Source: Alphaproteobacteria bacterium (GTDB taxonomy: Bacteria > Pseudomonadota > Alphaproteobacteria > CALKHQ01). Taken from it: a stretch of 64,000 nt of DNA. The DNA is taken from assembly GCA_965227515.1 (NCBI GenBank), contig CBDDFZ010000001.1, positions 512,001 to 576,000 on the forward strand. The letters are read 5' to 3'. Every line of letters starts with the position of its first letter. Position 1 is the first letter of the stretch. Shown here one piece after another: positions 1-64,000 of the stretch. Made by a program: the position numbers and the translations under genes. The notes beneath the pieces are model-generated. The model was not told the DNA's origin. It did not search any database and saw only the letters and a list, made by a program, of their open reading frames with translations.

Positions 1-444
1 GTAGGCGCCGGTCGGCTGCACGTGGGCATTCTGGCTGTCGACACCCAGATTGATGCCACCGCCCAGCGCCTCGTACTGCCAGCCGGACTGCGGGTTGCGG
101 TTCCAGTATTCGGCCGCGCCCGGATCGAACGGCACGCCGTTGACCGCGATGCCGAACTTGCCGAGCGACACATCTGTCGGCACGCCTGTCATCTGCGGGG
201 TGGCCGGCACCCTGAATGCAAAGCTCTGCGCCGAAATGGCATTCGGGTTGCCGCTGTTCGGGAACTGGCCGACGGCATGGTCGGGAATGCCATTGGACAC
301 GATGACCCGATAACCGCCATCGACCGAGATGTTGACCTGGTTGGACTGCGCGGCTGCCGGCAGCGACGCGGCGCCGAGCGCCATCAGTGCCCCAGAAAAC
401 AGATACGCGCGCGCCAACCGCCCCGCAGCTACCTTGGTCCCCAT
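1..444 (-). CDS. YHYH-domain secreted protein (partial, runs off the window start)
   Basis: Manual translation from ATG at 444: signal peptide, then SNGIPDH..GQFPNSGNPNAI..FGIAVNGVPFDP..LGVDSQNAHVQPTGAY, which normally leads into the YHYH motif. Not in the ORF track because it is truncated. Confidence 0.8.
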   Translation of the reverse strand, partial: MGTKVAAGRLARAYLFSGALMALGAASLPAAAQSNQVNISVDGGYRVIVSNGIPDHAVGQFPNSGNPNAISAQSFAFRVPATPQMTGVPTDVSLGKFGIAVNGVPFDPGAAEYWNRNPQSGWQYEALGGGINLGVDSQNAHVQPTGAY

Positions 445-545
445 GAATTCGCCTCGTCGTCGGATGCCCGGATGGCGTCCAGCCTACCACTGGCAGGCAT
501 CGCCGGCGGCGCGGCGTTGTCGCACCCCACCGCCGGATTGCGCCG

Positions 546-1640
546 TTACGCCGCTTCGATGCGCGTCCACGCCTCGTCGTAGTACTGGGTCGTCTCCTGG
601 CCAAGGAAGAGCTGCGCCTCGCTGTTCGCCAGCACCTCGTCGGACGGGAACACCGCCGGGTTTTCCAGATAGTCGGCGTCCATCAGCTCCTTCGCCGCCG
701 CATTCGCGGTGGCGTAATAGATGTACTCGGCGATGGCCGCATTCACCTCGGCATCGTGGATGAAGTTGATGAACGCGTGCGCGTTCTCGGGGTTTGGCGC
801 GCCATTGGGGATGCTCAGGCAGTCCTGCCACAGCAGCCCGCCCTCCTTCGGCACCACGTAGGAGATCTCGTCGTCCTCCTCCATCACCTGCAGGATGTCG
901 CCGTTCCATTCCATGGTCAGGTCGACCTCGCCCGACAGCAGCAGGTCCTGCCCGTTGTCTGGCGCGAAGGTCTTGATGTTGGACTTGGCGCGGATCAGCA
1001 ATTCGACCGCCTCGTCGATCTGGCTCCGGTCCTGGGTGTTCATCGAATAGCCCAGGTACTTCAGCGCCATGCCGATGACCGTGGTCGGCTCGGAGAGCAG
1101 CGCCACGCGCCCGGCGTACTGGTCGGAATCGAACAGCGCCGCCCAACTGTCCGGCACGCCATCGACCTCGGTGGTGCGATAGCCGATGCCGATGGTGCCC
1201 CACATATAGGGCAGCGAGAACTTGCGGCCGGGGTCGAAACTGGCGTCCTGGAACGCGGGCTCGATGTTGGCGATGTTCGGGATCAGGCTGTGGTCGAGCT
1301 CCTGCAGCATGTTCGCTTCCATCATCCGCTCGACGAAATCGTTGGTCGGCACGATCACGTCATAGCCGGGATTGCCCTCGCGGAAGCGCGCGAACAGCTC
1401 GGCGTTGTCGGCGAACAGATCGTAAGTGACGTCGATATCGGTGGCGTCGGTGAAGTCCGACAGCGTGCTTTCGCCGATATAGGTGTCCCAGTTGTAGACG
1501 TTCACCTCACCGGCGGCGAAGGCGCGGCGGCTGACCGCCGGCAGGGTGATGCCGATGGCGGCGACCCCCTGCAGGAAGGTGCGGCGCTTGAGCGAGAAAG
1601 GCGATGCGACGCCGCGGCGGCGGCGGTTGGGCGTCATCAT
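546..1640 (-). CDS. Polyamine ABC transporter substrate-binding protein (PotD/PotF family), Tat-type signal
   Basis: KRRTFLQG twin-arginine motif; VNVYNWDTYI, YDVIVPT, PYMWGTIGI, PKEGG motifs. Start at ATG 1640 after GGAG. Confidence 0.9.
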   Translation of the reverse strand: MMTPNRRRRGVASPFSLKRRTFLQGVAAIGITLPAVSRRAFAAGEVNVYNWDTYIGESTLSDFTDATDIDVTYDLFADNAELFARFREGNPGYDVIVPTNDFVERMMEANMLQELDHSLIPNIANIEPAFQDASFDPGRKFSLPYMWGTIGIGYRTTEVDGVPDSWAALFDSDQYAGRVALLSEPTTVIGMALKYLGYSMNTQDRSQIDEAVELLIRAKSNIKTFAPDNGQDLLLSGEVDLTMEWNGDILQVMEEDDEISYVVPKEGGLLWQDCLSIPNGAPNPENAHAFINFIHDAEVNAAIAEYIYYATANAAAKELMDADYLENPAVFPSDEVLANSEAQLFLGQETTQYYDEAWTRIEAA

Positions 1641-1781
1641 TGGTTGGTCTCCCCCACAATCGAGACGGTGAATTTGGCGGTCTTGCTTGCGCGAAGTCGG
1701 CACCAGCCCGCACCGACTATTTTCAAGTCGATGCAACACCCTGCGTGGAGGACTGTCAACGCAGCATCGCGCGCGTGGAAG

Positions 1782-3167
1782 TCAGGCCGCGTTCAGGTCC
1801 CTCGCGGTGGCGTCCAGCGCCTCGCTCAGGATCGCGATCATCTCGTCGACCTCGGCGTGGCCGATCGTCAGCGGCGGTGCGAACAGCATGCTGTCGCGGG
1901 TGGCCCGCATGATCAGTCCGCTTGCGGTGCAGTGGTCGCGGCAGGTCTCCCCGGCCAGGCCGCGCGGGTCGAAAAAGCGCCGCGTGGCCTTGTCGGCGAC
2001 CAGTTCCACCGCACCGATCATGCCCTGGTGACGGATTTCGCCGACCAGTGGGTGATCGACCAGCGGCCGCAGTTTTTCGGCCAGATAGGGGCCGATGTCG
2101 TCGCGCACCCGGTCGACCAGCCCCTCGTCGCGCAAGATGCGCAGATTGGCCAGCGCGACCGCGCACGCCGCCGGATGGCCGGAATAGGTGAAGCCGTGGG
2201 CGAACTCGCCGCCGGCCGCGAACAGCCGGTCGCCGACCCGCGGCCCGACGCCGACCGCCGAGATCGGCAGGTAGCCCGACGACAGCCCCTTGGCCATGGT
2301 CATGATATCCGGCGCGATGTCGAAGGTGTCGCAACCGAACCAGTTGCCGGTTCGCCCGAAGCCGCAGATCACCTCGTCGGCGATCAGCAGGATGTCGTGC
2401 GCGCGGCAGATGCGCTGGATTTCCGGCCAATAGGTGGCGGGCGGCACGATCACGCCGCCGGCGCCCATGATGGGTTCGCCGATGAACGCGGCGACGTGCT
2501 GCGGGCCGATATCGCGGATGCGCTGCTCCACCCAGCCCGCCGCGCGCAGGCCGAAGTCCTCGGGACCGAGGTCGCCGCCGAGTTCGTACCAGTAGGGCGG
2601 ATCGACATGGGTGAAACCCGGCAGCGGCAGGCCGTCCAATTCGTGCATCGCGGCCATGCCGCCCATGCTGGCGCTGGCCATGGTCGAGCCGTGATAACCC
2701 CAGTAGCGCCCGATGAAGACGGTCTTTTCCGGCTTGCCCTCGGCGCGCCAGTAATGACGCACCATGCGCGCGATGGTGTCGTTCGCCTCCGAGCCGGAGT
2801 TGGCGAAGAAGAACCGGTCGATCCCCTGCGGGGTCAGGACCGACAGCGCCGCCGACAGCTCGGCCGCCGGCGGATGCGTGGTCTTGAAGAAGGTGTTGTA
2901 GTAGGGCAGCTCCAGGAGCTGGCGATAGGCGGCCTCGGCCAGTTCCTTGCGCCCGTAGCCGACATTGACGCACCACAGCCCGGCCATGGCGTCCAGGTAC
3001 CGCCGGCCGTCGGCATCCCAGATATAGACCCCATCGGCGCCGGTGATCACCCGGCTGCCCTGCGCCGCCAGCGACGCGAACTCGGTGAACGGGTGCAGGT
3101 GGTGCGCGGCATCGTGGGTCTGCAAGTCGCTGAACCCCGCCGGCGGGGCGGTCGTGGTCGTCGTCAT
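1782..3167 (-). CDS. Class III PLP aminotransferase (putrescine-pyruvate/omega-amino acid, SpuC-like)
   Basis: HHLHPFT, LDAMAGLWCVNVGYG, NSGSEANDT, YHGST, DEVICGFGRTG, AKGLSSGY, HGFTYSGHP; next to the polyamine-binding protein gene. Confidence 0.9.
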   Translation of the reverse strand: MTTTTTAPPAGFSDLQTHDAAHHLHPFTEFASLAAQGSRVITGADGVYIWDADGRRYLDAMAGLWCVNVGYGRKELAEAAYRQLLELPYYNTFFKTTHPPAAELSAALSVLTPQGIDRFFFANSGSEANDTIARMVRHYWRAEGKPEKTVFIGRYWGYHGSTMASASMGGMAAMHELDGLPLPGFTHVDPPYWYELGGDLGPEDFGLRAAGWVEQRIRDIGPQHVAAFIGEPIMGAGGVIVPPATYWPEIQRICRAHDILLIADEVICGFGRTGNWFGCDTFDIAPDIMTMAKGLSSGYLPISAVGVGPRVGDRLFAAGGEFAHGFTYSGHPAACAVALANLRILRDEGLVDRVRDDIGPYLAEKLRPLVDHPLVGEIRHQGMIGAVELVADKATRRFFDPRGLAGETCRDHCTASGLIMRATRDSMLFAPPLTIGHAEVDEMIAILSEALDATARDLNAA

Positions 3168-3170
3168 CTA

Positions 3171-3991
3171 GGGCCTGTTGAGATTCATCGCGAGTTTATG
3201 ACAGCTGCTGCGAGATGGATGATGGCGTTGAAGCTTGTGTCGGTTTTGTCTGCACGCATGGCGATTCGCTTGAACTCTTTGAGTTTGCAGAAGAAGTTTT
3301 CGATCAGATGACGCCATTTGTACATCTCGGCGTCGATTTGCAGCGGGCTGGCGCGGCGCGGATGCTGGGATATGACGATCTTGGCACCGCGCTCGTTGAG
3401 GTCAGCAACGATGGCGCTGGTGTCGAACGCTTTGTCCGCGATCATCGCCTTGAAGGAGAGTCCGTCGATGAGCGGCGGCACGCCAACCGTATCGTAGCGA
3501 TGGCCGGGCAGGAGCACGAAACGCACCAGATTGCCAAGCGCATCACACAGCGCGAGGATCTTCGTCGTCATCCCGCCCTTGGAGCGGCCGATGGCCTGGC
3601 TTTGAGTCCCCCTTTTGCGCCCTGGCCGTGGCGGTGCACCTTGACAATGGTGGCATCAACCATGGCGTATTCCATGTCCGGCTCGTCCAAGCAGGCCTCG
3701 AACAGCCGCACGAAGACGTCTGCTTTGACCCAGTCGCGGTATCGCTTAAAGACCGTGTTCCAAGGGCCAAAAGATGTCGGGAGATCACGCCACGGGCTGC
3801 CCGTACGCACCACCCACAGCACGGCTTCGACAAAGCGCCGGTTGTCAGCGCCACTGCGGCCCGGATCGCTCGGCTTGCCCAAGCAATGGGGTTCCATCTT
3901 CGCCCATTGGGCGTCACTCAGTACGAATCGTTCCATCCGAAGCTTGAATCACAACCAAGCACGGAGAGGAATCCTGAATCTCAACAGGCCT
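3171..3991 (-). mobile_element. IS5-family insertion sequence (IS427-like), about 820 bp, TA target duplication
   Basis: Inverted repeats GGCCTGTTGAGATTCA (3172-3187) and TGAATCTCAACAGGCC (3975-3990); TA at 3169-3170 and 3992-3993; lower GC than flanks. Confidence 0.92.
3185..3936 (-). CDS. IS5-family transposase in two overlapping frames (orfA 3568-3936, orfB 3185-about 3610), joined by programmed frameshift
   Basis: orfA LSDAQW..RTGSPWRDLP..FGPWNTVFKRY..VDAT; orfB GRSKGGMTTKI, ADKAFD, YKWRHLIENFFCKLKEFKRIAMR. Slippery AAAAGGGGG on the minus strand at 3616-3608. Confidence 0.88.
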
Positions 3992-4264
3992 TAGAGCGTA
4001 TTCAATGTAATCGTGATCAATTCTGTTTCCTGTCCGGCGAGGCAGTCCGGCAGGAGCGGTCCGCAGCGCGATGCCGAAGCATCGGGCAAGGATCGCGACG
4101 CAGCGGATGCCCGCCGGGTGGAAACCCATGTGGGCCGGGCGCCGTTGGCCGGAGGCCGCGTCGCTCGTCCTCGAATATGCTTCGGCATGTCCTTCGTCCT
4201 CGCTCCTAACCTCCGGCCAATGGCGCTCCGGCAGAATGACCTCGATTGCACTGAACACGCTCTA
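3992..4264. mobile_element. MITE-like non-coding element with terminal inverted repeats, (C)TAG-bounded
   Basis: TAGAGCGTATTCAATGTAATCG (3992-4013) against the reverse complement of 4243-4264, TAGAGCGTGTTCAGTGCAATCG (19/22). Internal inverted segments 4139-4155 / 4210-4226 and ATGCCGAAGCAT hairpins. Confidence 0.75.
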
Positions 4265-4336
4265 GGCGTGATCCGTGGCTGAAGGGGCGCGTGCTGTGCA
4301 ACGCCGCGCAGCAGATTATCCACTATTGGCGGCACC

Positions 4337-5704
4337 TCATAGCGGCAGGCGCACCACCGCGCGCAGGCCCCCGGCGGGCGAGGTGTGCAGGGTCAGGTCG
4401 CCGCCATGGCCGCGCACGACGTCGCGGGCGATGGTCAAGCCCAGCCCAACGCCGCCGGTGGACGGATTGCGCGACGGGTCGAGCCGGTGGAACGGGCGGA
4501 ACACATCCTCGCGGTCGGCCTCGTCGATGCCGGGGCCGTCGTCGTCGATGGTGATCTCCACCGCTTTGCCGCGCCGTGCCGCGGTCACCGATACCTTCTC
4601 GGCATAGCGCAGCGCGTTCGACAGCAGATTGCCGATGCAGCGCCGGAATGCGTTCGGGCGGATCACCAGCCGGCTCTTGGTCGTGCCGGAGAAGCTGACC
4701 TCGCCGCCCTGCCGGCGCGCGCCCGCCACCAGGTCCTCCAGCAACGGGTCGATGTCGGTCTCCACCGCCGGTTCCTCGCCCTCGCCGCGCGCGAAAGCCA
4801 GATACCCCTCGATCATGCTTTCCATCTCGCCGATGTCGCGCCTCAAATCGTCGACATCGGGGCCGTCGCCCAGCATGGCCAGTTGCAGGCGCATGCGGGT
4901 GAGCGGCGTCTTCAGGTCGTGGCTGACTCCGGCCAGCATCTCGGTGCGCTGCTGCATCTGGCGCTGGATGCGGTCGCGCATCAGCCCGAAGGCGCGTGCC
5001 GCCTGGCGCACTTCCGACGCGCCCTGGGGCCTGAACTCGCCCACCTGCTGGCCCTTGCCGAACCGGTCGACCGCGCGGGCGAGCCGGCGGATCGGCCTGA
5101 TCTGGTTGCGCATGAAGATGATGGCGATGGTGAACAGGATGATCGAGGTACCGACCATCCAGATCACGAAGACATAGGTGGTGAAGCTGAACAGGCGCTC
5201 GCGCGGGGCGATCACCTGCAAGACGCCGTTCTCGAGCTGGATCCTGATCTCGACCTGCCGGTCGCCGTAATCGGCATCGACGGTGAACGGCCGCTCGATC
5301 CGCGCGACGATCTCCTCGGCAAGCTTGGTGCTGAGGGTGTCGCGCCCCGGCTCCGGCAGCGGGTCCGGCAGCACCTCGCCCTCGTGCATGCGGAACTGCA
5401 AGCCCAGCCGGCGCATGGCGTAGAACGCGGCCAGGCTCTCCGAATCCGTGGCGTCCAGCCGGTCGCGGATGTCGATCACCAGGGCGATCTCGGCGACCAC
5501 GGCACCGGCCAGCCGGCGCGCGATCAGGTCCCAGTGGTTTTCGTAGAAGATGAAGGCCAACCAGACCTGCAACAGCACCGCCGGGGTGACGATGATCATC
5601 AGCGCCCGGCCGAGCAGGCTCTTCGGCAGCACCGCCTTGACGCGCTGGCGGATGTTCATGCGCCGCGGCCCGGATCCGGCGCGCGTATTTGGGATCGCGA
5701 CCAC
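4337..5704 (-). CDS. envZ: EnvZ-like sensor histidine kinase
   Basis: Two TM helices, HAMP, H-box GVSHDLKTPLTR, N-box NLLSNA, DDGPG, GLGL; coupled to ompR. Start is GTG 5704 or ATG 5659. Confidence 0.85.
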   Translation of the reverse strand: MVAIPNTRAGSGPRRMNIRQRVKAVLPKSLLGRALMIIVTPAVLLQVWLAFIFYENHWDLIARRLAGAVVAEIALVIDIRDRLDATDSESLAAFYAMRRLGLQFRMHEGEVLPDPLPEPGRDTLSTKLAEEIVARIERPFTVDADYGDRQVEIRIQLENGVLQVIAPRERLFSFTTYVFVIWMVGTSIILFTIAIIFMRNQIRPIRRLARAVDRFGKGQQVGEFRPQGASEVRQAARAFGLMRDRIQRQMQQRTEMLAGVSHDLKTPLTRMRLQLAMLGDGPDVDDLRRDIGEMESMIEGYLAFARGEGEEPAVETDIDPLLEDLVAGARRQGGEVSFSGTTKSRLVIRPNAFRRCIGNLLSNALRYAEKVSVTAARRGKAVEITIDDDGPGIDEADREDVFRPFHRLDPSRNPSTGGVGLGLTIARDVVRGHGGDLTLHTSPAGGLRAVVRLPL

Positions 5705-6415
5705 CTAATCCGGCACCAGCACGTAGCCGATGCCCCGCACGGTCTGGATGTAGCGCGGCTGGCGGGGGTCCGGCTCGATCTTGCGCCTGAGCCGCGTGAT
5801 CTGCACATCCACGGCGCGCGCAGTCCCGGTGTCGCTGTCGTCGATCAGGTCGTCGCGCGACACCGGACGGTTGGCGGAGGCGGCCAGCACCCGCAGCAGG
5901 CCGACTTCGCCCGAGGTGAGGCGCACCGGCGCGTCGCCATCGGTCAGCCGGCCGGACACCGGCTCGAACACCACCTTGCCGAAGCTTATCGGCGGCACCT
6001 CCTCCACCACGGGCACCGCCTTGGCCCGGCGCAGGATGCTCTGGATCCGCAACAGCAGCTCACGCGGCTCGAACGGCTTGGCCAGATAGTCGTCGGCGCC
6101 ATGCTCCAGGCCGGTGATCCGATCCTCCGGCTCGCCACGCGCGGTCAGCAACAGGATCGGCACGTCGTTGGTGCGGCGCAGCTCGCGCGTCCAGTCCAGG
6201 CCCGACTGGCCCGGCATCATGATGTCGAGGACCAGCGCGTCGAAATCGAACAGGCCCATCTGGTGCTTGGCCTGCCGGGTGTCGGCGGCCACGGTCACCC
6301 GAAAGCCGGTTTCGGCCAGATAGCGCTGCAGCAGCCGGCGCAGGCGCTCGTCGTCGTCGACCACCAGTACATGCGGTGCCTCGTCATCGACCGGTCCTGG
6401 CGCGGATGCCGACAT
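5705..6415 (-). CDS. ompR: OmpR/PetR-family response regulator
   Basis: VLVVDDD, LDIMMPG, GADDYLAKPF, RAVDVQITRLRRKIEPDP, TVRGIGY. Confidence 0.9.
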   Translation of the reverse strand: MSASAPGPVDDEAPHVLVVDDDERLRRLLQRYLAETGFRVTVAADTRQAKHQMGLFDFDALVLDIMMPGQSGLDWTRELRRTNDVPILLLTARGEPEDRITGLEHGADDYLAKPFEPRELLLRIQSILRRAKAVPVVEEVPPISFGKVVFEPVSGRLTDGDAPVRLTSGEVGLLRVLAASANRPVSRDDLIDDSDTGTARAVDVQITRLRRKIEPDPRQPRYIQTVRGIGYVLVPD

Positions 6416-6430
6416 CTTCCGGACGCCGCG

Positions 6431-6937
6431 CTACTTGCGGTCCGGCCGCGGCCGCGGCGCCGGCAACGGCATGTCCCTGTTATGCTCGTCCATGATGCCG
6501 GACATCACCTTCTTGAACCCCTCCACCGCCTCGGCGCCGGCCTCGCGATAGGCCCGCGCCACCCGGGCGCGCTGGTTGGCGGTCAGCTCGTGTTCGAGTT
6601 GATGGCCCTTGTCAGTGAGATAGAGCAGGCGCTGGCGCCTGTCTTCCACCCCGGTCACCTGCTCGATGTAGCCGTCCTGCACCAGGCGGCTGAGCACCCG
6701 CGACAGGCTCTGCTTGGTGATCTTCAGCACGCCGAGCAGGTCGCTGACCGTCAGCCCCGCCGACCGGCCGACGAAGTAGATCACCCGGTGATGCGCCCGC
6801 CCAAGGTTGCGCTTGGCCAGGATGGTGTCCGGCTCGCCGGTGAAATCGCGATAGGCATAAAACAGCAGCTCGATGCCCAACCGCAGCTCCTGGTCGCGCA
6901 GGAACAGCGGATTGGGCGGAATTTTTATGTCAGCCAT
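6431..6937 (-). CDS. petP: MarR-family regulator (PetP-like)
   Basis: IELLFYAYRDFT..GRAHHRVIYFV..LKITKQSLSRVL..DRRQRLLYLT; conserved position before ompR and divergent from ilvE. Confidence 0.82.
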   Translation of the reverse strand: MADIKIPPNPLFLRDQELRLGIELLFYAYRDFTGEPDTILAKRNLGRAHHRVIYFVGRSAGLTVSDLLGVLKITKQSLSRVLSRLVQDGYIEQVTGVEDRRQRLLYLTDKGHQLEHELTANQRARVARAYREAGAEAVEGFKKVMSGIMDEHNRDMPLPAPRPRPDRK

Positions 6938-7081
6938 GTTGACATATCTTTTTTCGGATGTTACGCATGATACCTACAGACGGAAACGAAGTTGCGTCAC
7001 AGGGCCGCTGGGCGGACATTCATTGCGGCAGGCGCGTTTCGAGGCTCCACGGGCAACTCCTTTCAGTGGGAACGACAACCA

Positions 7082-7993
7082 ATGGCTCTCATCCCTTTCG
7101 ACGACCGCGATGGCAAAATCTGGTTCAATGGCGAGTTTATCGACTGGCGGGACGCGAGGGTACACGTTCTGAGCCACGCCTTGCACTATGCGAGTGCGGT
7201 GTTCGAGGGCGAGCGGGTCTATGGCGGTGACGTCTTCAAGCTGACCGAGCATTCCGAGCGCCTGATTTTCTCCGGCAAGGTTCTGGATTTCGACATTCCG
7301 TACTCGGTCGAAGAGCTGGACACGGCGACGATGGAAACGTGCCGCGTGAACAGCATCGGCGACGGCTATGTGCGGCCGATCGCGTGGCGCGGCAGCGAGA
7401 TGATGGGGGTTTCGGCGCAGAACACCCGCATCAACGTCGCCATCGCCACCTGGCAGTGGCCGGCCTATTTCACGCCGGAAGCACGGTTGCAGGGCATTCG
7501 CATGGCTTTCGCCAAGTACCGCCGCCCGGCGCCCGAGACGGCACCGGTGCACGCCAAGGCGGCCGGTCTCTACATGATCTGCACGCTGTCGAAGCACGAG
7601 GCGGAGCGCAACGGCTACAACGATGCGCTGATGCTGGACTGGCGCGGCCAGATCGCCGAGGCCACCGGCGCCAACATCTTCCTGGTGCAGGACGGCGTGC
7701 TGCACACGCCCAAGCCGGACTGTTTCCTGGACGGCATCACCCGCCGCACCGCCATCGATCTGGCCAAGGCACGCGGCTATGAGGTGGTCGAGCGCGCAAT
7801 CATGCCCGACGAGCTGGCCCGCACCGACGAGGTGTTCATCACCGGCACCGCCGTGGAAGTGACGCCGGTGCGCGAGATCGGGCCCTATCAGTTCAAGGTC
7901 GGCGACGTCTGCCGCACCCTGGTCGAGGACTTCGACAACATGGTGCAGCGCCGTGACGCCAATGCCGCGGCCGCCCAGGCAGTGGCAGTCTAG
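7082..7993 (+). CDS. ilvE: Branched-chain amino acid aminotransferase
   Basis: PFDDRDGKIW, HALHYASAVFEG, AKAAGLY, EATGANIF, LDGITR, TGTAVE. Confidence 0.93.
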   Translation: MALIPFDDRDGKIWFNGEFIDWRDARVHVLSHALHYASAVFEGERVYGGDVFKLTEHSERLIFSGKVLDFDIPYSVEELDTATMETCRVNSIGDGYVRPIAWRGSEMMGVSAQNTRINVAIATWQWPAYFTPEARLQGIRMAFAKYRRPAPETAPVHAKAAGLYMICTLSKHEAERNGYNDALMLDWRGQIAEATGANIFLVQDGVLHTPKPDCFLDGITRRTAIDLAKARGYEVVERAIMPDELARTDEVFITGTAVEVTPVREIGPYQFKVGDVCRTLVEDFDNMVQRRDANAAAAQAVAV

Positions 7994-8149
7994 CGCCAAT
8001 CTACTGATTTCGTTCGATGTTCCCAGGGCGGCGCCGATGCGCCGCCCTCTTGCGTTTGTGCTGCCGCAACTCCGCCGTATTGTGCCGCTGGACTGCCGGC
8101 CCATTCAACGGGGCCAGTCCCCCGATCCCCCCGCCCGAAGGAGCGCGCG

Positions 8150-10075
8150 ATGACGGTTCACCACAGGTCGGTTGCGCAAGCGATCCTCAACCTGGCCTTC
8201 GACCGGCGCGCGCTGCTGCGCGGCAGCGCGGCGACCGCACTGCTGGCGCCCCTGCATCCGGCGCTGGCCCAGGACGGCGATGCAAGCCCGGGCGGCTCCG
8301 CGCCGGGCATCGACATTCACTGCCACATCTTCAACGCCGCCGACCTGCCGATCCGCGGTTTCGTGGAGAACGTCGTCTTCCAGCTCGAGGACTTCGGGCA
8401 GTGGCCGAACGAGGTGCTGCCGGAGCTGAACGACGTGCTGCCGGAGCTTCTGGAGCTGATCGTCGCCATCCTGAAGACCGGCGCCCCAAGTGCTGCTGAG
8501 GAACTGGCGCTGCTGCCGGCCCCTGAAGACGCAACCGATCCGCGCTGGAACGAGGATGCCGGCACCGGGCTGGACGACTGGAACACGGACAAGGAGCGGA
8601 TCTCGCGCGCCATGGGCGAGTATTTCGCCGCCCTGTTCACCGACATTGCCGATTCCGACATCCTGTCGCTGTTCGAGGAGCCCGACCTGAATAACCTCTT
8701 GGGGGCGGTCCAGTCCGGCCTGCAGATCCAGAGCCGCATCGTGCTGTTGCGGCGGCTGGTGGACGAGGTGCGCGAAAAACTGGCCACCGAAGGCGCGGAC
8801 ATCGACCTGGATATCGACGACCTGATCGACTTCGACGTCGATTTCGACATCGACCTGGATCTCGACCTCGACTTCGACATGGCCGCCGACCTGCTGCGCG
8901 GCAATTTCAGCGGCACCGACGAGATCGTCGATGCGATGACCGATGCGCTGCAGCAGGTGGTGGAGCACGTGCTGGACTGCGACGGCGACCTGTGCCGCGT
9001 CATCGGCTGGACCCGCCGCTTCCTGCGCTACCGCTACCAGAACGCCAACCGGCTGATCGCGCTGTATGGGGAGGACGCCAATCTGGGGCTGGTCACACCG
9101 GCCGTCGTCGACCTGTCGTACTGGCTGGCCGACGCGCCGCAGCAGGATTCGGAACTGGCGGCGCAGATCGAGGTGATGCACCGCATCTCGCTCACCCGCG
9201 ACGCGGTGAAGGTGCACGGCTTCGTGCCGTTCGACCCCTGGCGCGACATTGCGCCGGCGCGCGAGGACCGCCGCTTCGAGCCGCCCGGCCCGTCGTTCGC
9301 GATGGTGGAAACGGCGATCGCCACCCAGGGCTTCGTCGGCGTCAAGCTCTATCCGCCGATGGGCTTCCAACCCGCCGACAACCATCGCTCAGAGCGATAT
9401 CCGCGCGAGTTACGCCGCATCCGCGGCTTCGACGACAAGATGAACGCGGCCCTGGACCATCTGTTCGGCTGGTGCGCCGCCAACGGCGTGCCGGTGATGA
9501 CCCATACCGCCAACAGCCAGGCCGCCGGCGACGATTTCGGCGAACGGGCCGACCCGCGCCACTGGCTGGCGGTGTTGGAACGGCACCCGGAACTCAGGCT
9601 GAACCTGGCGCACTTCGGCAATTTCACCGCCGCGATGCACATCGACGGCCGACCCGAGGACACCTGGGAATGGACCATCGGCGCGATGATGGCCGCACCG
9701 GCCTTCCCCAACATCTATGCCGACATCAGCCATTTTGCCGAAGTCTTCAACGACCGGGTGCCGGCGACAGTGCGCAACCGCATCGCCAACCTGCTGGCCC
9801 AGTTTATCGAGGCATTCGATCCCGGACTCGACTACCTGATGTTCGGCACCGACTGGGTGATGACCGGCATCGAGCGCGGCTATCGCGGCAATGTGGACGG
9901 GGTGCGTGACCTGCTCGCGGAGATCGGCGTGGGCGCGGACGGTCAGGCAAGGGTGTTTGGCGGCAACGCGGCCCGCTTCCTCGGCCTGCAGTCCGGCGAA
10001 CAGAACCGCGGGCGGCTGGAGAAGTATTATGCCCAGCATGGCCTGGATGCCGGCTGGCTCAGCCGGTTTGGCTGA
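8150..10075 (+). CDS. Amidohydrolase_2-family metal-dependent hydrolase, probable Tat export, with an acidic insertion
   Basis: DRRALLRG signal; DIHCH, GVKLYPPMGF, MTHT, NLAHFG, YADIS, FGTDW. Confidence 0.8.
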   Translation: MTVHHRSVAQAILNLAFDRRALLRGSAATALLAPLHPALAQDGDASPGGSAPGIDIHCHIFNAADLPIRGFVENVVFQLEDFGQWPNEVLPELNDVLPELLELIVAILKTGAPSAAEELALLPAPEDATDPRWNEDAGTGLDDWNTDKERISRAMGEYFAALFTDIADSDILSLFEEPDLNNLLGAVQSGLQIQSRIVLLRRLVDEVREKLATEGADIDLDIDDLIDFDVDFDIDLDLDLDFDMAADLLRGNFSGTDEIVDAMTDALQQVVEHVLDCDGDLCRVIGWTRRFLRYRYQNANRLIALYGEDANLGLVTPAVVDLSYWLADAPQQDSELAAQIEVMHRISLTRDAVKVHGFVPFDPWRDIAPAREDRRFEPPGPSFAMVETAIATQGFVGVKLYPPMGFQPADNHRSERYPRELRRIRGFDDKMNAALDHLFGWCAANGVPVMTHTANSQAAGDDFGERADPRHWLAVLERHPELRLNLAHFGNFTAAMHIDGRPEDTWEWTIGAMMAAPAFPNIYADISHFAEVFNDRVPATVRNRIANLLAQFIEAFDPGLDYLMFGTDWVMTGIERGYRGNVDGVRDLLAEIGVGADGQARVFGGNAARFLGLQSGEQNRGRLEKYYAQHGLDAGWLSRFG

Positions 10076-10120
10076 TCGGCGTTACTCTTGCCATGAGAGA
10101 GCAGTGGCAAATGAACCAAT

Positions 10121-10309
10121 ACCATCGTCGCCCTCGCCCTTGTGGCGAGGGCCCATCCGAATGCATGGTTGATTGCGTCCGCTTGCCACTGATTGTCGAT
10201 GCAGCAATGCTTGCGATTGCAACCGCCGCACCGTTCCGTGAGTTCCACTTGAGCCTTTGGCGTGCAGGACAAAAATGGGTCCTCGGGACAAGCCCGAGGA
10301 CGACGATGT
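10121..10309. repeat. REP-doublet (REPIN-like) element, CGTC..CCTCG-hairpin family
   Basis: Arms ACCATCGTCGCCCTCGCCCTTGTGGCGAGGGCCCAT and ATGGGTCCTCGGGACAAGCCCGAGGACGACGATGT; inverted relative at 46410-46594. Confidence 0.8.
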
Positions 10310-10354
10310 CGCGATATTGAGGGTGACATAGGCGAGTTCGTAACCGACAGCCCC

Positions 10355-11467
10355 CTACCGCGCCGGACCGACCGAGAGATAGTAGAACGGGCCCGGCGGG
10401 CCGATGAACACGAAGTACAATGGGAAAAAGAACGGGCACCCACTGGCGATCCAGTCGCCGAGCGCGTCGCGCGTCTCCGGTCCGATGCCGGCGGGTGGGT
10501 GATCCTCGTGGCCCAGTTCGGTGATCGTGATGCTGCCGAAATAGCCCAGGCGGAACATGGCGTTGCGCCATTCATAGCCGCCAACATGGCCGTCCGCGGC
10601 GGCCGTGGAGATCAAGTCCCAGGCCGCATCGACGTCCCCGCTTCTGCACGCCGCAACGATCTCGCCGGTCGGCGCCACTATGCTGTTGTCCGGGATCGCC
10701 CGGGCACGCTGGAAGACGGCGGTCGCGTCGTCATATTGCTCCGCGATGATCAGAACGGTGCCTAGCAGCTGCTCCGGCCCCATTATCGGCACCAATGGGT
10801 CGAGCGCGTAGGCCTCGGCAGCAGCGCCATCCTCCTCAAGCAGCGCGATGGCACGCTCCAGGTGGCCGAGCGCGGCTTCGGTCTCGCCCAGGCTCGCCTC
10901 TGCAAAGCCAAGCACCGTGAGTTGCGCAATGTCATCGGGCGCCGCATCGAGCGCCGCCCGCAGGTCGTCGCGCGCCGTTTCAAATTCGCCTTGCGAGGCG
11001 GCGCGCTGCACCAACAGCAGGCGGCCGCGCTCGCCGCGCGCCACCGCGTCGTCCGGCTGCAACCGGATCAGGTTGTCGAGCGCGGTGCGCCGCTCTTCGG
11101 TATCTGTGGTCAGGTTCGCAATGCCACGCCAGGCCGCGGCGAGATCGGGGTCTGCCTCGACCGCATCGCGATAGGGGTGAAGCGCGCGCCCCGGCGACTC
11201 GCCGCGGGTGAACCAGCCGGCGTAGGCCATATGCCACTGCGCCAGTTCCGCCCCTTCGTATTCGCCTGACTCGATCAGTTGCCGGCAGGCAGCGCGGGAC
11301 TCGTTGATGTCGGCGCCCTCGGGATCGGCAAGACAGAGGTCTCGCAAGGCCGAGTCGTCGGCCATCAGCACGATCACCACCACGGCGACGATCGCAGCCA
11401 CGGCCAGCCCACCGGCGGCGAGCAAAAGGCGACGCTTGTTTCCGGGCGGGTTACCAGGCGGGCTCAT
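10355..11467 (-). CDS. Membrane-anchored tetratricopeptide-repeat protein
   Basis: N-terminal hydrophobic anchor; repeated TPR-like helices (AVEADPDLAAAW, LIRLQPDDAVAR, ALDAAPDD..LGETEAALGHLERAIAL). Confidence 0.7.
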   Translation of the reverse strand: MSPPGNPPGNKRRLLLAAGGLAVAAIVAVVVIVLMADDSALRDLCLADPEGADINESRAACRQLIESGEYEGAELAQWHMAYAGWFTRGESPGRALHPYRDAVEADPDLAAAWRGIANLTTDTEERRTALDNLIRLQPDDAVARGERGRLLLVQRAASQGEFETARDDLRAALDAAPDDIAQLTVLGFAEASLGETEAALGHLERAIALLEEDGAAAEAYALDPLVPIMGPEQLLGTVLIIAEQYDDATAVFQRARAIPDNSIVAPTGEIVAACRSGDVDAAWDLISTAAADGHVGGYEWRNAMFRLGYFGSITITELGHEDHPPAGIGPETRDALGDWIASGCPFFFPLYFVFIGPPGPFYYLSVGPAR

Positions 11468-11561
11468 TGATGGTCGGCCTCCCTCGTCCGCATGCTAGCC
11501 AGACCGAATTGAATGTCCATGCCACAGGCCCCCTATTGACAACCGGCATTGTGGCGAGATT

Positions 11562-11582
11562 ATAGTTGTATGTTACAACTAT
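11562..11582. promoter_or_regulatory. Palindromic operator upstream of the MarR-GNAT gene
   Basis: Perfect AT-rich inverted repeat ATAGTTGTA-tgt-TACAACTAT, 13 nt before the GTG start; TTGACA at 11536-11541. Confidence 0.65.
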
Positions 11583-11595
11583 TTGGGACCGAGCA

Positions 11596-12588
11596 GTGAC
11601 CACGGCGCAAGACCGGGACCAGATCGACCGCATTCGCAGCGCATCCAGGCTGCTGGTGCGCGAGTTGGGGTTCATGCGCCCGACCCTGGCCGACACCGAA
11701 TTCTCTGCCTCGTCGGTGCACGCGCTGATCGAGATCGGCGGCGGGCGGGCAAACACTGCGACGATGCTGTGCGACCGGCTGCTGCTGGAAAAGTCGTCGA
11801 TCAGCCGCCTGCTCAAGCGTCTGCAAGCGGAAGGCTTGGTCGCAGGGGTGCGGGATGCCGAGGATGGTCGCAGCAAGCGGCTGCGATTGACGCCGTCCGG
11901 CGCCCGGGTCCTCGAACGCATCCATGCTTTCGCCCGCGACCAGGTTGCCGGCGCCACCCAGCCCCTGCCTGCCGACATGGTCGACGGGATCGAACGCAGC
12001 CTTCGTGCGTACGCGTACGCGCTGAAAGCCGCCCGAACCGGCGATACGCGACCCAGGGAATCGCCGGCATGTCGTATCGAGGCGGGCTACCGGCCTGGCC
12101 TGATCGGCAGGCTGGTGGCGATGCAGACCGAGTACTACGCTGGCACGGTCTCGTTCGGCCGCGCGTTCGAAGCCAAGGTCGCGACCGAGATGGCCGCGTT
12201 CATGGAGCGCGCCGACCGGCCGATGAACCGGACCTGGGCCGCCCTGTCCGGCACCGATGACGAGATCGTCGGCGGCATCTCCATTGATGGCGAAGACCTG
12301 GACGGCGAAGACGGGGACGGCAGCGTCGCGCACCTGCGCTGGTTCATCACCGGCGACGCTGTCCGGGGCAAGGGCGTCGGCCGCGACCTGCTCGGCACAG
12401 CCATGGCCTTTGTCGACGACCGCGGGTTCGCGGAAACCCGGCTGTGGACCTTCGACGGGCTTGCCGCCGCACGCCGGCTCTACGAACAGGTGGGGTTTGT
12501 GCTGGTCGAGGAACAGGCCGGCGCGCAATGGGGCCGCGAAGTCCTGGAACAGCAGTTCGTGCGCCGCCGGCCAGCAGCAACTCGGTGA
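11596..12588 (+). CDS. Bifunctional MarR HTH / GNAT acetyltransferase
   Basis: IRSASRLLVRELG, LEKSSISR, DGRSKRLRLT; C-terminal AHLRWFI..RGKGVG..LWTFDGLAAARRLYEQVGF. Confidence 0.88.
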   Translation: MTTAQDRDQIDRIRSASRLLVRELGFMRPTLADTEFSASSVHALIEIGGGRANTATMLCDRLLLEKSSISRLLKRLQAEGLVAGVRDAEDGRSKRLRLTPSGARVLERIHAFARDQVAGATQPLPADMVDGIERSLRAYAYALKAARTGDTRPRESPACRIEAGYRPGLIGRLVAMQTEYYAGTVSFGRAFEAKVATEMAAFMERADRPMNRTWAALSGTDDEIVGGISIDGEDLDGEDGDGSVAHLRWFITGDAVRGKGVGRDLLGTAMAFVDDRGFAETRLWTFDGLAAARRLYEQVGFVLVEEQAGAQWGREVLEQQFVRRRPAATR

Positions 12589-12589
12589 G

Positions 12590-13372
12590 CTAACGGCCCA
12601 GGAATGTCGCCCCAACTGGCACGCCGAGCTCTTCCAGCGCGGCAAGAAACGTTGCGTTCAGGCGGACCGCCAGATTGCTCCGGTCGCAGACATTGCTGCC
12701 GCCGGGCAGGCTGTGCCGGGCGTGCACCGCGACCACGAAACGCCGGGTGCCGATGGCGACGTGGAGCGGCGCACCGGACGCGCCGACGTCGCTGTCGCAA
12801 TCGTGGATGATCACGCCGGCGGTGTACGTGTCTTCCAGGCAGGGCGGCGGGATAGTGCACCCAGCCTGCACGTACGGCTGACGGTCGAGATCGGCGTGGT
12901 AGCCGGCCAGCACCAGGCGGTCGGCGATGCCGGGCAGCGCGGCGTCGGCAATGGGCCAGGGCACGAACGGCACGCAACCGGGCACCGGCGCCGCCAGCCG
13001 CATCACTGCCCAGTCGTCGGCGTCGTCATGACTGGCGCCGGTCGCCACCGACCCGGCGATGACTTGGATGGACGCGCCACCGGCGGCGGGAATGAACTCC
13101 ATGCGGTCGGCATAGGGCGTGCCGTCGGGGTGGGCGACCGTGTGGCGCGCGGTCGCCAGCACGTCGCACGCGCCGATCAGAAAAGCCGTGCTGCCGACTT
13201 CGCCCTCGGGATAGAGGATGCCGAGCGCCGACATCAGCGCGGTATCGCCGCTGTCCGCCGGCACCCGGTCGTCGGGGCCGATCACATCGACCGGTAGCGC
13301 CGGCGGGCCGGAGACATCAGGTGCGATGAGCAGGAACCAGCCAAGCGGCAGCAGGGCCGCCGCGGCAATCAC
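12590..13372 (-). CDS. Trypsin-like serine protease, exported
   Basis: VIGPDDR, catalytic triad TARH / DWA / DCDSDVGASGAP; N-terminal hydrophobic segment. Confidence 0.8.
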   Translation of the reverse strand: MIAAAALLPLGWFLLIAPDVSGPPALPVDVIGPDDRVPADSGDTALMSALGILYPEGEVGSTAFLIGACDVLATARHTVAHPDGTPYADRMEFIPAAGGASIQVIAGSVATGASHDDADDWAVMRLAAPVPGCVPFVPWPIADAALPGIADRLVLAGYHADLDRQPYVQAGCTIPPPCLEDTYTAGVIIHDCDSDVGASGAPLHVAIGTRRFVVAVHARHSLPGGSNVCDRSNLAVRLNATFLAALEELGVPVGATFLGR

Positions 13373-13731
13373 GACTGTGGCCGGCGCAGGCGGCGATAAC
13401 GCGTGACGGCAATGGCGAGGCCACCGGTGAACACCAGCACGCCGATGACGGTCGGCAACCAGAGCGTCGCCGACGCCTCCGGCTCGTCCTGCAGGTCGCT
13501 GGCGAAGTACGCGCCGGCAATGGCAAACACCAGGCCGACCAGCATGATCATGAACGGGGTCGAGCCGATGGCGTAGAGCACCAGCAACGGGTTACGTGAC
13601 TGGCCGGCGTGGACCGCATCCAGCTTGGCCTGCAGGCCTTCGCCCTTCTCCAGCACGGATTCGGCGAGATCGCGCATTTGCGGGTCGAGCTTGTCGAGCT
13701 CGCGCCGCAGCTTGGGGTCGGTTTCCTGCAT
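13369..13731 (-). CDS. Hypothetical membrane protein (2 TM)
   Basis: Coiled N-terminus and two hydrophobic helices; overlaps the next gene by 4 nt. Confidence 0.6.
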   Translation of the reverse strand: MQETDPKLRRELDKLDPQMRDLAESVLEKGEGLQAKLDAVHAGQSRNPLLVLYAIGSTPFMIMLVGLVFAIAGAYFASDLQDEPEASATLWLPTVIGVLVFTGGLAIAVTRYRRLRRPQS

Positions 13732-13767
13732 CGGTCGTTCGCGCGCGGATCGGCCGAAAATGCCCGG

Positions 13768-14187
13768 CTAGGCCGCCTGCTCCGGCATGCGGAACGGGGA
13801 GATATCCGCGTCCGGGTCGTCGTCTGGCGTGAACTGGATTTCCAGATGATTGCCGTCCGGATCGTAGTGATTGACCTGGCGGACGTTGATCTCCGGCACG
13901 ATCGAGACCCAGTAGGGAATGTCGTTGGCGCGCAGCTTCTCCAGATAGGCGTTCAGGCCCTTGCACATGAAGGCCACGTGCTCCATCTGCGGCTCGCCCA
14001 CGTCCATCGGCTTGTCCATGGTCACCAGGTGCACCACGGCGCGGTCGTTGCAATAGAGCCAGGTCCCGCCCATGCCGAACGGCGGACGGTAGCCGTCGGT
14101 CAGGCCCAGGATCTTGCGGTAGAAATCCGCCATCGCCGGTTCGTTGGCGGTGCGAATGTTGATGTGGTCGAGCCACTGGATGGACAT
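13768..14187 (-). CDS. VOC/glyoxalase-family protein
   Basis: LDHINIRT..FYRKILGL..RPPF..G.WLY..EHVAF..DPDGNHLE; GGAGG before ATG 14187. Confidence 0.85.
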   Translation of the reverse strand: MSIQWLDHINIRTANEPAMADFYRKILGLTDGYRPPFGMGGTWLYCNDRAVVHLVTMDKPMDVGEPQMEHVAFMCKGLNAYLEKLRANDIPYWVSIVPEINVRQVNHYDPDGNHLEIQFTPDDDPDADISPFRMPEQAA

Positions 14188-14269
14188 GGCAACCTCCCCG
14201 AGATTTGCCGGCAGTCTACACCAGCTAATCGGCAACGCCCAGCCGTCGCGGGGCGGATATGGCGTGTGA

Positions 14270-14611
14270 TCAGGCCGGCGCGCGGGTGGTGACGCCGTTC
14301 TCGGCGAACAGGTCGCCCAGCTCGCCGGTCTGGTACATCTCGCGCACGATGTCGCAACCGCCGACGAACTCGCCCTTCACATAGAGCTGCGGAATGGTCG
14401 GCCAGTCGGAATAGGTCTTGATGCCGTTGCGGATCGAGGGGTCGCTCAGCACGTCGACGCCCTGGAACTCCACGCCCATCTCGCTGAGCACGTGCACCAC
14501 GGCCGCCGAAAAGCCGCACTGCGGGAACATCGGCGAGCCCTTCATGAAAAGCACCACCGGGTTGTCGGTGACCACTTGCTTGATGCGTTCGTGGGTCTGG
14601 TCTTCGCTCAT
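14270..14611 (-). CDS. grxD: Monothiol glutaredoxin Grx4
   Basis: FMKGSPMFPQCGFS, WPTIPQLYVKGEFVGGCDI. Confidence 0.96.
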   Translation of the reverse strand: MSEDQTHERIKQVVTDNPVVLFMKGSPMFPQCGFSAAVVHVLSEMGVEFQGVDVLSDPSIRNGIKTYSDWPTIPQLYVKGEFVGGCDIVREMYQTGELGDLFAENGVTTRAPA

Positions 14612-14657
14612 ATCGCGCCCTTCTCAGCGTCGTCGTGGGTGACAGTCCTGCCTATCA

Positions 14658-14897
14658 TCAGTCTTGTGGGGGGACCGCGGTGTGGAGTTGCAAGGCATGC
14701 AGTTGCTCGCCCATGCCGCCTTTCAGGGCCGCATAGACCATCTGGTGCTGGCGCACGCGGGTCTTGCCGCGAAACGCCGCAGAGGTGACGTGGGCTGCAT
14801 AGTGGTCGCCATCGCCGGCAAGGTCCTGGATCAGCACCTCCGCATCGGGCAGCGCTTCCTTGATCATGCGTTCGATGTCTGCTGCGGCCATGGCCAT
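14658..14897 (-). CDS. bolA: BolA-family protein
   Basis: DLAGDGDHY..F.GK.RVRQHQMVYAALKG.MG..LHAL; upstream of grxD. Confidence 0.93.
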   Translation of the reverse strand: MAMAAADIERMIKEALPDAEVLIQDLAGDGDHYAAHVTSAAFRGKTRVRQHQMVYAALKGGMGEQLHALQLHTAVPPQD

Positions 14898-14936
14898 AGC
14901 GTGCGCGATATCCCCTGTAGACGACCGCGTATGCGG

Positions 14937-17149
<2,213 letters not shown>

Positions 17150-17153
<4 letters not shown>

Positions 17154-17896
17154 GTCTCGGCTCCAGCCGTGGCCGGGGTGCCGGCCGTCTTGCCCGCCGC
17201 TTTGTCCGCCGACTTGCCGCCCGCCAGTGCCTGCAGCAGCGCCAGGCCGTCCTCGCCGCCCAGCGCCGGTTCGATCATCCGTTCCGGGTGCGGCATCATG
17301 CCGACCACATTGCGCGCCGCATTGCAGATGCCGGCGATGTTGTCGACCGAGCCGTTCGGGTTGGCCTCGCGGTGGATCTCGCCACGGCGGTCGCAATAGC
17401 GGAAGACGATGCGGTTCTCGTCGCGCAGCGTCGCCAGCGTGCGCTCGTCGGCGGTGTAGTTGCCGTCGCCGTGCGCCACCGGCATGCGCAGCACCTGGCC
17501 GGTCGAATGGGTGCAGGTGACCGGCGTCATCGCCGACTCGACCTTGATATAGATCTCGCGGCAGACGAAGCGCATCTGCGCATTGCGCAGCAGCGCGCCC
17601 GGCAACAGGCCGCATTCGACCAGCACCTGGAAGCCGTTGCAGATGCCCAGCACCGGCACGCCCTTGGCCGCGCGGTCCTTGACCTCGCGCATGATCGGGC
17701 TGGCCGCGGCCATGGCGCCGGGGCGCAGATAGTCGCCATAGGCGAACCCGCCGGGCAGGACGATGGCGTCGCAGTCGGGCAGCACGCCGTCGGCATGCCA
17801 GACCATGCGCGGCGGCACGCCGGTGATCTTCTCGATCGCGACCTTGGCGTCGCGATCGCAGTTGGAGGCGGGAAAGACGATGACGGCGACGGTCAA
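17150..17896 (-). CDS. purQ: FGAM synthase glutaminase subunit PurQ
   Basis: [41 protein letters not shown]; TTG start. Confidence 0.95.
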
Positions 17897-18141
17897 ATGG
17901 CGGACCCGGTCAAAAGATATGGGAAGCGGCGGTCGGCGCGACGCGGCCGCATCATAACGATCATCGGTCCACTGTCGCTAGTGGTTCGATTCGTCGCGGC
18001 GCACGCGATATGCGCCCCCCAACCGGCACCCATGCCCGCTTCGCGATGTTCCCGGCCGCGGTTTCGACCTATATTCCGGTGAAACAACGAAATCGGACCC
18101 GCCGCTGAGCGCCGGTCCGGCAATAACAGGCGCGGAGGACC

Positions 18142-21100
18142 ATGGCCAAAGCGGCAAAAGCCCCGGCGGCGATATCGCTGGACGACCGCTACGAGCAGCT
18201 CGACGGGCGGGTCTATCTGACCGGCACCCAGGCGCTGGTGCGCCTGCCGATGATGCAGCGCCGGCGCGACGAGGCGGCGGGCCTGAACACCGCCTGCTAC
18301 GTCTCCGGCTATCGCGGCTCGCCACTCGGCGGGCTCGACCAGCAGATGTGGCACGCCAAACAGTTCGTGGAGCGCCACCACATCAAGTTCCAGCCCGGCG
18401 TGAACGAGGACATGGCGGCGACCGCGATCTGGGGCACCCAGTCGGTCCACCTCTACGGCAAGCCGAAATACGACGGCGTGGTCGGCATCTGGTACGGCAA
18501 GGGCCCCGGCGTGGATCGAACGGGTGACGTGTTCAAGCACGCCAATCTGGCCGGCACCTCACCACATGGCGGCGTGTTGGCGCTGGCCGGCGACGACCAC
18601 ATGGCGAAGTCGTCGACCACCGCCCACCAGTCCGACTTCGCGTTCGTCGACGCCTCGATCCCGACCATGAACCCGGCCGGCGTGCAGGAGTTCATGGACC
18701 TGGGCCTCTATGGCATCGCCATGTCGCGGTTCTCCGGCCTGTGGATCGGCATGAAGTGCGTCGCCGATACCGTGGAGAGTGCCGCGTCGGTGTCGGTGGA
18801 CCCGCAGCGGGTGAACATCGTCTTGCCCGAAGACGTGCCCAACACCCCCGGCGGCCGCGGCGTGCGCTGGCCCGATGGCATGCTGGAGCAGGAGGCCCGC
18901 CTGCACGAGGTGAAGCTGCCGGCGGCGATGGCGTTCCTGCGCGCCAACAGCCTGGACCGGGTGATCTGGCGGCCGAAGGGCTCCCGGCTGGGCATCGTCA
19001 CCGCCGGCAAGTCCTATCTGGACGTGCGCCAGGCGCTGGACGAGCTGGGCGTCGACGAGGTCGACGCCGCGCGCCTGGGCATCGCGATGATGAAGATCGC
19101 CGTCACCTGGCCGATCGAGCCGAACGGCATCGCCGCGTTCGCCGACGGGCTGGACGAGATCCTGGTCGTCGAGGAGAAGCGCGGGCTGATCGAACCGCAG
19201 CTCAAGGACATTCTGTATGGCATGCCGGCCGACCGGCGGCCGCGCATCGTCGGCAAGCGCGACGAGAAGGGCCGCGACCTGTTGCCGGCGCCGGGCGAGC
19301 TGACCCCGGCGCGGATCGCGCGCACCATCGCCGCCCGCCTGAAGCGCATCGAGGACGTCGACGACCCGGAGATCGCGGCCAAGCTGAAATGGCTGGACCG
19401 TAAGGAAAAGGCGATGCAGCGCGTGACCGCGCCGCTGCAGCGCACGCCCTATTTCTGTTCCGGCTGCCCGCACAACAGCTCGACCAAGATCCCCGACGGC
19501 AGTGTCCAGCTCGCCGGCATCGGCTGCCACTACATGGTGGTGTGGACCGACCGCAACGCCAAGACCTTCAGCCAGATGGGCGGCGAGGGCATGGCCTGGT
19601 GCGGCGCCAGCGCCTTCACCGAAATCCCGCACGCCTTCGCCAATCTGGGCGACGGCACCTATTTCCACAGCGGCATCATGGCGATCCGCGCCGCCGTCGC
19701 GTCCGGCGCCAACATCACCTACAAGATCCTCTACAACGACGCGGTGGCGATGACCGGCGGCCAGCCGGTGGACGGGCCGCTTAGCGTGCCGCGGATCACC
19801 CAGCAGGTCCGCGCCGAGGGCGTCAACCGCATCGCCGTGGTCACCGACGAGCCGCAGAAATATCCGCTGGCCGCCGGTTTCGCCGAGGGCGTGACCATCC
19901 ACCACCGCGACGACCTGGACGCCGTGCAGCGCGACCTGCGCGAGGTGAAGGGATGCTCGGTGCTGGTCTACGACCAGACGTGTGCGGCGGAGAAGCGGCG
20001 CCGGCGCAAGCGCGGCACCTTCCCCGACCCGGCGCGCCGGGTGGTGATCAACGAGCGGGTGTGCGAGGGCTGCGGCGACTGTTCGGTGCAGTCGAACTGC
20101 CTGTCGGTGGTGCCGGTGGAGACCCCGTTCGGCCGCAAGCGCGCCATCGACCAGTCGTCCTGCAACAAGGACTATTCGTGCCTGAAGGGCTTCTGCCCCA
20201 GCTTCGTGACGGTGGAGGGCGGCAAGCTGCGCACGCCCAAGACCGTGAAACCGACCACCGATCCGGCCCGGCAATGGACGGCGGAGGTGCCCGAGCCCGA
20301 TCTGCCGGCGGTCGACGCGCCCTACAACATCGTCGTCACCGGCATCGGCGGCACCGGCGTCGTGACCATCGGCGCGCTGCTGGGCATGGCCGCCCACATC
20401 GACGGCAAGGGCTGCTCGGTGATGGACATGACCGGCCTGGCGCAAAAGGGCGGCGCCGTGGTCAGCCACATCCGCATCGCCGACGAGCCGGACGCGCTGC
20501 ACGCCGTGCGGATTGCCGCCGGCGGGGCCAATTTGATCCTGGGCTGCGATATGGTGGTGACCGCCGGGTTCGAGACCATGGCCAAGGCGCAGAAGGGCGT
20601 GACCCGCGCCATCGTCAACGACAAAGAGACGGTGACCGCCGATTTCACCCGCAACCCGGACCAGCCCTTCCCCGGCGACGGGCTGCGCCACACCATCGTC
20701 CAGGGTGCCGGCAAGGACGCCGCCGAGTTCGTGTCGGCGACCCGGCTGGCCACCGCCCTGCTGGGCAATTCGATCGCCACCAACCTGTTCATGCTGGGCT
20801 ATGCCTGGCAGCGCGGCCTGGTGCCGGTGAGCGCCGAGGCGCTGGAGACAGCCATCGCGCTCAATGGCGTCGCGGTGGAGGCGAACAAGCGCGCCTTCCT
20901 GTGGGGCCGGCGCGCCGCCGTGGACATGGCGGCGGTCGAGCGGGCCGCCGCACCCCTGGACGCCGAGAAGGACCGACCGAGTGCCGAGCCGGTGCCGGAC
21001 ACGCTGGAGGCGATCCGCGCGCACCGGGCGGAATTCCTGGTCGGCTACCAGAACCGGGCCTATGCCGACCGCTATACCGCACTGGTCGACAAGGTGGCCG

Positions 21101-21666
21101 CCGCCGAGGCGGATCGCGCACCCGGCATGAGCGGGCTGGCCGAGGCGGTCGCCCGCTATGCGTTCAAGCTGATGGCCTACAAGGACGAGTACGAGGTCGC
21201 GCGCCTGTTCACCGACGGTGCGTTCATGAAGCGGGTGCGCCACATGTTCGACGGCGACTACAAGCTGAAATTCCACATGGCGCCGCCCGTTCTGGCCGAC
21301 CGCGACCCCGCCACCGGCCATTTGCAGAAGAAGGCCTATGGCCCGTGGATGATGCGCGCGTTTGCCGTGCTCGCCCGGCTGAAGGGGCTGCGCGGCACCT
21401 GGGCCGACCCGTTCGGACGTACCGCCGAGCGCAGGCGCGAGCGGGCGATGATCGCGGCCTACGAGCGCACGGTGGATGAGCTGATCAGCGGGCTCGATCA
21501 CGACAACCATGCGCTGGCGGTGGAGATCGCCAGCCTGCCCGAGCACATCCGCGGCTATGGCCACATCAAGGAGGCGTCCATCGACGCGGCCGAGGCGCGC
21601 CAGGCCGAGCTGTTGGCCGCGTTCCGCAATCCCGTCGCGCCCACCGACATCCAGGCCGCCGAGTGA
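18142..21666 (+). CDS. Fused indolepyruvate:ferredoxin oxidoreductase family protein
   Basis: SGYRGSPLGG, FCSGCPHN, GIGCH, GDGT TPP motif, CEGCGDC..C ferredoxin, GLAQKGG, AYKDEYEVAR. Confidence 0.93.
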   Translation: MAKAAKAPAAISLDDRYEQLDGRVYLTGTQALVRLPMMQRRRDEAAGLNTACYVSGYRGSPLGGLDQQMWHAKQFVERHHIKFQPGVNEDMAATAIWGTQSVHLYGKPKYDGVVGIWYGKGPGVDRTGDVFKHANLAGTSPHGGVLALAGDDHMAKSSTTAHQSDFAFVDASIPTMNPAGVQEFMDLGLYGIAMSRFSGLWIGMKCVADTVESAASVSVDPQRVNIVLPEDVPNTPGGRGVRWPDGMLEQEARLHEVKLPAAMAFLRANSLDRVIWRPKGSRLGIVTAGKSYLDVRQALDELGVDEVDAARLGIAMMKIAVTWPIEPNGIAAFADGLDEILVVEEKRGLIEPQLKDILYGMPADRRPRIVGKRDEKGRDLLPAPGELTPARIARTIAARLKRIEDVDDPEIAAKLKWLDRKEKAMQRVTAPLQRTPYFCSGCPHNSSTKIPDGSVQLAGIGCHYMVVWTDRNAKTFSQMGGEGMAWCGASAFTEIPHAFANLGDGTYFHSGIMAIRAAVASGANITYKILYNDAVAMTGGQPVDGPLSVPRITQQVRAEGVNRIAVVTDEPQKYPLAAGFAEGVTIHHRDDLDAVQRDLREVKGCSVLVYDQTCAAEKRRRRKRGTFPDPARRVVINERVCEGCGDCSVQSNCLSVVPVETPFGRKRAIDQSSCNKDYSCLKGFCPSFVTVEGGKLRTPKTVKPTTDPARQWTAEVPEPDLPAVDAPYNIVVTGIGGTGVVTIGALLGMAAHIDGKGCSVMDMTGLAQKGGAVVSHIRIADEPDALHAVRIAAGGANLILGCDMVVTAGFETMAKAQKGVTRAIVNDKETVTADFTRNPDQPFPGDGLRHTIVQGAGKDAAEFVSATRLATALLGNSIATNLFMLGYAWQRGLVPVSAEALETAIALNGVAVEANKRAFLWGRRAAVDMAAVERAAAPLDAEKDRPSAEPVPDTLEAIRAHRAEFLVGYQNRAYADRYTALVDKVAAAEADRAPGMSGLAEAVARYAFKLMAYKDEYEVARLFTDGAFMKRVRHMFDGDYKLKFHMAPPVLADRDPATGHLQKKAYGPWMMRAFAVLARLKGLRGTWADPFGRTAERRRERAMIAAYERTVDELISGLDHDNHALAVEIASLPEHIRGYGHIKEASIDAAEARQAELLAAFRNPVAPTDIQAAE

Positions 21667-21762
21667 TACCCCGTCGCGTGATTGCCCGGCCCGTGCCATC
21701 ATGGCGCCATCAAACGAGGGTATGCACAACCTCGCGGCAGTGATCTTTAGGGGGAGAAGCTC

Positions 21763-22422
21763 ATGCGCGCAGTCGCATCGGCCGTTCTGGCCACACTGAT
21801 CGGATCGACATCCGCCTACGCCATCGACGAGGGATGGACACCGCAAACCGGCGACGACTATGTGCGCGCCGCGTGGGTGTTGTACGACCAGACGTGTGGG
21901 GTGAGTCTGGAGCTGCCCGAAAGCGAATTGACGGCTCTGCTGGGCGCGGACGGTGCGGGCAAATGCACGCTGATCAACGAGATCGCCCAGGTCTACCTGT
22001 CGCACGTGCTGGCGCTGGAGGAAGCGCAGAAGCGCGCCGGTCTGGAGGTCGACCTGCCGCCTTTTCCGGACTTCGAGGACGAGATTTCCGCGCGCATAGC
22101 GGAGTTGGTCTCGGGCAGCGGCACGCCGGCGTGGCACATCGTGGCCGATCCCAATCTGTCCGGCGCGCCGATCAACATCATAACCATGGCCGTCGATGCG
22201 TCGATGCTGAGCTATGGCATGGCGCAGCGTCTGGCCATCAGCACGGCACTCGCGAACGATCCCGAGGTTTTGATGTTGGACGAGCCGACGACGGCGCTCG
22301 ACGCCGAGACGGCCGCCGCCGTCGAGGCGGCGATGGAGGAAGCGGAAAGCGCCGCAGCCGGCAGCGCGGCGGGAGCCGATGCGGTCTCTGTCGAGCCGGC
22401 AACGCCAGATGCCAGCCAATAA
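21763..22422 (+). CDS. Hypothetical exported protein with degenerate ABC-ATPase motifs
   Basis: GGGGAG RBS; signal peptide ending AYA; GADGAGKCT, LSYGMAQR, VLMLDEPTTALD; no H-loop. Confidence 0.65.
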   Translation: MRAVASAVLATLIGSTSAYAIDEGWTPQTGDDYVRAAWVLYDQTCGVSLELPESELTALLGADGAGKCTLINEIAQVYLSHVLALEEAQKRAGLEVDLPPFPDFEDEISARIAELVSGSGTPAWHIVADPNLSGAPINIITMAVDASMLSYGMAQRLAISTALANDPEVLMLDEPTTALDAETAAAVEAAMEEAESAAAGSAAGADAVSVEPATPDASQ

Positions 22423-22424
22423 TA

Positions 22425-22506
22425 TTTCAGGGACGGTTTACTAGATTCCAGATTTGCTGAGCGCGGACGGGACCCGCGGTTCTAATTTAGTAAACCGTCC
22501 CCGAAA
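22425..22506. repeat. 82-bp palindromic element between convergent genes
   Basis: TTTCAGGGACGGTTTACTAGATT (22425-22447) against the reverse complement of 22484-22506, TTTCGGGGACGGTTTACTAAATT (21/23). Confidence 0.75.
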
Positions 22507-22560
22507 CAGATGGCGCCACACGTAGTGGGAGGGCCAGCAAAAAGTGCCGTTGGTAGAATT

Positions 22561-24213
22561 CTACTGCCCGGTGCTGATCGGGATGACGCCGTTCACGTTG
22601 GCGTCGCTGAGGTCGCCCTCGATCGGATTGCCGTCCTCGTCGACGGCAGCGCGCAGCACCACGATAGAGATGCGGCGGTTGATCGGGTCGTAGGGGTCTT
22701 CCAGCAGCATCGGCTCGCGGTCGGCGCGGCCGACCACCCGGGTGATGCGGTCCTCGTCGATGCCGGCGGCGATCAGCGCACGGCGGCTGGCATTGGCGCG
22801 GTCGGTCGACAGCTCCCAGTTGCCATAGCCATTGTCGTTGGCGAACGGGCGCGCGTCGGTGTGGCCGGTGATCATGATCTCGTTGGGGATTTCCGCCAGC
22901 GCCAGCGCGATATTGGCCATCAGGTTACGGCTGTTCTCGGCCATGTCGGCGCTGCCTGACGGGAACATCGCCTGGTCCTCGCCATCCACGATCTGGATGC
23001 GCAGGCCCTCCGGCGTCTCTTCGATGATCAGGTTGTCGGCGAATTCGTTCAGCTCGGGGATCGAGTCGATTGCCGCGCGCACGTCCTCAGCCACCTGGTC
23101 AAATTGGGCCGCTTCGCGCAGTGCCAGCATCTCGGCGAAGTCGGCATCGGTCAGGCCGGCCAGTTCCTGCAGGGCGTTGTCGTCCATGCCGGCCAGTTCT
23201 TGCACCACCTCGTCATCCATGCCGGCCAACAGTTCGCCCATCGGCATCTGGCCGGGATATTCCGAGCCTTCCGGCGCTTCGCCGCGTGCGAGGGCGCCGA
23301 TCTCCGCTTCGCCCATGGCCATGTCGCCGATTTCGGCCTCGCCCATCGCGAGATCGCCGATTTCGGCCTCGCCCCGCGCCAGGTCGCCTTCGGCCGCATC
23401 GCCCTGCGCAACGTCGGCGTCGGCCGGATTGCCGGCAGCGTCGCCATTGTCCGCCTGACCGGCCGACAGATCGCCATTGGTCATCGTGCCCTGGGCGAGA
23501 TTGCCGTCGAGCAATGCCCCCGGCGCGCCGTCGCCATAGTCCTCGGTGCCGGGCCGCAACAGGCCCTCGATCTGCTCGCCGTAGTAGGCCAGGCCGTTGT
23601 CGCCCTCGGTCAGGTCTCCGGGCGGCCGATCGCCCTCGCTGTCGGACGGGTTCTCGATGCCCTGGGCGGCGAATTCGAACACCCGCTCCAGCGCCTCCGG
23701 GTGGCTCATGATGTCGATGCCCTCGGCCTCCAGGGCGTTCATCACCTCCTGATACGAGGTCTGCTCGACCAGTTCGGCCAGCATCTCGGGGTGTTCGACA
23801 ATATAGACCCCGTCCTCGACCATGTTCTCGATCATCTCTTCGGCACTGGTGCCGGAGAAAGTGCCGTTGGCCGGTCCACCGAAATTGTCGTCGCTGGAGT
23901 CGGGCAGCGACAACACGATCTCCGCCGGCGTGCCCGACGCCCGCAGCATGCCTTCGGACATGATCGAAGTGCCGCCCAGGATGCCGCCGGCGCCATGGCC
24001 GGACGGCCGCGCGTTCGACGGGGTGAAATAGTTGGCGATGCCGGTGAGCTGGTCGGGGCTGGTGGCGTTGATCAGCCACATCAACAGGAAGAACGCCATC
24101 ATCGCCGTCACGAAGTCGGCGTACGCGATCTTCCACGCGCCGCCGTGGTGGCCGTGGTCGCCCGCCTTCTTCTTCTTGACAATGATCGGTGCCAGTTCGG
24201 CGTTGGCCGCCAT
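22561..24213 (-). CDS. motB: Flagellar stator protein MotB with long acidic repetitive linker
   Basis: HHGGAWKIAYADFVTAMMAFFLLMWL; C-terminal OmpA-like domain GHTDA..NWELSTDRANASRR..NRRISI. Confidence 0.92.
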   Translation of the reverse strand: MAANAELAPIIVKKKKAGDHGHHGGAWKIAYADFVTAMMAFFLLMWLINATSPDQLTGIANYFTPSNARPSGHGAGGILGGTSIMSEGMLRASGTPAEIVLSLPDSSDDNFGGPANGTFSGTSAEEMIENMVEDGVYIVEHPEMLAELVEQTSYQEVMNALEAEGIDIMSHPEALERVFEFAAQGIENPSDSEGDRPPGDLTEGDNGLAYYGEQIEGLLRPGTEDYGDGAPGALLDGNLAQGTMTNGDLSAGQADNGDAAGNPADADVAQGDAAEGDLARGEAEIGDLAMGEAEIGDMAMGEAEIGALARGEAPEGSEYPGQMPMGELLAGMDDEVVQELAGMDDNALQELAGLTDADFAEMLALREAAQFDQVAEDVRAAIDSIPELNEFADNLIIEETPEGLRIQIVDGEDQAMFPSGSADMAENSRNLMANIALALAEIPNEIMITGHTDARPFANDNGYGNWELSTDRANASRRALIAAGIDEDRITRVVGRADREPMLLEDPYDPINRRISIVVLRAAVDEDGNPIEGDLSDANVNGVIPISTGQ

Positions 24214-24277
24214 GTGGTCTTCCTACCTGCTGACGCGACCTTGCCGGCGTCGTGCCGCGCCACGCGTCATGTCACGA

Positions 24278-25144
24278 TCACACCGCCGGCAGGTTGCCGG
24301 TCGCTTCTTCCACCTCGGCGAAGGTCGGCCGCACGTTCGACAGCAGCGTCTTGCGCGCGAACTCGATCGAGACCTGCGGGGCGTAGCCCTGCATGTGGGC
24401 GAGCAAGCCGGTCTTGATGCACTCCAGGTACTTGGAGTCCGCCTCCTGCGCCGCCTTCAGCGCGCTCGCCATCGGCCCGACCATGCCATAGGACAGGAAG
24501 ATACCCAGGAACGTACCGACCAGGGCGCCGGCGATCAGGCCACCCAGCACCTCCGGCGGCTGGTCGATGGCCGACATGGTCTTGATGACGCCCAGCACGG
24601 CGGCGACGATGCCCAGCGCCGGCAGGCCGTCGGCCATGCCCTGCAGCGCGGACTGGGCGGCGTGATCCTCGGCGTGGTGGGTTTCCAGTTCCTCGTCGAT
24701 CACCGACTCCAGCTCATGCGGGTTGTCGGTGCCCAGGGTCAGCATGCGCAGGTAGTCGCAGACGAACTCCACCGCGTGGTGGTCCTTGTGGAAATTCGGA
24801 AACTGCTTGAACAGCTCGCTGTCGTGCGGGTTCTCGACGTGCGCCTCCAGGGCCAGCATGCCCTTGGACTTGGCCAGCCGGAACACCTGGTAGAGCAGGC
24901 TGAGCAGTTCGAGATAATCGTCCTTCTTGAACCGCGGCCCCTTCATGGAGCGGCCGAAGCCCTTCAGCGCCTTGACCAGCACGCTCTTCGGATTGGAGAT
25001 GACGATGGCGCCCGCGGCCGCACCGCCGATCATCATCAGCTCGAAGGGCAGCGCCTTGATGATGACGTCAAGCTTGCCGCCGGCTGCGATATAGCCGCCG
25101 AACACCATGACGAAAACGACAACAAGACCGATGATGACGAACAT
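24278..25144 (-). CDS. motA: Flagellar stator protein MotA
   Basis: GMLALEAHVENP, DYLRM, DGLPALGIVAAVLG, ALVGTFLGI..YG, EFARK. Confidence 0.95.
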   Translation of the reverse strand: MFVIIGLVVVFVMVFGGYIAAGGKLDVIIKALPFELMMIGGAAAGAIVISNPKSVLVKALKGFGRSMKGPRFKKDDYLELLSLLYQVFRLAKSKGMLALEAHVENPHDSELFKQFPNFHKDHHAVEFVCDYLRMLTLGTDNPHELESVIDEELETHHAEDHAAQSALQGMADGLPALGIVAAVLGVIKTMSAIDQPPEVLGGLIAGALVGTFLGIFLSYGMVGPMASALKAAQEADSKYLECIKTGLLAHMQGYAPQVSIEFARKTLLSNVRPTFAEVEEATGNLPAV

Positions 25145-25244
25145 TCGGGCGCGCGCTCGATGCTGATGCGAACAGAACGCGGCGACTCAAACCTATTTTG
25201 GTTAAGGGGCAGTGAAAACCGGCCGGCCCAGTTCGATAATCTGT

Positions 25245-26453
25245 TCAGCCGGCGCCATCGGTGCGGAACACGGTCCCGATCTCGGCCAGCGCGGCGACGA
25301 TGGCATCGCCATGCGCCCTGCTGCGGGTCTCGATCAGGAACTCGATATCGACGTGCTTCACCGACGTTTCCAGCGCCAGCCGGTGGTGGGCGACGTCGAC
25401 GATATTGCCCTCTTCCGCCGCGATCCGGTCGACGATGCGGGCCAGCGCGCCCGGCCTGTCCTGCGCCTGGATGCGCAGCCTGACCAGCCGGCCGTCGACG
25501 ATCAGCCCACGGGTCAGGATCGAGGCGAGCACACGGTTGTCGATGTTGCCGCCGCACACCACCGCGCCGGCATTGCACCCGGCGAAGGCGGCGTTGTGGG
25601 CTAGCATGGCGGCCACGCCGGCGGCACCCGCGCCCTCCGCCACCACATTGCCGACCTCGGCCAGCAGGCTGATCGCCTGTTCGACCTGGCTGTCGGTGAC
25701 CTGCAGCACCTCGTCCACCAGTTCGGCGATCACCGCGCCGGTCAGCGCACCCGGTCGCGCGACCGCTATGCCTTCGGCCAGGGTTGCGCCGCCGGGCAAG
25801 TCCGGCCCACCGCGCACGAACGTGGGATAGCGGTCGGACTGCACGCCGACGATACGGATCTGCGGCCGCAGCGCCTTGGCGGCGACCGCAATGCCGGCGA
25901 TCAGCCCGCCGCCGCCGACCGGCACCACCAGCGTGTCGAGGTCCGGGGCGTCGGCCAGCATCTCCAGGCCGACCGTGCCCTGGCCCGCCATGATCGCGGG
26001 GTCGTCATAGGGATGCACCGGCGTCAGCGCCTCTCGCGCCGCCAGCTCGTCGGCAAAGCCGATGCAGTCCGCCAGCCCGTCGCCGTGCAGGATGACCCGG
26101 GCGCCATGGCGCTCGGTCGCCTCGATCTTGGTGAAGGGGGCCGACTGCGGCATCACGATGGTGGCGGGAATGCCGAGCCGCCCGGCGTGGTAGGCGACGC
26201 CCTGCGCGTGATTGCCGGCGGAGATCGCGATCACGCCGTTCGCCCGCGCCTCGGCGGGCAGGCTGGCAAGCTTGTAGAGCGCGCCGCGCGCCTTGAACGA
26301 GCCGGTGACCTGCAAGTTCTCCAGCTTCAGCCACAGCTCGCAGCCCAGCCGACGGCTCAGAGAGGGTGCGCGCACCGTCGGCGTGCGCACGACCTCGCCC
26401 TCGAGTACGACCGCTGCGGCCCGCACATCGTCAATGCCGATCGCCAGCGCCAT
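25245..26453 (-). CDS. ilvA: Threonine ammonia-lyase with C-terminal ACT domain
   Basis: KLENLQVTGSFKARGA, SAGNHAQG, PVGGGGL, GGNID, DRPGAL. Confidence 0.88.
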   Translation of the reverse strand: MALAIGIDDVRAAAVVLEGEVVRTPTVRAPSLSRRLGCELWLKLENLQVTGSFKARGALYKLASLPAEARANGVIAISAGNHAQGVAYHAGRLGIPATIVMPQSAPFTKIEATERHGARVILHGDGLADCIGFADELAAREALTPVHPYDDPAIMAGQGTVGLEMLADAPDLDTLVVPVGGGGLIAGIAVAAKALRPQIRIVGVQSDRYPTFVRGGPDLPGGATLAEGIAVARPGALTGAVIAELVDEVLQVTDSQVEQAISLLAEVGNVVAEGAGAAGVAAMLAHNAAFAGCNAGAVVCGGNIDNRVLASILTRGLIVDGRLVRLRIQAQDRPGALARIVDRIAAEEGNIVDVAHHRLALETSVKHVDIEFLIETRSRAHGDAIVAALAEIGTVFRTDGAG

Positions 26454-26458
26454 GGCGC

Positions 26459-28900
26459 TCAGGGCGACGCGGGTTGCAGGGTCAGGCTGCCGATGGCGGT
26501 CGCGCGGACGCTGTCGATATCCGTTGCGATGGTGAAATAGTCCGCGTCACGCCAGCGCTCGGCCAGGTGCGACCAGTAGGACGAGAACGGGTTGTCCGAT
26601 TGTCCCGGCGCCATCGAGAACCGCGAGTTGGCCAGGTCCGACAGATCGTAGACCGCCCGGTAGCCGGCGCCGTGGCCGTTGCGGAACGGCATGTCGCCGC
26701 CGCCCCGCGTGCCGCCGGCCATCACGGTCGAACCGGAGCCGCCGGTTTCCACCGACGCATCCAGCCAACCGCCAACGAGCGGGATCATGCCGAAGATCTG
26801 GTGGCGGAAGTCGGCCTGGTGCGCCTCGCCCCAGCGCCATTCGGCCATGTCGTCGCCGTAGATGCCGGTCAACAGGTCCAGCCCTGCCAGCAACGCCTGC
26901 TCCTTGGCCCAGGCGCAATCCTCAACCACGTCATCGGTGGCAACGTTGTCGCACCAGTGTTCCTGGCCGGTGAAGACATTGACGATCAGGGTGTCGCTGC
27001 CCAGCGCGCCTTCTTCGAACAGCTCCGCCAGCTCGTCGCCGAACAGAACTTCCGGCATCTCCCGGTCCCAGGCGGCATAGATCAGGGGCTCGGCGGCGTC
27101 GGCGGCCATGTTGCCGTCCCAGCCGCGCAGCATCTCGACCGCGGCCTGGGCACGTGGGTTGCGGAACTCGGCATCCAGGTAGAGCGGCAACAGCTTCTGT
27201 ACGGCCAGCGACAGGGTGTCGTGCTGCATGGCCTGGAAGCTTGCGATGTCGTGGGTCTCGCGCGCCTCCAGCATCTGGTGGATGCGGTCGGAGCGATAGG
27301 CCGGGATGTAGGTGTGGCCCAGGAAGTACGGATAGTCGTCGTCGATCAGCCGGTTGTTGGCGTTGACCAGCAAACCGGACGACGGGTTCAGGCGGCGCGG
27401 CAGCCCCTCGATCGGAATGCGCCCGGTCCAGTCGTACTCCCCAGTCCAGCCGGGCGCGGGGATCGTGCCGTCGCCGGCGCCACGGATCGGCACCCACGCC
27501 GGCGCATAGAGCCCGATATTCCCGTCGGTATCGGCGTAGTGCATGTTCTGCTGCGGCGCATTGAACAGCGAGGCGGCGTCGACGAAGCTCTGCCAGTCGG
27601 TCGCCTGGTTGATGCCGAGCATGCCCTCGGCGGTACGGTCCGGCGAGAACAGATAGGGTGCGGCCAGCGCGACCACCTGGTCGGGTTCCAGCAGGTCCTC
27701 GGTATCCTCCGGCCGCAAGTCCGAGATGATCGGGCCGTGGCGGCTGACGCGCACGGTGAAGGTCTCGGTCTCGCCATTGGCCAGGTAGAGCGTTTCCTCG
27801 CGCACCTCGAACGGCTCCGAGCCGTCCGGCGTCAGATAGGCGTCCGGGTTGTCGGGGTCGATCCGCTCGACGAACAGGTCGGCCATGTCGGAGTGGGAGG
27901 TGGTGAACCCCCAGGCGATGTGGCCATTGTGGCCGACGATCAGCAACGGCACCCCCGGCGTGGTGCCGCCGACCAGGTTCATCCCCGGCGCTTCGATATG
28001 GGTGAGGTACCAGGTGCCGGGCAGGCCGTGGCGCAAGTGAGGGTCGTTGGCCAGCAACGGCGCGCCTGTGTCGGTGTGGCGGCCGTCGACCACCCAGGCG
28101 TTGGAGGCATCCCACGGCGTGCGCATCGGCTCCGGGATTGCCTGCACCACCCGCGCCCAGTCACGCTGCAGCATCGACTGCTGCTCCGCCGGCAATGTCG
28201 GGCCGTATTCGGAGCCCGGATATTCCGGGAAGAATTCGGTGGCGAGTTCCGGCCCCAGCAACTGCTCCACTTGCAGGCGCTCGATCTCGCGCATGAAGTT
28301 CCAGCCGGCCAGGAAGATCGCCATCACCTTGCCCCAGACCAGCGAGTCCGCCGGGCGCCACGGCTCGGGCCGGTAGTCGTCCAGGTCCAGGCTGACCGGC
28401 AGCCGGGCATAGATCGCCGGCGACCACGCGCCCTCGTGGGTGTCCAGGTAGGCGTTCACCCCGGCGGTGTAGGCTTCGACAACGGCGCGCGCATCCGGCG
28501 ACATATCCTCAAAGGCCTGTTCCGCCAGCCGATAGAGGCCCAGCGTGCGGGTCAGCTTGTCGAACTCGATGGCGAACTCGGCGGGGATCAGCTCCGACAA
28601 CCGGCCGGCGCCGAGACGGCGCATCTGCTCCATCTGCGGCAGGCGGTCCTGCGCATGGGCGAAACCCAATGCAAAATAGGCATCATGCGGATTATCTGCC
28701 TTGATATGCGCAACATAGTTTTCGTCACGCACAATATCGACCGGCGCCGACAGGCCCTCCACCAGCACCGTGCCGTCGATCTTCGGCTCCGAACTGGACA
28801 GCCAGATCACCAGCGCGCCGATCGCCAGCACCACCAGAACGACAAGGCCGCCGACCAGCCAGCCGAGGATTTTCAGGGTGCGTCGGATCGGCCGTTTCAT
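26459..28900 (-). CDS. Penicillin acylase / AHL-acylase family Ntn hydrolase, membrane anchored
   Basis: ALGFAHAQDRL, nucleophile SNAWVV, LLANDPHL, GHNGHIAWGFT, HGP, NANNR, PGQS; ATG 28900 overlaps the upstream stop. Confidence 0.9.
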   Translation of the reverse strand: MKRPIRRTLKILGWLVGGLVVLVVLAIGALVIWLSSSEPKIDGTVLVEGLSAPVDIVRDENYVAHIKADNPHDAYFALGFAHAQDRLPQMEQMRRLGAGRLSELIPAEFAIEFDKLTRTLGLYRLAEQAFEDMSPDARAVVEAYTAGVNAYLDTHEGAWSPAIYARLPVSLDLDDYRPEPWRPADSLVWGKVMAIFLAGWNFMREIERLQVEQLLGPELATEFFPEYPGSEYGPTLPAEQQSMLQRDWARVVQAIPEPMRTPWDASNAWVVDGRHTDTGAPLLANDPHLRHGLPGTWYLTHIEAPGMNLVGGTTPGVPLLIVGHNGHIAWGFTTSHSDMADLFVERIDPDNPDAYLTPDGSEPFEVREETLYLANGETETFTVRVSRHGPIISDLRPEDTEDLLEPDQVVALAAPYLFSPDRTAEGMLGINQATDWQSFVDAASLFNAPQQNMHYADTDGNIGLYAPAWVPIRGAGDGTIPAPGWTGEYDWTGRIPIEGLPRRLNPSSGLLVNANNRLIDDDYPYFLGHTYIPAYRSDRIHQMLEARETHDIASFQAMQHDTLSLAVQKLLPLYLDAEFRNPRAQAAVEMLRGWDGNMAADAAEPLIYAAWDREMPEVLFGDELAELFEEGALGSDTLIVNVFTGQEHWCDNVATDDVVEDCAWAKEQALLAGLDLLTGIYGDDMAEWRWGEAHQADFRHQIFGMIPLVGGWLDASVETGGSGSTVMAGGTRGGGDMPFRNGHGAGYRAVYDLSDLANSRFSMAPGQSDNPFSSYWSHLAERWRDADYFTIATDIDSVRATAIGSLTLQPASP

Positions 28901-30114
28901 GACGCGCCCGCCTCCGGCCCATCCAGCCACTGCATGATCGCGTTGCGGTCGGCATCCAGGTCGGGCGCCGCCGGCCGATAGGTCGTATCCGCCATATCGG
29001 AGAGCTTGATCGGGTTGCCGGCGACCTTGAAACCGGCGTTGGCGCCGGCGCCGATCTCCGCCACCATGTTGCGCGCATGGACATGCGGATCGGACAAGAC
29101 GTGGGCCACGTCGTTGATCGGCCCGCATGGCAGGCCCGCCGCCTCCAGCCGCCGCAGCCACGCCTCGACCGTGTCGGTCACCAGCGCCGACTCCATCTCG
29201 GCCTGCAGGGCGTCGACATTGGCAATCCGGTCCTCGTTCGACAGGAACCGGGTGTCGGCCGCCAGTTCCGGCCGCCCGAGCGCGTTGGCGAGCTTGGCGA
29301 ACAAGCTGTCGTTGCCGGCGGCGATGATGATGTGGCCATCGCCGGCCCTGAAGGCGGCGAACGGCGCGATCGAGGGGTGGCGCGCGCCCAGCGGCCGCGG
29401 CGCCTCCCCGGTCGAGGCGAAGCGGGCGATCGCGTTCTCCAGGATCGCCACCTGGCAGTCCAGCATGCCGACATCGACGTAGCAGCCGATGCCGGTGGCG
29501 GCGCGGCGGACCAGGGCCGCGTTAACGCCGACGGCGGTGAACAGGCCGGCGGTAATGTCGCCGATGGACGTGCCGACGCGGGTCGGCGGGCCGCCGGGAT
29601 GGCCGGTGATGCTCATGACCCCGCCCATGCCCTGCACCACCATGTCGTAGGCCGGGCGCTGGGCGTAGGGGCCGGTCTGCCCGAAGCCGGAGCAGGCGGC
29701 GTAGACCAGCTTGGGAAAGCGCGCGTGCACGGCATCCCAGCCATAGCCGAGCTTGTGCATGGTGCCGGCGCGGAAATTCTCCACCAACACGTCGGCGCGG
29801 CCCAGCAGCCGGTCGAACACCACCCGGTCGGCCTCGTCCTTCAGGTCGAGCGCAATCGACTGCTTGCCGCGGTTAAGCGAGAGGAAATAGGCCGACTGGC
29901 CGTTGACGAACGGCCCGAACGAGCGGCTGTCCTCCCCGGTTTCCGGGCGTTCCACCTTGATCACCCGTGCGCCCAGGTCGGCCAGCAACATGGTGCAATA
30001 CGGCCCGGCCAGCACCCGGGTCAGGTCGATCACCACCAGACCGGCCAGCGGCCCGGCCGCATGGGGTTGGGCTTTGTCGATGAAATCTTCAGTTGATCCA
30101 GGCTGGCTGTTCAT
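28897..30114 (-). CDS. CaiB/BaiF family III CoA-transferase
   Basis: DLTRVLAGPYCTMLLADLGARVIKVE, NRGKQS, ENFRAG, GFGQTGPY, GD. Confidence 0.92.
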   Translation of the reverse strand: MNSQPGSTEDFIDKAQPHAAGPLAGLVVIDLTRVLAGPYCTMLLADLGARVIKVERPETGEDSRSFGPFVNGQSAYFLSLNRGKQSIALDLKDEADRVVFDRLLGRADVLVENFRAGTMHKLGYGWDAVHARFPKLVYAACSGFGQTGPYAQRPAYDMVVQGMGGVMSITGHPGGPPTRVGTSIGDITAGLFTAVGVNAALVRRAATGIGCYVDVGMLDCQVAILENAIARFASTGEAPRPLGARHPSIAPFAAFRAGDGHIIIAAGNDSLFAKLANALGRPELAADTRFLSNEDRIANVDALQAEMESALVTDTVEAWLRRLEAAGLPCGPINDVAHVLSDPHVHARNMVAEIGAGANAGFKVAGNPIKLSDMADTTYRPAAPDLDADRNAIMQWLDGPEAGAS

Positions 30115-30210
30115 GCCACTCCGCTTCACACCAAGTCGTCGCTGCGCCGCCCGCGGTCCCTTTCGGCGTCCGGGCTTCGGCCGGCGGCGACCCTAGCAGG
30201 CTGCCGACCC

Positions 30211-31065
30211 ATGGAACAGAAGCACGTTCTGGCACTTTCCCGTGAGGGGTTCCACAAGGTTGCCTACGTAGAGTGGGGCGATCCGGATGACCCGTGCCCG
30301 GTGGTCTGTGTCCATGGCCTGACCCGCAACGGGCGCGATTTCGACCCGCTGGCCAAGGCGTTGGCCGATGCCGGCCGCCGCGTCGTGTGCCCGGATATCG
30401 TCGGGCGTGGCCTCAGCGACCGGCTCGATGCCGCCGATCTCTACGGCTACCCGCAATATTGCAGCGACATGGCGACGATGATCGCGCGGCTGGACGTCGA
30501 CGCGGTGGACTGGGTCGGCACCTCCATGGGCGGGCTGATCGCCATGTTCCTGGCCCAGCACCGCAACGTGCCGATCCGCCGGCTGGTGATGAACGACATC
30601 GGCCCGTTCGTCCCGAAGGCATTCGTTGCCCGGCTGCGCGACTATGTCGGTCAGGCACCCGAATTTCCGGACCTGGCCGCCGCCGAGGCCTATCTGCGCC
30701 AGATCCACGCCCCGTTCGGCGACCTTGACGACGATGCCTGGCGCCATCTGGTGACCCACAGCACATGGCGGCTGGAGGGCGGTGGCTTCGTGCTCGCCTA
30801 CGACCCCAAGATCGCCGTCCCGCTCCGCGCCGGTGGCGACCCGACGGATATCGATATGTGGTCGTTCTGGCCCAACGTGCGGATGCCGGTCTTGCTGGTC
30901 AGAGGCGCCGAGAGCGACCTGTTGCTGCCGCAGACCGTGCAGCGAATGGCCAAGGACTACCAGGGCTCGGCCTTCGAGGTCTTCGAGGTCGAGGGCGCCG
31001 GGCACGCACCGGCGCTGATGGCCGACGATCAGATCGCGGCCGTCCAAGACTGGCTGGCGGCGTGA
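30211..31065 (+). CDS. Alpha/beta hydrolase
   Basis: HGLTRNGRDFD, GTSMGG, RGAESD, GHAP. Confidence 0.9.
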   Translation: MEQKHVLALSREGFHKVAYVEWGDPDDPCPVVCVHGLTRNGRDFDPLAKALADAGRRVVCPDIVGRGLSDRLDAADLYGYPQYCSDMATMIARLDVDAVDWVGTSMGGLIAMFLAQHRNVPIRRLVMNDIGPFVPKAFVARLRDYVGQAPEFPDLAAAEAYLRQIHAPFGDLDDDAWRHLVTHSTWRLEGGGFVLAYDPKIAVPLRAGGDPTDIDMWSFWPNVRMPVLLVRGAESDLLLPQTVQRMAKDYQGSAFEVFEVEGAGHAPALMADDQIAAVQDWLAA

Positions 31066-31068
31066 ACG

Positions 31069-32103
31069 ATGAGCCAGGGCGCGCCGCTGATCCTGACCGG
31101 GTTGGCGCGTGACCTTGGGCTGACGCCGTTTCGCCCGCGCCTGCCGTGGGTCGGCCCCGACCTGCAGACCATGCGCAATCTGCTGATGGGCCATCGCCCG
31201 GACCTCAGCGACTTTCCCCAGGAACGGCACGTCACGCGCATGCCGGACGGGGACCAGCTGATCAGCGCCCTGAACCTGCCCACCCAGCCGGCGCCCGACG
31301 CACCGCTGGTGGTCATCGTCCACGGCATGACCGGCTGCGCCGACAGCCGCATCGTCAGCACGACCGCGCTCTGCCACCTCAAGCGGGGCTGGCCGGTTCT
31401 GCGGCTGAACCTGCGCGGCGCCGGGCCGTCCCGCGCGGTGTGCCAGGGCGCCTACCATGCCGGCAGCAGCGCGGACATTGCCGCCGTGCTGGCTGACGTG
31501 CCGCCGGAGTTGCGCGAGAACGGCATGGTCGGCGTCGGCTTCTCGCTCGGCGGCGCACTGCTGCTGAAACATCTGGGCGAGACGGGTGCCGCGAGCGGAT
31601 TGCGGGCGGCGGCCAGCGTGTCGGCGCCACTGGACCTCGCCGCCTCGGAACTGCGATTGCGGCGGCGGCGCAACTGGATCTACCGGCGCGAGCTGTTGCG
31701 CGACCTGAAGGCCCAGGCGGTCGACCATATCGGCCGCATGCCGGCGGCGCGCCAGCGCGCGGTGCGGGCGGCGCGCAACATCGCCGCCTTCGATACCCAT
31801 TTCACCACCGCGTTCACCGGCCACACCGATGCCGCGCGTTATTACGAGGACTTCGCGCCGTTACGCTATCTGGCCGGGATCGAGACCCCGACCCTGGTGG
31901 TGCACGCGCTGGACGATCCATGGATCGCGCCGGCGCCATACCGGGCGCTCGCCCACCAGCACCACCCGCACATTTCTCTGGCGTTGTCGCGCAAAGGCGG
32001 CCATGTCGGGTTTCATGGCCGGCACGACACGGCGCCGTGGCACGACCGTGCGGTCACAGCGTTCTTCGAGCGGGTTATCGGACCGGAACTTACCGTCGCG
32101 TAG
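31069..32103 (+). CDS. YheT-like alpha/beta hydrolase
   Basis: HGMTG, NLRG, GFSLGG, DDPW, GGHVGF. Confidence 0.85.
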   Translation: MSQGAPLILTGLARDLGLTPFRPRLPWVGPDLQTMRNLLMGHRPDLSDFPQERHVTRMPDGDQLISALNLPTQPAPDAPLVVIVHGMTGCADSRIVSTTALCHLKRGWPVLRLNLRGAGPSRAVCQGAYHAGSSADIAAVLADVPPELRENGMVGVGFSLGGALLLKHLGETGAASGLRAAASVSAPLDLAASELRLRRRRNWIYRRELLRDLKAQAVDHIGRMPAARQRAVRAARNIAAFDTHFTTAFTGHTDAARYYEDFAPLRYLAGIETPTLVVHALDDPWIAPAPYRALAHQHHPHISLALSRKGGHVGFHGRHDTAPWHDRAVTAFFERVIGPELTVA

Positions 32104-32178
32104 GTCGTTCCGCTACCGGAATGATCGTTAGAATCTGTACGTTTGCGGCGACTTGATCCAAGTTGTGGTCAAGTATGC

Positions 32179-32319
32179 CCCTCACCCTCCCAAACCTATC
32201 GGTTCGGGCCCCTCCCTCTCCCACGCGGGGAGAGGGGGAAACACGGCCGACAATGACCCCTCCCCCAAGCCTGGGAGAGGGAGGGGCCCGGCCGGCAAAG
32301 CCGGACGGGAGGGTGAGGG
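32179..32319. repeat. CCCTCACCC/CCCTCTCCC-type palindromic REP doublet
   Basis: CCCTCACCCTCCC..CGGGCCCCTCCCTCTCCCA mirrored by TGGGAGAGGGAGGGGCCCG..GGGAGGGTGAGGG; lies between convergent genes. Confidence 0.8.
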
Positions 32320-32349
32320 TTGGTCTGATTCTGCTGCTGTTTCTTGAAA

Positions 32350-33312
32350 CTAGCGGTCGTTGGAGTGCCCGGCGCGGTGCATCAGCCGGGCGACCAGCTC
32401 GTCGAGCTGCTCCAGCGTCTTGTAGCGCACGGTCACGGTGCCGCCGCCGGCGCCGCCATGGCGCACGCCGACCTTGAGGCCGAGCGCATCGGTCAACTCC
32501 TGCTCCAGGGCGGCGGTATTGGCATCCGGCACCGGCCGGCCGCTCGCCCGCTTCGGCGATTTCGGCTGCTGCGCCAACGCCTCGGCCTGACGGACGTTCA
32601 GCCCCTTGGCGACGATCTCGTTGGCCAGATCGCCGGGCCGCTCGGCGGTCAGCAGCGCGCGGGCGTGGCCCGCCGTCAGCCGACCGTCCTCGACCATCGA
32701 CTTCACCGAGCCGGGCAGCGCTAGCAGGCGCATCATGTTGGCGATGTGGCTGCGGCTGCGGCCGATGATGTCGCCAAGCTGCTCCTGGGTGTAGCTGAAC
32801 TCCTCGATCAGCCGGCGATAGCCGCCGGCCTCCTCCAGCGGATTGAGGTCCTGGCGCTGCAGGTTCTCGACCAGGCCGATCTCCAGCGCGCCGTGGTCGT
32901 CGATCTCCCGCACCACGACCGGCACGTCGTGCAGCTTTGCCCGCTGTGCCGCGCGCCACCGCCGCTCGCCGGCAATGATCTGGTAGCGGCCGGGATTGCC
33001 CGGCTCGCGGCGCACGATGATCGGCTGCAGCACGCCATGGCGGCGCACCGATTCGGTCAGCGCGGCCATCTCCTCATCGTCGAACACCTGGCGCGGCTGG
33101 AACGGCCCCGGTGCCAGATCGCCGATCGGCAAGGTCTGGGTCGCCTTGCCCTCGCCACCTGACGGCGCGGCACCGCCGGCGCCGTCCTCCGGATAGTCGT
33201 CGCCGAGCAGGGCGGAGAGGCCGCGCCCGAGCTGGCGCCGCTTCGGCGCGGCGGTCGTCCGCGCGCTTTCGTCCTGAGTCACTGTCTCAGTCACTAAGTT
33301 GGTTGCCGGCAT
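32350..33312 (-). CDS. parB: Chromosome partitioning protein ParB
   Basis: [47 protein letters not shown]. Start is ATG 33312 or GTG 33294. Confidence 0.95.
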
Positions 33313-34145
33313 CGCCGCAAGAACTCCCCTGCCAATTGCACATAGGCGCGCGCGCCCGGACAGCGCCAGTCGTAGACCAGCACCGGCTTGCCGTGAGACG
33401 GCGCCTCGGAGACGCGCACATTGCGCGGCACCACGGTGCGATAGACCACGTCGGCGAAATGCGACCGCACATCCTCCGCCACCATGTCGGACAGGTTGTT
33501 GCGCCGGTCGAACATGGTCAGCACCACACCGCCCAGCACCAGCCGGTGGTTGAAGTTGCGGCCGATGCGGTCGATGGAGCGCACCAGGTGGCTCAGCCCC
33601 TCCAGCGCGAAGAACTCGCATTGCAGCGGCACCAGCACCGAATCGGCGGCGGTCAGGGCGTTCAGGGTCAACAGGCCCAGCGACGGCGGGCAGTCGAGCA
33701 GGATGTGGTCATAGACCTCACGCGCCGGCGCCAGGCCGTCGTGCAGGCGGTGCGCGCGGCGCGGCGCGTCGACCAGCTCCAGCTCAGCCCCGAGCAGGTC
33801 GGGCGAGGCCGGCGTGATGAACAGGTTCGGAATGGTGGTCTCGCGCGCCACATCGCGCACCCGCGCCGCGCCGCTCAGCACCTCATAGATGTTGCGGGCC
33901 CGCTCGGTGGACGGCACGCCCAGCCCGGTGCTGGCATTGCCCTGCGGGTCCATGTCGACCAGCAGCACCTTCTTGTCGACGGCGGCGAGCGCGGTGGCGA
34001 GATTGATCGCCGTGGTGGTCTTGCCCACGCCGCCCTTCTGATTGGCGACGGCGATGACCTTGCCGGGATGAGGCGCCCTAAGGGTCGGTTGGGGAGCCTG
34101 GTTCGGCGCCTGCTGGGGCGCGGTGCGGGTGACGACGACGGACAT
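33294..34145 (-). CDS. parA: Chromosome partitioning ATPase ParA
   Basis: [40 protein letters not shown]. Confidence 0.96.
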
Positions 34146-34773
34146 AGCCTACCTTCACGATGGCGCCGCGCTGATCGCTGGCACTGGGGACGATTTCGGC
34201 CTCCATACTCCAACACTTTGTGGCTTCGGTCAACTCATCCCCAATATCTTGTGACTTGAGAAATAGGCATGTTCCCGAATTTTCGCCCGCATCCGCACCG
34301 GATTCGCCAATGAAAGGCGCTGCATAGGCGACGAGTTTCGCAAGCGGCGCGAGGGCGCGCGCGGTCGCCACATCGGCCCGCCAAGGCGTCAGATTTTCGA
34401 TCCGCGCGGCATGGACGCCAACTTCGAGACCCATGACGCGGGCCGACTCGCGCAGAAAGGCGCACTTGCGCTGGTCCGACTCGATCAGGTCGACATGGCA
34501 ACCGGTGGCGGCCGCCAGCACCAGCCCGGGGAAACCCGCCCCGCTGCCGAGATCGACGATGCGCGTCGCATCTGGCGGCAGATGACCGACGAGTTGCAGT
34601 GAATCGAACACATGGCGGTGCCAAATATCGTCCAGCGTCGACTTGGCGACGAGATTGATCCGGGCCTGCCAGCGCCGCAGCAGGTCGACATGGGCGGCCA
34701 GGCGGTCGGCCGTTTCACGTGAAACACCGGTGGCGGCGCGGAGATCGTCAGGCCCGAAGATGCGGCCCGGCAT
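34078..34773 (-). CDS. rsmG: 16S rRNA m7G527 methyltransferase
   Basis: [35 protein letters not shown]; between mnmG and parA. Confidence 0.92.
34711..34726. promoter_or_regulatory. parS site inside rsmG
   Basis: CGTTTCACGTGAAACA, 15/16 to the consensus TGTTTCACGTGAAACA. Confidence 0.9.
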
Positions 34774-34778
34774 CCGGA

Positions 34779-36656
<1,878 letters not shown>

Positions 36657-36664
36657 GGCCGGTT

Positions 36665-36693
36665 GCTATATGGCTCCCGCCAGCCCAAGTCAA
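36665..36693 (-). promoter_or_regulatory. Putative sigma70-type promoter of mnmG
   Basis: TTGACT-N17-TATAGC on the minus strand, ending 8 nt before the ATG. Confidence 0.55.
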
Positions 36694-36723
36694 AGCCTCC
36701 AGGAAACGGACCGCCCGTGGCGG

Positions 36724-36739
36724 TGTTTCACGTGAAACA
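36724..36739. promoter_or_regulatory. parS site (perfect), mnmE-mnmG intergenic
   Basis: TGTTTCACGTGAAACA. Confidence 0.95.
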
Positions 36740-36761
36740 TCGGCGGCTTAGGCGGCGGCGC

Positions 36762-38069
36762 TCACTTGCCGATGCAGAATTCGGCAAACAGCCGGTCGAG
36801 CACGTCCTCCACGTCGACAGTGCCGACCAGGCGTCCGAGCCCGGCGAGTGCCGCGCGCACGTCCTCCGCCGCCATGTCGACCGACGGCGCCTCGCCGGCC
36901 CGTTGCAGCGCCGCAACCGTTTCGCCAAGCGCCTGACGCTGGCGCTGGCGCACGACGACGCCAGACACATCGCCCATGCGCCCACGCACCGCGTCTTTCA
37001 GGGCGGATACCAGCGTATCCATCCCCGCCCCGGTCAAAGCCGAGACGCCTAGTTCGTGCGGCGCCGCCGTCGACTCCCCCGCCAGATCGATCTTGTTCAG
37101 GACGTCAAGACGGATCGCATCGGGCGGTAGGTCCAGAGCATCATGGGCGCCCGCCGCCTCATCCGCCGCGCGCACGACAATGACGACGTCGGCAACGGCA
37201 CCCCGCGCCCGTGCCCGGCGCACGCCCTCCATCTCGATCTCGTCGCCGGATGCACGAAGTCCGGCGGTGTCCGCCAGCCGCGCGGGGATGCCGCCGATAT
37301 CCAACCGTGCCTCCACCACGTCGCGAGTGGTGCCGGCGCGCGGCGAGACTATGGCCAGGTCGGAGCCGACCAACCGATTGATCAGGCTCGATTTTCCGAC
37401 ATTCGGCGGGCCGAGCACGGCAATCGACACCCCATCCCGCAGCGCCCGCGCCGCCTGTTCCGAGCCAAGGCGGGTCCGGATATCGCCCGCAATGGCCGAC
37501 AGGCCGGCCCGCACCGTGTCGAGCAGATCGTCGGGCAGGTCCTCGTCGCTGAAGTCGATGGCGGCCTCCAGCCGCGCCGCGACGTCGACCAGCCGGTCAC
37601 GCAGGCCCATCGCCCAGGCATGGGTGGACCCATCCGCCTCGCGCGCCGCCACCCGGCGCTGTGCCTCGGTTTCCGCGGCGATCAGGTCGGCCAGCCCCTC
37701 CACGGCGGTCAGGTCGAGCTTGCCATTGTCGAAAGCGCGGCGGGCAAACGCGCCCGCTTCGGCCAGTGCCACCCCGGGCACCGCGCACGCGGCGGCCAGC
37801 ACCGCCTCCACCACCGCCGGGCCGCCATGGACGTGGAATTCGGCCACATCCTCGCCCGTGAAGCTCGCCGGCGCCGGAAACCACAGCACCAGCGCCCGGT
37901 CGATCGCCTCACCGGCCGCATCGCGCAGGGTGCGCAGCGTCGCCTGGCGCGGCGTCGGCAGCGCAACGCCCATCCGCGCCAGAACGCCGGCCGATGCCGG
38001 CCCCGAAAGCCGGACAACCGCGACACCCGCGGGCGGCGGCCCGCTGGACAGCGCGACGATGGTCGTCAT
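36762..38069 (-). CDS. mnmE: tRNA modification GTPase
   Basis: TIVALSS, SFTGEDVAE, GPPNVGKSS, GTTRD, DTAG, NKID, C-terminal FCIGK. Confidence 0.96.
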   Translation of the reverse strand: MTTIVALSSGPPPAGVAVVRLSGPASAGVLARMGVALPTPRQATLRTLRDAAGEAIDRALVLWFPAPASFTGEDVAEFHVHGGPAVVEAVLAAACAVPGVALAEAGAFARRAFDNGKLDLTAVEGLADLIAAETEAQRRVAAREADGSTHAWAMGLRDRLVDVAARLEAAIDFSDEDLPDDLLDTVRAGLSAIAGDIRTRLGSEQAARALRDGVSIAVLGPPNVGKSSLINRLVGSDLAIVSPRAGTTRDVVEARLDIGGIPARLADTAGLRASGDEIEMEGVRRARARGAVADVVIVVRAADEAAGAHDALDLPPDAIRLDVLNKIDLAGESTAAPHELGVSALTGAGMDTLVSALKDAVRGRMGDVSGVVVRQRQRQALGETVAALQRAGEAPSVDMAAEDVRAALAGLGRLVGTVDVEDVLDRLFAEFCIGK

Positions 38070-38095
38070 GCGGCGCTCAGCTCAGCGCGTGCCCG

Positions 38096-38389
38096 TCATT
38101 CACCCGGCTTCTTGTCGTCGTCATTCGGGGTGTCGTTGGCGCCAGCCACGCCGCTCGCCTTGGCCCAGAATGCCTTCTGCAGCGCCTCGAACCCCTCCAT
38201 CACCGCCTTGCCGGCACCGCCGGAGGCCCAGGCCTTCAGCACGTCCTGCGCGTCCGACGCGCCGACCGCCTCCTCCAGCTTGCGCTTCCATTTGGAGATC
38301 ACCGCGTCCTGCATCGGCTTCACGTCCGGCAGGCCCAGGAACGCGCGCGCCTCTTCCGGTGTGCATTCGATATCGACCTTGAATTTCAT
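38096..38389 (-). CDS. Small conserved alphaproteobacterial protein (DUF6489-like)
   Basis: MKFKVDIECTPEEARAFLGLPDV; GGAGG RBS. Confidence 0.75.
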   Translation of the reverse strand: MKFKVDIECTPEEARAFLGLPDVKPMQDAVISKWKRKLEEAVGASDAQDVLKAWASGGAGKAVMEGFEALQKAFWAKASGVAGANDTPNDDDKKPGE

Positions 38390-38464
38390 TGCGTCCTCCA
38401 CCTCACTCAGCCATGCCCTACTTGACCATAGATATAAGCACGCCAGCCGAAGTCGGGAGCATTC

Positions 38465-40506
<2,042 letters not shown>

Positions 40507-40510
<4 letters not shown>

Positions 40511-41001
40511 CCGGCGAGCGCGCCGGCGCGGTTACGGAAGGGGTGCTGCCCACGCCTCTCGGCACCGTCAGCGTGCGCTTTTCCGGCAGCCAGTTGACCA
40601 GCCTGCAATGGGCCGGTGCCGAGGAGACCGAAGCGACCCGCCGGGCGTTGCGCGACCACGCCGGCTTGGCAGCGCTCAACGACCAGCTCACGCGCTACTT
40701 CAATCGCGAACTCAAGCATTTCGATATCGAAATGAATGCCGCGGGCTCAGACTTCCAGACCGCGGTCTGGGCGCAGATGTGCGCCATCCCCTACGGCACC
40801 ACCAGGACATATGGAGAGATCGCCGCGGCGGTCGGTGGCCAGCCGCAGGCGGTCGGCTGGGCCTGCGGGTCCAACCCCATCGCCATCGTCCAGCCCTGCC
40901 ACCGGGTCGTCGCCAGCAACGGCACCGGCGGCTTCAGCGGCGCCGACGGGGTGCCGGCCAAATGCGCCCTGCTGGCGCTGGAAGGCGCGATGCTATTATG
41001 A
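40507..41001 (+). CDS. ogt: Methylated-DNA-protein-cysteine methyltransferase
   Basis: FQTAVW..IPYG.T.TYGEIA..AVG.AC..NP..PCHRV; ATGA overlap with the upstream gene. Confidence 0.9.
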
Positions 41002-41073
41002 ATGCCTGCAACCGATGCGGCGCGGCACGCCGCGCGCCAAACACGACACAAGCAATCGAATCGAGGGGGACCG

Positions 41074-41772
41074 ATGCCCGAAATCCAGATCAGCGCCGCC
41101 GACGGCGGTGAATTCATGGCCTATGTTGCCGCGCCGGCGTCCGGCGGGCCGGCACCGGCGATCCTGGTCGAGCAGGAGATCTTCGGCGTCAACCAGGTGA
41201 TGCGCGACCTGTGCGACGGTTACGCCGCCCAGGGCTACCTCGCGGTCTGCCCGGACCTGTTCTGGCGCCAGGAGCCCGGCATCCAGCTCACCGACAAGAC
41301 CGAGGCCGACTGGGGCCGCGCGTTCGAGCTGTACCAGGGCTTCAACGAGGCGGCCGGCGTGGCCGACATCGCCGCCACCCTCGCCAAGGTCCGCTCCATG
41401 GACCAGTGCAACGGCAAGGTCGGCGCGGTCGGCTATTGCCTGGGCGGCAAGCTCGCCTATCTCACCGCCACCCGCACCGACGCCGATTGCAGTGTCGGCT
41501 ACTATGGCGTGGCGATCGAGGCGGCGCTGGACGAGGCCGTCGCGATCAAGGGCCCGCTGATGCTGCACATCGCCGAGAAGGACCAGTTCTGCCCGCCCGA
41601 GGCCCAGGGCGCGATCAAGGACAAGCTCGCCGGCAACGCGAAGGTCACCATCCACAGCTATGCCGGCATGGACCACGCCTTCGCCCGGGTCGGCGGCGAG
41701 CATTTCGACAAGGCGGCTGCCGAGCAGGCAAACGCCCGCACGGCGGCGTTCTTCAAGGAACATTTGGGCTAA
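41074..41772 (+). CDS. Dienelactone hydrolase family protein
   Basis: QEIFGVN, PDLFWR, GYCLGG, HAF. Confidence 0.92.
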   Translation: MPEIQISAADGGEFMAYVAAPASGGPAPAILVEQEIFGVNQVMRDLCDGYAAQGYLAVCPDLFWRQEPGIQLTDKTEADWGRAFELYQGFNEAAGVADIAATLAKVRSMDQCNGKVGAVGYCLGGKLAYLTATRTDADCSVGYYGVAIEAALDEAVAIKGPLMLHIAEKDQFCPPEAQGAIKDKLAGNAKVTIHSYAGMDHAFARVGGEHFDKAAAEQANARTAAFFKEHLG

Positions 41773-41800
41773 GAAGAACGAGCCCGTCACCTTTCTAACT

Positions 41801-41893
41801 CCGTCATGCCCGCACTCGTTGCGGGCATCCACGAGATGGCGGCGGAGCCGCCAAAGAAAGACGTGGATGGTCGGGACAAGCCCGACCATGACG
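41801..41893. repeat. REP doublet, CGTCAT..CATCCAC family
   Basis: CCGTCATGCCCGCACTCGTTGCGGGCATCCACG paired with CGTGGATGGTCGGGACAAGCCCGACCATGACG. Confidence 0.8.
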
Positions 41894-41914
41894 ACTTTGA
41901 ATGGGACTGAACAC

Positions 41915-42886
41915 ATGACCAAGGCGATCAGGATTCACCAGCCCGGCGGGCCGGCAGCGATGGTGTGGGAGGACGTGGAGGTCGGCGACCCGGGCGCCGG
42001 CGAGCTGCGCGTCCGCCACACCGCCGTCGGGCTCAACTACATCGACACCTACCACAGGAGCGGGCTCTATCCGCTGCCGCTGCCGGCGACCATCGGCATG
42101 GAGGGTGCCGGCGTCGTCGAAGCCGTCGGTGACGGCGTAACCGGCTTTGCTGAAGGGGATCGTATCGCCTACGCAACGATTCCGGGTTCGTATTCGGAGG
42201 CCCGCCTGATGCCGGCGACGAAGGCGGTCAAGATACCGGACGGCATCGAGGATCGCACCGCGGCCGCGATGATGCTGAAGGGCATGACAGCGGAATACCT
42301 CACCCGCCGCACCTATCGTGTGGAAAAGGGCGACGCGGTGCTGTTCCATGCCGCGGCCGGCGGCGTCGGCCTGATCGCCTGCCAGTGGCTGAACCATCTG
42401 GGCGCGACGGTCATCGGGACCGTCGGCTCGGCCGACAAGGCCCAGCTCGCGACCGATGCCGGCTGCCACCACGTCATCAACTACCGCGAGGAGGATTTCG
42501 TCGCCAAGGTGAAGGACATCACCGGCGGCGCCGGCGTCGCCGTGGTCTATGACGGCGTCGGCAAGGCGACCTTCATGGACTCGCTGGATTGCCTGCGCAA
42601 GCGCGGCATGATGGTGACCTTCGGCAACGCCTCCGGCCCGGTGGACCCGTTCTCGCCGGCGATCCTGTCGCCCAAGGGCTCGCTCTACGTCACCCGGCCG
42701 ACGCTGATGGACTATTGCGCCACGCCCGAGGACCTGAACGCCAGCGCGAGCGCCCTGTTCGACGTGGTCAAGTCGGGTGCGGTCGGGATCGAGATCAACC
42801 AGACCTATCCGCTGGCCGACGCGCGCAAGGCGCATGAGGACCTGGAGGGCCGCAAGACGACGGGCTCCACCGTGCTGATGCCTTGA
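41915..42886 (+). CDS. qor: NADPH:quinone oxidoreductase
   Basis: GLNYIDTY.RSGLY, HAAAGGVG, YDGVG, FGNASG, RPTL, TTGS. Confidence 0.92.
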   Translation: MTKAIRIHQPGGPAAMVWEDVEVGDPGAGELRVRHTAVGLNYIDTYHRSGLYPLPLPATIGMEGAGVVEAVGDGVTGFAEGDRIAYATIPGSYSEARLMPATKAVKIPDGIEDRTAAAMMLKGMTAEYLTRRTYRVEKGDAVLFHAAAGGVGLIACQWLNHLGATVIGTVGSADKAQLATDAGCHHVINYREEDFVAKVKDITGGAGVAVVYDGVGKATFMDSLDCLRKRGMMVTFGNASGPVDPFSPAILSPKGSLYVTRPTLMDYCATPEDLNASASALFDVVKSGAVGIEINQTYPLADARKAHEDLEGRKTTGSTVLMP

Positions 42887-42954
42887 CCGCAGGCTTGACC
42901 ATTGCGGTGAAGCCGGTACGGCCACGCGATTGGGGCAGAATATTGGCGCATCGC

Positions 42955-42984
42955 GTTGCGGCCGGCGGGCGCCATGCCTATATA
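42955..42984 (+). promoter_or_regulatory. Putative RpoH (sigma32) promoter of dnaK
   Basis: GTTGCG-N16-CCTATATA, resembling the alphaproteobacterial RpoH consensus. Confidence 0.6.
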
Positions 42985-43202
42985 CCCGGAGACAGCTGGC
43001 ACGAGGCATGCGCCCGGTGCCGGCATTTTCTGTGATCGCGTGCTCTGTGTCGCCGGTTGCCGTCCGGGGCCGGCCGAAGACGCGATATCAACCGTGGGGG
43101 CCTCGAACAGCGCTGCTGTGCGGGCTGTGGAAAGCCGGACCGGGAACCCGCCTCCGAAGGGAACCCAGCGTCCGATGGGCCTGCTGAGAAGGGAATGAGT
43201 TC

Positions 43203-45134
<1,932 letters not shown>

Positions 45135-45168
45135 TCCGAACCGGCTGAACCAGCTCTAGGACGGATCA

Positions 45169-46329
45169 ATGGCAAAACGTGACTACTACGAGGTTCTCGG
45201 CGTCGACCGCGGGGCCGACGCCGACGACCTGAAACGGGCCTATCGCAAGCTCGCCATGCAGTTTCACCCGGACCGCAATCCGGGCGATACCGATGCCGAA
45301 CGCCAGTTCAAGGAAGTCGGCGAGGCGTACGAGATCCTGAAGGACCCGGAAAAGCGGGCTGCCTACGACCGCTTCGGTCATCAGGCCTTCGAGGCCGGGA
45401 TGGGCGGCGGTGGCGGGCGCGCCGGCGGCGCTGGGTTCGACTTCAATTTCGCCTCAGGGTTCGCCGACATCTTCGACGAGATGTTCGGCGACGCCATGGG
45501 CGGACGCCGGCGTGGACGCGGGCGCGGGTCGGGCCGTGGCGCCGACCTGCGCTACGACATGGAAATCACCCTGGAAGAGGCGTTCGCCGGCAAGCAGGCC
45601 GGCATCCGCGTGCCGGGGTCCATCCAGTGCGACACCTGCAACGGCTCCGGCTCCGAAGGCGGGGCCGCGCCGGTCAACTGCTCCACCTGCGGCGGCCACG
45701 GCAAGGTACGCAGCCAGCAGGGCTTCTTCACCATCGAGCGCACCTGCCCGGCATGCCAGGGCGTCGGCCAGACCATCGAGACCCCGTGCAAGGACTGCAG
45801 CGGCTCCGGCCGGCTGCAGCGGGAACGCTCGCTGTCGGTGAACATTCCGGCGGGTGTGGAGGACGGCACCCGCATCCGGCTCGCCGGCGAGGGCGAGGCC
45901 GGGTTGCGCGGCGGCACCAATGGCGACCTTTACATCTTCCTCGCCATCCGGCCGCACGACTTCTTCAAGCGCGAGGGCGCGGACCTGTTCTGCCAGGTGC
46001 CGATCACCATCGTCGACGCCGCCCTGGGCGGGTCGATCGAGGTGCCGACCATCGACGGCTCGCGCGCCAAGGTGACGGTGCCGTCCGGCACGCAGAACGG
46101 CAAGTTGTTCCGGTTGCGTAACAAAGGCATGTCGGTCATGCGCTCCAACGCGCGCGGCGATATGTACATCGAGGTCGGGGTCGAGACCCCGGTCCACCTG
46201 ACCCGGCGCCAGGAAGAGCTGTTGCGCGAGTTCCAGGAGGCCGGCGGCACCGAGCGCAAGCACAGCCCGCAGTCGGCCGGCTTCTTCGCCAAGGTGAAGG
46301 AATTCTGGGACGACCTGACGGACAGGTAG
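45169..46329 (+). CDS. dnaJ: Chaperone DnaJ
   Basis: HPD J-domain, G/F region, four CxxCxGxG motifs. Confidence 0.98.
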
Positions 46330-46360
46330 AACAGACCGCCTCTCTCCATACGCCCCTACT

Positions 46361-46665
46361 TGTCACCCTCGGCCTTGCGCCTGCTGGGCTCATACTTCAC
46401 ACCAACACAACATCGTCATCCTCGGGCTTGTCCCGAGGATCCATTCATGGGGCGGTCCGCGCCAGTGCCGATCGAAGCTGAAGTGGTGAGCCATTGCATC
46501 CATGCGCTCGCCAATCCAGGCGCCGAATCACCTCAACCTATCGAGGTTCTGGACAAATATGGGTCCTCGCCACAAGGGCGAGGACGACAATGGTTTAGTT
46601 CTTGAGAAATCGAGCGAAGCCTTGCGAGATGTGCGAAGCCCGCAGGGACAAGCCCGAGGACGACG
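46361..46665. repeat. Nested REP-doublet cluster
   Basis: Inner arms 46410-46444 and 46559-46594; outer inverted arms 46361-46390 and 46637-46665. Confidence 0.75.
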
Positions 46666-46798
46666 GTGTGAATTTGCCAATCAAGTAGATGGGCTAACGG
46701 CCCTTGTTTGGTGGCGTGCATGAGTGGTCGTCCCTCAAGATGTCGGTGTCATACACGGAGTCGGGTTTGCCGCTCCAAGACATCGAGGAGAGACGACC

Positions 46799-47842
46799 AT
46801 GAACTACTATGCCGGGATTGACGTTTCTTTGGAATGGTCATCGGTATGCGTTGTTGACGGCGCGGGCGGGATTGTCTGCGAGGCTCGTATTGCGAGCACG
46901 CCGGCGGGTTTGTTGTTGTGGTTTGGGTCTTTGGGGATTTCGGTTGAGCGGATTGGTCTTGAGGCGGGGCCGTTGTCGCAATGGCTTGTGCGGGAGTGCG
47001 CGCAGGGCGGTCTTTCGGTTGAGTTGCTGGAGACGCGTCATGTTGCGCGGGCCCTTTCGACGATGCCGGTGAAGTCGGACCGCTCGGACGCACGCGGGAT
47101 TGCTCAGCTGATGCGTGTGGGCTGGTTTCGTCCGGTTCACTGCAAGTCTTTGGCGGCCCAGGAGATGCGGGCCCTTTTGAAGGGTCGCGACCAGCTCCGC
47201 GCGAAGCTGCACGATCTTGAGATGCACCTTCGTGGTCAGCTGCGGAACTTCGGGCTGAAGGTAGGGCACACCACCAGGCGCAGCTTTTCGACACGTATTT
47301 CGGAGCTTGTGGCGGGGCATCCGGTACTGGAGGCGGTGGCGGGGGCGCTGCTGTCGGCACGCGATGGCCTGTTGCTATCGTTCACGGCGCTGGACCGGCA
47401 GGTCCGGGCGGCGGCGCAGGCCGACGATCGCGCTCGCCTGCTGATGACGGTGCCGGGCGTGGGGAGCATTGTCGGACTGACCTACTTGTCGGGAGTGGAC
47501 GACCCCGGGCGGTTTGCCTCGTCGCGCCTGGTGGGTGCGCACTTCGGCCTGACGCCGACCAAGCGCCAGTCGGGCGAGAGCGAGGTGATGGGGCGGATAT
47601 CGAAGGTAGGGGACGCCGATGTGCGCTCGGCCCTCTATGAGGCGGCACACGTGGTTCTGACCCGGCCGATCGAGGGCGGCTGGCTGAAGAGCTGGGCGAT
47701 GAAGCTGGCCAGGCGTGCGGGCATGAGGAAGGCGAAGGTCGCGCTGGCGCGCCGGCTCGCCGTGATCATGCACCGGATGTGGGTTGACGGCACACCGTTC
47801 AACCATGCCGGACCGGTGCGCCCGGCGATGGCGACAGCATGA
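46799..47842 (+). CDS. IS110-family DEDD recombinase/transposase
   Basis: AGIDVS, GLEAG, KSDRSDARGIA, TVPGVG, FGLTP..QSG, ISKVG, KAKVALARRLA; GAGGAG RBS. Confidence 0.96.
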   Translation: MNYYAGIDVSLEWSSVCVVDGAGGIVCEARIASTPAGLLLWFGSLGISVERIGLEAGPLSQWLVRECAQGGLSVELLETRHVARALSTMPVKSDRSDARGIAQLMRVGWFRPVHCKSLAAQEMRALLKGRDQLRAKLHDLEMHLRGQLRNFGLKVGHTTRRSFSTRISELVAGHPVLEAVAGALLSARDGLLLSFTALDRQVRAAAQADDRARLLMTVPGVGSIVGLTYLSGVDDPGRFASSRLVGAHFGLTPTKRQSGESEVMGRISKVGDADVRSALYEAAHVVLTRPIEGGWLKSWAMKLARRAGMRKAKVALARRLAVIMHRMWVDGTPFNHAGPVRPAMATA

Positions 47843-47874
47843 TGGCCGCGGCATAAGGAGAACCGACACACGAG

Positions 47875-48075
47875 CTTCGACGGGCACCGACACCGGCCCG
47901 TCGAGCGCCGTCCCGCGCCGGGACGATGGATCAGGTCAGGCCGCCATCCGGGATGTCGCCTCGCATGAGAGCACGCTTCCGTAGATTGGACCGACCGATC
48001 CTCGCATATCCATCTTGGCGGCGGCCCTGCGCCGACCCCGTACAGAAGCATGACCCAGGCGCCGGGACGACGAAA
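47875..48075 (+). ncRNA. Predicted bridge/seek RNA of the IS110 element (boundaries approximate)
   Basis: Target-matching segments CCATCCGGG (47944-47952) and GTAG (47981-47984); donor-junction-matching segments CCATCT (48010-48015) and TACAGAAG (48041-48048); each pair flanks an inner hairpin. Confidence 0.8.
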
Positions 48076-48108
48076 AAGGGATTGACCAACAATGGCCCGT
48101 TACAGAAG

Positions 48109-48194
48109 CCCGGATGGAGCGAAGCACAATCCGGGGAAATGGCCACGGCTGGCGCGGAATTACCCCGGGTTCCACTGCGTTCCACCCGGGCTAC
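48109..48194. repeat. GTAG-type REP doublet, first copy interrupted by IS110
   Basis: [GTAG]CCCGGATGGAGCGAAGCACAATCCGGGG plus intact inverted copy GTAGCCCGGGTGGAACGCAGTGGAACCCGGGG (minus strand, 48194-48163). Confidence 0.85.
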
Positions 48195-48209
48195 GGAGAA
48201 ACATCGCCC

Positions 48210-49085
48210 TCAATTCAGTTTCGCGCGCAGTTGCTGGATCAGAGCGGCGGTCAGGTGGCGGCGCGACTGGCTGTCATCGCAGGCGAGCGATTCCTCCAGC
48301 GTCATGACGGCGGCGCGCAGATTGCCGAGTTCGGCATGCAACATCCCCATGTCGCGCCAGGCGAGCGGGTTCTGCGGGCCGATCCAGGTCATCGCCTCCA
48401 CCACGGCCAGCGCGTCCTCGAACCGGCGCTGGCGGATCAACCGCAGGCGCAAATTCTCCTGCAGCCGCATCAGGATGTCCCGGTTGCTCAGGGGCGCGTG
48501 GTGGGCCGGTTCCAGCTCCGCCTGCTCGCCCAGCGCCGCCTTCACCAACCGGCGCAAATCATGGGCTTCCAACAGATTGCCATTGTGGAACGGATCGACG
48601 ACAAGGCGCCCCTCCGCGCCGCTCAGCGCGATCAGGAAATGGCCGGGGAAGTTCATGCCGTCGGCCGGCCAGCCCTGGGCGCGGGCCACGTGCAAGTAGA
48701 TGATCGACAGCGCGACCGGCAGGCCCTTTCGCCGGTCGATCACCCGCAGCAGATTGGCATTCTGCAGGTCGTTATAGGTGTCCTGGTCGCCGCTGTAGCC
48801 ATTGGCCCCGGCGATCACCGCGCGCAGGGTTTCCACCCGTCCCGATAGCCCGTCAGCGCCTTTCAGCGCCACCGCCTCGGCCATCGCCTGCAAATGGCGG
48901 CGATAGTGGTCCAGGTCGGCGCCAGGCCGGGTGAGCAGGCCCAGGCGCAGCGCCACCTCGGTCAGGTCGACGTCCTCGTCGGTCTGGCCGCCGACGTCAC
49001 GCAGATACTGCTTGGTGTCCGTGTCGAGCACGCGGTTCCCGTGGCGGGCGCGCAGCTGTGTGACTCCGGCCGCGGCTTCCATCAC
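48210..49085 (-). CDS. SirB1-family (transglutaminase-like + TPR) protein
   Basis: VIDRRKGLPVALSIIY, GMNFPGHFL, VDPF, ILMR..NL, RDMG. Confidence 0.88.
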   Translation of the reverse strand: MMEAAAGVTQLRARHGNRVLDTDTKQYLRDVGGQTDEDVDLTEVALRLGLLTRPGADLDHYRRHLQAMAEAVALKGADGLSGRVETLRAVIAGANGYSGDQDTYNDLQNANLLRVIDRRKGLPVALSIIYLHVARAQGWPADGMNFPGHFLIALSGAEGRLVVDPFHNGNLLEAHDLRRLVKAALGEQAELEPAHHAPLSNRDILMRLQENLRLRLIRQRRFEDALAVVEAMTWIGPQNPLAWRDMGMLHAELGNLRAAVMTLEESLACDDSQSRRHLTAALIQQLRAKLN

Positions 49086-49124
49086 GCGCCCGCTGCCGCC
49101 GGCCGGGCTATTGTGCCACTCCCG

Positions 49125-49778
49125 CTATTGCGCCGCCACCGTCGCGTGGCTGACCACCTCGCGCACATAGGGCACGTTGCGCGCATGGGCGATCACCCGC
49201 TCAGCCTCCCAGGAGCTGCGCGCCTGACCCATGATGTAGATGATCGCGTTGTGGGTCAGGATGCCGAAGTTCACCGCCTTGATCTCGTTGTCGAACAGCA
49301 GCTTGGACTCCATCCGGCTGGTGATGACGGTGTCCTGTGCCGTGTCGAGAAAGCCCGGGTCGCCGCCGACCGTGAGCTCGTCGATCACTTCGGCCACGCC
49401 CTCGACAGCCGCGGCCAGCGCAATCGCCTCCGCCCGGTCCGCCTCGGTCGCGACATTGCCGACCACCAGCACCCGCCCGTTGCGCACCAGGGTGCTCAGG
49501 TCCCAGAACGAGTCGGTGGCATGGTTCAGCCAGGCGTTGTTGACCTCCACCTGCAGGCCGGCGTCGCTCAGGGTGCCGTCGACGCCGCGGTACTCGGTGG
49601 CCGCCACCCCGGCTCGAGCCCCGGCGCCCAGCAGCATCGTGCCCGGGCCGCACGCGGCCAGGGGCGCGGTCACTGCGCTCAAAAATACCAGCAACAACAA
49701 TGATCGTTTCGCTGCCGAAACAACATTTGCCGTCGGGTGGGTCGAACGTCCTGTCGGCCGGCTGAATACGGTACGCAT
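49125..49778 (-). CDS. Dual-BON-domain lipoprotein (DolP/YraP-like)
   Basis: Lipobox LAAC; GRVLVVGNV..V.GV.EVIDEL; D.VIT..second BON domain. Confidence 0.85.
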   Translation of the reverse strand: MRTVFSRPTGRSTHPTANVVSAAKRSLLLLVFLSAVTAPLAACGPGTMLLGAGARAGVAATEYRGVDGTLSDAGLQVEVNNAWLNHATDSFWDLSTLVRNGRVLVVGNVATEADRAEAIALAAAVEGVAEVIDELTVGGDPGFLDTAQDTVITSRMESKLLFDNEIKAVNFGILTHNAIIYIMGQARSSWEAERVIAHARNVPYVREVVSHATVAAQ

Positions 49779-49791
49779 GGTTTTGGACCCT

Positions 49792-50187
49792 TCATCGCGA
49801 CTCGGGGCGCCATGCATCCACAATATGCCGGGGCAGCCGCCAAGGCGACATGGCGACCACGTCGAAGCGGATGTCGTGGCCGGCCAGCGCAGGCCGGCGG
49901 GCGACATAGCCGCTGGCGGCACGCTCGATGCGCTGCCGCTGCCGGGCGAGCAGCGCACCGGCGGCGGCATCCGTCTCGCCGCGCTGCTTCACCTCCACGA
50001 ACGCCACCACCCGCCCCCGGCGCGCGACGATATCGATCTGGCCGAGGGATGAACGCACGTCGCGCTCGACGATGGCGTAGCCGCGCAACCGCAGCCACAG
50101 CGCCGCCAACGCCTCGGCCCGCAAGCCCCGGCGCTGCGCCCGGACCTGGCGCTGGCGCCGGTCAGCGCCGCGGTTGTCCCTTGTCAT
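49792..50187 (-). CDS. yraN: YraN-family endonuclease
   Basis: G..AE..A...L...GY, GQIDIVA, FVEVK, RFDVV. Confidence 0.9.
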   Translation of the reverse strand: MTRDNRGADRRQRQVRAQRRGLRAEALAALWLRLRGYAIVERDVRSSLGQIDIVARRGRVVAFVEVKQRGETDAAAGALLARQRQRIERAASGYVARRPALAGHDIRFDVVAMSPWRLPRHIVDAWRPESR

Positions 50188-50190
50188 CGT

Positions 50191-51105
50191 TCAACGCGCA
50201 TCGTCATCGCCCGACAGGGCCAGCGCCCGCCGATAGACCTGCCGCCGCGGCAGGTTCATGGCGCCCGCCACCGCGTCGACCGCATCGCGCAGCGACATCG
50301 ATGCCAATGCCGCCTTCAGCGCATCGCCGACACCGGTCTCGTCCGGCGCGTCGCCGGCATTGGCCGCGCCCGGCCCGATCACGAGCACGATCTCGCCCTT
50401 GGGCGCCGGTGCCGCGCCGAAGCGCGCGGCGAGCTCGGCCACCGTGCCCGTTTCCACCGTCTCGTGCAGCTTGGTGAGCTCGCGGCAAACCGCGGCGTCG
50501 CGCGGCCCGAATACCGTTGCCAGCGCCGCCAGGGTGGCGGCGATCCGATGCACCGACTCGAACAGCACGAGTGTGCCGGGCACACCCGCCAGGCCAGCGA
50601 TCGCCTGGCCCCGCGCGCCTGGCTTGGCCGGCAGGAAGCCTGCGAAGTGGAAGGCGTCGGTCGGCAGCCCGGCCACGCAGAGTGCCGCCATCACCGACGA
50701 CGCGCCGGGTGCCACATGAACGGGCGTACCCTGGGCGCGGGCATCGGCGACCAGGCGGTAACCGGGATCGCTGATCAGCGGCGTGCCGGCATCGCTGACC
50801 AGCGCCACCACTTGCCCCTCCGCCAACGCCGCGAGCAGGCGCGGTCGCACTTTCGCCGCATTATGATCGTGATAGGACGTGGTGCGCGTCGCAACGCCGT
50901 AGCGATCCAGCAGGCGGCGGGTGACGCGCGTGTCTTCGCAGGCAACGAGGTCGGCCCCGTTGAGCACGTCCAGCGCCTTCAACGTGATATCGCCCAGATC
51001 GCCGATCGGCGTCGCCACCACATGCAGGCCCGGCGCCGGCGGGCGCCCCGCCGATGGCCAGTTTGCGGGCACCGGCGCGGCTGTGGTGGGTCGTTTACTT
51101 CGCAT
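50191..51105 (-). CDS. rsmI: 16S rRNA C1402 2'-O-methyltransferase
   Basis: VATPIGDLGDIT, CEDTR, SDAGTPLISDPG, RELTKLHE, KGEIV; start uncertain. Confidence 0.93.
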   Translation of the reverse strand: MRSKRPTTAAPVPANWPSAGRPPAPGLHVVATPIGDLGDITLKALDVLNGADLVACEDTRVTRRLLDRYGVATRTTSYHDHNAAKVRPRLLAALAEGQVVALVSDAGTPLISDPGYRLVADARAQGTPVHVAPGASSVMAALCVAGLPTDAFHFAGFLPAKPGARGQAIAGLAGVPGTLVLFESVHRIAATLAALATVFGPRDAAVCRELTKLHETVETGTVAELAARFGAAPAPKGEIVLVIGPGAANAGDAPDETGVGDALKAALASMSLRDAVDAVAGAMNLPRRQVYRRALALSGDDDAR

Positions 51106-51279
51106 GCCGGCCTGGGTAGTTTGCGGGACCGAAAAATCACTCGACGGTCCGTCGGGTGGCGCAAGCATAAATGACGGCGCCATGGCTGGCGACAATGGCC
51201 ACCGCGGCAAGGCGGTAAGGCGATGCCAGAATGGGGTCCAAAAAAGCGGAATCAGGAAGATGAGCGAAAGGGGATGCGC

Positions 51280-52500
51280 ATGACTGGCCAGTTGGCACGA
51301 AATAACGAGGCACGGATCTCTGGAAAGAAGGCAGCCGGCTTGCTGGGCCGCGCCGCAGTTGTACTGGCGACGGCGGGCCTGCTCGCCGCCTGTGGCGCGA
51401 CACAACGGGCCGCCACGCCGCAATTCGGTACCGGTCCGACCGGGCCAGTGGTTGGGCCGGTCCAGACGGCCGCGCCGAACGTCGACGGCCAGGTGACGGT
51501 GGCGATCCTGCTGCCGCTTTCCGGGCCCGACGCCTCGCTTGGCCAGACCATGCTGAACGCTGCCCAGATGGCCGCGGTGGAGACCGGCGGCCAGAACTTC
51601 GTGCTGATCGCCAAGGACACCGGCGGCACGCCCACCGGCGCCACCGCCGCCGCCCAGGCCGCCATTGCCGAGCGCGCGGACCTGATCGTCGGCCCGCTGC
51701 GCGCCGAATCGGTTGCCGCCGTCGGCCCCATCGCCGCCTCTGCCGGCATCAACGTCATCGGCTTCACCTCGGACACCAGCGTGGCCGGCCCCAACGTCTT
51801 CGTCATGGGCTACACCCCGGAAGAGCAGGTCGACCGCATCCTGGCCTATACGGCACGCCAAGGCACCTCGGTAGTCGCCGCCCTGGTGCCGAACAGCCGC
51901 TATGGCAGCGTGGCCATGTCGGCGATGCAGGCGTCCGCCGGCCGCTACGGCGTGGGCGTCGGCACCGTCCAGACCTACGACCAGAGCCAACCCGACCATC
52001 GCGCCTCGGTGGAGCCGCTGCAAAGCGGCGGGTTCGATGCCCTGATGATCCCCGATTCCGGCGGCAGCCTGCAGCGCATCCTGGCGTTCGTCGGCTACTA
52101 CAACATCAACACCCAGGCGCAGATTCTGGGCACCAGCACCTGGTACGACAGCTCGACCCTCAGCGAGCCGGCGTCGGTCGGCGCCATCTTCGCCGGCGTC
52201 GACACCACGTTGCTCGCGAACTTCGAGGCCAAGTATTCCGGCGCCTATGGCGGCCAGCCGCCGCTGGTGGCCGGCCTCGCCTACGATGCGGTGGGCCTCG
52301 CCGCCAGCCTGGGCCGCAATCCCGAGGAGCAGGCCTTCGACCGCAACAACATCGCCAACCCGAACGGTTTCGGCGGTGTACTAGGCGCATTCCGCTTCGG
52401 CGGCAATGGCGTCGCCGAGCACGGCCTGGCGGTGCTGCGGGTGGAGCAGAACGGCTTCAGCGTCATCGATCCGGCACCGGGCAGCTTCATCGGGTTTTAA
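51280..52500 (+). CDS. Penicillin-binding protein activator (LpoA/LppC-like) lipoprotein
   Basis: Lipobox LAAC; VAILLPLSG, DT.GT, IVGPL, LAYDAV, F.G..G.FRF; divergent from rsmI. Confidence 0.85.
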   Translation: MTGQLARNNEARISGKKAAGLLGRAAVVLATAGLLAACGATQRAATPQFGTGPTGPVVGPVQTAAPNVDGQVTVAILLPLSGPDASLGQTMLNAAQMAAVETGGQNFVLIAKDTGGTPTGATAAAQAAIAERADLIVGPLRAESVAAVGPIAASAGINVIGFTSDTSVAGPNVFVMGYTPEEQVDRILAYTARQGTSVVAALVPNSRYGSVAMSAMQASAGRYGVGVGTVQTYDQSQPDHRASVEPLQSGGFDALMIPDSGGSLQRILAFVGYYNINTQAQILGTSTWYDSSTLSEPASVGAIFAGVDTTLLANFEAKYSGAYGGQPPLVAGLAYDAVGLAASLGRNPEEQAFDRNNIANPNGFGGVLGAFRFGGNGVAEHGLAVLRVEQNGFSVIDPAPGSFIGF

Positions 52501-52527
52501 TTAGGACTCAGCTCACGCTGATCGGCT

Positions 52528-52597
52528 CCAGCCCTCTCCCCCACCCGGCCACCCACAGGATACTGTCGTTGGGCGGCCGGGTGGGGGAGAGGGCTGG
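52528..52597. repeat. Palindromic repeat, copy 1
   Basis: CCAGCCCTCTCCCCCACCCGGCCACCC-loop-GGGCGGCCGGGTGGGGGAGAGGGCTGG; second copy at 58889-58959. Confidence 0.85.
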
Positions 52598-52615
52598 CGC
52601 AGACTTGTTTGGAAC

Positions 52616-53803
52616 CTAACTCAGAAGATAACCCAGGACCGCATTGAGGCGGCGCGCGCCCTGCGCCGTGGCGCGGACGTGCGTGCCGTCGCAGTGGAGA
52701 TCGCCTGACCCGACCATCGCGTCGAGCCGGCTCGGAGGGATCAACGGGCTGTCCACGCCAGCCTCGATCGCGGCCAGATCCACCCCTTCGGTGAGCCTGA
52801 GCCCCATCATCAGCCGCTCTTCCGCCAGCATGCGGGGCTCAAGCGGGTCGCAGGCCCGCATGCCGTGGCCGTTGGCGGCCACCGCCTTCTGCCATGCCTC
52901 CGGCGCGCGTATGTTCTCGGTGGCCCGCCGGCCGCGGTCCCCGTGTGGCAATCGCCCATGCGCCCCCGGCCCGACGCCGACATAGGGGGCGTGGCGCCAG
53001 TAGGTCAGATTATGACAACATTCCTGACCTGCCCGCGCGTGGTTGGAGGTTTCATAGGCCGGCAGCCCCGCCTCTGAGGTCATCACCGCGGTCAGATCGA
53101 ACAACGCCGCCCCGGCATCGTCGTCCAGCGGGCTCAATTCGCCGCGCGCAACAGCGCGGGCAAACCCGGTGCCGGGCTCGATGGTGAGCTGGTAGAGCGA
53201 CAAATGTCCCGCGCCCACCGCCAGCGCATCCGACAGCGCCGCACGCCACGACGCCGGCGACTGGCCCGGCAACGCATAGATCATGTCGAAGCTGAAGCGT
53301 GGGAACCGTCGCGCCGCCATCTCTACCGCCGCCCGCGCCTCCGCCGCGCTGTGACGCCGGCCCAGAAACGCGAGCGTGTCGTCATCGAACGACTGCACGC
53401 CGATGGAGACCCGATTGACCCCGGCAGCGGCGAAATCGGCAAACCGGCCGGCCTCTGCGGAGCCTGGATTTGCCTCCACCGTAACCTCCACAATTGGATC
53501 GACGGACCATAGTTCCGCCACCGCGTCGATCACCGCCCCGGCCGCCTTACCGCTCATCAACGATGGCGTGCCACCCCCAAAAAAGATGCTCGTGACCCTA
53601 TTATTCTGGGTCTCATACGCAAAATAGGCCAATTCACGCCGAATGGCCGCGACCCAGGCCGCCTCATCGAAAGCGTCGCGCACGTGGCTGTTGAAGTCGC
53701 AGTAGGGGCACTTGGAGGCGCAATAGGGCCAGTGCACATAGATGCCGAACAGCGCGTCGGCCGCGTCGACGGACGGCCTGACTTGGTAGTCCCCTGTTGG
53801 CAT
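52616..53803 (-). CDS. hemW: Radical SAM heme chaperone HemW
   Basis: YVHWPYCASKCPYCDFNS, FFGGGTPS, EANP, HLSLYQLTIE, YETSNHA, HNLTYW; start 53803 or 53821. Confidence 0.93.
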   Translation of the reverse strand: MPTGDYQVRPSVDAADALFGIYVHWPYCASKCPYCDFNSHVRDAFDEAAWVAAIRRELAYFAYETQNNRVTSIFFGGGTPSLMSGKAAGAVIDAVAELWSVDPIVEVTVEANPGSAEAGRFADFAAAGVNRVSIGVQSFDDDTLAFLGRRHSAAEARAAVEMAARRFPRFSFDMIYALPGQSPASWRAALSDALAVGAGHLSLYQLTIEPGTGFARAVARGELSPLDDDAGAALFDLTAVMTSEAGLPAYETSNHARAGQECCHNLTYWRHAPYVGVGPGAHGRLPHGDRGRRATENIRAPEAWQKAVAANGHGMRACDPLEPRMLAEERLMMGLRLTEGVDLAAIEAGVDSPLIPPSRLDAMVGSGDLHCDGTHVRATAQGARRLNAVLGYLLS

Positions 53804-53839
53804 TGACCCGGATTGGTCCATTCGTTTCAGGCCGGGGTC

Positions 53840-55246
53840 TCAGGCAACGGCGCGCGATGCCGGTGGGTCCTCGACCCGCTCCGCCGGGAAGTGGATCGTC
53901 GCGGTCGTGCCGCTGCCGGGCGCACTCACCATCGACAGATGGCCGCCATGCAGCTCGACCAGCTGCTTCACCAGCGGCAGGCCCAGGCCGGTGCCCTGCA
54001 CCTGCTTGTTATAGACGTCGCCGACCTGGACGAACGGCAGCATCGCCTGGTTCAGTTCATGCGGGGTCATGCCGGTACCGGTGTCGGCAACCGAAAGCGT
54101 CAGGCCGCCGTCCGTGTCGCGCGCGTAGGCGACCCGCACGCGCCCGCCGCGCGGTGTGAACTTCATCGCGTTCGACATCAGGTTGATCAGGATCTGGCGC
54201 ATCCGGCGCTCATCGGCGCGCACGCAAATATCGGGAACAGTCGCGTCGGGCCAGTCCACGGCCACCCCGGCCTGGCCGGCCGCCGGCGCCAGCAACTGGA
54301 TGCAGGCCTTGATCGATGCATGCAAGCTGACCTTTTCCTCATGCAGGTTCAACTGACCGGCCTCCGCCTTGGAGAGGTCGAGCAGGTCGTTGATCAGGTC
54401 GAGCAGGTGGGTGCCGCTTTCATGGATCATGCCGGCATATTCGGTCTGCCGGCGCGTCGGCTCCTTGCCCAGGATGCCGAGCTTGATCATTTCGGAGAAG
54501 CCGATCACGGCGTTCAGCGGCGTGCGCAGTTCGTGGCTGACATTGGCCAGAAAGGCCGACTTCGCCTCATTGGCCAGTTCGGCCGTGTCGCGGGCGGCAC
54601 GCAGGTTTTCGGCCAATGCCGCGCGTTCGAATCGCAGCCAAACCGCATCCCTTTGGCTCTTGTGGTGCTCCAGCCCGACCTTGATCAGATAGACCAGATA
54701 GCAGAGCACCAGCACTTCCAGCGCCACCATCGTCTCGCCGCCGACCATGGCGCAGCCGACCAGCAGCTCCGCCAGCGTCAGCGTGGGGACCACCAGAACG
54801 CCGATCTTCTGCGTCGATACCTGGATGATCGACGCACCGACCAGGCCAGTGATGGCACAGGCCACGAAAGCCTGCCCGATGGGGTCTAGCTGGTACATGA
54901 ACAACGGCGCCAGGCTGCCCCAGGCCCCCATCGTCACGGCCATGCTGACGAAGTAGTACCATCCCCAGCGTGGATAGTGTTCCAGCGGCGGCCGCTTCAG
55001 CTTCCATTTCAGCAGCAACGCCGACCGCACGAGCAGCACGGCAACCATGGCCCCGGCCCAGATCCAGGGGTCTGGACCGGCAATACGGGTTTGCAGCGCG
55101 TATAGGAGGGCCGCCAGAATAATCGGCGTCAGAACGGTGGAGGTGGCCACCATGCGCCAGGCATTGGCGACCAACTCGGCGTCTGTGCGTGCCGCAAGCG
55201 TGGCGGCACTGCTGCCACCATCCGTCGCTCTGGCTTGATCTCGCAA
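53840..55246 (-). CDS. Orphan multi-TM sensor histidine kinase (HisKA-HATPase, PleC/DivJ-like H-box)
   Basis: About 5-6 TM helices; ANEAKSAFLANVSHELRTPLNAVIGFSE, NAMKFT, DTGTG, GTGLGL; TTG start after GGAGG. Confidence 0.88.
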   Translation of the reverse strand: MRDQARATDGGSSAATLAARTDAELVANAWRMVATSTVLTPIILAALLYALQTRIAGPDPWIWAGAMVAVLLVRSALLLKWKLKRPPLEHYPRWGWYYFVSMAVTMGAWGSLAPLFMYQLDPIGQAFVACAITGLVGASIIQVSTQKIGVLVVPTLTLAELLVGCAMVGGETMVALEVLVLCYLVYLIKVGLEHHKSQRDAVWLRFERAALAENLRAARDTAELANEAKSAFLANVSHELRTPLNAVIGFSEMIKLGILGKEPTRRQTEYAGMIHESGTHLLDLINDLLDLSKAEAGQLNLHEEKVSLHASIKACIQLLAPAAGQAGVAVDWPDATVPDICVRADERRMRQILINLMSNAMKFTPRGGRVRVAYARDTDGGLTLSVADTGTGMTPHELNQAMLPFVQVGDVYNKQVQGTGLGLPLVKQLVELHGGHLSMVSAPGSGTTATIHFPAERVEDPPASRAVA

Positions 55247-55391
55247 AGGCCGCCTCCATCAACCGAACTGCCGCCGCCGCGCGGCGCCAGCACAATCGTG
55301 GCGGATTATTACCAAACCGACCGTAACCTAATCCCAAACGCGCGTCACGATGTGCGCTACCGCCGGTAGGCTGGCCGATCTACAGCTTCAA

Positions 55392-56029
55392 TCAGCCGTC
55401 GATCAGGCGATCCAGCAGGCGCCGCAACGCGATGGCACGATGGCTGTAGCGCGCCTTGTCCTCGCCCGGCATCTCGCCGAAGGTGCGCTCATCGCCGTCG
55501 GGCACGAACATCGGGTCGTAGCCGAAGCCATGCGGCCCGCGGGGCGGCCAGACCAGCGTGCCGTCGACCCGGCCGTCGACCACGATCTCGCCTTCCGCGC
55601 CCGAAAGCCCTGGCCATTGCAGTACGACAACGGAGATGAAATGGGCGCGCCACTTGTCCGGCCCATCGCCGTCCGTTGCCGCGACCCGCTCGTTGAGCTT
55701 GGCCATCGCCATGCCGAAATCGCGTTCCGGGCCGGCCCAGCGGGCGGAATGGATGCCGGGCGCGCCGTCCAGCGCCGGCACCACCAATCCCGAATCGTCG
55801 CCGATTGAGGGCTTGCCGGACAGGTCGGCCGACGACTGCGCCTTGATGCGGGCGTTGTCGACGAACGAATCCCCGGTTTCCTCCGGTTCAGGCAAGCCGA
55901 GCGCGCCGGCGCTGTCCACCGAAACGCCCCAGGGCGCCACCAGCTCGCGCATCTCGGCCAGCTTGCCCGGGTTGTGGGTCGCCAGCACCAGGCCGCCGGC
56001 CAGCGCATCGGTCCAGGAGCCCGGCGCCA

Positions 56030-56033
<4 letters not shown>
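55392..56033 (-). CDS. rdgB: Non-canonical purine NTP pyrophosphatase
   Basis: [35 protein letters not shown]. Confidence 0.94.
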
Positions 56034-56785
<752 letters not shown>

Positions 56786-56883
56786 AACCCTCTCTATCCT
56801 GATGAATCCGGTGCGGCATACCAGCCGGCTCCGGCCGCGCAACCGTCATCCCCACGCTGCGCGAACCACGGGCCGACCGCAGC

Positions 56884-56913
56884 GTTGACGCTGGCCGGCA
56901 CGAACCTTACATA
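56884..56913 (+). promoter_or_regulatory. Putative RpoH promoter of hrcA-grpE
   Basis: GTTGAC-N15-CCTTACATA in the rph-hrcA divergent gap. Confidence 0.5.
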
Positions 56914-57048
56914 CCGCCAAGCCTTCCGGCCACCGCCCGCTTGGGTGGGCGGCGCGCCGAAGCGGCCATTCGATACGCGGGGTGGAGACCAACTGCAAGC
57001 ATGGCGACCGGTGGCAATCGTGGCGACCCGACGCAGGCGACCAATCCG

Positions 57049-58119
57049 ATGAAGGGGTTGGATCGGCGCGCGCGCGACGTGCTGCGCCATGTCGTCGACG
57101 CGTTCGTGGAGACCGGGGGGCCGGTCGGCTCGCGCAGCATCTCGCGCCACATGTCGCTGTCGCTGTCGCCGGCAACGATTCGCAACGTGATGGCCGACCT
57201 GGAGGACGCTGGCCTGCTCTATGCGCCGCACACGTCCGCCGGGCGGCTGCCGACCGACGCCGGGCTGCGGCTGTTCGTCGACGGTATCCTGCAGGTCGGC
57301 GAATTGTCGGACACCGAGCGCCGCAGCATCGAGAGCAGTTGCCGGATCGAGAACCGCAACGTGCAGCGGGTGCTGGAAGCCGCCACCGACACCATGTCTG
57401 GCCTGGCCGCGTGCGCCGGCCTGGTGGTGGCGCCGAAGTCCGACGCGCCGCTGAAGCACATCGAATTCGTCAACTTGGCGCCGGGGCGGGCCCTGGTGGT
57501 GCTGGTCACCGGCGACAACCAGGTCGAGAACCGCGTGATCGAGGTGCCGGTGGGCCTGCCGCCCTCCAGCCTGGTGGAGGCGACCAACTTCCTGAGCGCC
57601 CAACTGGTCGGGCGCACGCTGTCGGAGGCGCGCACCGCGATCGAGCAGGAGCTGTCGACCCAGCGCGCCGAGTTGGACGCGCTGACCAAGCGGGTGGTCG
57701 CCGCCGGCCTGGCAAGCTGGACCGACGACGGCTCCGACGACGGCCTGCTGATCGTGCGCGGCCAGTCCAACCTGCTGGCCGACGTCAGCGCGGCGGAGGA
57801 TCTGACCCGCATCCGCACCCTGTTCTCGGCCCTGGAGCGCAAGCGCACAATGCTGCAGCTCATCGACTCGGCCGGGTCGGCGGATGGCGTGCAAATCTTC
57901 ATCGGCGCCGAAAGCGACCTGTTCGACCACACCGGCTGCTCGCTGGTGATCGCGCCGTTCCGCGACAGCCAGGAAAAGGTGGTCGGCGCTGTCGGGGTCA
58001 TCGGCCCCACGCGCATCAACTACGCCCGCATCATCCCGGTCGTCGACTACACCGCCCAGGTCATCGGGCGGATGTTGCCCGGAAGCGGCATCTCGGCCAC
58101 CGATCAGGTCGATAGCTAA
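57049..58119 (+). CDS. hrcA: Heat-inducible transcription repressor
   Basis: PVGSR, SPATIRNVMADLE, PHTSAGRLPT, GVIGPTRINY; start 57049 or 57001. Confidence 0.95.
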   Translation: MKGLDRRARDVLRHVVDAFVETGGPVGSRSISRHMSLSLSPATIRNVMADLEDAGLLYAPHTSAGRLPTDAGLRLFVDGILQVGELSDTERRSIESSCRIENRNVQRVLEAATDTMSGLAACAGLVVAPKSDAPLKHIEFVNLAPGRALVVLVTGDNQVENRVIEVPVGLPPSSLVEATNFLSAQLVGRTLSEARTAIEQELSTQRAELDALTKRVVAAGLASWTDDGSDDGLLIVRGQSNLLADVSAAEDLTRIRTLFSALERKRTMLQLIDSAGSADGVQIFIGAESDLFDHTGCSLVIAPFRDSQEKVVGAVGVIGPTRINYARIIPVVDYTAQVIGRMLPGSGISATDQVDS

Positions 58120-58185
58120 TCAACTTGGCATCATGCCTATAATTCTCGTCACGAATGTAAATATCATCGAACCGACGGAGCAGTA

Positions 58186-58860
58186 ATGAGCGACCCCAAG
58201 CGACCGGACAGCACAGAGGGCACCTGGCCGCACGACGACGGCGGCGTCTCCGGCGCACCTGGCGCGGAGCACGCAGCCGACACCCCGCCGCCCGAAGGTG
58301 ACCCAGGCGACGACCCGGCTGCCAACGACCCCAGCGATATCGGCGGCGACGACGTGCTCGCGGCATTGCAGGCGGAAAACGCGCAACTGCGCGACCACGT
58401 CGTGCGCACGCTCGCCGACATGGAGAACCTGCGCAAGCGCACCGACCGCGAGAAGGACGATGCGCGCAAATACGCCGTCAGCGGCTTCGCCAAGGATCTG
58501 CTGACCGTCGCGGACAATCTGGAGCGCGCGCTCGCCGCAATGCCGAGCGGCGACGATCCGCAGGCCCAGGCCGCCAAGCCGTTGGCCGAGGGCGTGGAGG
58601 CGGTGCAGCGCGAACTGATGGCCGCGTTCGAACGCAATGGCGTGCAGCGGATCGAGGCGCTGGGCGAACCGTTCGACAGCAATTTGCACGAAGCGGTGAT
58701 GCAGGCGCCCTCCGCCGACTACCCGCCGGGCACCGTGTCCCAGGACCTGCGCACCGGCTACACCCTGCACGGGCGGCTGTTGCGCGCGACCATGGTGGCA
58801 GTGGCGACCGCACCGGCCGGTGGCGCCGCAGCCGACGACGGGGTCGACAAGACGGTCTAG
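58186..58860 (+). CDS. grpE: Nucleotide exchange factor GrpE
   Basis: ADMENLRKR, DNLERA, FDSNLHEA, GY.L.GRLLR..MV.V. Confidence 0.96.
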   Translation: MSDPKRPDSTEGTWPHDDGGVSGAPGAEHAADTPPPEGDPGDDPAANDPSDIGGDDVLAALQAENAQLRDHVVRTLADMENLRKRTDREKDDARKYAVSGFAKDLLTVADNLERALAAMPSGDDPQAQAAKPLAEGVEAVQRELMAAFERNGVQRIEALGEPFDSNLHEAVMQAPSADYPPGTVSQDLRTGYTLHGRLLRATMVAVATAPAGGAAADDGVDKTV

Positions 58861-58888
58861 ATCGGGAGCAGCTTACGCTGAATTTGCG

Positions 58889-58959
58889 CCAGCCCTCTCC
58901 CCCACCCGGCCACCCACGAAAGTATCCTGCCTGGGTGGCCGGGTGGGGGAGAGGGCCGG
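58889..58959. repeat. Palindromic repeat, copy 2 (inverted relative to copy 1)
   Basis: Same arms as 52528-52597; loop AGTATCCTG is the reverse complement of CAGGATACT in copy 1. Confidence 0.85.
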
Positions 58960-58981
58960 TGCCGACTTAAGTGATCATGCT

Positions 58982-59878
58982 CTAGGTCTTGAGAGTCGCC
59001 AGGTCCGCCGCCCGCATCCGCGCATAGCCGCGTTTCGCCGCCGCAGGGCTGCGGTTGGCATAGCAATAGACGCAGCCGTGCGGGCAGGTGTCATAGGCCC
59101 CGATGTCGCGGGATTCCGCGCACATGCACCCCGGGCGGTTGCCTTTGATGCGCGCCGTCATCTCGTGTCCCGCCACCCTGGACAGTCGGGCGCCGTCGAT
59201 GCAGGCCGCGGCCCCTAACGGCGAACCCTTCGCCTCGACCGAGGCCAGCAGGTCCGGCTGCGCGCACAAGGTGGCAGCCAGGCCATGCGCGGCGGCGATG
59301 CCAGCCAGGTCGCGCAGCAGCGCGGCCTTCTCGGCGGGCGGCGGATCGTGCCACGTGACACCGTGCGCCGCCGTCATCCGGTCCAGGTTGCGCCGAGTCT
59401 TGGCATAGATCGCGGCGAACGACAGCACGACCTCGCCGGTCAGGCCCGCCAGCTCTGCCGCCAGCCGCGCGAATTGCCGGCGATGCCAATCAGGCGGCGT
59501 CGCATCGGTGATCAGCACAGGGTCGTAGCGCCAGACCACCGCATCCGGGCCAAATGCCGCCCGCATTTGGCGGAAAACGGCGATCTGATGCGCGGTCGAC
59601 GGTACCGAGGCATCCAGCGCGCGCGGGTAGCCGATGACCGTGAACTGCACAACGAACGGCCACTTCTCGCCGTGCAGCCGCGCCAGCGTGGCCATGAAGG
59701 GCGCGGGATTGCGGGTCCAGAACACGAAGCCGTCGACCGAGGCGCGGTCCAGCGCCACCCGGGTCGGCGGCCCGCCATAGGGATTGGCCACCTCGCATAC
59801 CCCGCGCGCCAGTTGCGCCGTGAACCAATCGCCGTGAAAGGCGGGAATGTCGGTGCGGTAGGAGGCGGAAACGATCAT
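58982..59878 (-). CDS. DUF1848-family protein
   Basis: MIVSASYRTDIPAF, FWTRNP, WRYDP, CID, R.GC.C..S.DIGAYDTCPHGCVYCYA. Confidence 0.88.
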   Translation of the reverse strand: MIVSASYRTDIPAFHGDWFTAQLARGVCEVANPYGGPPTRVALDRASVDGFVFWTRNPAPFMATLARLHGEKWPFVVQFTVIGYPRALDASVPSTAHQIAVFRQMRAAFGPDAVVWRYDPVLITDATPPDWHRRQFARLAAELAGLTGEVVLSFAAIYAKTRRNLDRMTAAHGVTWHDPPPAEKAALLRDLAGIAAAHGLAATLCAQPDLLASVEAKGSPLGAAACIDGARLSRVAGHEMTARIKGNRPGCMCAESRDIGAYDTCPHGCVYCYANRSPAAAKRGYARMRAADLATLKT

Positions 59879-59910
59879 CGCGACCCGTGAGATCAGGCGG
59901 CCCGCGCCAC

Positions 59911-60561
59911 CTATACTCCCTCCTTTGCGTCGTAGAGGCACCATTCGGCGACCGCGCAGGAAGGGCAAGCCGGCTTGCGCGCCTTGCACACATAGCGGCC
60001 ATGCAGGATCAGCCAGTGGTGCGCGTGCTGCAGCCATTGCTTGGGCACCCGGCGCAACAGCGCCTTTTCGACCTCCAGCGGGGTCTTGCCGGGCGCGAGC
60101 CGGGTGCGGTTGGCGAGCCGGAACAGGTGCGTGTCGACCGCGATGGTCGGCTCGCCGAACAGCGTGTTCAGCACCACGTTCGCGGTCTTGCGCCCCACGC
60201 CGGGCAAGGCCTCCAGCGCGGCGCGGTCGTGGGGAACCTCGCCGCCGTGGCGTTCCAGCAACTGTTCGCTCAGCGCGATCACGTTCTTCGCCTTGTTGCG
60301 GTAAAGCCCGATGGTCTTGATCGCCTCGCGCAAGCGCTCCTCTCCGAACGCGACCATCTTCTCCGGGGTGTCGACATCGACGAACAGGGGTGCGGTCGCC
60401 TTGTTGACCGCGGCGTCCGTGGTCTGCGCCGACATCACCACCGCCACCAGCAGGGTGAAGGCGTTCTTGTAGTCCAGCTCGGTCGTCGGTTCCGGATTGG
60501 CCTTGGCCAGGGTTGCAAAGAATGCGTCCACCGACGCCTTGCTCATCAGCTTCTTGGCCAT
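59911..60561 (-). CDS. nth: Endonuclease III
   Basis: SAQTTD, LPGVGRKTANVV, VDTH, LHGRYVCKARKPAC..C.....C. Confidence 0.96.
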   Translation of the reverse strand: MAKKLMSKASVDAFFATLAKANPEPTTELDYKNAFTLLVAVVMSAQTTDAAVNKATAPLFVDVDTPEKMVAFGEERLREAIKTIGLYRNKAKNVIALSEQLLERHGGEVPHDRAALEALPGVGRKTANVVLNTLFGEPTIAVDTHLFRLANRTRLAPGKTPLEVEKALLRRVPKQWLQHAHHWLILHGRYVCKARKPACPSCAVAEWCLYDAKEGV

Positions 60562-60704
60562 GTGCCCCGCCAACATTTCCGTGGTCATCGTACCGTGGGC
60601 GTGACGTTCGGTCGCAAGCGCGCCCGATGCCCCCCACGCGCGCCATTCATATCATCAGGAACGACATTGTCGCGGACCAAAGGCACAGGCATCCTGAACC
60701 GGCG

Positions 60705-61217
60705 ATGACAGCCAACCCAACCACCGATAACCCCGACGGCCCGGGCGCCCCGGTGATTTTCGACGCGGTGCTAACCCCGCACCGCAGCATGTCGCCGCGC
60801 GTCGCCCGCATGCTTGTGCTGGGCTTCGCGCTGATCAGCGCCACTGCCGGCGTTGCCTTCGTCGCCAATGGCATGTGGCCGATCGCCGGCTATTTCGGGC
60901 TCGACGTGCTGCTGGTCTGGTTCGCATTCCGCGCCAGTTTCCGCGACGCGCGCCGGTTCGAGACCGTGCGCCTGACGCCTGTCACCACCACGGTGCGGCG
61001 CGTGCTGCCCAGCCGCCAGGAGCGGAGCTGGTCGCTCAACACCGCCTGGCTGAAAGTGGAACACGACCCGGATGCCCTGCCGGCGCGGCCGATCACGCTG
61101 CGCAGCGCCGGCAAGTCGCTCAGCATCGGCCGCTTCCTCACCCCCGGCGAGCGCGGCGACCTGGCCGATGCCCTGCGCGCGGCGCTCGCCCGGCTGCGCG
61201 GGCCACACCTCGGTTGA
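60705..61217 (+). CDS. DUF2244-family membrane protein
   Basis: AVLTPHRSMS, G.WPI.G..GLDV, IGRFL...ER..LA.AL; divergent from nth. Confidence 0.85.
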   Translation: MTANPTTDNPDGPGAPVIFDAVLTPHRSMSPRVARMLVLGFALISATAGVAFVANGMWPIAGYFGLDVLLVWFAFRASFRDARRFETVRLTPVTTTVRRVLPSRQERSWSLNTAWLKVEHDPDALPARPITLRSAGKSLSIGRFLTPGERGDLADALRAALARLRGPHLG

Positions 61218-62170
61218 CTACACCCCGGTTGAGCGCACCCCCGCTGACGGCCGACACGCCGGCCACGCCGGAACCCCGCGTTTCGCAGGGCAGCAGTTTG
61301 CGCACCGGGCCACTGGAACTGGCGATGGTGGTAGCGCTGGGCTGCATCTGGGGCGGCAGCTTCACGTTGATAAAGCTGGGCGTCGAGACCATCCCGCCCG
61401 TCACCCTCACCTTCACGCGGATGCTGATCGGCGCGGCCATTCTCGGCGCGATCTGCGCCATCCAGCGCACCCCGTGGCCACGCGGTCGCGGCGTCTGGCT
61501 GGTCATGCTGGGCGTGGCGCTGGCCGGCAATGTGGTGCCCCAGGTGCTAATTTCCTGGGGCGAGACCCGCATCGATGCAAGCCTGGCCGCCATTCTGATG
61601 GCGATGATGCCCATCGGCGCGCTCGTCATCGCCCATCTGCTGACCACCGACGAGCGATTGTCGGTGCGCCGGGTCTGCGGCGTCGTGCTCGGTTTCGGCG
61701 CCGTGCTCGTGCTGGTCGGCCGCGATGCCCTGGCCGGCATGGGCGGCGCCGTGATCGCGCAGCTTGCCGTCGCATTCGGCGCCATGAGCTATGCTTATTC
61801 CGCCGTGCTCAGCCGCCGGCTGGCCGGCGTGCCGCTGCTCAGCCTCGGCACGGCGACACTGACGCTGGGCGCGGTGGTGCAACTGCCGGTGATGCTGGCG
61901 TTCGAGGCGCCCTGGCGGCTGGAGCCCTCGACGACGTCAATGCTGGCCGCGGCCGGGCTCGGCGTGGTGTCGACCGGGGTCGCCACGCTGCTCTATTTCG
62001 CCGTCATCACCCGTGCCGGCGCCACCGTGCTGGCCATGAGCAACTACCTGGTGCCGCTGGTCGGCGTGCTGATCGGCGCGGTGTTCCTGGGCGAGGCGAT
62101 CAGCTACGCCGCCATCGTGGCGCTTGCGATGGTGATGGCCGGGGTCTGGCTGATCAGGACCAGGGCTTGA
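61214..62170 (+). CDS. DMT/EamA-family transporter
   Basis: IWGGSF, about 10 TM helices, YLVP..GV..G..FLGE; start uncertain (TTG 61214 or ATG 61325). Confidence 0.88.
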   Translation: MTTPRLSAPPLTADTPATPEPRVSQGSSLRTGPLELAMVVALGCIWGGSFTLIKLGVETIPPVTLTFTRMLIGAAILGAICAIQRTPWPRGRGVWLVMLGVALAGNVVPQVLISWGETRIDASLAAILMAMMPIGALVIAHLLTTDERLSVRRVCGVVLGFGAVLVLVGRDALAGMGGAVIAQLAVAFGAMSYAYSAVLSRRLAGVPLLSLGTATLTLGAVVQLPVMLAFEAPWRLEPSTTSMLAAAGLGVVSTGVATLLYFAVITRAGATVLAMSNYLVPLVGVLIGAVFLGEAISYAAIVALAMVMAGVWLIRTRA

Positions 62171-62294
62171 TTGTTTCAGCGTACACTTCCCGATCCCACT
62201 TCCCTTAACCCGGTCTTTACCAGCGCAGGCGCAAGACAAAGCGTTTCTTAATCATGCCCCGTTGGCCACGGCCCGCAGGCCATCCAGCGGGGGG

Positions 62295-63635
62295 ATGCCG
62301 GAGAGCGCTGTGTCAGGCACCAAGTTCATCGTCGAGACCTACAACGGCCATGCGTGGGTCACCCACACCCGCAGCGACGACCTGGATGCCGCCGGCCATG
62401 CCGCCCGCGCCCTGCTGGCGGAAGACGCCAAACAGGCGATCCGCCTGACCAAGAGCACGTTCAACCCGAAGACCTACGATTTCGAGAACAGCATCCTGTT
62501 CTCCCACGGCCGCATCCGCGCCCAGTGGCTGCCGAAAGTGAAGACATTCGTTGCCGCCGCATCGTTCGCCGGCGCCGGCGTGTTCGGCATGGCCGCCGTA
62601 GCCGACAGCGCGTGGCTGAGCGACATGTTCGACGCGCCCACCCAGGCGGTCGCCCAGTTCTTCAATCCGTCCTACGACGACCCGCTGCCCGCCGCATCCG
62701 CCCGCCCGATGGCGAGCGACATCGATCTTGCCGCCCTGGCCCCGGCCGCCGGGTCCCATGGCGACGTCCCGGCAGACATCGAACCTATCGCCGAACAATT
62801 CGACTGTGATGCCTTCATGTCCGGCCACAACACCGACGTACCGGCGGAAACGGCGGCCGATACCATCGCGCTCTGCCGCAGCGCGACGGATGGAAATGCT
62901 CCCGCCCAGCGCGACCTGGGCCTGCTCTATCGCGACGGCAATGGCGGCGTGGTCCGCGACGACGCGATGGCCGTCGGCTGGCTGCAGCGCGCGGCACGGT
63001 CCGGCGAGGTTGCGGCCTATGCCCCTCTGGCCGCCCTGTTGCTGGCCGATGAGGAAAATACGGAGTCCGTCGAGCGCGCCATCGGCTGGCTGCACGCCGC
63101 CGCCGTTGCCGGCGACAGCGACAGCGCCGTGCAGCTCGCCGCGATCTATCGTGCTGACGAGCTGGTGGCGCCGGACCCGCGGATGGCGCTTGCCTACGAC
63201 ATGATGGCGGCCGAACTGGGCGAGACCGACGCCATGCGCCGTGTCGCCGACGCCTTCGCGCAAGGGATCGGCACTGTGCAAGACGAGCGCGCCGCCGCCC
63301 GCTGGCAGGCGCGTGCCGATGCGGCCGAAACTCCAGTTGAAGCCGTCACCGTGAATGGCGCAAGCAGCGAAGCTGCGGCGCCGCAGCCGGCGATTGTCAC
63401 CCTGCAATGGGAATCGCCCATCGCCGAAGCGCAGGCCCCGGGCGGCGCCCTGGCGATGCCGCCGGCGTTCTCGGCCATCGGCGCTACGCTTGACAGCGGG
63501 GTCGACATGGACAGCGACTTCACCGCCCCGGCCGGCGCGCTGGGGGCCACGTTGGCTGACGCGCATACCCCTGCCGCGCCCGCGACGCCTGATGTGCAGT
63601 GGGCGGCACCGACCCTCGGACCGGCGCTGAGCTAG
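62295..63635 (+). CDS. Membrane-anchored Sel1-like repeat protein
   Basis: Single TM, then AQRDLGLLYRDGNGGVVRD..A..W..AA.SG and further Sel1 repeats; low-complexity tail. Confidence 0.75.
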   Translation: MPESAVSGTKFIVETYNGHAWVTHTRSDDLDAAGHAARALLAEDAKQAIRLTKSTFNPKTYDFENSILFSHGRIRAQWLPKVKTFVAAASFAGAGVFGMAAVADSAWLSDMFDAPTQAVAQFFNPSYDDPLPAASARPMASDIDLAALAPAAGSHGDVPADIEPIAEQFDCDAFMSGHNTDVPAETAADTIALCRSATDGNAPAQRDLGLLYRDGNGGVVRDDAMAVGWLQRAARSGEVAAYAPLAALLLADEENTESVERAIGWLHAAAVAGDSDSAVQLAAIYRADELVAPDPRMALAYDMMAAELGETDAMRRVADAFAQGIGTVQDERAAARWQARADAAETPVEAVTVNGASSEAAAPQPAIVTLQWESPIAEAQAPGGALAMPPAFSAIGATLDSGVDMDSDFTAPAGALGATLADAHTPAAPATPDVQWAAPTLGPALS

Positions 63636-63641
63636 ATCGGC

Positions 63642-64000
63642 TTACGCTGGGTCGGCGCCAGCCCGCCGTGGCTTGGCCGGGATCAGCAGGCTCTCGATAG
63701 ACCTGAACGCCGACCAGCAGGCATACCAGTAGCGGCGCCTGCCGAACCCGCCGGCCTTCAAGACGCGCCCGTGGTCGAACCAGACCAGGAACACGACGCC
63801 GCAGAAGAACGCGCGCTGTAGGCGCACCCGCCAGGCGTTGCGCCACGGCGGACCGCCCACGCGCAACCGGCCCAGGGTGCCGGCCTGGAACACGACATGG
63901 GCACGCTCGTCGCGCAGGATTTCCGCGCAGATCGAGCGCAGGGTTAGCGATCCGGTCGCCCGCGCAAGGGCCTGGTAGTACACCAGCGCGATCAGTTCCG
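63642..64000 (-). CDS. Ferritin-like domain protein (partial, 3' end only)
   Basis: ELIALVYYQAL..ICAEILRDERAHV.F di-iron-type ExxH motif. Confidence 0.7.
   Translation of the reverse strand, partial: ELIALVYYQALARATGSLTLRSICAEILRDERAHVVFQAGTLGRLRVGGPPWRNAWRVRLQRAFFCGVVFLVWFDHGRVLKAGGFGRRRYWYACWSAFRSIESLLIPAKPRRAGADPA

Follow-up and report, generated by a model that had tools for sequence, protein, structure and literature searches.

What leads an insertion sequence to lie exactly behind the GTAG of a REP, with the inverted partner of that REP intact beside it? The question is raised by a locus within a 64,000-nucleotide stretch of an alphaproteobacterial contig (the window), and the answer favored here, which we regard as very probable, is that an IS1111-type element of the IS110 family, active or recently active, enters RAYT-associated REPs by RNA-guided site-specific recombination. 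The features observed directly are the anatomy of the junctions, the census of copies, the protein family, the conserved RNA scaffold, and the covariation of guide and flank.

Insertion Site and Target Repeat

The junctions are made up of the following features.

46685..46688, + strand: GTAG head of the interrupted REP, forming the left half of the target and ending in AG, the core in common with the right end of the element (21 of 21 copies)
46689..48108, + strand: insertion sequence of 1420 bp, ending ...ACAGAAG; end points identical across all copies
48109..48136, + strand: right part of the interrupted REP, with the palindrome CCCGGAT...ATCCGGG (CCCGGATGGAGCGAAGCACAATCCGGGG), read from the sequence
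48163..48194, - strand: inverted partner REP, intact and unoccupied (GTAGCCCGGGTGG...), read from the sequence

Since the element is flanked by GTAG at 46685-46688 and by CCCGGATGGAGCGAAGCACAATCCGGGG at 48109-48136, removal of 46689-48108 restores the REP string given in the initial annotation, and the intact inverted copy with which that annotation had compared it can be read as GTAGCCCGGGTGGAACGCAGTGGAACCCGGGG at 48194-48163 on the minus strand. The AG core is, as also proposed there, the sole repeat (the left flank ends in ..GTAG and the element in ..GAAG), so boundaries of 46687-48106 are equally valid. Neither a target duplication beyond AG nor terminal inverted repeats are present, and the insertion point is the same in 21/21 copies. 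Within the 64-kb window alone, the 13-mer target pattern is not enriched (5 matches with at most 2 mismatches, against 2.25 expected), and GTAG itself occupies approximately 0.18% of positions genome-wide (19,995/11,036,160); the signal lies in the junctions and the genome-wide copies, which fix the target site far beyond chance.

The target is a short unit composed of a conserved 5' tetranucleotide, GTAG, and an imperfect palindrome, frequently arranged in inverted pairs. Its multicopy nature, claimed from the window, is borne out by 123 unoccupied GTAGCCNGGNTGN heads and 21 occupied heads in the genome. Two of the heads, at G000:C1:1603786 (+) and 1604429 (-), bracket a gene for a REP-associated tyrosine transposase (a 175-aa ORF matching NF047646 with 189.1 bits against a cut-off of 80). 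By profile match and gene neighborhood, the target is evidently a genuine RAYT-associated REP; it resembles known RAYT-associated REPs and BIMEs in its 5' GTAG, imperfect palindrome, inverted pairs, and own transposase, and nothing unusual was found in it. GTAG is reportedly the tetranucleotide recognized by RAYTs. A second Y1_Tnp match lies at C1:2017088, with no REP head within 1.5 kb.

Element Family and Gene Content

The gene content and ends of the element are as follows.

46799..47842, + strand: transposase gene (347 aa), with a DEDD/RuvC-like N-terminal domain and an IS110-type C-terminal domain carrying the GL-P----SG motif (profile matches)
46695..46712, + strand: left sub-terminal inverted repeat, starting TAACGG, 6 bp inside the end; agrees with 48085-48102, reverse-complemented, at 14/18 positions
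48085..48102, + strand: right sub-terminal inverted repeat, ending CCGTTA, 6 bp from the end; pairs with 46695-46712
47843..48108, + strand: 3' non-coding region of 266 bp, longer than the 5' one of 110 bp, and the predicted source of a seekRNA/bridge RNA; scaffold conserved among relatives whose proteins are 45-68% identical

Membership in the IS110 family, as originally assigned, is upheld by matches of the transposase to PF01548 (DEDD/RuvC-like; 47.9 bits against a cut-off of 29, residues 5-150), PF02371 (73.2 bits against 21.3), and NF033542 (IS110 family RNA-guided transposase; 239.4 bits against 140, profile positions 1-343 of 343). The C-terminal domain also aligns with that of the IS621 transposase (8wt6; E = 2.6e-11), including the serine motif, where GLTPTKRQSGES is placed opposite IS621 GLTPRRYESGSS and GLTP....SG is kept; the N-terminal stretch scores only 0.7 bits against the same protein, which is not significant. 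The open frame is intact in 20/20 full copies (347 aa in 18 and 345 aa in 2). The branch, nevertheless, needs amending, as the 3' non-coding region and the sub-terminal inverted repeats identify the element, by these sequence traits, as a member of the IS1111 branch and not of IS110 proper. Those repeats are imperfect. They lie 6 bp from each end, or 8 and 4 bp with AG counted on the left side, offsets close to but not the same as the 7 and 3 bp described for IS1111 elements (PMC11187229).

Copies in the Genome

A census of the genome yielded 20 full copies (1414-1429 bp) and one internally deleted copy (825 bp), all 21 with identical end points, GTAG on the left, and CC[C/T]GG[A/G]TG on the right; copies with unrelated flanks or other end points, which the initial annotation had named as evidence against its reading, number 0/21. 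Its expectation that every copy would sit at GT^AG^CCCGGATGG was too strict, given that the sites occupied are CCCGGATG in 9/21 cases, CCCGGGTG in 2/21, CCTGGGTG in 9/21, and CCTGGATG in 1/21. A second sub-lineage, whose guide has a one-base difference described below, accounts for most of the CCT sites.

Spread of an IS-plus-REP unit by segmental duplication or homologous recombination, in place of site-specific insertion, might account for the repeats that some right flanks have in common past the REP (e.g., ...GAGGTGAAGGT, found in 4 copies) and for one mosaic copy (C1:926326); yet all 21 copies have a different sequence upstream of the common GTAG, similarity is bounded exactly by GTAG and the REP, and the copies are spread over both replicons in both orientations, which leaves this explanation a vanishingly small probability. 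As the outer flanks differ in all copies, the insertions are independent.

Among 40 genomes of relatives, the element DNA matched only its own genome, and no orthologous empty site was found in them; in the nearest genus, the left gene is only 77-80% identical and the two flanking genes lie approximately 15 kb apart. In assembled contigs from 4 runs, no contig joined across the element, no back-joint of 48108 to 46689 was seen, and no junction contig reached at least 31 letters on both sides, so that these contigs weigh neither for nor against an empty allele or a circle. Two contig-level hints are recorded here, namely a depth over the element well above that of the flanks in runs X1 and X2, and one X2 contig spanning exactly 46685-48113. 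A search for a promoter at the joint of right end and left end (TTGACN or TTGNCA as -35, spacing of 16-18 bp, -10 with at least 4/6) found none. TTGACC at 48082-48087, which is kept in relatives and would sit 17 bp ahead of GAAG|AT (3/6), is noted as a candidate -35.

A Predicted Guide RNA in the 3' Region

Alignment of the 3' non-coding region with that of relatives points to the following parts.

47928..48001, + strand: predicted target-binding stem-loop; outer stem formed by 47928-43 with 47986-48001, internal loop holding two guides and an inner hairpin (alignment)
47944..47952, + strand: predicted right-target guide CCAUCCGGG, a 9-nt exact complement of the REP right half, CCCGGATGG, as read on the top strand
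47977..47984, + strand: predicted left-target guide UUCCGUAG, (UU)CCGUAG, reading as the top strand does to the left of the insertion point and expected to pair with the bottom strand (left-flank copy at 47979-47984)
48042..48048, + strand: internal ACAGAAG, identical to the last 7 bases of the element; candidate donor (right-end) guide (covaries with the right end in relatives)

The alignment-based stem comprises 17 predicted pairs, 4 of which are kept through changes on both sides. Folding of the non-coding region as a single sequence was no better than that of shuffles (z = -1.58 and -0.56), so the support for the stem is that of the alignment, which is itself poor over the inner hairpin and over what may be the donor-binding part. 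A scan of 46500-48400 against Rfam (E up to 1) gave 0 matches, the RNA not being covered by a curated family, and a search of sequencing runs turned up no RNA run covering the locus. The DNA at 47944-47952, CCATCCGGG, is the reverse complement of CCCGGATGG; at base 47950, 13 copies carry G and 7 carry A. The left-target guide is followed directly on its 3' side by an invariant AGAUUG and lies 3' of the top-strand match; the top-strand match thus precedes the bottom-strand match, as in IS1111 seekRNAs (PMC11187229). Sequence and covariation together point to a seekRNA/bridge RNA in the 3' region with the IS1111 guide order. For the heptamer at 48042-48048, a role as donor guide is a candidate assignment, suggested by its changing together with the right end (ACAGAAG / AGAGAAG / AGCGAAG) in a few lineages. 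We infer that the RNA is produced, that the transposase binds it, and that a circular intermediate is formed.

Guide-Target Matching

Within the genome, guide and site vary together. Copies with G at 47950 occupy 11 CCC and 2 CCT sites and those with A occupy 0 CCC and 7 CCT sites (Fisher p = 4.6e-4), while 9/27 perfect CCCGGATG heads are occupied against 2/62 CCCGGGTG heads, an approximately tenfold difference (Fisher p = 2.6e-4), with both tests overstating independence because copies within a sub-lineage share ancestry. The mosaic copy mentioned above means, moreover, that gene conversion after insertion could blur, or partly create, the association of guide and site. The 2/13 G-guide copies at CCT sites run counter to the trend. 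Of the 20 copies with a preserved guide, those that do not match perfectly at guide positions 1-8 deviate by G-U/G-T wobbles only. The partner REP in the window differs from the guide match at one position, as originally noted, where G replaces A; this would give a U-G wobble, not a true mismatch, and that variant is available in principle, because 2 copies sit at it. The proposal that the element used the perfect-match copy holds, statistically, for the right-hand guide; on the left, the unused partner is the better match (TCCGTAG, 7/8, against GTAG only, 4/8, at the site used). Across the genome, no preference of the left guide beyond GTAG was detected, C at -5 being present in 16/21 occupied and 86/123 unoccupied heads.

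The same relationship extends to distant relatives with different flanks. In 12 elements, the longest complementary runs between the guide and its own right flank are 9, 5, 9, 4, 8, 9, 9, 9, 4, 10, 7, and 3 (mean 7.2), against a mean of 3.4 and a maximum of 6 for guides paired with the flanks of other target classes (124 pairs); shuffled pairing of guides and flanks reached the observed sum in 0/20,000 permutations. Three of the 12 relatives scored have no match to their own right flank (L038, 4; L046, 4; L060, 3), and left-guide matches in relatives are often just 3-5 nt. As far as these sequence comparisons indicate, the guide tracks the target both within the genome and across relatives.

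These data bear on the possibility that the protein by itself recognizes the REP sequence or hairpin, the 9-nt complement being incidental (e.g., a captured REP fragment). The guide does resemble the REP 3' arm (ATCCGGG), the RNA is predicted here from sequence, and its single-sequence fold is not exceptional. The same scaffold position in relatives, however, carries 8-10-nt complements of different, non-REP flanks, with the permutation result just given; a one-base guide variant follows the REP variant within one genome; and dependence on a seekRNA or bridge RNA has been demonstrated experimentally for the family (PMC11187229; PMC11208160). Recognition by protein alone is, on this evidence, highly improbable.

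A dual mode of recognition, wherein RNA-DNA pairing sets the register and the transposase also reads the REP hairpin 3' of the crossover as a structure needed for efficient or faithful insertion, is more plausible but still rather unlikely, and it would be a refinement of the favored explanation rather than a substitute for it. On the right of the crossover, the palindrome is preserved at 21/21 sites, relatives L045-L058 also adjoin a palindrome (ATGTCCGC ... CGGACAT), and for ISPpu10 a stem-loop in the target is reported, in a 2026 preprint, as a second determinant of specificity (10.64898/2026.03.19.712850). Nevertheless, one palindrome arm is itself the pairing partner of the guide, which confounds sequence with structure here, and the right flanks of L042, L043, and L059 have, by eye, no obvious palindrome.

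Proposed Mechanism and Significance

In the favored mechanism, RNA-guided entry into the REP, the 3' non-coding region would encode a structured seekRNA/bridge RNA whose internal loop presents two guide segments. CCAUCCGGG would pair with the top strand of the 5' palindrome arm of the REP (CCCGGATGG), immediately right of the crossover, and (UU)CCGUAG with the bottom strand of the GTAG head, immediately left of it. Strand exchange would take place at the AG common to target and element, leaving the element between GT-AG and CC with AG as the only duplication. Multiplication to 21 copies would have been possible because REPs are multicopy and extragenic, and two sub-lineages, with G or A at 47950, would settle the matching REP variants, CCC or CCT.

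A more specific proposal can be entertained tentatively: through this single guide base (G for CCC, A for CCT), two co-resident sub-lineages may divide the REP population between them, and the occupancy of 33% of perfect sites against 3% of one-wobble sites may be an in vivo readout of the cost of an rU-dG wobble. The guide sequence copies the REP's own 3' arm (ATCCGGG), which suggests that the RNA displaces that arm from the 5' arm of the hairpin, taking its place, and that the guide may be derived from a REP. Under the RNA-guided model, the preference among GTAG followed by CCCGGATGG, CCCGGGTGG, CCTGGGTGG, or CCTGGATGG should swap with the base at 47950, with a several-fold drop for one wobble.

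The locus offers a clean natural case, with its own internal controls, of an IS1111-type element choosing targets by an RNA guide. A single genome contains 21 insertions, two variants of the guide, and 123 unoccupied sites whose sequence variants are known, amounting to a small specificity table of perfect against wobble matches. The locus would also provide, from an alphaproteobacterial lineage that is, to our knowledge, unstudied at the bench, a defined scaffold in which two segments are programmable. For annotation, the 21 loci can be treated as one IS family residing in REPs, with the 3' non-coding region as a putative guide RNA gene.

Comparison With Known Systems

Among the closest known systems is ISPa11 of Pseudomonas aeruginosa, an IS1111-family element that targets a REP and whose short RNA from the 3' non-coding region co-purifies with the transposase (PMC11187229). 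By that account, the two elements have in common the IS1111 type, the REP target, the 3' RNA region (predicted here), and a top-strand match 5' of the bottom-strand match; they are set apart, by description, in host clade and REP sequence, the present element being described from its DNA.

ISPpu9 of Pseudomonas putida, an IS110-family element, is reported to recombine a target AG with an element AG, leaving AG at both ends, often at sites in paired inverted REPs (BIMEs) (PMC12288879). Like ISPpu10 of the same species and family, for which the target stem-loop is described as an extra determinant (10.64898/2026.03.19.712850), it resembles the present element in being multicopy and in occupying a fixed position inside REPs. 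Unlike the present element, ISPpu9 as described belongs to the IS110 group, is without sub-terminal inverted repeats, and has its RNA features upstream; its modular ssr9 cargo and A/B boxes were not seen here, and its insertion point lies between REP positions 9 and 10, that of the present element after position 4 (GTAG).

Finally, the bridge RNA of IS621 (Escherichia coli), which also targets a REP, pairs with both target strands around a 2-nt core (PMC11208160). IS621 and the present element are alike in their DEDD and PF02371 recombinase, REP target, and structured RNA (predicted here); IS621 is described as differing in that its bridge RNA lies in the left end with the guide order reversed, and the two transposases match significantly in sequence in the C-terminal domain only. 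In summary, the literature already covers REP targeting by IS110 and IS1111 elements as well as the RNA behind it, and the present element, which leaves that knowledge unchanged, is a clear but ordinary example of it.

Insertion Site and Anatomy of the Element

The insertion sequence (window 46689-48108, forward strand) starts with ATGGGCTAACGG at 46689, ends in ...CCCGTTACAGAAG at 48108, and is flanked by ...CAAGTAG on the left (GTAG at 46685-46688) and CCCGGATGGAGCGAAGCACAATCCGGGG on the right (48109-48136). Deletion of 46689-48108 restores GTAGCCCGGATGG...CCGGGG, as the initial annotation had proposed and as can be read directly in the sequence, and the inverted partner REP, GTAGCCCGGGTGGAACGCAGTGGAACCCGGGG, is intact at 48194-48163. 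The junctions likewise bear out the claim that only the AG core is repeated; because AG alone is repeated, the element boundaries are uncertain by two bases. Non-coding regions of 110 bp (5′) and 266 bp (3′) enclose the gene:

46799-47842: transposase open reading frame, 347 aa, matching PF01548, PF02371 and NF033542 (IS110 family RNA-guided transposase)

The C-terminal domain of the transposase aligns with the IS621 transposase (8wt6; E 2.6e-11) and retains the GL-P----SG motif; the N-terminal stretch gave nothing significant in the same comparison. Imperfect sub-terminal inverted repeats (14/18 positions, from 6 bp in) are present at the element ends. A long 3′ non-coding region and sub-terminal inverted repeats are described as features of the IS1111 group, unlike the IS110 group proper (PMC11187229; PMC11208160), and on these features the element is placed in the former.

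Two further motifs were noted in the 3′ non-coding region. TTGACC at 48082-48087 keeps a constant distance from the right end, and relatives share it (GGGATTGAC or GCTTGACC); on a circular form of the element it would stand 17 bp before the GAAG/AT joint, where a weak junction promoter is possible, and a scan found no -10 hexamer with at least 4/6 matches at the right-end/left-end joint. CGCCGGGACGA forms a direct repeat there, the first copy (47914-47926) lying where the predicted target-binding stem-loop begins and the second (48058-48070) following the candidate donor segment.

The REP Family as Target

The targeted repeat is a true REP. Counted by pattern, the genome (two contigs, 4.07 and 1.45 Mb, 66.6% G+C; the window is C1:512001-576000) has 123 empty GTAGCCNGGNTGN heads. 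GTAG is the tetranucleotide recognised by REP-associated tyrosine transposases, and one of two Y1_Tnp matches in the genome, a 175-aa open reading frame, scores 189 bits (cut-off 80) against NCBIfam NF047646, "REP-associated tyrosine transposase":

C1:1603786-1604429 (locus L065, open reading frame 1447-1974): REP-associated tyrosine transposase, between two inverted GTAGCCCGGGTG REP heads

This is likely the enzyme that mobilises the REP family targeted by the element. The second match (C1:2017088-2017375) is more weakly annotated and lacks any REP head within 1.5 kb.

Two further short repeat families adjoin the element on its left (46404-46460 and 46544-46603), with approximately 76 and 175 BLAST segments genome-wide, respectively, and very high contig depth in one sequencing run of assembled contigs (X1); they hold GC-rich hairpins, e.g., CCTCGGGCTTGTCCCGAGG and GTCCTCGCC..GGCGAGGAC.

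Copies Across the Genome

The 22 BLAST segments of the element in its own genome resolve into 20 copies of full length (1414-1429 bp, 89.8-100% identity) and one with an internal deletion:

C1:998357-999181 (L021, L022): deleted copy, 825 bp in two BLAST segments

The open frame is kept in all 20 full-length copies (347 aa in 18, 345 aa in two). In the deleted copy the gene is missing its 3′ part and the guide region is absent altogether, the open reading frame being 236 aa; both ends are retained, still flanked by GTAG and CCTGGGTGG. When copies were oriented on the element and 45 bases read on each side, GTAG was found immediately left and CC[C/T]GG[A/G]TG immediately right in 21/21, with the same end points throughout; none had the unrelated flanks or other end points that would have spoken against the initial annotation. 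Upstream of GTAG each of the 21 has a different sequence, and they therefore represent separate insertions. The expectation that every copy would sit at CCCGGATGG did not hold, as the right flanks split over four variants.

Occupied and empty REP heads by variant
CCCGGATG: 9 occupied, 18 empty
CCCGGGTG: 2 occupied, 60 empty
CCTGGGTG: 9 occupied, 33 empty
CCTGGATG: 1 occupied, 3 empty
Other variants: 9 empty

Across 40 relatives, neither the element nor an empty allele was found; in the nearest genus, the flanking genes are non-adjacent. Among the assembled contigs of four runs, none joins across the element and no circle junction was seen.

Predicted Guide Segments and Their Targets

Two segments of the 3′ non-coding region would pair with the REP on either side of the crossover. 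The right guide, CCATCCGGG (47944-47952), complements the right flank CCCGGATGG exactly, and the left guide, TTCCGTAG (47977-47984), has the same sense as the left flank, matching GTAG at the window copy and as far as CCGTAG at others. In the predicted fold, they occupy opposite sides of one internal loop, closed by an outer stem (47928-47943/47986-48001) and containing an inner hairpin. Their order is that reported for IS1111 seekRNAs, in which the top-strand match lies 5′ of the bottom-strand match (PMC11187229). Single-sequence folding was no better than shuffles (z = -1.58 and -0.56), and no Rfam family matches the predicted RNA.

The full-length copies fall into a 1420-bp type (13 copies) and a 1429-bp type (seven copies, approximately 96% identical to the former, one of them 90%), separated in the non-coding region by position 47950 within the guide, which is G in 13 and A in seven. 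G-guide copies sit at CCC in 11 cases and CCT in two, A-guide copies at CCC in none and CCT in seven (Fisher p = 4.6e-4), and the G guide occupies 9/27 perfect CCCGGATG heads versus 2/62 CCCGGGTG heads (p = 2.6e-4), although these tests overstate independence because copies within a sub-lineage share descent. Every departure at guide positions 1-8 would be a G-U or G-T wobble; position 9 is not respected, with A or C there in six copies. One copy, C1:926326-927754 (L014), is a clean mosaic, of the window type to element position 1070 and of the other type, with its 9-bp insertion and A guide, from 1106, so recombination or gene conversion between co-resident copies does occur. The presence of two G-guide copies at CCT could likewise be due to such conversion. 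The mosaic itself, with its A guide, sits at a CCT site, which fits a site set by the guide rather than by the bulk of the protein, but would be uninformative if conversion post-dated insertion.

The right guide's preference is clear genome-wide. Beyond GTAG, the left guide showed no preference, with C at -5 in 16/21 occupied versus 86/123 empty heads. The suggestion that the perfect-match REP was the one used stands for the right guide, from whose complement the partner REP departs by one base (a would-be U-G wobble), but not for the left guide, which matches the partner's left context TCCGTAG at 7/8 positions versus 4/8 at the site used. The initial observation is confirmed, and its interpretation is largely right once amended in three respects: the element is of the IS1111 branch, not all copies lie at CCCGGATGG, and the match is perfect for the right guide only.

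Covariation Across Relatives

A protein search of genome contigs yielded 29 related loci (43-69% identity over the best segment), mostly in alphaproteobacterial metagenome bins. Their 3′ regions have a common scaffold, GGGACGATGG..GG.(C/G)AG..CG, guide, hairpin, guide, AGATTG, in which the two guides are the most variable parts. From 17 aligned sequences (16 of 37 scaffold hits, near-identical copies having been dropped, and a manually added L039), the outer stem is predicted by RNAalifold, with 4/17 pairs preserved although both partners have changed.

Guide and flank were compared by their longest complementary run in 12 elements whose guide segment and right end could both be identified. 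Own-flank runs were 9, 5, 9, 4, 8, 9, 9, 9, 4, 10, 7 and 3, against a mean of 3.4 and a maximum of 6 for flanks of other target classes (124 pairs), and the observed sum was attained in 0/20,000 shuffled pairings (one representative per class). The window's second type scored 5 under strict pairing and 9 with wobble; the misfits were L060, L038 on both sides, and L046 on the right side alone, where the left guide CCCGATAG is identical to the left flank. Left out were loci whose guide duplicates that of a listed locus (L040, L048, L049, L050, L051, L058), those truncated or at a contig end (L036, L037, L041, L061), and those with a broken gene or without both scaffold and right-end patterns (L044, L052-L057, L062, L063). 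Left guide and left flank agree over 7-8 nt in L046, L047 and L050, 5-7 in L043 and L045, and just 2-4 in L035, L036, L038, L051 and L058.

ACAGAAG at 48042-48048 repeats the last seven bases of the element, and in relatives this internal heptamer covaries with that end (AGAGAAG in L045-L058 and L054, AGCGAAG in L052), consistent with a donor-binding role within a longer bridge RNA. For many IS1111 elements, potential donor-binding nucleotides are described in their predicted bridge RNAs (PMC11208160).

Separately, L045-L051 and L058, close mutual relatives from alphaproteobacterial metagenome bins, have one common right guide, whose CGGACAT target is an arm of the palindrome ATGTCCGC...CGGACAT. 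Their left guides differ (TCCATAAG, CCCGATAG, CCACTTAG, CCGAAAAG) and match the variable loop of the target repeat in part; within this single lineage, turnover of the left guide appears to be rapid.

Comparison With Known Systems

Targeting of REPs by the IS110/IS1111 family has long been known, and was reportedly described earlier for IS621, for ISPpu10, and in the survey of Tobes and Pareja. It is also described for ISPa11 (PMC11187229) and ISPpu9 (PMC12288879), the RNA basis of the family's targeting was published in 2024 (PMC11187229; PMC11208160), and for ISPpu10 a 2026 preprint reports that a stem-loop in the target is needed as well (10.64898/2026.03.19.712850). Only for the division of co-resident sub-lineages by a single guide base, and for the occupancy table, was no description met in a literature search not directed at that point, and no claim is made that they are unpublished. 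The element itself belongs to a known kind of REP-targeting, RNA-guided insertion sequence.

Follow-up and report, generated by a model that had tools for sequence, protein, structure and literature searches.

The window, by which we mean the whole 64,000-nucleotide stretch of DNA analyzed here, carries an intact and recently active insertion sequence of the IS1111 group of the IS110 family, and we consider it very probable that this is an RNA-guided element with a target-binding loop and, less surely, a donor-binding multiloop. The boundaries of the element, its copy number, its family, the fold of its 3' non-coding tail and the covariation of both target guides with the flanking DNA are direct observations, and the reading of two further segments as donor guides is a graded matter to which we return below.

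Results

An intact IS1111-group element in host REPs

The element and its immediate surroundings comprise the following features.

46685..46688, + strand: GT of the left target flank, then the left copy of the AG core dinucleotide; GTAG abuts ATGGGC in 20 of 20 copies
46689..48108, + strand: insertion sequence, 1420 bp, right-hand AG core included; limits set by the flanks
46695..46712, + strand: left subterminal inverted repeat; 16 matches in 19 columns against the reverse complement of 48085-48102
46724..46800, + strand: structured 5' leader, a long hairpin reaching over the Shine-Dalgarno region into the start codon; MFE z = -2.70
46799..47842, + strand: tnp, 347-aa DEDD transposase (PF01548, PF02371, NF033542); stop codon at 47840-47842
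48085..48102, + strand: right subterminal inverted repeat; pairs with 46695-46712
48107..48108, + strand: AG core, right copy; from the sequence, the flanks of all copies and a contig joint in run X3
48109..48135, + strand: host REP CCCGGAT-N13-ATCCGGG; the right target flank is formed by its 5' arm

The transposase contains both domains of the IS110 family, with Pfam matches to the RuvC-like DEDD_Tnp_IS110 (PF01548, 1.6e-12) and Transposase_20 (PF02371, 2.3e-20) that pass their cut-offs, and it scores 239 bits against the NCBIfam model NF033542, 'IS110 family RNA-guided transposase', for which the cut-off is 140. All 27 homologs in alignment A1 keep D8, E55, D94, D97, S258 and G259, which supply the D-E-D-D set and the serine of the G..P....SG motif that define the family; S258-G259 lie within a GLTPxxxxSG motif (here GLTPTKRQSG) that aligns with that of IS621, whose catalytic residues are D11, E60, D102, D105 and S241 (PMC11208158). 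The C-terminal domain matches IS621 (8WT6) at E = 2.6e-11, and the pairwise alignment of the N-terminal domains is weak, at 0.7 bits. Members of the IS1111 group are described as having a longer non-coding region 3' of tnp, a transposase of 330-350 aa and subterminal inverted repeats of about 7-17 bp (PMC11187229). Here, the non-coding stretches are 266 nt 3' of tnp and 110 nt 5' of it, the transposase has 347 aa, and subterminal inverted repeats begin 6 nt (left) and 4 nt (right) inside the element ends, with GTAACGGGCC/GGCCCGTTAC held in common by relatives. Thus, the initial annotation, which had described an IS110-family recombinase element with a long non-coding region 3' of tnp, is borne out by domains and ends, which place the element in the IS1111 group. 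Because the closest non-self transposase among 5.8 billion proteins is only 72% identical, the element is distinct from the IS1111-type seekRNA elements with which we compare it. Upstream of tnp, the leader hairpin is formed by an inverted repeat (I11, 46725-46736 with 46788-46799), the arms of which are recognizable in relatives by eye.

The genome contains 20 full-length copies, 89-100% identical by BLAST, plus one deleted copy, and the tnp open reading frame is free of stops in all 20. Each full copy has the same arrangement of flanks and ends, GTAG / ATGGGC...ACAGAAG / CCYGGRTG, in a single orientation, so that insertion is site- and orientation-specific around a shared 2-nt core with no longer target duplication, as is typical of the IS110 family. 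The core reads CT on the bottom strand, as had been remarked earlier. An empty-site form was recovered in run X3, where 46686 is joined to 48107 with 1420 bases skipped and a 2-base overlap; this is a single contig of depth 2.8 whose shorter side is 42 nt. No circle junction was present among the contigs of runs X1-X4 over 46400-48400, and the circle-junction sequence ACAGAAGATGGG has 0 occurrences in the assembly. With this protein as query, none of three other genomes of the same family gave a match at E <= 1e-40.

Segments of the 3' tail that match target and ends

The tail (47843-48108, 266 nt) directly follows the tnp stop codon and contains, in order, the following.

47944..47952, + strand: segment 1, guide for the right target flank; pairs with the top strand at 48109-48117, 9 of 9 Watson-Crick
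47979..47984, + strand: segment 2, guide CCGTAG (here GTAG matches); identical to left flank plus core, so pairs with the bottom strand
47985..47986, + strand: AU immediately following segment 2, invariant; can pair with the AT that opens the left end, not with the target
48010..48015, + strand: segment 3, candidate donor guide CCATCT; reverse complement of core plus left end, AGATGG, 46687-46692; unpaired in the multiloop
48042..48048, + strand: segment 4, ACAGAAG, a candidate donor guide; same sequence as right end plus core

Segment 1, CCATCCGGG, is the exact reverse complement of CCCGGATGG at 48109-48117; the GTAG of segment 2 (47981-47984) is identical to 46685-46688; and TACAGAAG at 48041-48048 is identical to 48101-48108, a match also scored as direct repeat D13 (48036-48049 vs 48096-48109, 86%). 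When 47843-48100 was shuffled 20,000 times with dinucleotides preserved, segment 1 arose in 138 shuffles, segment 2 in 3709, segment 3 in 816 and segment 4 in 11; segments 1 and 4 together, and all four in order, arose in none. All four segments claimed by the initial annotation are therefore present, and two of them needed new limits. The match of segment 2 as GTAG is real, and in relatives the segment usually reaches 1-3 nt further upstream. Segment 4 had been drawn from 48041; the match holds, and the first T is not kept in relatives, which leaves ACAGAAG (48042-48048) as the conserved part.

Target guides and site choice

To follow the segments across relatives, we used 80 loci, from which five without a recognizable right end, mostly at contig ends, were dropped; removal of duplicate tails gave 67 distinct tail rows. 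Eight of these 67 (L053, L058, L069, L073, L080, L091, L112 and L123), which carry large insertions or a duplicated end, were kept out of the tail alignment A2. A2 has 61 rows, two of which lack 12 nt of right flank, giving 59 loci in the right-flank test; one further row lacks 9 nt of right flank, and seven more have no left flank on the contig. The segment 1 block pairs with its cognate right flank at at least 7 of 8 positions in 53 of the 59 loci, covering 26 target octamers, and at all 8 in 39 of those 53, compared with 133 of 2704 non-cognate guide/flank pairs at at least 7 of 8. A register shift of 1-3 nt is needed in several relatives, and six (L055, L062, L065, L076, L084 and L088) pair poorly. 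On the other side of the insertion point, segment 2 positions -3 and -4 each equal the left flank in 49 of 53 loci (shuffle means 31.5 and 30.8; 0 of 2000 shuffles reach 49), and the dinucleotide left of the core is the same in segment and flank in 45 of 53. The element therefore has one hallmark of seekRNA and bridge RNA systems, namely two covarying segments complementary to opposite target strands that overlap at the insertion point.

The same correspondence is visible within the genome. All 20 full copies lie at GTAG + CCYGGRTG in the host REP, in agreement with the earlier proposal of this REP as the target. Uninterrupted GTAG + CCYGGRT sites number 124, of which 112 have the 3' arm and 107 the 13-nt loop; for site-use counts there were 134 candidate sites, 114 uninterrupted and 20 occupied. 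The copies fall into two subfamilies that share this genome, and a single base of segment 1 distinguishes them, G47950 in subfamily A and an A in subfamily B. Subfamily A (13 copies, guide ...CCGGG) is in CCCGG... sites in 11 of 13 cases, and subfamily B (7 copies, guide ...CCAGG) is in CCTGG... sites in 7 of 7, an association of guide base (G/A) with site base (C/T) at Fisher p = 4.6e-4. By occupancy, subfamily A is found in 9 of 27 perfect-match sites and 4 of 107 others (p = 6.6e-5), and subfamily B in 7 of 45 CCT sites and 0 of 89 CCC sites (p = 3.5e-4). Site use thus tracks a natural one-base guide variant.

It could be argued that these matches are incidental or hitchhiking and that the protein alone reads the REP, as sequence or as hairpin, because REPs are structured and draw several IS families and because this target is partly palindromic. 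However, we regard this as having almost no probability: the right-flank pairing, the left-flank tracking, the shuffles and the site use all contradict it. Four ordered matches do not arise by shuffling, a single-base guide difference accompanies site choice in one genome, and transposases that are ~61-68% identical, in elements with nearly identical ends, occupy 26 unrelated target octamers, with a guide block to match in every case. We are thus close to certain that segments 1 and 2 are target guides, as the initial annotation had read them, now that they have been found to covary with their flanks both in the genome and across 59 relatives.

A conserved fold with unpaired guides

The consensus structure of the tail contains these units.

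47916..48061, + strand: 146-nt domain predicted for the long guide RNA; stem P0' (47916-47924 with 48052-48061) closes it and was found by RNAalifold unprompted
47928..48001, + strand: target-binding arm, 74 nt; stems P1a, P1b and P1c, internal loop, hairpin P2
48017..48039, + strand: hairpin P3 (helix 4), between the candidate donor segments

On the unfitted MAFFT alignment, RNAalifold found P0', P1c and P3 and left the guides unpaired. Since MAFFT shifts the 3' strand of P1 in the window's row by one base in A2, the structure was defined on the row of relative L046. Over the full proposed structure, 95.4% of cells are paired, with compensatory change in 15 of 32 pairs, and 92 cells are changed on both sides; the shuffles give 29.4, and 0 of 500 come as high. 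Slid controls are 32-52% paired. P0' (helix 1) has compensatory change in 4 of 9 pairs and 94.3% of cells paired, the target-binding arm (helix 2) in 5 of 13 pairs with 95.1% paired, and P3 in 5 of 8 pairs, one of which goes from GC to AU in 27 of 61 rows. The arm is also recovered by single-sequence MFE (z = -2.17), and the MFE values of the whole tail (z = -1.58) and of a 152-nt domain (z = -0.65) are uninformative alone, the sequence being G+C-rich. The MFE structure of this single sequence has some of segment 1 paired with bases on either side of segment 2, a pairing absent from relatives. An alternative local hairpin for the 5' strand of P0' (GTCCC/GGGAC) was left uncounted; because it is nearly invariant, it is inseparable from P0' by covariation.

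The hairpins named in the initial annotation (GGATC.GGTC/GACC.GATCC, CTC-gcat-GAG and GGCG..CGCC) are present, and its concern that guides might be buried in stems can be set aside: all four segments are unpaired in the covariation-supported fold, segments 1 and 2 in the internal loop, so that the guides are displayed in loops of a conserved secondary structure. A scan of 46300-48500 against Rfam 15 at E <= 10 returned no curated family and one chance miRNA match (E = 2.3).

The fold also bears on the nature of the guide. G-U pairs are frequent (for example, column 48/114 in 53 of 61 rows), which fits the tnp-sense strand; covariation and G-T/G-U pairs cannot separate RNA from single-stranded DNA of the same strand, and the guide might in principle work as single-stranded DNA of the element. 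We consider that very improbable, given that in five family members the guide is an RNase-sensitive RNA that co-purifies with the transposase (PMC11187229) and that RNA is present in the IS621 structures (PMC11208158).

Candidate donor guides

Segments 3 and 4 probably act as donor guides, although we hold this with distinctly less confidence than the reading of the target guides. They are single-stranded in the supported fold, they flank a hairpin, and their polarity is as in the target loop. The CCAT of segment 3 is at least 90% conserved in A2, and ACAGAAG is invariant in 61 of 61 rows. The element ends hardly vary, and compensated changes total four loci: L091, which has ATAGAAG both internally and at the right end (segment 4), and L107, L069 and L099 (segment 3).

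Alternatively, only the target guides may be genuine, with segments 3 and 4 playing no part in donor recognition and the donor instead being read by the transposase through the subterminal inverted repeats. The two segments would then be scaffold or protein-contact bases, or end-like internal sequences working at the DNA level, comparable to the A'/B' boxes in ISPpu9. This is a less likely reading. An 82-nt seekRNA of ISEc11 that holds the target matches is enough for movement (PMC11187229). Among variant left ends, 15 of 19 are uncompensated, and in the element of the window, which is a sixteenth variant, positions 5-6 are a wobble and a mismatch; because ACAGAAG is invariant, segment 4 allows almost no covariation test. 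ISPpu9, moreover, makes alternative circles with repeated end-like boxes (PMC12288879). Set against these points are the loop placement and polarity of the segments, the four compensated loci, the report by Durrant et al. of donor complementarity in IS1111 multiloops (PMC11208160), and the behavior of the internal ACAGAAG copy, which serves as an element end in the genome 0 times compared with 20 for the true end. We continue to favor the donor-guide reading.

The AU that follows segment 2 is invariant in 61 of 61 rows of A2 and may act as a handshake guide, by analogy with the rule derived from IS621 (PMC11208158). A handshake-type match to the target 3' of segment 4, examined by eye, was dropped because it is confounded by clade structure.

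A putative junction promoter

48085..48090, + strand: candidate -35 box TTGACC; promoter completed only at the circle junction, with -10 GAAGAT

All but one of 76 loci have TTGAC, and in 66 of these 75 it lies 21 nt from the end; the junction hexamer is GAAGAT in 63 of 70 loci, compared with GAAGCC in the integrated state of all 20 of the element's own copies. This arrangement suggests that TTGACC and GAAGAT may form a promoter at the circle junction. A scan for sigma-70 promoters in 46500-48300 gave 0 sites, and four terminator-like matches in the same interval are the REP and end hairpins. The RNA would be made from the tail, probably co-transcribed with tnp from the junction promoter, and is predicted to bind the transposase; its guide may prove reprogrammable in experiment.

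Discussion

Our results are consistent with a mechanism in which a DEDD transposase would be aimed by an RNA from its 3' non-coding region, that is, a seekRNA or bridge RNA. The predicted RNA domain, at about 47916-48061, would be a multiloop closed by a long-range stem, with an arm (47928-48001) that bears the internal loop. The target guides in this loop would direct insertion, in a single orientation, to GTAG + CCYGGRTG at the base of the host REP hairpin. In the multiloop, the putatively single-stranded CCAUCU and ACAGAAG would flank P3; they match the circle junction (right end, AG, left end) by complementarity, with the polarity seen for the target guides, and would most likely hold the donor.

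In its overall organization, the element resembles the IS1111-type seekRNA elements ISEc11, ISPa11, ISKpn4 and ISPst6 described by Siddiquee et al. in 2024 (PMC11187229), which likewise have a DEDD transposase of ~340 aa, a GL-P----SG motif, subterminal inverted repeats and a long region 3' of tnp. The order of the matches, top strand first and bottom strand second in the 5' to 3' direction, is that of their seekRNAs, and the target is a REP, as for ISPa11 (PMC11187229). The long and short seekRNA forms in that work are 145-170 nt and 70-100 nt (PMC11187229), sizes that fit our predicted 146-nt domain and 74-nt arm, which are derived from sequence alone. Unlike those elements, this one has a different REP target, GTAG + CCYGGRTG, as read from its insertion sites. 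The passages of the same paper on the 82-nt short form of ISEc11 place the target matches within this sufficient RNA and report no donor match (PMC11187229), whereas our element has conserved segments that can pair with the circle junction. Donor-binding bases of IS1111 elements were predicted to lie in a multiloop by Durrant et al. (2024, PMC11208160).

Comparison with the IS621 bridge RNA reveals a similar logic in a different layout. As in IS621 (PMC11208160, PMC11208158), a target-binding unit precedes a donor-binding one (the latter a candidate here), and each combines a longer guide on its 5' side with a shorter one on its 3' side, the two being directed at opposite strands with the 2-nt core as their meeting point. 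The two systems also share a CT core on the bottom strand, a REP target, an alignable C-terminal Ser-Gly domain, and, as in the IS621 handshake guide, bases after the short target guide (here AU) that are complementary to the donor, not the target (PMC11208158). Unlike in IS621, the RNA is encoded 3' rather than 5' of tnp and has the mirrored strand polarity with respect to that gene, the core is not clearly covered by segment 1 (one of two core bases can pair), and the N-terminal domains align weakly. The candidate donor segments lie in a multiloop instead of a simple internal loop, as they do in many IS1111 orthologues (PMC11208160). A further point of reference is the pair ISPpu9 and ISPpu10 of Pseudomonas putida, IS110-family elements that also reside in REPs, recombine at an invariant AG dinucleotide at both ends and have a structured leader (PMC12288879). 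In ISPpu9 the bridge RNA is encoded upstream of tnp, and a distinct, hitchhiking sRNA module carries end boxes in duplicate (PMC12288879); by BLAST, which returned the 20 full copies and the deleted one, neither such a module nor a solo copy of it was found in our genome.

The class of system is already known, both as seekRNAs and as bridge RNAs predicted for IS1111 elements (PMC11187229, PMC11208160). Because this class has been in print since 2024 and has entered routine annotation through the NCBI family name, the element leaves existing knowledge unchanged. Its value lies instead in a natural data set: 20 copies in one genome, divided into two subfamilies that differ by one base and show matching site use, together with 134 countable candidate sites and relatives whose nearly invariant ends are found in 26 targets. 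Such data show how far guide-target pairing, including wobbles and distal mismatches, governs natural site choice. With 347 aa, its recombinase is also compact, and the target loop that goes with it is defined.

A broader proposal, for which we see the chances as about even, is that the long seekRNA of this IS1111 clade is a bispecific bridge RNA with multiloop donor guides and an AU handshake, its 74-nt arm corresponding to the short seekRNA, and that the two subfamilies represent live retargeting by a single mutation. If the bispecific part is true, the published sufficiency of the short form would reflect the assay condition and not the natural mechanism; if the retargeting part is true, one guide mutation would partition the REP variants of a single genome between subfamilies. 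The conserved donor-complementary segments of the multiloop thus bear on the role of the long seekRNA form in IS1111 elements.

The element, its transposase and its copies

The genome (two contigs, 5.5 Mb) carries 20 full-length copies of the element at 89-100% identity, all with an uninterrupted reading frame. Every copy has the same flanks, GTAG / ATGGGC ... ACAGAAG / CCYGGRTG, and these common flanks place the bounds of the window copy at 46689-48108 (1420 bp), with AG on both sides. In sequencing run X3, one contig passes directly from 46686 to 48107, with 1420 bases missing and 2 bases overlapping at the joint, as in the empty form of the site; at depth 2.8 and with a shorter side of 42 nt, this single contig lends the bounds weak support.

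The tnp reading frame starts at 46799 and encodes a 347-aa product with the Pfam domains DEDD_Tnp_IS110 and Transposase_20, which scores 239 bits (cut-off 140) against the NCBIfam model NF033542, 'IS110 family RNA-guided transposase'. The C-terminal domain can be aligned to the IS621 transposase (PDB 8WT6, E = 2.6e-11), with the GLTPxxxxSG motif inside the alignment, and to ISCro4 (PDB 9T56, E = 3e-11); D8, E55, D94, D97, S258 and G259 are invariant in 27 homologs. The element carries imperfect subterminal inverted repeats, at 46695-46712 on the left and 48085-48102 on the right. These features match those described as defining the IS1111 group: subterminal repeats, a long non-coding region 3' of tnp, a 330-350 aa transposase and GL-P----SG (PMC11187229).

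The genome also holds an internally deleted copy (G000:C1:998357-999181, loci L021/L022) that lacks element positions ~718-1298, and with them the 3' half of tnp and the target-binding arm, while keeping both ends. Between 28 and 71% of the element's sampled words are present in runs X2-X5, which come from other studies and are labelled as other organisms, and a 1438-nt contig in X3 extends over the full element, from which it differs by 42 bases and 11 gaps; thus, close variants exist outside this genome.

Matching segments in the non-coding tail

The tnp reading frame stops at 47842, leaving a 266-nt tail. Read directly, the tail contains all four segments that the initial annotation had proposed as guides, each where it had been placed.

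Segments of the tail that match the flanks or ends of the element (window positions)
Segment 1, 47944-47952: CCATCCGGG, reverse complement of the right flank (48109-48117)
Segment 2, 47981-47984: GTAG, same as the left flank plus core (46685-46688)
Segment 3, 48010-48015: CCATCT, reverse complement of the core plus left end (46687-46692)
Segment 4, 48041-48048: TACAGAAG, same as the right end plus core (48101-48108); direct repeat D13 in the repeat search

The match of segment 4 stands, but its claimed 8-mer reduces to a 7-mer in the family, where the base 5' of ACAGAAG varies freely. When the tail was shuffled 20,000 times with dinucleotides preserved, 138 shuffles contained the segment-1 9-mer and 11 the segment-4 8-mer; none contained both, and none had the four segments in order.

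Target guides follow the REP within one genome

A host REP borders the element on the right, its 5' arm serving as the right flank. The genome contains 124 uninterrupted GTAG+CCYGGRT sites, with the 3' arm AYCCRGG in 112 and a 13-nt loop in 107; when the eighth base is required, 114 empty sites remain (CCCGGGTG 60, CCTGGGTG 33, CCCGGATG 18, CCTGGATG 3). The tails of the 20 copies form two subfamilies, A (13 copies, including the window copy), in which segment 1 is CCATCCGGG, and B (7 copies), in which it is CCATCCAGG. Subfamily A occupies CCCGGATG nine times and CCCGGGTG and CCTGGGTG twice each, and subfamily B occupies CCTGGGTG six times and CCTGGATG once; with guide G or A opposite target C or T, the split is 11/13 versus 0/7 (Fisher p = 4.6e-4). 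When availability is counted, A is found at 9/27 perfect-match sites versus 4/107 others (p = 6.6e-5), and B at 7/45 CCT sites versus 0/89 CCC sites (p = 3.5e-4). Non-Watson-Crick pairs at flank positions 1-8 are all G-T or U-G wobbles, an observation of little weight because the REP itself varies mainly by the same transitions. Outside segment 1, the A and B tails show three more differences, and in the proposed fold these map to a hairpin loop, a bulge and a loop.

A second family of REP-like palindromes (GTCCTCG...CGAGGAC type) lies just 5' of the element at 46410-46440, 46563-46585 and 46640-46665. Contig depth in run X1 is very high in bins 46400-46466 and 46534-46600, two stretches of this second REP.

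Target guides follow the flanks across relatives

In a search of 5.8 billion proteins, the nearest non-self transposase was 72% identical, and thousands were 66-70% identical. Scanning one genome per species yielded 80 loci at 61-68% identity, 75 of them with a recognisable right end. The ends of these relatives are nearly invariant (left AG/ATGGGG...TAACGGG, right ...CCCGTTACAGA/AG), and their flanks differ widely. Aligned with MAFFT and left unfitted, 61 tails (alignment A2) share a conserved GGCCG, followed by a hypervariable block. Allowing any register between a 12-nt guide window and the core plus 12 nt of flank, 53/59 loci pair with their own right flank at at least 7 of 8 positions, and 39 at all eight; the 53 cover 26 different target octamers. 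Among non-cognate pairs of guide and flank, with targets differing at 4 or more of 8 positions, 133/2704 reach seven. Segment 2 behaves similarly toward the left flank: the two bases before the core are identical in segment 2 and flank in 45/53 loci (GT 27, GC 9, CT 6, TT 2, GA 1), and positions -3 and -4 in 49/53 each (shuffle means 31.5 and 30.8; 0/2000 as high), with a weaker excess of identity at -5 to -7. Thus, the proposed covariation was borne out for both target segments, within one genome and across relatives, and a target-guide mechanism is supported as far as sequence analysis permits.

The six poorly paired loci are L055, L062, L065, L076, L084 and L088. The guide of L076 predicts a CCCGCATG target, its right flank is unrelated, and its tnp match is interrupted and stretched over 1424 nt; this copy is probably rearranged or interrupted. 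The guide block is shifted by 1-3 nt relative to the right flank in L095, L063, L065, L049 and the CCTCG-target class (L074, L081, L103 and others); alternatively, the same loci can be viewed as having 2-3 extra bases (AAG, AG, AA) that separate the guide-matched flank from the element end. The guides of L049 and L063 cover the core as well, and L058 has a partly duplicated right end (CCCGTTACAGGGCCCGTTACAGAAG).

Predicted RNA fold

Given A2 and no structure, RNAalifold predicted a long-range stem (47916-47923 with 48053-48061), a stem closing the target loop and a hairpin between segments 3 and 4, with compensatory change in 11/20 pairs. Burial of the guides in stems, an outcome at odds with the initial annotation, does not occur in this consensus, which leaves all four segments unpaired. 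A fuller proposed structure of 32 pairs, comprising the long-range stem P0', the target-arm stems P1a, P1b and P1c, the base of hairpin P2, and hairpin P3, was counted on the unfitted alignment: standard pairing is seen in 95.4% of cells, 15 of the 32 pairs are changed on both sides, and both-side-changed cells number 92 versus 29.4 in shuffles (0/500 as high). Sliding the 3' partners by 1-3 columns lowered pairing to 32-52%. G-U pairs are common, which is consistent with folding of the tnp-sense strand.

The minimum free energy fold of the window's own tail recovers P0', P1 and P2, and also pairs part of segment 1 with bases around segment 2, a pairing that is absent from the consensus and arises because the window's target is partly palindromic. 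The predicted P0'-closed domain (146 nt) and target arm (74 nt) are close in size to the long (145-170 nt) and short (70-100 nt) species of IS1111 seekRNAs (PMC11187229). A direct repeat peculiar to the window element (GCGCCGGGACGA..., D1; 47915-47935 and 48059-48079) would let each strand of the long-range stem fold instead into a local hairpin.

Candidate donor guides

Segments 3 and 4 lie on either side of P3 in a multiloop, and their polarity toward the circle junction (right end, AG, left end) is that of segments 1 and 2 toward the target. ACAGAAG is invariant in 61/61 rows of A2, and CCAT is at least 90% conserved. Because the element ends barely vary, there are few covariation tests: in L091 the right end and the internal copy both read ATAGAAG, L107 pairs a left end ATGATG with a segment 3 CATCAT, and L069 and L099 pair ATGGTG with CACCAT. 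A further 15 variant left ends are uncompensated at positions 3, 5 or 6, and in the window element segment 3 meets the left end with a wobble at position 5 and a mismatch at position 6. The internal ACAGAAG copy serves as an element end at 0 sites in the genome, versus 20 for the end itself.

According to Durrant et al., 93% of IS1111 elements have a predicted bridge RNA, with donor-binding bases noted in a multiloop (PMC11208160). For ISEc11, Siddiquee et al. placed target matches in an 82-nt RNA that was sufficient for movement, and the sections covering this RNA report no donor match (PMC11187229). We infer with moderate confidence that segments 3 and 4 act as donor guides, and keep the claim at that level because the tests are few, some variant ends are uncompensated, and the short ISEc11 RNA suffices.

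Relation to IS621

As in IS621, the 5' guide is the long one and the 3' guide the short one; with respect to tnp, however, strand use is mirrored, a reversal reported for IS1111 seekRNAs (PMC11187229). Read on the bottom strand, the element has the same arrangement as IS621 and, as the initial annotation had remarked, the same CT core, which in IS621 is included in both guides (PMC11208160, PMC11208158). The AU directly 3' of segment 2 (47985-47986) is invariant in A2 and could pair with the two outermost left-end bases, not with the target; it may be likened in position and logic to the handshake guides of IS621 (PMC11208158), a matter of resemblance only.

Expression and overall reading

None of the sequencing runs listed as containing the element is recorded as RNA. 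A promoter scan of 46500-48300 found no sigma-70-like promoter in the integrated element. A TTGAC box is kept in 75/76 loci, and in 66 of these 75 it stands 21 nt from the end of the element. At the circle junction (48085-48108 joined to 46689-46694), this box would face a -10-like GAAGAT across a 17-nt spacer in 63/70 loci; the integrated hexamer is GAAGCC in 20/20 copies of this genome, and GAAGAT arises only at the junction. This pair of boxes is a candidate junction promoter, a pattern that fits the model cited for the family (PMC11187229, PMC12288879). The tnp leader (46724-46800) is predicted to fold into a long hairpin (GGUCGUCCCUC... / ...GAGAGACGACC, z = -2.70) in which the Shine-Dalgarno region and the first start-codon bases are buried. 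The arms of this hairpin recur in the leaders of relatives, and it may serve to brake translation.

The matching segments described in the initial annotation are confirmed, and the sequence comparisons support its interpretation of a predicted RNA-guided recombinase element at a host REP. The element is a further example of the already known RNA-guided IS1111 kind.
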